A stretch of DNA of 20,000 bases from an uncultured virus (IMG/VR IMGVR_UViG_3300035145_001531) (Duplodnaviria > Heunggongvirae > Uroviricota > Caudoviricetes), in IMG/VR virus record IMGVR_UViG_3300035145_001531. One strand, written 5' to 3'. The position numbers were made by a program, and so were the translations under genes. Numbering within the stretch: the stretch's first letter is position 1; each line of letters opens with the position of its first letter. Positions 1 to 20,000 of the stretch are shown here, one piece after another. The notes beneath the pieces were generated by a model. The model did not search any database, was not told the DNA's origin, and worked only from the letters and a program-made list of their open reading frames with translations.

Positions 1-889
1 TGACACGGTCATGAATAAGTTTAAAGACGGACTAGTACAGAATATGCTATTTGCTGGCTCACCAGGAACAGGTAAGACCTCTACTGCTAAAGCCGTAGTA
101 AATCAGTTTGGATTACCTTATCTGTACATCAACGCGTCCACAGATACCTCAGTCGAGGTGATTAGAACTAGAATTATAGACTTTTGTTCAACAGTCTCTA
201 TTATGGATAAACCAGGCACATTTAAAGTGGTAATTCTTGATGAGGTTGATGGAGTATCAGACCAATTCTTCAAGGCTTTGCGTGCTACAATGGAACAATT
301 TGCATCTAATTCTAGATTCATTGCCACATGTAATTATATCAATAAACTACCAGACCCAATCCTAAGTCGATTCGAAGTTATTAACTTTGACTTTGATAAA
401 GAAGAAGAGTCTGAATTGACTAAGAAATATATTCGCAGAGTTTATGAGATCTGTAAACAAGAGGGAATGTCAATTGAGAAAGATGCTCTTGTAGAATTTG
501 TTAGACGTAACTTCCCAGATCTAAGATCTACTTTAAATAAGTTACAAGGATTTAAGACTCAGGGCACTACAAATATTACAGTGGGCGATGTGAAGAAGTT
601 TAACTCTGTCTATAAAGATGTATTTGAGTTAATCTTTAATGAGACTGATCCTGCTAAGAATTATCAGCTATTAGTAAGTAATTACTCTAATCGTGTTGAT
701 GATATTTTACAAACGCTAGGTGAAGAGTTTATCGAATATATAAACCAAGAACAATTGCAAAGTGTGAAGCATATCCCACAGATCATTATTTCTGTAGCTA
801 AACACCAATCGCAAAGAGTTCATGTGATAGATCCCGTAATTACAATGTTGAGTTGCGTGTACGAAATACAAGGCATAATTAGAGGCTAA
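1..889 (+). CDS. gp44: Sliding-clamp loader ATPase subunit (T4 gp44 / RFC-like AAA+), 5'-truncated by the window
   Basis: Walker A GSPGTGKTS, Walker B VILDEVD, LSRF arginine-finger motif, FPDLR sensor-2 region. The frame is open upstream of the ATG at 11 and the usual N-terminal EKYRP motif is missing, so the real start lies before base 1. Confidence 0.93.
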   Translation, partial: DTVMNKFKDGLVQNMLFAGSPGTGKTSTAKAVVNQFGLPYLYINASTDTSVEVIRTRIIDFCSTVSIMDKPGTFKVVILDEVDGVSDQFFKALRATMEQFASNSRFIATCNYINKLPDPILSRFEVINFDFDKEEESELTKKYIRRVYEICKQEGMSIEKDALVEFVRRNFPDLRSTLNKLQGFKTQGTTNITVGDVKKFNSVYKDVFELIFNETDPAKNYQLLVSNYSNRVDDILQTLGEEFIEYINQEQLQSVKHIPQIIISVAKHQSQRVHVIDPVITMLSCVYEIQGIIRG

Positions 890-904
890 AAATGTGTTAA
901 ATAA

Positions 905-940
905 TTTTTCTATGTCAGATATTTTTATTATATTTGTATA
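905..940 (+). promoter_or_regulatory. Bacteroidota sigmaA-type promoter candidate (-7 element TAnnTTTG)
   Basis: Intergenic TATATTTG at 929-936 preceded by a T-rich spacer, 30 nt before the ATG at 967. The -33 position has TTTTTC rather than canonical TTTG. Confidence 0.5.
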
Positions 941-966
941 GGAAGCATAAGAAATATAAGAAAGAT

Positions 967-2238
967 ATGAAAGTGGGAAAACATACATTACTAATCGACG
1001 GCAATTACTTTGTCTTCAGTAGATTATTTGTCTTACCTAAACCTAAAAGAGGCAAGCTATTAGAAGACGATAAACAAAGAGCGCAGTTTATGCGTAAGTT
1101 GGCCATTGACTTTGCATCAGAGATGCGTAAGTTAAAAATGTTTGTAGACGACGTGGTCTTGGCCGTAGATTCCAAGTCATGGCGTAAAGACCTATTTCCA
1201 GCATCAGACTATAAAGGTACTAGAAAACAAAACAATAACGTAGACTGGCCATCAGTCTATGCTGTTTATGAAGAGTTCCAAAAAGTTGTTGCTGCGAAAG
1301 GTGTTACTGTACACCAAATCCAGGGTGCAGAAGCAGATGATGTAATTTTTGGTTGGTCCACAATGCTTAACGCTCGTGGTAAATCATGCATTGTTTGGTC
1401 AGGCGATAGAGACTTAATTCAATTAGTTAATTACTCAGAGACTAATGATGCGCATACAGTTTGGTACTACAATACTAAAAAGACGCTTTATGCGTATAAT
1501 GGATTTGTTGCGGATATGGAAAGATCAGCAACTGAAGATATGTCACAAGATGACTTAATGTTTAATATGGGCGGCCAGTCTATGTTACGCGATAACTACC
1601 AAAGAGACATCATGGAATGGGTTGCTGCTAATAAAATTAGTGTAACCGAAGTTGATTGTGATGAATTTATCTTTAAAAAGATTCTAGTAGGTGATAAGTC
1701 TGATAACATACCGTCAGTAGTAACTTGGCAAAAAGAAATGAAAGGCGGTAAGTTACGTAATTATTCAATTACTGATAAGACAGCAGAAACCATTTGGAAT
1801 CAGTATATTAAAGAATACAATGGATTTACTATCGACTTCTTATTCTCTTCAGAAGCTAAAGATATTTTATCAGATATTATTTACAGAGTAGTCGGTCAAA
1901 CTTCAACAACACTGATTAAGACTAATCTAACTAGTAATATTGCCCTTATGTTGTTACATAATAAAACAATTCCAGATCCAATTCAAAAGGCTATTTATGA
2001 AGCTATTGAAAGAGATTGGGAGGGTGCAATTGAGTCTAAAGAATCTATCATGGAAATGGATAGAATTTTAGAGGGTACTGACTGGTTAGACGGTGCTAAG
2101 AAGGCCAATTTTGCACCGGATCCATTTGCAGGTATGGATATTCCAGAAGAGAAGGAGGCAGCTCCTAAAATGAAGTTAGTTGGAAAGAAAACTCAAACTA
2201 AGACGGAAACTAAAGATAAAACTAAGAAATTGTTTTAA
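967..2238 (+). CDS. rnh: T4 RNase H-like 5'-3' exonuclease / flap endonuclease (FEN/PIN fold)
   Basis: Motifs LLIDGN, YKGTRK, EADDVI, SGDRDL, GDKSDNIP. Start moved from TTG 934 to ATG 967 (A-rich leader; gives MKVGKHTLLIDG). Confidence 0.88.
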   Translation: MKVGKHTLLIDGNYFVFSRLFVLPKPKRGKLLEDDKQRAQFMRKLAIDFASEMRKLKMFVDDVVLAVDSKSWRKDLFPASDYKGTRKQNNNVDWPSVYAVYEEFQKVVAAKGVTVHQIQGAEADDVIFGWSTMLNARGKSCIVWSGDRDLIQLVNYSETNDAHTVWYYNTKKTLYAYNGFVADMERSATEDMSQDDLMFNMGGQSMLRDNYQRDIMEWVAANKISVTEVDCDEFIFKKILVGDKSDNIPSVVTWQKEMKGGKLRNYSITDKTAETIWNQYIKEYNGFTIDFLFSSEAKDILSDIIYRVVGQTSTTLIKTNLTSNIALMLLHNKTIPDPIQKAIYEAIERDWEGAIESKESIMEMDRILEGTDWLDGAKKANFAPDPFAGMDIPEEKEAAPKMKLVGKKTQTKTETKDKTKKLF

Positions 2239-2243
2239 CAGAT

Positions 2244-2402
2244 ATGACCCTAGAAGAACACTTATACGTTGAAGAAGTATTAACAGAGGCCAACGCGTAC
2301 GGACTAAAGTCGGAAGTTCAAGAAAGTGCAAACAAATTCTTGAAAGAGGGTTATGGCTACCAGGACGCTTATGCTCTAGCTTTCGCTGAGTGGGTTAAGT
2401 AA
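2244..2402 (+). CDS. Small hypothetical protein (52 aa), not in the ORF track
   Basis: Hand translation: MTLEEHLYVEEVLTEANAYGLKSEVQESANKFLKEGYGYQDAYALAFAEWVK*. Fills the gap 5 nt after the rnh stop, with the same AGATATG start context as rnh. Confidence 0.8.
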   Translation: MTLEEHLYVEEVLTEANAYGLKSEVQESANKFLKEGYGYQDAYALAFAEWVK

Positions 2403-2427
2403 ACTTTCCACGTTATTAACATATAAT
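2401..2427 (+). promoter_or_regulatory. Bipartite promoter-like motif AAAC-N6-CG-N9-TATAAT (copy 1)
   Basis: AAAC 2401-2404, CG 2411-2412, TATAAT 2422-2427. Same spacing as the copies at 16729 and 19541. Confidence 0.65.
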
Positions 2428-2431
2428 AAAC

Positions 2432-2860
2432 ATGCTAGACGAAACGAAGTTATTTGACTTTGTGAAAATTATGTTCACAAAGCGAGACCAATACAGTAAA
2501 CTAAAAAATCACACAAAGAAGAGGCATCATTTTATGATTAACCGTTTCTTTGCTATTAAATATCCATCAAATGCACAGCTATTTAATATTAATGGTATTA
2601 ATGGCGGTAATGTAGTAGAATGTTGGGCTACTGTTGCATCTAGGTTTAAATCTGTTCCGGGCTGGTTTTATACTAAAACTAAAAAGGCCGCTAAAAATGT
2701 GGCCGATAAATATACTCCAAGCGAACAGGCTTTGCAGATCTATATGGATCGAAACGAAATTGGCCATCGAGAAATTGAAGAGCTAAAGCAATTTGCAAAA
2801 GACGCGCTGTTTGCTGATTTACAAAAAATAGAGCAACAGATAGACGTCTATGCAAAATAA
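2432..2860 (+). CDS. Probable clamp-loader small subunit (T4 gp62-like)
   Basis: 142 aa. LFDFV...FMINRFF...W pattern resembles gp62 homologues, and it lies close to gp44. Resemblance judged by eye only. Confidence 0.5.
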   Translation: MLDETKLFDFVKIMFTKRDQYSKLKNHTKKRHHFMINRFFAIKYPSNAQLFNINGINGGNVVECWATVASRFKSVPGWFYTKTKKAAKNVADKYTPSEQALQIYMDRNEIGHREIEELKQFAKDALFADLQKIEQQIDVYAK

Positions 2861-3497
2861 GGGAGATACATTTACTGAGATTATAGACATTACGCTCTAT
2901 AAGTATAACTCTATTGATTTAAAGATCTGGGGCATTATTAATCGTGACTCTAAGACTAGAAAAACCGGAGACAGTAGTATGCTGGTTTCAAAAGATCGAT
3001 TACTAGAATATCTAAAGGTAGCGTTTGGTTCAGATATTAATAGATTTAATGCAGTTTCGGATGTAAATATTCATAAAGAAGCGACTTCAATTTACTTTAT
3101 CTGGCAGATCTTTAAAAGCATGCCAAATTTAAGGTATGTTAGAGTAAATTTAAATACAAACTCTAGCTATAATAGAATTGTTAGCGTCGATCAGGTAAAG
3201 ACCATTAAATATGATATTAAAATCATAAGAGGCTCTGTTAGAATGTTTGACATATTCAATGAACATGAGTTAAGACTTGCTAATAACGTTCTATTAAAGG
3301 CGGGTTTAATTAAGCATGGTGAGAAATTTAAATCATTTAAACTTATGGACTTTTTAAGTGCCCTAGACCTTTATCAGGCTGAAAATAATACAGTTGAGGT
3401 ATTAGGAGTTACTAATGCATTTATCCATGAATTAGAGCAACACGAGCAGGATAATCCAGAAATGCTCTTAATCACCGACTGGGAGTCAGATATATAA
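2850..3497 (+). CDS. Hypothetical protein (215 aa)
   Basis: Long ORF on the coding strand overlapping the upstream gene by 11 nt. No recognised motif. Confidence 0.75.
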   Translation: MQNKGDTFTEIIDITLYKYNSIDLKIWGIINRDSKTRKTGDSSMLVSKDRLLEYLKVAFGSDINRFNAVSDVNIHKEATSIYFIWQIFKSMPNLRYVRVNLNTNSSYNRIVSVDQVKTIKYDIKIIRGSVRMFDIFNEHELRLANNVLLKAGLIKHGEKFKSFKLMDFLSALDLYQAENNTVEVLGVTNAFIHELEQHEQDNPEMLLITDWESDI

Positions 3498-3499
3498 TA
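3489..3499 (+). promoter_or_regulatory. Late-type promoter motif GATATATAATA
   Basis: One of five GATATATA copies, each directly upstream of a morphogenesis gene. Related to the T4 late promoter TATAAATA. Confidence 0.7.
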
Positions 3500-3528
3500 A
3501 AAAATAGAGGCATTGACCCCTTCAATTA

Positions 3529-5481
3529 ATGGCGGTAACAAACTTTACAGCAAATCAAATCGGAGACTATTTCTTCGCTAAACTACAAGAGCCTTTCTCT
3601 GGTGTAACAAGAGTAACAGGTTGGAATATTTTAGTAGGAGTTAACTCTCCAAATAGCGTAGGTACTTTACAGTTAACCTCGGGTTCCAATGTTATCTATG
3701 GCACTAATGTAAACTGGAATTTAGCGCCGGGCAATAACTTTATCGTAGGTTCTCAAGTTTTCACTGTTGCTGGTATTGACGCATATAGTATTACTACAAC
3801 AGAACCTGCTAACTTTTCTGCAGCTGCGGCAAAATGGTACGAATACCCAGATCAAGATAATTATTTTACCTATGACTTTAGATGGTCCCAAGAAAGTATT
3901 TCTTCAGACGGCGGCCAGATGTCTGAGTTAAGACCTTTAAATAATCAGATTGGGCCTAGAGACTTAATGGGCATGCAATTTGACGCGGATAAACCGCTCT
4001 GGATTGACGTAAAGGCAGAGGTTTATAGATTATCAAGTTTACATAGCTTAAGCCTTTTATCAGTAACTTTTGAACTGGAAACGGCAGAAGGTACAATTCA
4101 ATCATGTCCTAATATTTGTGGCGAATGTGACGACCCGTATGTTGCTGGATGCACTAATATTGTAATCGACTGTACTGACCCAATCTACAACCCATATAAT
4201 TTAAATAAACCGACAGCAATTTATGAAGAGATTAGTGAACTTGCTGCTAATATGTGGGGACATCCAGTACAGTATTTTAGAGTAGAACCTGATCAAAGAT
4301 CTAGAGATGTTATCTTAATGGAGTACTCTCTATATAATGTAAAAGAGCAAGGCGACTTAAAGGTTATCGTTCCAGATAATGCAATGCCAACTAGAGAATT
4401 TACATACGATATTTTTGGTATGGGCTTTGAGGATTTCGAGATCCATATTACAAAAGGCCAAATGGAACAGGCATTCGGTGAAGGTATACTCCCAAGGCCT
4501 AGAGATTATATGTACATTCCAGTTATGAATAGAATGTATGAGGTGAGCTCAGTATCTTTAGCAGATGAGTTTAACCAAACCATGACGTACTGGAGAGTAA
4601 TGCTACAAAAATACGAAGAGCGTAGCTCTAGTATTGTTGAGGATGGAAGTGCAATAGAGCAACAGTTAGATGAACTTTATACTGGCGTTGAAGAAGTATT
4701 CGGAGAAGAAATTCAAGATGAATATGTACAATCTACTAAGCCAGAACAATACCAGACTGTTTTCTCAGAAGTTAGTGATGGTGTTAGAGAGAGAATCCAT
4801 AACGGACTAATTATCTCAGATAAAGAGATTAGAAATAAGTGGACTATTATCGGAAAGAACTCTTATGATTTAGAATCAGTTAAAGATTTAGGTATTGAAT
4901 GTCTGGTCTATGGTAAATATTCTCAATTACAGACATCAGATAATATTGCATTCTCTGCTTGGTTTAAACCTAATTTTACGTCGGCCACTGCAGAACAAAC
5001 AATTATCGATGGATCGAAAGATAATAAGGGTTTAAAACTAACAGTTAATAAAACTCATGTCAAGGCATATATTAATGACTTAGTACTAGAATACCCATTT
5101 GCAACTCAACCCGAAAACGATAACTGGTATGGTTTAGTATTTAATTTAAATAATACACATCTAAATACACATGTATCTGTGTATAAATTAAATCCAGTTA
5201 GTAATGCTATAACTTCTATGGCAGTTTCAGATACTTTAATTGAAGTGCTTGATAATAATTTTGAAATTACAAGTAAACTAGGTTGGGTTACCACTAAAAA
5301 ATGGTCTTTAATGCCTGGTAAAATGGCATTAACCAATATCAGATTATTTACTAAAGTGATCGGTAAAGATCAACATACTAATATTCTACAACAATATATC
5401 GTTAGAGATAACCGACTGGCTCATATTATCGATAACGCTGTTCCGTCTATTCAGTTAAGAAGGTATAACCAAAACAGGTAA
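3529..5481 (+). CDS. Neck / head-completion protein (T4 gp14-like core) with N-terminal extension and probable C-terminal LamG/concanavalin-like domain
   Basis: Central FGMGFEDFEIHITK...PRPRDYMYIPVMNRMYEVSSV segment resembles gp14. C-terminal FSAWFKP...TIID...WYGLVF pattern is LamG-like. It sits just before the terminase genes, as in T4. Confidence 0.65.
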   Translation: MAVTNFTANQIGDYFFAKLQEPFSGVTRVTGWNILVGVNSPNSVGTLQLTSGSNVIYGTNVNWNLAPGNNFIVGSQVFTVAGIDAYSITTTEPANFSAAAAKWYEYPDQDNYFTYDFRWSQESISSDGGQMSELRPLNNQIGPRDLMGMQFDADKPLWIDVKAEVYRLSSLHSLSLLSVTFELETAEGTIQSCPNICGECDDPYVAGCTNIVIDCTDPIYNPYNLNKPTAIYEEISELAANMWGHPVQYFRVEPDQRSRDVILMEYSLYNVKEQGDLKVIVPDNAMPTREFTYDIFGMGFEDFEIHITKGQMEQAFGEGILPRPRDYMYIPVMNRMYEVSSVSLADEFNQTMTYWRVMLQKYEERSSSIVEDGSAIEQQLDELYTGVEEVFGEEIQDEYVQSTKPEQYQTVFSEVSDGVRERIHNGLIISDKEIRNKWTIIGKNSYDLESVKDLGIECLVYGKYSQLQTSDNIAFSAWFKPNFTSATAEQTIIDGSKDNKGLKLTVNKTHVKAYINDLVLEYPFATQPENDNWYGLVFNLNNTHLNTHVSVYKLNPVSNAITSMAVSDTLIEVLDNNFEITSKLGWVTTKKWSLMPGKMALTNIRLFTKVIGKDQHTNILQQYIVRDNRLAHIIDNAVPSIQLRRYNQNR

Positions 5482-5514
5482 TTATTCCAAATTCTAATCT
5501 AGGATAATTTTCTA

Positions 5515-5522
5515 GATATATA
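5515..5522 (+). promoter_or_regulatory. Late-type promoter motif GATATATA
   Basis: Intergenic, 17 nt before the terS start. Confidence 0.65.
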
Positions 5523-5539
5523 GAATATAATATCATATT

Positions 5540-6193
5540 ATGAGTGAGAAGAAAAAGACAATAGCTGAGCAGGCAGATGATATTAGGAAAGAGTTAGACG
5601 ATTTAATCGGAGATAGTCCGCTAAACGTAGAGAACGATCCTAAAGATTTACCTATTCAGTCAAAACCAACGGCATTAGCTCCGATGGTTAACTATACAGA
5701 ATTAAAAGCAGGTGCAACTAAAAAGGCACAAAAAACCATTACTTCTCTGATGAAATTTTATCTGGATGCAGATATTATTGAGAAGGATGAGTATATTAAA
5801 GCTAAGAAGCAAATGGATGAGATGACAATGTCTTCTCTAATTTATCAATTGCAAGCAGGTGAAAGAGCCCTAACTACTCTATTAGAAACTATCGACTCAG
5901 GTGAATTAGCACCTAGAATGTTTGAAGTACTAGCAACTTTACAGAAGTCAATGTTAGATATTATCAAATCTCAGACCATGTATCTGATGGCTGCAGAAGA
6001 AGGTACTAAAAGAATTGCTAGAGATATAGAGATCTATCAACAGAGACAGAATCAAACTGAGATTGAAGGAGCAGGTGGAGATACTAGTAATAAAAATATC
6101 CAAAGAGGTACAAAAGACTTAATGGCCGCTATCCGCGCAGGTATCGATGGTGCAAACGCGGACATTGAAGATGTTGAACCAACAGAAGAATAA
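5540..6193 (+). CDS. terS: Terminase small subunit (T4 gp16-like)
   Basis: Directly upstream of terL with TAATG stop/start overlap. PRMFEVLATLQKSMLD and NIQRGTKDLM resemble the gp16-family PRxYEV and GSTxEL motifs; predicted helical. Confidence 0.72.
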   Translation: MSEKKKTIAEQADDIRKELDDLIGDSPLNVENDPKDLPIQSKPTALAPMVNYTELKAGATKKAQKTITSLMKFYLDADIIEKDEYIKAKKQMDEMTMSSLIYQLQAGERALTTLLETIDSGELAPRMFEVLATLQKSMLDIIKSQTMYLMAAEEGTKRIARDIEIYQQRQNQTEIEGAGGDTSNKNIQRGTKDLMAAIRAGIDGANADIEDVEPTEE

Positions 6194-8025
6194 TGTCAGA
6201 CTACGTAGGAGATAATAAATGGATTCCGAAAGAGGAAGGGCCACAAGCCGCCTCGGAAAGAATTGTTTGGTCCACCAAGCAAATCAATGACTTATTGGTT
6301 GCTATGGACCAGGGTTATCGTCCTAAGATTAAGTTACCATTCTATGAGGGTAGACAATTTCTAAAGAAAGGTAATATTGTATTTGAATATACTGACGAGG
6401 AAATTCAAGAGTTGGCTAGATGCGCCGCTGATATTGTGTACTTTGCAGAGAAGTACGCTGTGGTAATGACGGATAATGGTATTCAAAAGGTAAAACTAAG
6501 AGATTACCAAATCGAGATGTTGAGGAATTTCCAAAATGAAAGATTTAATATCGTATTGGCATCTCGCCAGATGGGTAAAACCGTAACGGCATCTATCTTT
6601 AATGCTTGGTATCTGACATTTAATATGGACAAGAACACTCTATTACTTGCCAACAAATCTGACTCAACAAAAGAAATTATTGATAAAGCCAAGACCGTAA
6701 TTGAGAACTTACCGTTCTACATGAAGCCTGGTATTATTAAATATGACGTGATGAATGTTCGTTGTGATAATGGTTGTCGTCTAATGGGACAGTCAACCAC
6801 AGCAAAATCCGGTATTGGTTTTACAATTCACAACCTGTACTTGGACGAGTTTGCACACATTCACCCGTCGATCGCAGACTCTTTCTATGAGAACGTATAT
6901 CCTACGTTGTCCTCGTCGAAAGTCTCAAGAATTACAATTACATCTACACCAAATGGATTTAACAAATTCTACCAAATATACGCAGCAGCAGATCGCGGCG
7001 ATAATGAATATCATGCTATGCGTATCGACTGGTGGCAACATCCAGACCGAGACGAAGAATGGTATGAAAGAGAGTTAAAGAACTTAGGCTCAATTGAGGC
7101 ATTCAATAAACAGTACGGTAATGAGTTCGTTAGTTCGTCTAACCTACTACTCGATCCGGTGGATATGAAGAAGATGCGAAAGAGAATGAGGCCTTATGTT
7201 TATCATGACTTCGATGAATTTGACTATATCTCAATTGATACAAAAGGATTCCTAGAGTGGGATCCAGAATTTGATATTGATACATGTAAAGATCAAGAGA
7301 ATTTCTGGCTATTCTCGGTAGATATTGCTGAGGGAAATGGTGGTGATTCTTCTGTGATTAATATATTTCAGGTCAATCCTATGAATTCCGATGAGATTAA
7401 GAATGTTGTTAATCCAGGTGCAATGTATGACTTCTTTAAATTTAGCCAAGTCGCTAGGTTTAAATCAAACGAACATGTAATCGAGGATTTTGCAAAGGTA
7501 CTATATACATTGGCGGTTGACATCTTTTACTCTGAGAACGTAAAGATGATTATCGAGTACAACACATACGGTACGGTCTTGTTTAATTATCTAAGACAGA
7601 TCTTCCCTCAAAGAAATGATTTTGATGATGAAATGATCGTTAAATTTAAGCACAGACACGATGGCAGGTCACTAAAACCGGGTATTAAACTAAAATCTGA
7701 TAACAAGGCAATCTTTTGTCAAAATTTTGCAAAGTTATATAAGATAAATAGATTAGATTTAACAGACGAAGTTACAGTGACAGAGGCATCATTATTTGGT
7801 ACACTACCCAACGGTAGTTATGGAGCTCAAATGGGCAACGACGATGTGATTATGACTTGCATTACTGCGACTGAGTTTTTTAACACTACTGACTATGCAG
7901 ATTTTGTAGAAGAGATATTAGATTTCGTAGACCCAGAACTCCATGATGAGATGGAAGCTATACTTTTTAGAGATAGTGACCAACAAGGAGATTTGCAGTA
8001 TGATATTTATGACCTGTTGAAATAA
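6193..8025 (+). CDS. terL: Terminase large subunit (T4 gp17-like)
   Basis: LRDYQ adenine-binding motif, Walker A SRQMGKT, Walker B LYLDEFAH, coupling motif TSTPNG, nuclease motifs VDIAEG and DDVIM. No intein or intron evident. Confidence 0.96.
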   Translation: MSDYVGDNKWIPKEEGPQAASERIVWSTKQINDLLVAMDQGYRPKIKLPFYEGRQFLKKGNIVFEYTDEEIQELARCAADIVYFAEKYAVVMTDNGIQKVKLRDYQIEMLRNFQNERFNIVLASRQMGKTVTASIFNAWYLTFNMDKNTLLLANKSDSTKEIIDKAKTVIENLPFYMKPGIIKYDVMNVRCDNGCRLMGQSTTAKSGIGFTIHNLYLDEFAHIHPSIADSFYENVYPTLSSSKVSRITITSTPNGFNKFYQIYAAADRGDNEYHAMRIDWWQHPDRDEEWYERELKNLGSIEAFNKQYGNEFVSSSNLLLDPVDMKKMRKRMRPYVYHDFDEFDYISIDTKGFLEWDPEFDIDTCKDQENFWLFSVDIAEGNGGDSSVINIFQVNPMNSDEIKNVVNPGAMYDFFKFSQVARFKSNEHVIEDFAKVLYTLAVDIFYSENVKMIIEYNTYGTVLFNYLRQIFPQRNDFDDEMIVKFKHRHDGRSLKPGIKLKSDNKAIFCQNFAKLYKINRLDLTDEVTVTEASLFGTLPNGSYGAQMGNDDVIMTCITATEFFNTTDYADFVEEILDFVDPELHDEMEAILFRDSDQQGDLQYDIYDLLK

Positions 8026-8042
8026 ATTTGCAGAAAGACACG

Positions 8043-8053
8043 GATATATAATA
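8043..8053 (+). promoter_or_regulatory. Late-type promoter motif GATATATAATA
   Basis: Intergenic, upstream of the sheath gene, followed by an A-rich leader. Confidence 0.72.
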
Positions 8054-8081
8054 AAAGAATAAAAAATAATAACGAACAATT

Positions 8082-10940
8082 ATGGCATTAAGTCCTCAAT
8101 TACTACAGTTCAAAAGCTCAGGCGTATATCGTCTAGAGTTTGACAAGTCACAGACTGTTAACATTCCTGCGGAAACTATCAGACTAGTTGTAGGTAGATC
8201 TAATAAAGGTCCTTACAATACTCCAGTTCTAGTAGAAGATGTAGAGCAATTCAAGCAAGTTTTCGGTGGTGTAGACAAGTCATTAGAAAGAAAAAACATG
8301 TTCTTCCACAGATCAGCGATCGAAGCTCTGTCTAGAGGTCCTATCTTAGCGTTAAACCTAACTACTGCAGATCCAGATGATAAGGTGAGTGTATTCTCTC
8401 CTGCAACTAACTCTTCACAGGAAGGTTTAAGCGGTAACAGTACTCAGGCATCAGAAGATTCTGCTAATAGCTTTAGCGAAGTATTTGATACTGATAAATT
8501 CTGGGTACCTTCAGATGAGAAGCTACTAGCTGCTACTGCAGAAGATACAAACCACGCAATTTCTTTTGTTAATATCAAACAAGACCCAATCACAGTTATT
8601 ATTAGACAAGCTGCTGATGTTAGAGGTTTTGAATTAACAGCAAGAGAATGGTACGGTGAATCAAACATTCCAGAAGGTATTGATGCGGATGAATACGTAT
8701 CAGACTATATGGTTGATGTATTTGTATTCAAAGGTAAATTTGACGCAGAAGAGTTAAATAACGATCCTAACTACGGTGAGTATTTTGATGCTGACGGTCT
8801 ACTTAAAGCTCAATTTGCTAAATTCGCTGGTTTAAGAGAAGTAACTTTATTAGCACAATACAATGGTGTATCTTTAATCCCTGAATTTATTGATGCAGAA
8901 GGTAATCAAATGTACATCGAGACTCTAATTAATCTAGAGGCTAGAAGAACAGGTTTATTCTGTGCGGTACAGGAAGATGCACTTCCACAAATTGACTTAA
9001 TTGGTAATAACTTTGACATCTACCAAGATTACGAAGTTTTATCTCATAAAGTAAATCAAGAAAGAGCTCCTCAAACAGCTAACCTAACTGCTTATGCAGG
9101 TGTATGTCACGTTGACGGTGCTATTTTAACTATTAACGGCGGCGGTAACTTAACAGCTGCTAATATCGCATTAGACGGTATCGCAGAAGGTAAATGGTTA
9201 GAAGCAGCTATTGGTGGTGAATATGTTAAAATCGACGACGTTAGCGATATTAACGGAGGCGGTGTAATTATCACAGCTACTGGTAATATTTCTAAAGGTT
9301 ATGAAAAATTCACAGCAGCAAATCCTGCAACATGGCAAACTCCTACTACTATTACTGTTGATGCTAACGGTAACTTAGTCTTAGCAGATGCTCCATTTAA
9401 CTACGGTAACTTACAAGGTGCTGCTGGTTACTACCTACTATCTGAAAATGATGGTGAGTATGTAGAAATCCACTCGGTAACTTTAGATAACGTTACTGGT
9501 GCAGTAACTATTTCTCCAGCAGGCTCTCTTGGATTTAGCGCAGATTATGCTGGTGCTAACCAAATCCAACTAGCAGTTTCTGAGAAAACTATCAATACTG
9601 CATTTACAGCATGGACTCTAAGCCCTAACGCTAGAGCAGAGATGATTCCTACTTTAGGCGCAGGCTGGGACTTTACTCCAAACGGTGCTGGTAGATTTAC
9701 ATTCTCAGGAGATTCTACAGCTTCTGCATGGAACGCTAATATCAAAGTAGGTATGTACGTACCAGGTGATGGCGGTAAATTAGCTAGAATCAAGAAAATC
9801 GTTAAAGAAGTAAACGGAGACGTAACTTACTACAAATTTGAAACACACAGAGTAGTTACTAATAGACCTCCATACGCTCTTAAGAGATATGAAGAAACTG
9901 CTGGTTTCTACAAGACGTTCCCTCTAGAAGGTGCAACTCAAACTGAGAAACTAATTGGAGGTTCAGACGGCTTACTATCAGCTATTAAGCCAGGTACTGG
10001 TTTAGGTAACGCTTTAGTTGATAAAGACAATATTACATTCAGATATGTTGTTGATACATTTGGATCTTTAGAAAACGGAGGTCTTTTAAATAAAGAAGAA
10101 CTTTCTCTACTATGTAAAGAAAGACAGAATGCTTCTGCAATTCTTAACGCACCGATGGTGAAAGAATTCAAGGCTTCTACTAACCCTTCATTCCTAGATT
10201 CAAATACTGGTGCATTTAACGTGAACCACGTAGCAACTGGAGGTAACTTAGAAACTAACCCAACAGCTCTTTACACATTACCATCGATCAACGAGGGTGC
10301 TAACTACGCATTCTACTACGGTCCTGGTCTTAATGTAATCGAGAACGGTAGAACTAAAGTTATTCCACCAGCAGCTTACATCTCAAACAACTATATCGAT
10401 AAATATACAGATGCATTACCTTGGTCAATCATCGCAGGCCCAAGAAGAGGTGTTGTAGGTGGTACAGGTGTACAATCTCTAGAATTTGCATTCGATAAAT
10501 TCGACAGAGACGTACTTGAGCCATTCGGTTACAACCCAATCGTATTCGAAAGAGGCGTTGGTTTAACAATCAAAGGTAATAAAACTGCACAGCAAGGTAT
10601 TCAGTCTGCTCTATCTTCAGCACACGTAAGAGAAGCTCTTATCTACATTGAAGATGGTTTAGCTGAAATCCTTAAGAACTACTTGTTCGAGTTTAACAAT
10701 GCTCAAACTAGATTAGAAATCAAAACTCTAGCTGATAACTTTATGGAGTCAGTGAAGAAAGATGGTGGTGTATACGACTACAAGAACATCATGGACACTT
10801 CTAACAACACAACTGAGGTGATCGACAACAACATGGGTATTCTTGACACATTCGTTGAGCCAGTTAAAGGTCTTGAGATTCTAGTATCGAGAGTAACTGT
10901 TCTAAATACAGGTGAAATCGCAACAGGTAACTTTGCATAA
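8082..10940 (+). CDS. gp18: Contractile tail sheath protein (gp18-like) with large central insertion
   Basis: N-terminal SSGVYRLEFDKS and GPYNTPVLV; C-terminal PWSIIAGPRRGVV, YNPIVF, GNKT, HVRE, YLFEFNNAQTR, VEPVKGLE sheath motifs. Confidence 0.93.
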   Translation: MALSPQLLQFKSSGVYRLEFDKSQTVNIPAETIRLVVGRSNKGPYNTPVLVEDVEQFKQVFGGVDKSLERKNMFFHRSAIEALSRGPILALNLTTADPDDKVSVFSPATNSSQEGLSGNSTQASEDSANSFSEVFDTDKFWVPSDEKLLAATAEDTNHAISFVNIKQDPITVIIRQAADVRGFELTAREWYGESNIPEGIDADEYVSDYMVDVFVFKGKFDAEELNNDPNYGEYFDADGLLKAQFAKFAGLREVTLLAQYNGVSLIPEFIDAEGNQMYIETLINLEARRTGLFCAVQEDALPQIDLIGNNFDIYQDYEVLSHKVNQERAPQTANLTAYAGVCHVDGAILTINGGGNLTAANIALDGIAEGKWLEAAIGGEYVKIDDVSDINGGGVIITATGNISKGYEKFTAANPATWQTPTTITVDANGNLVLADAPFNYGNLQGAAGYYLLSENDGEYVEIHSVTLDNVTGAVTISPAGSLGFSADYAGANQIQLAVSEKTINTAFTAWTLSPNARAEMIPTLGAGWDFTPNGAGRFTFSGDSTASAWNANIKVGMYVPGDGGKLARIKKIVKEVNGDVTYYKFETHRVVTNRPPYALKRYEETAGFYKTFPLEGATQTEKLIGGSDGLLSAIKPGTGLGNALVDKDNITFRYVVDTFGSLENGGLLNKEELSLLCKERQNASAILNAPMVKEFKASTNPSFLDSNTGAFNVNHVATGGNLETNPTALYTLPSINEGANYAFYYGPGLNVIENGRTKVIPPAAYISNNYIDKYTDALPWSIIAGPRRGVVGGTGVQSLEFAFDKFDRDVLEPFGYNPIVFERGVGLTIKGNKTAQQGIQSALSSAHVREALIYIEDGLAEILKNYLFEFNNAQTRLEIKTLADNFMESVKKDGGVYDYKNIMDTSNNTTEVIDNNMGILDTFVEPVKGLEILVSRVTVLNTGEIATGNFA

Positions 10941-10949
10941 GAAACGAAA

Positions 10950-10961
10950 GATATATAAATA
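10950..10961 (+). promoter_or_regulatory. Late-type promoter motif GATATATAAATA (contains exact T4 late TATAAATA)
   Basis: Intergenic between sheath and tube; TATAAATA at 10954-10961. Confidence 0.75.
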
Positions 10962-10978
10962 AAATAGAAAATTAAGAT

Positions 10979-11536
10979 ATGGCTTTACCACATTATTCAG
11001 AGGACCAAACTAGCAAGAAAGGTAGAAACTTTGAGCCAGTACAGGCTAACCTGTTCGAGGTAACAATTTTACCTCCTGCTGGTGTTGCTGGACAAGAGTT
11101 CCTTTTACAGCACGTTAATTCAATCTCTGGTTTAGATGCTCTAGCTCCTGCGGTTGACGCAATCGGTCAAAAGTATAAGTTTGCAGAAAGAAATTATGCA
11201 GGCATGCCAGGTGCGACTTCAGTTGATATTACAGTTAACTTCTCTCTAAACCTGAACGATTCAAACCAAGCGTACCTATATAAAACATTAAGACAATGGT
11301 ACAGAGCTCAGTACAATCCTGAGACTGGTGAAATGGGTCTTAAGAAAAATTATGTTGGTACAATCGTAGTTGTTCAATTCAACAGAGAAGGTGACATCTA
11401 CAGAAAGGTTACACTAGATGATTGTTTCATTACTTCAGGTGTAAACTTAGTAGCAGAACTAAACTATGAGACTGCTGATGCTCAAGCATTAGAAGTAACA
11501 TGGAAGTGTGATACTTACTCAGAAGAATTGAATTAA
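10979..11536 (+). CDS. gp19: Tail tube protein (gp19-like)
   Basis: 185 aa directly after the sheath. NLFEV, RQW, CFITS...LNYE...LEVTW pattern is typical of myophage tubes. Confidence 0.85.
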   Translation: MALPHYSEDQTSKKGRNFEPVQANLFEVTILPPAGVAGQEFLLQHVNSISGLDALAPAVDAIGQKYKFAERNYAGMPGATSVDITVNFSLNLNDSNQAYLYKTLRQWYRAQYNPETGEMGLKKNYVGTIVVVQFNREGDIYRKVTLDDCFITSGVNLVAELNYETADAQALEVTWKCDTYSEELN

Positions 11537-11557
11537 TTTAATACAATTTAAAGAAAG

Positions 11558-11588
11558 AAGAAGGTGTTTAAAAGCGCCTTCTTTTTTT
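11558..11588 (+). terminator. Rho-independent terminator
   Basis: AGAAGGTGTT-TAAA-AGCGCCTTCT stem-loop (two G:U pairs) followed by a T7 run, downstream of the tube gene. Confidence 0.85.
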
Positions 11589-11630
11589 AGGCGCAGAAAA
11601 CATAATATAATATTCTAATAATCTTAGATT

Positions 11631-11849
11631 ATGAGTGATAAATTAACAAAAAAACTCCAAGTTCTACTGACCGAAGAAGAAGTTCGGGAAGTTAACAGGG
11701 TCATTTTAAATGATGCACTGGATAGAGAAGTAAGACCTATCTCAGTCAGCGCCTTTATTAGACAGTTAATACAGGAAGAACTTTCAAGAAGAGACGTAGA
11801 GCAAAGATCCTACATTAAACAAAATCTTAAAAACCTAAAAGAAAAATAA
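11631..11849 (+). CDS. Ribbon-helix-helix-like DNA-binding protein (72 aa)
   Basis: KKLQVLLTEEE (strand then helix) ... SVSAFIRQLIQEEL (second helix) matches the RHH/CopG pattern. Confidence 0.6.
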   Translation: MSDKLTKKLQVLLTEEEVREVNRVILNDALDREVRPISVSAFIRQLIQEELSRRDVEQRSYIKQNLKNLKEK

Positions 11850-11850
11850 T

Positions 11851-12855
11851 ATGAGCGAAGACAACAAAAATTTGACTCCTGAAGAGGAAAGAATGGCCAA
11901 GGCTTTAGAAGCTAAAGACCAGATCAACGAGCGTCAAGTAGAATCTACCAATGAAGACGCTAAAGGTATTGAAGCTGCTGTCGCAGCAGGGGGCCTAGGT
12001 AGAGTTAATATGGCTGATTTTGGACCAGATCGAGCACAATCATCTGATAGTGCATTGGGCTGGCATGTGTTAGACCAAACAACTTTACCATCAAAAGGTA
12101 AATTCTATCCTGCTGACAGTGTTATCAAGATTAGATCTGCTAAAGCAGCCGAAATTAGACACTTCTCAACGATGGATGAAAACAACTACATCGATATGGA
12201 AGACAAGCTAAATTCCATTGTAGAATCTTGTTCACAGATGACTTCTGGTAATAAGAGACTATCCTACAAAGATATTTTAGAAGAGGATAGAATTATCTTA
12301 TTATTAAGTATCAGAGATCTGACTTTCCCAGAGCCAGAGAATAAGCTGATGTTAAGAGGTAAAACTGAGAAGACTAAAAAGACTGTTGATATTGAATTAT
12401 CAATCAGAAACTTAGTACCTACAGTTATCGATGAAGAGATCGAGAAATACTACGATGATAAAGCTAGAACCTATGTTATTAAAACTCGTTCTGCTGGTGA
12501 GGTTAGAATGCACCCTCCAACAATTGGCGTGATGCAAGAAGTTACTTCATACCTAAAAGACAGACAAGAGAAAGATGTAGAGTTCGATAAAGCTTTCATT
12601 CAAGTACTACCTTATGTACAATCTGACTGGAGAACATTAGGTCTTAGTAAGATCTTCCAATTAGAGATTGACTACAAGGCGTGGGATGAAAAGAAATTTA
12701 TGGTGATTTATCGATTAGCAGAAAGAATGCGAATCGGTGTAACAGCAAACCTGGAAAAAGAAGTAGATGGAGAAATTGCGTCTGCCCCTCTTGAGTTCCC
12801 AGGTGGCATCAAAAGTCTTTTCATTATTTCAGATCTCGCTGGAGAACTACTTTAA
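11851..12855 (+). CDS. Tail assembly chaperone / baseplate-hub-like protein (T4 gp26/gp51-like N-terminal part)
   Basis: LPSKGKFYP...IKIR motif and EDRIILLLSIR. Located between the tube and tape measure genes. Confidence 0.65.
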   Translation: MSEDNKNLTPEEERMAKALEAKDQINERQVESTNEDAKGIEAAVAAGGLGRVNMADFGPDRAQSSDSALGWHVLDQTTLPSKGKFYPADSVIKIRSAKAAEIRHFSTMDENNYIDMEDKLNSIVESCSQMTSGNKRLSYKDILEEDRIILLLSIRDLTFPEPENKLMLRGKTEKTKKTVDIELSIRNLVPTVIDEEIEKYYDDKARTYVIKTRSAGEVRMHPPTIGVMQEVTSYLKDRQEKDVEFDKAFIQVLPYVQSDWRTLGLSKIFQLEIDYKAWDEKKFMVIYRLAERMRIGVTANLEKEVDGEIASAPLEFPGGIKSLFIISDLAGELL

Positions 12856-13102
12856 GACTAAGTTCTACCTGGGTGTCCATCTTAGGATGCAGCCTAGCGA
12901 GATTGAAAACATGTACTACTATGAATATTGGTATTACGTGAAGAATCTGGCGGACTACATCAAGAATAAGAATAAAGCAAACGAGGACCAACAAGAACAG
13001 GCGAATAAACAGCAGAGTGATATGTCCTCTAAGTATAAAGCGCCAAAGATGCCTAAGGTCCCTACATTTAAGCAACCCTCGATGAAGATGCCTAAATTGT
13101 AG
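12767..13102 (+). CDS. Downstream tail-chaperone ORF (gp51-like); probably the C-terminal part of a frameshift fusion, true start uncertain
   Basis: ISLENYFKTKFYLGVHLRMQPSEIENMYYYEY resembles the SLENYYKTNF...ELENM motif of T4-like gp51 annotations. It overlaps the upstream ORF in the +1 frame. Confidence 0.65.
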   Translation: MEKLRLPLLSSQVASKVFSLFQISLENYFKTKFYLGVHLRMQPSEIENMYYYEYWYYVKNLADYIKNKNKANEDQQEQANKQQSDMSSKYKAPKMPKVPTFKQPSMKMPKL

Positions 13103-13103
13103 A

Positions 13104-13115
13104 GATATATAAATA
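13104..13115 (+). promoter_or_regulatory. Late-type promoter motif GATATATAAATA (contains TATAAATA)
   Basis: Immediately after the TAG at 13100-13102 and upstream of the tape measure gene. Confidence 0.72.
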
Positions 13116-13121
13116 GAGTAT

Positions 13122-13156
13122 AGGGGTATGTTTCCCGGAGCATACCCCTTACTTTT
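13122..13156 (+). terminator. Strong stem-loop: terminator/attenuator or 5' leader hairpin
   Basis: Perfect 9-bp inverted repeat AGGGGTATG (13122-13130) / CATACCCCT (13141-13149), extendable by G:U pairs, followed by an imperfect TACTTTT tail. Confidence 0.55.
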
Positions 13157-13177
13157 AAAAATAAGGAGCTGACCTAA

Positions 13178-16100
13178 GTGAATTTAAAGTTTATTCAGAA
13201 TGCCTTTGATCGTCTCGGTCAAGATGGTGAACTTTTACAACAAATTAGTGCCAATACCCAAGTTACGGCTGAAGCTGTAGTTAAGGGTGGTGAACTGTTT
13301 GATCGTATCGATCGAATGGTGCTCGCTTTAGAGAAAATCGAGAAAAATACTAAATCAGGTAAAGGCGGTATTCAAGAGGCTATTGTTTTAAAGCTTGTAG
13401 CTCCAACACTTAAGCCAATCGGTTTAGGTATGCAATTTATTGTTGATGCATTAAATTCTCTGCCGGATGCAAAAGAGGCTGGCGAGAAAATGGATGCGTT
13501 AACAAAAGGCCTAGTTGTACTGGGCGAGGTGGGTAAATCTATTCTACAGTTTGCCGCCTATATGATTGTTGCAACCCCACTTCTGGTTGTAACAGCACTA
13601 CTGGCACCAATCTGGGTGGCTGGTATTTGGGTTATTACTAAAGGACTTATGTGGGCCACAGATGGCCTAGATAAGAAGCGATTAAAATCTATTGCATTAT
13701 TAGGTGATGTAGGTAAATCTCTATTCCAATTAGCAGGCTATTTATCTCTAGTAGCATTATTGACTATTCCAGCAATGATCGGTGTACTAGGAGCTGCGTT
13801 AATTGTAATGGGTATTGCTGGTATCTTTAAGATATTAGAGACGATTGGTCTAAAGCCTAAGAAAATTGATAAGATGGGTGACGCCCTGAAATCATTGGCA
13901 CTAGGACTTCTAGGTCTATCATTAACCTTAGCACTTATTAGCCTTATTGTAAAACCAGTTTTGATTGGACTTGCAGTTTCTGCTGCGGTAATTTTAGGTG
14001 TTGGTCTAGTATTCTACCTATTAGATATTCTAAAGGTAAATAAAAAGATGAAGAAGACCTCGCTGGCTCTGATGTTTGCCGGCTTGGCAATTGTAGTATT
14101 AGCTGCATCTGTGATGTTGGCAGCCGCTATGTTACCAGGTTTTGAGAGTATTTTAACTGTACTTGGTGTCGTCGCTGGTATTGCGTTAGTATTCTATGTA
14201 GCCGGAATGGGCTTTAGTCAGATCTTGAAAGGATCGCTGGCAATGCTTGTTGCTGGTGTTGCACTAATTGTTCTTGGCTTTGGTGTTAAAATTATGACAG
14301 CTGCAGTACCAGATCTGATGACTGGTCTGGGCATGATTGCCCTAATTGCAGGTTTGGGTGTAGTATTTGCACTGATTGGAGCCTATGAAGCGGGTATGAT
14401 GACAGGTATACCTCTAACTATTACATTAGGTTCTATTGCAATGATGTTAGTCGGTGTATCATTATTAGTATTAAGCCTAGGTGTGAAACAAATCGCAGAG
14501 GCTGTAGCACCACTCTCATTAGAGAAAGTGGGTATGATTGCACTCGTTATAGGCGGTATTGGTGCTGGATTTGCTGCTGCTGGTTTTGTAGCACCTCTTA
14601 TGATGTTAGGTGCTGGAGCATTTTTACTTGCTGGTGGCGCACTAATAGCAGTCGGAAAGGGACTTGAAATAATTGCAAAATTAGACTTCAATAAAATGGG
14701 GTCTATTGATAAAAAGGGTGGTGGTGCGTTTAACTGGTCTGGTGAAACAACCGCAGGCTTCTTAGGGATGTTTAAGAGAAAGAAAACTAACCTAGAAGTT
14801 GCAATGGAAGCCGTTGCAGACTCAGTATCACTAGGACCTCTGTCTATCATAGGAGTTATGGCAGGTGCGCCAACGTTACTATTAGCAGGTGCAGCCTTAA
14901 CAGCAATCTCTAAAGGTCTATTGAAATTTGACGAGATTAGCGGTAAGATGGACCTGAAAGCATTAGGTGTTAATGTTGCCTTCATGACAAGCGTACTTGC
15001 TGATGCATTTGGCGAAATAGGTACAAAATATCCAGGTGGTAAAAAATCTCTATTTTCGTCTATCTTCGGCGGTGGAAAACAGTCAGCTGTGGCAGATGGT
15101 ATTTCGTCTACGATGGGTATGGGAGGCGCCTTAAGTTCAATTGCTCGTGGTATGCAGGCAATGGCGAATCTTAAGTTCCCTACAAAATACGATAAAGAGG
15201 GTAACCCAATTGAGTTTGAAACAATGGACTCTGATGCTCCTATTAGAGTTTCTGTTAATGCGGCAATGATTACGGGCGTCTTAGCAGATGTCTTTGGTAG
15301 AATAGGTACAAAATACCCAGGCGGTAAGAAATCTCTAATGGCATCTATCTTTGGTGGTGGAAAACAATCACCTGTTGCAGATGGTATCTCTGCTGTAATG
15401 GGCATGGGTGATGCCTTGACAGGTATCGCAAAAGGTTTCCAAGCAATGGCTAATCTTAACTTCCCAGTTGAGTGGGATAAAGAGGGTAAGCCTATTAAAT
15501 TCGAAACAATCGATATTGCAACCAACCTACCTAAGGTAATGGCGAATACACAGATGATTGTACAAGGTCTATCTGGTGTCTTTGCTGAAATAGGTAAAAA
15601 TCCAGATGCACAAAGATCTTGGTTCTTTGGTAGATCGACAGTCCAAAAAGGTATTGACCTAGTTGCAAGTATCGGTACACCTCTATATAATTTAGCAAGT
15701 GGGGTACAAGCAATGGCGAACTTAAAGTTCCCTACTGGATTTGACAAAGACGGTAAAGCGACAGGTTATGAGACTATAACATCTCCAGATCAATTAGTGG
15801 CTAAGGTGGGTAAAAATACTCAGTTGCTAGTTCAGGCCTTAGTAGAAACATTTACTATAATTGGACAAGATGAAGGTGCAAATGACGGTGGATTCTGGTG
15901 GTGGCAAGCGTCTTCATTTGAAAAGGGTGTTGAGGTAGTTAAATCAATTGCAGAGCCGTACAAGAATCTTGGTGAAGGTATTACAAAAATTGTTGAGATT
16001 GTTGGTAAACTGGATTCAAAGGCTTTTGCCGGTAAAGTACAAGATATTATTTCAGTCTTTACGTCCGATGCTGCTACAGGTACAGATATTGATCTAATAA

Positions 16101-16723
16101 ATAATAGAAGATGGTTAACTGAATCTATTGGTGAAACCTTCGAGAAATTAGGTAAAGCTGTGCCAAGTATTTCTACTGCACTTTCTAGTTTTAAAGGCGA
16201 AGCAGGCTATGCGTTCTACCGAACATTCTTTGGACCTACTGATGAAGGGGCTAGAGCGGAAGGATATAATGCACAGAAGTGGTTATGGATGCGCATGGGC
16301 GAGGCTATGCTGCAGACTAAAGAATCTATGCCGGCTATCTCTCAAGCCATTAACGCCATGGATATGGAGAAACTGGTTGAGTCTAGAAAAATGTTTGAGG
16401 CTCTAGCAGTTCTAAGTGAAGGCGGTGAACCGGCAGATATTTTAGCAGCGATGGGTGAGTCCCTAGAAGAGGCTTTACAAAAACTGGCTAACATGCTATC
16501 AGAATTTAAAGATACTGTCGCAGAAGGTAACGCTAGTACTGGCGGCGCACTTGAGGGTGTGAAGAACGCTGTCGGTGGTGTAGTATCTGCAGTTACGGGT
16601 GGTAAAAGTTCTACACCTTCGGGTAATAATGCAGATGTCGTTCGTGCAGTTCAAAATCTACAAAAAGTATTAATAACACAGGGTATCAAAGTCAAAGATG
16701 ACGGCGGTGGCTGGTTCGGCTAA
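13178..16723 (+). CDS. Tape measure protein-like (1181 aa)
   Basis: Follows tube and chaperone genes; Ala/Gly/Leu-rich, with many long hydrophobic segments and internal repeats. GTG start preceded by AAGGAG. Confidence 0.75.
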   Translation: MNLKFIQNAFDRLGQDGELLQQISANTQVTAEAVVKGGELFDRIDRMVLALEKIEKNTKSGKGGIQEAIVLKLVAPTLKPIGLGMQFIVDALNSLPDAKEAGEKMDALTKGLVVLGEVGKSILQFAAYMIVATPLLVVTALLAPIWVAGIWVITKGLMWATDGLDKKRLKSIALLGDVGKSLFQLAGYLSLVALLTIPAMIGVLGAALIVMGIAGIFKILETIGLKPKKIDKMGDALKSLALGLLGLSLTLALISLIVKPVLIGLAVSAAVILGVGLVFYLLDILKVNKKMKKTSLALMFAGLAIVVLAASVMLAAAMLPGFESILTVLGVVAGIALVFYVAGMGFSQILKGSLAMLVAGVALIVLGFGVKIMTAAVPDLMTGLGMIALIAGLGVVFALIGAYEAGMMTGIPLTITLGSIAMMLVGVSLLVLSLGVKQIAEAVAPLSLEKVGMIALVIGGIGAGFAAAGFVAPLMMLGAGAFLLAGGALIAVGKGLEIIAKLDFNKMGSIDKKGGGAFNWSGETTAGFLGMFKRKKTNLEVAMEAVADSVSLGPLSIIGVMAGAPTLLLAGAALTAISKGLLKFDEISGKMDLKALGVNVAFMTSVLADAFGEIGTKYPGGKKSLFSSIFGGGKQSAVADGISSTMGMGGALSSIARGMQAMANLKFPTKYDKEGNPIEFETMDSDAPIRVSVNAAMITGVLADVFGRIGTKYPGGKKSLMASIFGGGKQSPVADGISAVMGMGDALTGIAKGFQAMANLNFPVEWDKEGKPIKFETIDIATNLPKVMANTQMIVQGLSGVFAEIGKNPDAQRSWFFGRSTVQKGIDLVASIGTPLYNLASGVQAMANLKFPTGFDKDGKATGYETITSPDQLVAKVGKNTQLLVQALVETFTIIGQDEGANDGGFWWWQASSFEKGVEVVKSIAEPYKNLGEGITKIVEIVGKLDSKAFAGKVQDIISVFTSDAATGTDIDLINNRRWLTESIGETFEKLGKAVPSISTALSSFKGEAGYAFYRTFFGPTDEGARAEGYNAQKWLWMRMGEAMLQTKESMPAISQAINAMDMEKLVESRKMFEALAVLSEGGEPADILAAMGESLEEALQKLANMLSEFKDTVAEGNASTGGALEGVKNAVGGVVSAVTGGKSSTPSGNNADVVRAVQNLQKVLITQGIKVKDDGGGWFG
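15020..15780 (+). repeat. Internal coding tandem repeats (about three units; 285 and 267 nt spacing)
   Basis: GCAATGGC(G/T)AA (QAMANLxFP) recurs at 15158, 15443 and 15710. GGTACAAAATA(T/C)CCAGG (GTKYPGGKKSL) recurs at 15020 and 15305. Confidence 0.9.
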
Positions 16724-16728
16724 TTTAG

Positions 16729-16755
16729 AAACTTTTTTCGATTAACTACTATAAC
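16729..16755 (+). promoter_or_regulatory. Bipartite promoter-like motif AAAC-N6-CG-N9-TATAAC (copy 2)
   Basis: AAAC 16729-16732, CG 16739-16740, TATAAC 16750-16755. Heads the accessory block. Confidence 0.65.
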
Positions 16756-16781
16756 TCGTAAACAATAATTAATTTAGGTTT

Positions 16782-17102
16782 ATGATTACCAGTACTATTT
16801 CGCAATACGACAGTTCAACTCTGACTTCGGCAGCTTACAACTATAAGCACAAAACTCTGACAGTACATTTTAACCACGGTTCATATCTGTACAAAGATGT
16901 TGAAGCTGCTGATTGGAATCTATTTAATCTGGCAGAATCTCAAGGTAAAGCTCTCAATCAATTTATTAAAGGTAAATATGATTATGAAAAGCTAAATGTA
17001 AATGAAATTAAGACAGATCTTAGTGGATTGGTTGAAAATATCACAGCACCAGGTAGTCTATTAAATGAATTACCTCCTTCAGACTATCAATTAGATAATT
17101 AA
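16782..17102 (+). CDS. KTSC domain protein
   Basis: SSTLTSAAYN...LTVHFNHGSYLYKDV...F..AESQGKALNQFIKGKY matches the KTSC pattern. Confidence 0.85.
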   Translation: MITSTISQYDSSTLTSAAYNYKHKTLTVHFNHGSYLYKDVEAADWNLFNLAESQGKALNQFIKGKYDYEKLNVNEIKTDLSGLVENITAPGSLLNELPPSDYQLDN

Positions 17103-17103
17103 T

Positions 17104-17202
17104 ATGGAAAGATTAAAACAAATTTGGACCTATATGAAATGGTTAGAAGAGCAGAGAATGAAAGCTGCTATCTATTCGTGTAGTGCAGGCCCTTTAATGT
17201 AA
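17104..17202 (+). CDS. Small hypothetical peptide (32 aa), not in the ORF track
   Basis: MERLKQIWTYMKWLEEQRMKAAIYSCSAGPLM*. Starts 1 nt after the KTSC stop and fills the gap. Confidence 0.55.
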   Translation: MERLKQIWTYMKWLEEQRMKAAIYSCSAGPLM

Positions 17203-17237
17203 TAGTGTTCTTTAGTTCGCAAATAAAATCTAATATT

Positions 17238-17645
17238 ATGGAACAACTATTATTTTTTGGTTTAGGTGTTTTGGCGGTGCTAGCTTTTGCTGGTGTTGTC
17301 ACAATGTTTAGGTCACAGAAGCAGATTGTCGACATACAATCACAAATTGACACTATTGAAAGACATATTGATAGTGTAGAGTCAAGAATCGATCAGGAGA
17401 TCGGTAAAGCGTATGACCATACCGAAGGTGTGGAATTCCGCTTAACAAATGAACTAGAGAAACTATATAAATACATAGACTCTAGAACAGATAAACTTGA
17501 GGATGGCGTCTCAAAACAGATTGCATTATTGCATGAAATTATAGACGACCATAATGCCAAGTTTAATGATAACACGGCGTTTGTCGACGGTATCTTTCAC
17601 ACCGTTGATAAACTAAAACAAAAAGTGAAAGAAACAATTAAATAA
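17238..17645 (+). CDS. Membrane-anchored coiled-coil protein (135 aa)
   Basis: N-terminal hydrophobic helix LLFFGLGVLAVLAFAGVVTMF followed by heptad-like helix. ATG 17238 preferred over GTG 17205. Confidence 0.75.
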   Translation: MEQLLFFGLGVLAVLAFAGVVTMFRSQKQIVDIQSQIDTIERHIDSVESRIDQEIGKAYDHTEGVEFRLTNELEKLYKYIDSRTDKLEDGVSKQIALLHEIIDDHNAKFNDNTAFVDGIFHTVDKLKQKVKETIK

Positions 17646-17669
17646 TTTAAACTAGAACTAAAGAGCACA

Positions 17670-17754
17670 GGAGAGGTGGCAGAGTGGTCGAATGCACCGG
17701 TCTTGAAAACCGGCGATCTTCACGGGTCCGGGGGTTCGAATCCCTCCCTCTCCG
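17670..17754 (+). tRNA. tRNA-Ser, anticodon UGA; CCA not encoded
   Basis: Acceptor stem GGAGAGG/CCTCTCC, D-arm with GG, anticodon stem CCGGT/ACCGG with loop CTTGAAA (TGA at 17704-17706), long variable arm, T-arm GGGGG-TTCGAAT-CCCTC, discriminator G followed by CAA. Confidence 0.96.
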
Positions 17755-17767
17755 CAAAATTAAAATT

Positions 17768-17968
17768 ATGAAGAAGTTTTATAGAAGTTCAACAAATAGA
17801 AAATTAAGCGGCATCTGTGGTGGCCTAGGTGATTACACTAACTCAGATCCTATCTTATGGAGACTTCTCTTTGTGATCGGATTCTTTATCCCTTCTATTC
17901 CAATTCTAATATTATACCTTATTTTTACGTTAATTACAGAATCTAATGAAAACATTACCGACATTTAA
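17768..17968 (+). CDS. pspC: PspC-domain membrane protein (66 aa)
   Basis: KKFYRSSTNRKLSGICGGLGDYTNSDPILWRLLFV...LYLIF matches the PspC signature (YRS..R..GVCGGLA.Y...D...VR). Start moved to ATG 17768, downstream of the tRNA. Confidence 0.85.
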   Translation: MKKFYRSSTNRKLSGICGGLGDYTNSDPILWRLLFVIGFFIPSIPILILYLIFTLITESNENITDI

Positions 17969-18257
17969 AGATCTAAAATTTATATCTCGCAATACTGGGG
18001 GCTGGTCAGGTTTCTATATCTTTGAGAATGGTTACAGGCTTTCTGTCGTTTGCGGTGAGGCAATGTATTGTACACCTAAAATTAATCTACCTAATCCTGC
18101 AGATTATTCTGCATTTGAAATTGCAGTCTTGGGACCTGATAATGAATGGGCCACTAAAGAGTTCTTTCCTGAACATGAAGATGATGTTGTAGGTTGGCAG
18201 TCTTTAGAAGAGATTACAGACTTAATGGTAAAGATTGCAGAACGTTCTAATCCTTAA
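17946..18257 (+). CDS. Hypothetical phage protein (103 aa)
   Basis: FENGYRLSV...FEIAVL...VVGW pattern resembles small phage proteins of unknown function. Overlaps the upstream gene by 23 nt. Confidence 0.75.
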   Translation: MKTLPTFKDLKFISRNTGGWSGFYIFENGYRLSVVCGEAMYCTPKINLPNPADYSAFEIAVLGPDNEWATKEFFPEHEDDVVGWQSLEEITDLMVKIAERSNP

Positions 18258-18267
18258 ATTATTAATA

Positions 18268-18513
18268 ATGACAAAAGCAAGTATTGTACAAAGATTATTG
18301 GAAGAAGGTCAAATTACTGCAGAAGAGGCTGTGGTATTACTGTCTTCTACTGATCTAGGCCACAATTACCACCTTACGCCAGTTAATCCATACTGGCCTC
18401 CCTACAACCCAACAGTTGAACAACCATTTTGGTACACTACATCTACAGATAATATCAAACCAGAACCCTTTGAGTACCCAGACACAAAATGGCCTGGCGA
18501 GAAGAATTCTTAA
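18268..18513 (+). CDS. Hypothetical protein with SHOCT-like N-terminal helix pair and Pro/Tyr-rich tail (81 aa)
   Basis: IVQRLLEEGQITAEEAVVLL. ATG 18268 preferred over TTG 18235. Confidence 0.65.
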   Translation: MTKASIVQRLLEEGQITAEEAVVLLSSTDLGHNYHLTPVNPYWPPYNPTVEQPFWYTTSTDNIKPEPFEYPDTKWPGEKNS

Positions 18514-18530
18514 TATTATTTAATTACTTC

Positions 18531-18698
18531 ATGAAAAAGTCGCAAAAGCCTTTCGACTCTCGAGATAACGATGAGGATCGCAAGCGTAAGCTTAACTTTA
18601 AAAAGAAGAAGCAACGCAACAAGGAGCGCAATATGAATTTTAAAAATGTCAGATCGATGCAAGATCTAGACGAATTTGAAGATGAATATAATTTCTAA
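18531..18698 (+). CDS. Small highly charged hypothetical protein (55 aa)
   Basis: MKKSQKPFDS...RKRKLNFKKKKQRNKER...DLDEFEDEYNF: basic middle and acidic end. ATG 18531 avoids overlap with the previous gene. Confidence 0.65.
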   Translation: MKKSQKPFDSRDNDEDRKRKLNFKKKKQRNKERNMNFKNVRSMQDLDEFEDEYNF

Positions 18699-18930
18699 AA
18701 ACCCACTCATCATAGACTATTCACATTTAAGTGAAGAGGGCTTTATGTGGATGCACGTCACTCCTATTTTGGTGGACCCTGACGACATCTCGAAAGGAGT
18801 CTATGGATTATGCAGAGCAGGCGCGTTCGGACGACTGGTACACATCCTAACAAGAGAGGGAGCTCCTGAACCTACCATTGTTAAAATCATAAATGATGCA
18901 GAAGCAGAACTTACATACTGTCTCGAGTAA
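18682..18930 (+). CDS. Hypothetical protein (82 aa)
   Basis: ORF tightly packed on the coding strand; ATG at 18682. Confidence 0.6.
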   Translation: MNIISKNPLIIDYSHLSEEGFMWMHVTPILVDPDDISKGVYGLCRAGAFGRLVHILTREGAPEPTIVKIINDAEAELTYCLE

Positions 18931-19004
18931 TAACGATCACGTGTATTGGGAAGACTCTTGGAATATATACAATTCGGAGGCATCTCAAAAATGGAACGGA
19001 GAAT

Positions 19005-19541
19005 ATGAAGACTAAACATTGGATTAGTATTCTAGTCTTACTTCTTTTAGCACTGTTGATTTATCTTTCAACTAGGCCTGAGCGTAAATTTGAAGACTAT
19101 AATTTTAATAACAAGAACGCAGTATTCAATCTAGCAGAACCTGCATATTTAGACACTATTGTACAAGTAGGTCTAGACCGTATGATGCTAGAAAATGTTG
19201 TAGTCATTATTAAGAATCAGACTGAAGCACAGTCTTTAGGCGGAGAATACGAAACCGAGGCATATATTAAAACCAATGGTCAACAATATGTTATTTGGGT
19301 CAAGCCTGGTATTAAAAGATCAAAGGCAATTAATACTCTAGCCCATGAGTTAATCCATCTACAGCAGTATCATGCAGGGTGGTTACGTCCACTTGGAGGT
19401 AAGTCTGTAATATGGAAAGGCGATACTATCTACGATATTACTGAGATAGAATATCCAAATAGACCATGGGAAGCTGATGCGTTTAAGCACGGGCCTAAAC
19501 TAGCGGCTAATATCAAGGAAGTTCTTTGGCCGGCTGAATGA
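19005..19541 (+). CDS. Membrane-anchored or exported zinc metallopeptidase-like protein (HExxH)
   Basis: N-terminal hydrophobic helix, LAHELIHLQQY zinc motif, and downstream YPNRPWEADA (candidate third ligand Glu). Confidence 0.75.
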   Translation: MKTKHWISILVLLLLALLIYLSTRPERKFEDYNFNNKNAVFNLAEPAYLDTIVQVGLDRMMLENVVVIIKNQTEAQSLGGEYETEAYIKTNGQQYVIWVKPGIKRSKAINTLAHELIHLQQYHAGWLRPLGGKSVIWKGDTIYDITEIEYPNRPWEADAFKHGPKLAANIKEVLWPAE

Positions 19542-19567
19542 AACAAGTCACGTTAACTCTCTATAAT
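19541..19567 (+). promoter_or_regulatory. Bipartite promoter-like motif AAAC-N6-CG-N9-TATAAT (copy 3)
   Basis: AAAC 19541-19544, CG 19551-19552, TATAAT 19562-19567, 17 nt before the glycosylase ATG. Confidence 0.65.
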
Positions 19568-19584
19568 AACTAAATCAGTTTATT

Positions 19585-20000
19585 ATGCCAGAGTTAGCGG
19601 AACTCAAATTTACAGCAGACTACGTCAACCAAGTATCAGAGGGTCAAACCTACGTGAGAGTGGAGAAGAATCCAATCCATAAATGTGAAGACCTAAATAT
19701 TCCATTTGAAAAATTTAAAATTAAAGCTGTCTCTAAAGGTAAAGAGATGGTACTTTACTTTTTAGATAAACATTCAGACCAATACATCCCTGTAAGAATC
19801 ACGATGGGTATGTCCGGACATTTTAAACTGACTAATACCGGACAAGAGCCAAAACATTCACACCTAAAATTTCATAGATCTGACGGTACTACAATGTCCT
19901 TTGTAGACGTCAGACGTTTTGGCAAGTGGAAGCAGGGTGTAGCATGGTCTGATAACAGAGGCCCAGATCCAACGACAGAGTACGACCTTTTTTGGAAGAA
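19585..20000 (+). CDS. Fpg/Nei-family DNA glycosylase/AP lyase (NEIL1-like), 3'-truncated; not in the ORF track
   Basis: Hand translation: MPELAELKFTADYVN...SKGKEM...MGMSGHF...PKHSHLKF...FVDVRRFGKW...RGPDP. Catalytic Pro2-Glu3 and the GK lysine are present. The frame is open to the window end. Confidence 0.92.
   Translation, partial: MPELAELKFTADYVNQVSEGQTYVRVEKNPIHKCEDLNIPFEKFKIKAVSKGKEMVLYFLDKHSDQYIPVRITMGMSGHFKLTNTGQEPKHSHLKFHRSDGTTMSFVDVRRFGKWKQGVAWSDNRGPDPTTEYDLFWK

Follow-up and report, generated by a model that had tools for sequence, protein, structure and literature searches.

Two open reading frames that overlap just 5' of the tape-measure position of a large uncultured tailed phage raise the question of whether they are two genes or one gene read in two frames. 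They lie in the window, the 20,000-nucleotide stretch of a virus of the Caudoviricetes (IMG/VR record IMGVR_UViG_3300035145_001531) that was analysed here, for which a sequence-only reading had proposed that a long tail chaperone is made by a +1 (or -2) shift, with a prfB-like CUU-UAA at the end of the upstream frame as its headline site and a CUU-UUC further upstream as a second one. In this study, we found that the proposed long chaperone is well supported by comparative evidence, and that one gene very probably gives a short and a longer protein through a ribosome slip into the next frame. The locus is laid out as follows.

8082-10940, + strand: tail sheath (phrog_34521, E 4.7e-121), just 5' of the ORF1 locus.
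10979-11536, + strand: tail tube (phrog_32623 and phrog_45), just 5' of the ORF1 locus.
11851-12855, + strand: ORF1, frame 1, 334 aa, the predicted short product, with the C-terminus ...GGIKSLFIISDLAGELL.
12767-13102, + strand: ORF2, open in the +1 frame, 111 codons.
13178-16723, + strand: 1181-codon ORF in tape-measure position; hydrophobic segments are numerous and one module is duplicated internally.

ORF1 and ORF2 overlap by 89 nt, with ORF2 in the +1 frame. The layout on which the sequence-only reading was built was found as described, including this overlap, the 3' end of ORF1 (GGA GAA CTA CTT TAA G, 12841-12856), the CTT of AGT CTT TTC at 12817, and the first ATG of the ORF2 frame past the overlap, which lies at 12887, 3' of the ISLENYFKTKF segment. 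Its tape measure gene corresponds to the 1181-codon ORF, which is in the right position and has no match in Pfam or PHROG, and is thus a presumed tape measure by position only. No match was returned by blastn of the region against phage genomes. The public records of phages PAU, MA9V-1, MaF61, pT24 and PTm1 annotate truncated little ORFs at the corresponding junction.

ORF1 belongs, as a distant member, to the hub-assembly chaperone family of T4 gp26/gp51, as indicated by profile-profile comparison, by fold and by the Pfam hit of a homologue. Among PHROG families, ORF1 matches phrog_36717 (unknown function, E 4.6e-25) and not phrog_150. When the ORF1 family (12 sequences) was compared by hhalign with T4 gp26, T4 gp51 and S-RSM4 gp26, the two profiles aligned over 196 columns with a probability of 90.9% (E 1.1e-6), the alignment ending at GGIKSLF in the ORF1 family and at GLKEFF on the other side. 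Neither ORF1 nor the read-through product P0003 matches a Pfam family at E<=10, including PF12322 (T4_baseplate); this family is matched at E<=1 by 4 of the 12 ORF1-family members, the best scorer being the homologue PAU gp93 with 33.9 bits (curated cut-off 24.5). A PF12322 search of the nearest record, the 7.8-kb fragment G001, came back empty, but so did that of the control genomes. Pairwise BLAST of P0003 with T4 gp51, T4 gp26 and S-RSM4 gp26 was not significant, and the relation to the T4 proteins is visible to profiles only, not to pairwise BLAST.

The predicted model of ORF1 (pLDDT 76, pTM 0.71) has a disordered N-terminus of ~68 residues. Foldseek gave 54 matches at E<=0.001 in BFVD, whose targets are predicted models carrying depositor names; among the 50 matches listed, the top ones are PAU-type relatives or nameless, and several bear the name of a baseplate hub subunit or of a hub assembly protein/chaperone. 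These include entries from Bacillus phage SP-15 (baseplate hub subunit, 1.7e-10) and Acidovorax phage ACP17 (hub assembly chaperone, 9.3e-6) and a 'Baseplate hub assembly protein, bacteriophage T4-like' (2e-7). The same model had 0 matches at E<=0.001 in the PDB, where a sequence search gave a single row at chance level (E 0.75). VIA-align against 48,161 chains placed three phage-related chains on top, all at Z below 5 and thus below the reliable level of the tool: the HK97 tail assembly chaperone 2ob9_B (Z 4.8, rmsd 9.1, 91 aligned), 3klu_A (Z 3.7) and 3fgx_B (Z 3.5). The name tail chaperone given by the sequence-only reading was right in spirit; the type is that of T4 gp26/gp51 hub assembly, and the possible link of ORF1 to lambda-type chaperones is a weak one, a fold hint only.

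If ORF1 is the body of such a chaperone, the +1 frame supplies what resembles its extension.

12821-13102, + strand: +1-frame extension, ~93 aa, running from a helical head through a linker rich in Q, E and K to a conserved ...MPKL terminus.

ORF2 alone matches phrog_634, 'baseplate hub assembly catalyst', with E 4.2e-7 at profile positions 58-119, and P0003 does so with E 1.5e-7. This profile is also hit by residues 147-246 of T4 gp51 (1.2e-23), and not by T4 gp26. Pfam places the two T4 proteins together in PF12322, gp51 being a gp26-like body with a phrog_634 C-terminal extension. By these matches, ORF2 would be the counterpart of the extension that is present in gp51 and absent from gp26. 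Pairwise BLAST of ORF2 with the C-terminus of T4 gp51 gave no alignment, and BLASTP aligned ORF2 residues 18-83 with residues 2-63 of the -1-frame extension of cyanophage S-RSM4 (E 2e-10), so that homology begins at 12818, on a run of U. The -1 frame of the ORF1 junction carries no homology. In T4 gp51 and in Lak phages, the aligned SLFQI-type motif of the extension is not part of any overlap. A 212-kb relative (estimated 76% complete) has a single ORF1 copy and a single phrog_634 match, side by side.

ORF2 was in the +1 frame at every related locus examined, comprising several hundred IMG/VR and metagenome entries, Lak megaphages, Sphingomonas phage PAU and several Bacteroidota phages. The locus scans were run with a smaller alignment and single queries, the 12-lineage alignment being too diverse. 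The relation was the same in 83/83 junctions of the first set (85 sequences, two of which ran off the contig), 80/80 loci of the second batch, 65/65 of the L090 family, 5/5 of the L001 lineage, and 78/78 IMG/VR and 76/76 complete metagenome loci of the lineage of a database protein, P0004 (four more were partial), with the same contigs recurring across batches. It was also found in Lak-B5, Lak-C1, LR745206, LR756504, MA9V-2 and PTm1. Thus, variable frame relations among homologues, which the sequence-only reading had named as incompatible with its proposal, were not found. Judging from all 83 of those first junctions together with the frozen third positions described below, the overlapping +1 arrangement is more than chance.

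Such an arrangement might also do without any frameshift, if ORF2 had its own start (GTG 12803, TTG 12791 or ATG 12767) or were reached by ribosomes that re-initiate at ATG 12887 once translation of ORF1 has ended. Small separate ORFs are indeed annotated here in public records, and the sequence-only reading had regarded a conserved independent start as speaking against a shift. Among the unique junctions of the window's family, the in-frame GTG 12803 (-14) is present in 41/41 and TTG 12791 (-26) in 40/41. In L174 and L175, the +1 frame contains no ATG, GTG or TTG ahead of the conserved segment. ATG 12767 is present in the window, and several lineages have an ATG close to the QPSEI motif, but ATG 12767 is missing or cut off by TGA in 23 of the 41 junctions, and none of 32 unique L090-family junctions has an ATG before the conserved segment. 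Neither 12791 nor 12803 is preceded by an SD-like or A-rich leader. Beginning at 12887 would lose 22 conserved residues; in MA9V-1 and MA9V-2 the first ATG stands 58 nt past the ORF1 stop, within the conserved core, into which the annotated starts of MA9V-1 and PAU also cut. Furthermore, the same extension is fused to the gp26-like body in T4 gp51. Independent translation of ORF2 is therefore quite improbable.

The junction itself is under unusual constraint.

12784-12870, + strand: near-invariant nucleotide stretch, including 33 nt 5' of the U-run with frozen silent sites.
12821-12855, + strand: dual-coding overlap, in which frame 0 is the ORF1 tail IISDLAGELL and frame +1 is SLFQISLENYF.

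Among 51 unique sequences, nucleotide diversity is 0-0.06 at 12784-12870 vs 0.11-0.41 in the preceding ORF1 sequence. Third positions of frame 0 are variable in 167/176 codons upstream, in contrast to 2/11 in 12784-12816 (Fisher 4e-9) and 1/13 in the overlapping part, 12817-12855, where only 4 of all 39 sites vary. Of the possible alleles in the overlap, 12/18 of those silent in the +1 frame alone occur, compared with 6/22 of those silent in frame 0 alone (Fisher 0.024). Which frame is under purifying selection across the overlap had been raised by the sequence-only reading, and the alignment of homologues points to the +1 frame, which by this allele pattern is under more constraint than frame 0. 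RNA structure was sought over the same region: folds of 12780-12816, 12823-12900, 12856-12900 and 12780-12900 had z-scores of -0.94, -0.64, -0.55 and -1.53, none significant. In the 121-nt fold, 12798-12806 is paired to 12865-12873, and 12814-12819 to 12854-12859. Twelve lineages folded in the same way had no common RNA structure, and an Rfam search of 12500-13300 returned nothing.

Where, then, would ribosomes change frame? Three places come into consideration.

12817-12822, + strand: CTT TTC, the U-run and favoured slip site, with a +1 slip from CUU to UUU or a -2 slip of tRNA-Phe from UUC to UUU.
12850-12855, + strand: CTT TAA, last ORF1 codon and stop, the prfB-like candidate, invariant in the window's wider family.
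12811-12814, + strand: AAA A, two codons 5' of CTT TTC, where a +1 slip would be an alternative.

The near-invariant stretch, the constrained +1 frame and the start of homology at 12818 together make a shift on CUU-UUC the most likely. The upstream site of the sequence-only reading, which retains ISLENY in the fusion, is accordingly the best supported by the last two of these observations. All 78 junctions of the family in the first batch and 80/80 in the second have CTT TTC, at least four T occupy these codons in 127/136 unique ORF1 ends of the wider family, and the same holds for the corresponding codons of 34/34 unique L090-family junctions. Within the ORFs of the window, an in-frame CTT followed by T occurs 20 times and an in-frame CTT TTC only once, at the junction. 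The -1 site of S-RSM4, T TTT TTC, falls on the same LF/FF codons as the run. What counts against a slip at CUU-UUC is its A site, which holds neither a stop nor a rare codon (TTC is used 16 per 1000). No RNA stimulator is supported for it, the folds of the region having z of -0.55 to -1.53 and no structure being shared. The U-run is missing in 9 of the 136 unique family ends, in pT24 and in Lak phages, and the type with TCT TTA TTC, which has neither a U4 nor an A4 run, implies that another site must serve those loci.

A shift-prone codon followed by a stop, as in prfB, is the best-precedented +1 signal. At CUU-UAA 12850-12855, peptidyl-tRNA-Leu would slip by +1 from CUU to UUU in competition with termination, and the product would keep the complete ORF1 tail and continue with KTKFYL.... 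Of the two sites proposed by the sequence-only reading, it is CTT TAA that proved invariant across the wider family, including the nine unique ends that have no U-run, and the U-run, present in the other 127 of 136, that did not. In Lak phages the stop reads TTT TAA and the upstream U-run is absent; both they and T4 gp51 keep a gp26-like tail before the extension. Dual coding alone accounts for the invariance of CTT and TAA, however, because CTT is the only Leu codon that gives the +1-frame Phe and TAA gives a conserved Lys. Moreover, selection 5' of the stop is stronger on the +1 frame than on frame 0, and homology to the cyanophage extension begins 35 nt 5' of the stop. The SD-like element is hardly prfB-like: GGAG (12841-12844) is 5 nt from CTT and not 3, it is lost (G12842C) in 10/51 unique family sequences, and SD-like motifs are rare in general, preceding 3/20 genes of the window. 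Distant lineages also lack a shifty stop. The codon before TAA is GAA or AAA in 65/65 loci of the L090 family, and TCT, GAG or TTA stands ahead of the stop in PAU, MaF61, pT24 and PTm1, none of which is shift-prone; the ATT before the stop of MA9V phages is a candidate for partial re-pairing only. With its SD-like element not conserved and such lineages without a shifty stop, the prfB-like headline of the sequence-only reading is not favoured, and we consider a shift at the stop unlikely.

AAA A is a known run prone to +1 and -1 shifts, and a +1 shift on it at 12811-12814 would lead from ...GGIK into VFSLFQ.... This run is present in L175-178 (GTC AAA AGT TTA TTC) and in pT24, where the U-run is missing; a shift on it would keep V-F, the counterpart of I-F in T4 gp51, and the change from F to Y in lineages with TTA TTC is conservative in the +1 frame. 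But the run reads AAG in 3/51 unique sequences of the window's family, all with an intact U-run, and it is found neither in the L001/L174, PAU, MaF61, MA9V, PTm1, Lak and L090 lineages nor in the AAA TCT types of the P0004 lineage. A shift on AAA-A is, to our judgement, rather improbable as well.

A change at the level of nucleic acid, by RNA polymerase slippage or by length variation of the T-run in DNA, would give minority templates one T shorter without any ribosomal slip. The database protein P0004 (399 aa, from a single contig) is single-frame, with its junction exactly as expected of the run minus one T. Nevertheless, the loci fetched with P0004 are two-frame in 78/78 IMG/VR and 76/76 complete metagenome cases, including six IMG/VR and three metagenome loci that match P0004 with 100% identity over their best segment, and the contigs of two RNA and two DNA libraries have no indel at the run, albeit contigs hide rare variants. 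No indel is listed at 12784-12858 in short contig pieces of depth 63-130 (runs X1, X3 and X7), an observation that is silent on ribosomal shifting. A run of four T is also much shorter than known slippage tracts. Template slippage is therefore highly improbable. As a natural in-frame fusion P0004 was set aside and not counted as support, since it is a lone case and the DNA of its lineage is two-frame.

Taken together, we assign a probability of roughly 0.68 to the reading in which ORF1 and ORF2 are a single recoded gene of the T4 gp26/gp51 type, with a shift on CUU-UUC 12817-12822 that gives a minority long form. Most ribosomes would stop at TAA 12853-12855 and release the gp26-like short form of 334 aa. 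A minority would enter the +1 frame on CUU-UUC and make a long form of ~416 aa, in which the gp51-type extension replaces the final 11-12 residues of ORF1. Either peptidyl-tRNA-Leu would slip by +1 from CUU to UUU, or tRNA-Phe by -2 from UUC to UUU, the two options differing by one junction Phe. By analogy with lambda G/GT and T4 gp26/gp51, both forms may be non-structural chaperones that help to assemble hub and tape measure, in a ratio that would be fixed by the frequency of the slip. The data show the layout, the family membership, the constant frame relation, selection on the +1 frame within the overlap and the position at which homology begins; from these we infer the ribosomal shift, its exact site, direction and efficiency as well as the function of both products.

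In the L090 family, the codon preceding the run is ATT or GTT, for which +1 re-pairing would mismatch at the first position, so that a -2 slip is favoured there. It is tempting to extend the scheme to a clade made up of the marine/wetland lineage, relatives of Lak megaphages, Sphingomonas phage PAU and jumbo phages of Tenacibaculum, Chryseobacterium and Flavobacterium. A sense-codon, stop-independent net +1 (or -2) shift on a four-U run (N-UU-UUY) may be a clade-wide conserved route to a gp51-like product, with a direction that switched in evolution; this extension is tentative, and we rate it at somewhat less than an even chance. The phage tRNA-Ser(UGA) at 17670-17754, reader of the +1-frame UCA, might aid a forward shift. 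If the extended scheme is true, a U-run at the codon pair of the cyanophage -1 U6C heptamer would mean that the direction of frameshifting has switched within one gene.

A literature search, with subscription journals largely outside its reach, returned no paper reporting a gp26/gp51 frameshift, and T4 gp26 and gp51 are described in a part of PMC3004832 as hub 'catalysts' that remained poorly understood. If one gene yields a gp26-like and a gp51-like product, the two genes of T4 would be the unlinked version of a short/long chaperone scheme, and both T4 proteins would gain a testable role. One use would be in annotation, for the truncated little ORFs in the records of PAU, MA9V-1, MaF61, pT24 and PTm1, and another in work on the interconversion of +1 and -1 sites.

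Compared with prfB, the window has the same slip codon, CUU followed by U, and has a CUU-stop pair at 12850-12855. The favoured site differs in that its A site holds UUC, a sense codon, no SD-like element is conserved at the prfB-type spacing of 3 nt, and nothing here indicates release-factor feedback. Furthermore, constraint on the new frame and its homology to other extensions set in at 12818, ahead of the stop and not only 3' of it.

The likeness to lambda G/GT lies in two overlapping frames just 5' of the tape-measure position, a frame relation conserved among homologues, an N-terminal body shared by the short and long forms, and a short extension in the new frame. In contrast to lambda, the net shift would be +1 and not -1, no X XXY YYZ heptamer is present in frame 0 at 12800-12855, the body is ~3 times larger, and no sequence family is in common. 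The part of the recoding review by Atkins et al. 2016 (PMC5009743) that deals with this gene type describes the frameshift as conserved in long-tailed phages 'except T4', and gives the chaperone shift of the haloarchaeal myovirus HSTV-2 as 'very likely +1'.

In T4, gp26 (208 aa) and gp51 (249 aa) are listed as hub assembly chaperones in Table 2 of Leiman et al. 2010 (PMC3004832). Like them, the locus combines a gp26-like body, with which ORF1 aligns, and a gp51 extension, with which ORF2 aligns. In T4 the two proteins come from paralogous genes that are transcribed divergently, whereas here a single gene with a +1 overlap would give both products; ORF1 is also longer (334 aa, with a disordered N-terminus) and has no direct PF12322 match.

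A closer parallel is found in cyanophages, for which a passage of Sullivan et al. 2010 (PMC3037559) gives the gp51 of T4-like members as only ~20% of its usual length. Our comparison covers one such locus, gp26/'gp51' of S-RSM4, which shares with the window the family, the position of the junction (LF/FF codons after G-L/I-K/A) and a homologous extension, its short 'gp51' ORF being likewise without an adequate start of its own. The difference lies in the signal: in S-RSM4 a canonical -1 heptamer, T TTT TTC, precedes the gp26 stop by two codons, whereas the window would need a net +1 on four U, 11 codons before the stop and within a dual-coding overlap. To this gene type the window would thus add a forward-shifting version, with a minimal U-run and a genuine dual-coding overlap.

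The overlapping frames ORF1 and ORF2 follow the contractile-tail genes of the window, and our comparisons indicate that they very likely form a single recoded gene, with a probability of about 0.85. On re-reading of the sequence, the ORF ends, both CTT-T sites, the overlap and the ATG at 12887 were all as the sequence-only reading had described them.

Features of the contractile-tail module and the junction
6193-8025, terminase large subunit
8082-10940, tail sheath
10979-11536, tail tube
between the tube gene and ORF1, a 72-codon ORF
11851-12855, ORF1, 334 aa, 3' end GGA GAA CTA CTT TAA at 12841-12855
12767-13102, open +1-frame ORF2, 89-nt overlap with ORF1
12817, CTT of AGT CTT TTC
12887, first +1-frame ATG past the overlap
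13178-16723, 1181-codon ORF in the tape-measure position

The ORF at 13178-16723 has no Pfam or PHROG family match. Its translation contains about 500 residues of hydrophobic, membrane-like segments and, at least twice, a module of about 100 residues (…KYPGGKKSL…FGGGKQS…ADGIS…QAMANL.FP…).

ORF1 has a sole PHROG match, phrog_36717 of unknown function, and no Pfam family match. For ORF2 the match is phrog_634, annotated "baseplate hub assembly catalyst", at E 4.2e-7, with residues 18-79 aligned to profile positions 58-119. Since T4 gp26 (208 aa) and T4 gp51 (249 aa) are both full-length members of Pfam PF12322, whereas phrog_634 is matched by gp51 alone (residues 147-246) and not by gp26, gp51 is, on sequence comparison, a gp26-like body with an added extension, of which ORF2 is the counterpart. 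PAU gp93, an ORF1 homologue, scored 33.9 bits against PF12322 (cut-off 24.5), which was matched at E<=1 by 4 of 12 aligned ORF1-family members. Pairwise BLAST to the T4 proteins gave nothing significant; when the ORF1-family profile was compared with a profile of T4 gp26, T4 gp51 and cyanophage gp26, the probability was 90.9% (E 1.1e-6), the alignment pairing ORF1 residues 90-325 with gp26 residues 12-205 and GGIKSLF with GLKEFF. An AlphaFold model of ORF1 (20-sequence alignment, pLDDT 76, pTM 0.71, confident for residues 69-325) matched 54 predicted viral structures at E<=0.001. The best 50 of these were headed by PAU-type relatives or nameless entries, and several of them bear the name baseplate hub subunit, hub assembly protein or hub assembly chaperone. 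Foldseek found no match among solved structures at E<=0.001. The top three entries from an exhaustive aligner were, in order, the HK97 tail assembly chaperone (2ob9_B, Z 4.8, 91 residues aligned at rmsd 9.1), 3klu (Z 3.7) and 3fgx (Z 3.5), scores too low to rely on. The extension (+1 frame, 12821-13102) ends in a conserved extreme C-terminal motif, M/I-P-K/S plus a hydrophobic residue (alignment A6), which looks like a docking peptide; in the window it is doubled (KMPK...MKMPKL) 3' of a Q/E/K-rich linker.

ORF1 relatives were found by tblastn in 26 phage records, from Lak megaphages, uncultured huge phages, Sphingomonas phage PAU and Chryseobacterium, Flavobacterium and Tenacibaculum phages. 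Variable frame relationships among homologues, which the sequence-only reading had named as evidence against a shift, were looked for, and ORF2 was in the +1 frame at every locus scanned and in frame 0 or -1 at none of the loci examined. In MA9V-1, PAU, MaF61 and pT24 the next annotated small ORF is in the +1 frame, which is open 104-128 nt 5' of the ORF1 stop, and the same arrangement is present in PTm1, MA9V-2, Lak-B5, Lak-C1 and three huge uncultured phages. It was also seen in 83/83 junctions of the close family (67-100% identity to the window; 85 sequences, two running off), in 80/80 of a second batch (27 of them new), in all five of the lineage of locus L001, in 65/65 of the family of locus L090 (66 sequences, one running off), in 78/78 of the lineage of the database protein P0004 (79 loci, one running off) and in all 76 complete metagenome loci, with four more partial. 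Contigs recur across batches, and the wider family counted by sequence comprises 136 unique 400-nt ORF1 ends. In the deposited annotations of MA9V-1, PAU, MaF61, pT24 and PTm1, the ORF1 homologue is followed by small stand-alone ORFs (40-73 codons), which in MA9V-1 and PAU start inside the conserved core; a frameshift join is probably needed in these five records. In a 212-kb relative, estimated to be 76% complete, a single ORF1 copy adjoins a single phrog_634 match. In G004, a huge phage of 436 kb related to the L090 family, the frameshifted copy is accompanied about 50 kb away by another, more weakly matching ORF1-like gene (186083-186709; E 1.3e-12; open frame of 261 codons), possibly a distinct gp26-like paralogue such as T4 has.

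A conserved independent start for ORF2, another alternative, was lacking in several lineages: no ATG, GTG or TTG was found at loci L174 and L175, ATG was absent from all 32 unique L090-family junctions, and the first ORF2 ATG of MA9V-1 and MA9V-2 falls within the conserved core. In the window family the upstream ATG is missing from 23 of 41 unique junctions, but GTG 12803 (41/41) and TTG 12791 (40/41) are kept, so that there this alternative keeps its candidates.

Among 51 unique close-family sequences, nucleotide diversity collapses across 12784-12870, and variable frame-0 third positions fall from 167/176 upstream to 2/11 in 12784-12816 and 1/13 in 12817-12855. The 34 unique junction strings of the wider family show, within the overlap, 12 of the 18 possible alleles that are silent in the +1 frame alone, 6 of the 22 silent in frame 0 alone (Fisher 0.024) and 4 of the 41 that change both frames. 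Both frames are thus read, with the +1 frame under the tighter constraint. No supported RNA structure accounts for the frozen 33 nt 5' of the U-run (12784-12816), and none was supported at the junction by folding, lineage comparison or Rfam. In sequencing runs X1, X3 and X7 the stretch 12784-12858 assembled as separate short contig pieces with depth 63-130 versus 5-14 in the flanks, as expected if many co-occurring strains share it exactly and differ around it.

ORF2 residues 18-83 align with residues 2-63 of the extension of cyanophage S-RSM4 (BLASTP E 2e-10), whose start coincides with T TTT TTC, a canonical -1 heptamer lying two codons 5' of the gp26 stop; this alignment puts the start of homology in the window on the U-run, at 12818. 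In T4 gp51 and the Lak phages, no overlap includes the SLFQI-type motif. An N-TT-TTY run is present in all 34 unique L090-family junctions (33 ATT TTC, one GTT TTC), in PAU, MaF61, MA9V-1, MA9V-2, PTm1 and locus L092, and in 127, though not all, of the 136 wider-family ends. Together with selection in the overlap, these place the shift at or just 5' of 12821, most simply on CUU-UUC, and we consider the U-run its probable site. The run is absent from the other nine ends, pT24 and the Lak phages, and in the TCT TTA TTC type no slip site is evident close to the motif. In some lineages without it (loci L175-178, pT24), AAA-A, two codons 5' of the U-run position, is present and is a less likely rival site.

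The +1 shift proposed by the sequence-only reading had two candidate sites, and it is the upstream CUU-UUC, retaining ISLENY, that is favoured over the prfB-like stop site CUU-UAA. Since the wider family shows no variation in CTT TAA, conservation alone is not enough to dismiss the stop site, and Lak-B5 and Lak-C1, which have no U-run at their I-F codons, end in GAT TTT TAA, a shifty-stop candidate. However, the invariance is that expected of dual coding, as CTT is the only Leu codon giving the conserved +1 Phe and TAA supplies a conserved Lys. Furthermore, the SD-like GGAG is 5 nt off and lost in 10/51 unique sequences, SD-like leaders precede only 3/20 window genes, and a shifty codon ahead of the stop is absent from the L090 family and from the cultured relatives PAU, MaF61, pT24 and PTm1. 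The Lak ORF1 homologues also contain in-frame TAG codons, which fits TAG being read as a residue, and their extension has about 38 additional residues ahead of the conserved motif.

On CUU-UUC, slippage of tRNA-Leu by +1 or tRNA-Phe by -2 would fit the window equally; with ATT or GTT before the run in other lineages, -2 would fit better. If ribosomes slipped by -1 on this run, the product would be aberrant, because the -1 frame, open for 48 codons across the junction (12795-12941), carries no homology; it shuts within 3-13 codons in the distant lineages first compared and varies widely elsewhere. A shift on CUU-UUC would take place at a sense codon, with no RNA structure supported nearby and with UUC not a rare codon. 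A tRNA-Ser gene (anticodon UGA; 17670-17754, + strand; ARAGORN, Rfam tRNA 61.2 bits) would read UCA, the first +1-frame codon 3' of the U-run, and a link to the frameshift is speculation. This gene overlaps the listed GTG start of a PspC-domain ORF (17684-17968), which probably starts later, since the domain begins only at residue 30.

P0004, a 399-aa single-frame protein from one contig, has the junction that a +1 slip at CUU-U, or the loss of one T from the run, would give. Every DNA locus retrieved with it has the two-frame layout, among them six IMG/VR and three metagenome loci with a best-matching segment 100% identical to it, and lineage loci L245-L249, L262 and L324-L326 are two-frame with a run of four T. 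It was therefore set aside as support for a fusion; a variant lacking one T, an error, or gene calling across the shift may account for it. Contigs of two RNA and two DNA libraries had no indel at the junction, which neither shows nor excludes ribosomal shifting.

The scheme of the window follows the logic of lambda G/GT, whose frameshift is described in a 2016 review as conserved in long-tailed phages "except T4"; the same review notes one haloarchaeal myovirus as a likely +1 case (PMC5009743). T4 gp26 and gp51 are listed as hub assembly chaperones (Leiman et al. 2010, PMC3004832), and cyanophage and marine vibriophage gp51 is reported to lack the first ~200 residues (Sullivan et al. 2010, PMC3037559), in a paper whose main text does not contain the word "frameshift". 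We found no published report of a gp26/gp51 frameshift in the full-text literature, a search largely outside subscription journals. Whereas S-RSM4, the only cyanophage locus checked, has a canonical -1 heptamer, the window would shift +1 on a four-U run. The window adds this +1 version on a four-U run together with a real dual-coding overlap, in a clade that includes PAU, Lak relatives and Bacteroidota jumbo phages.
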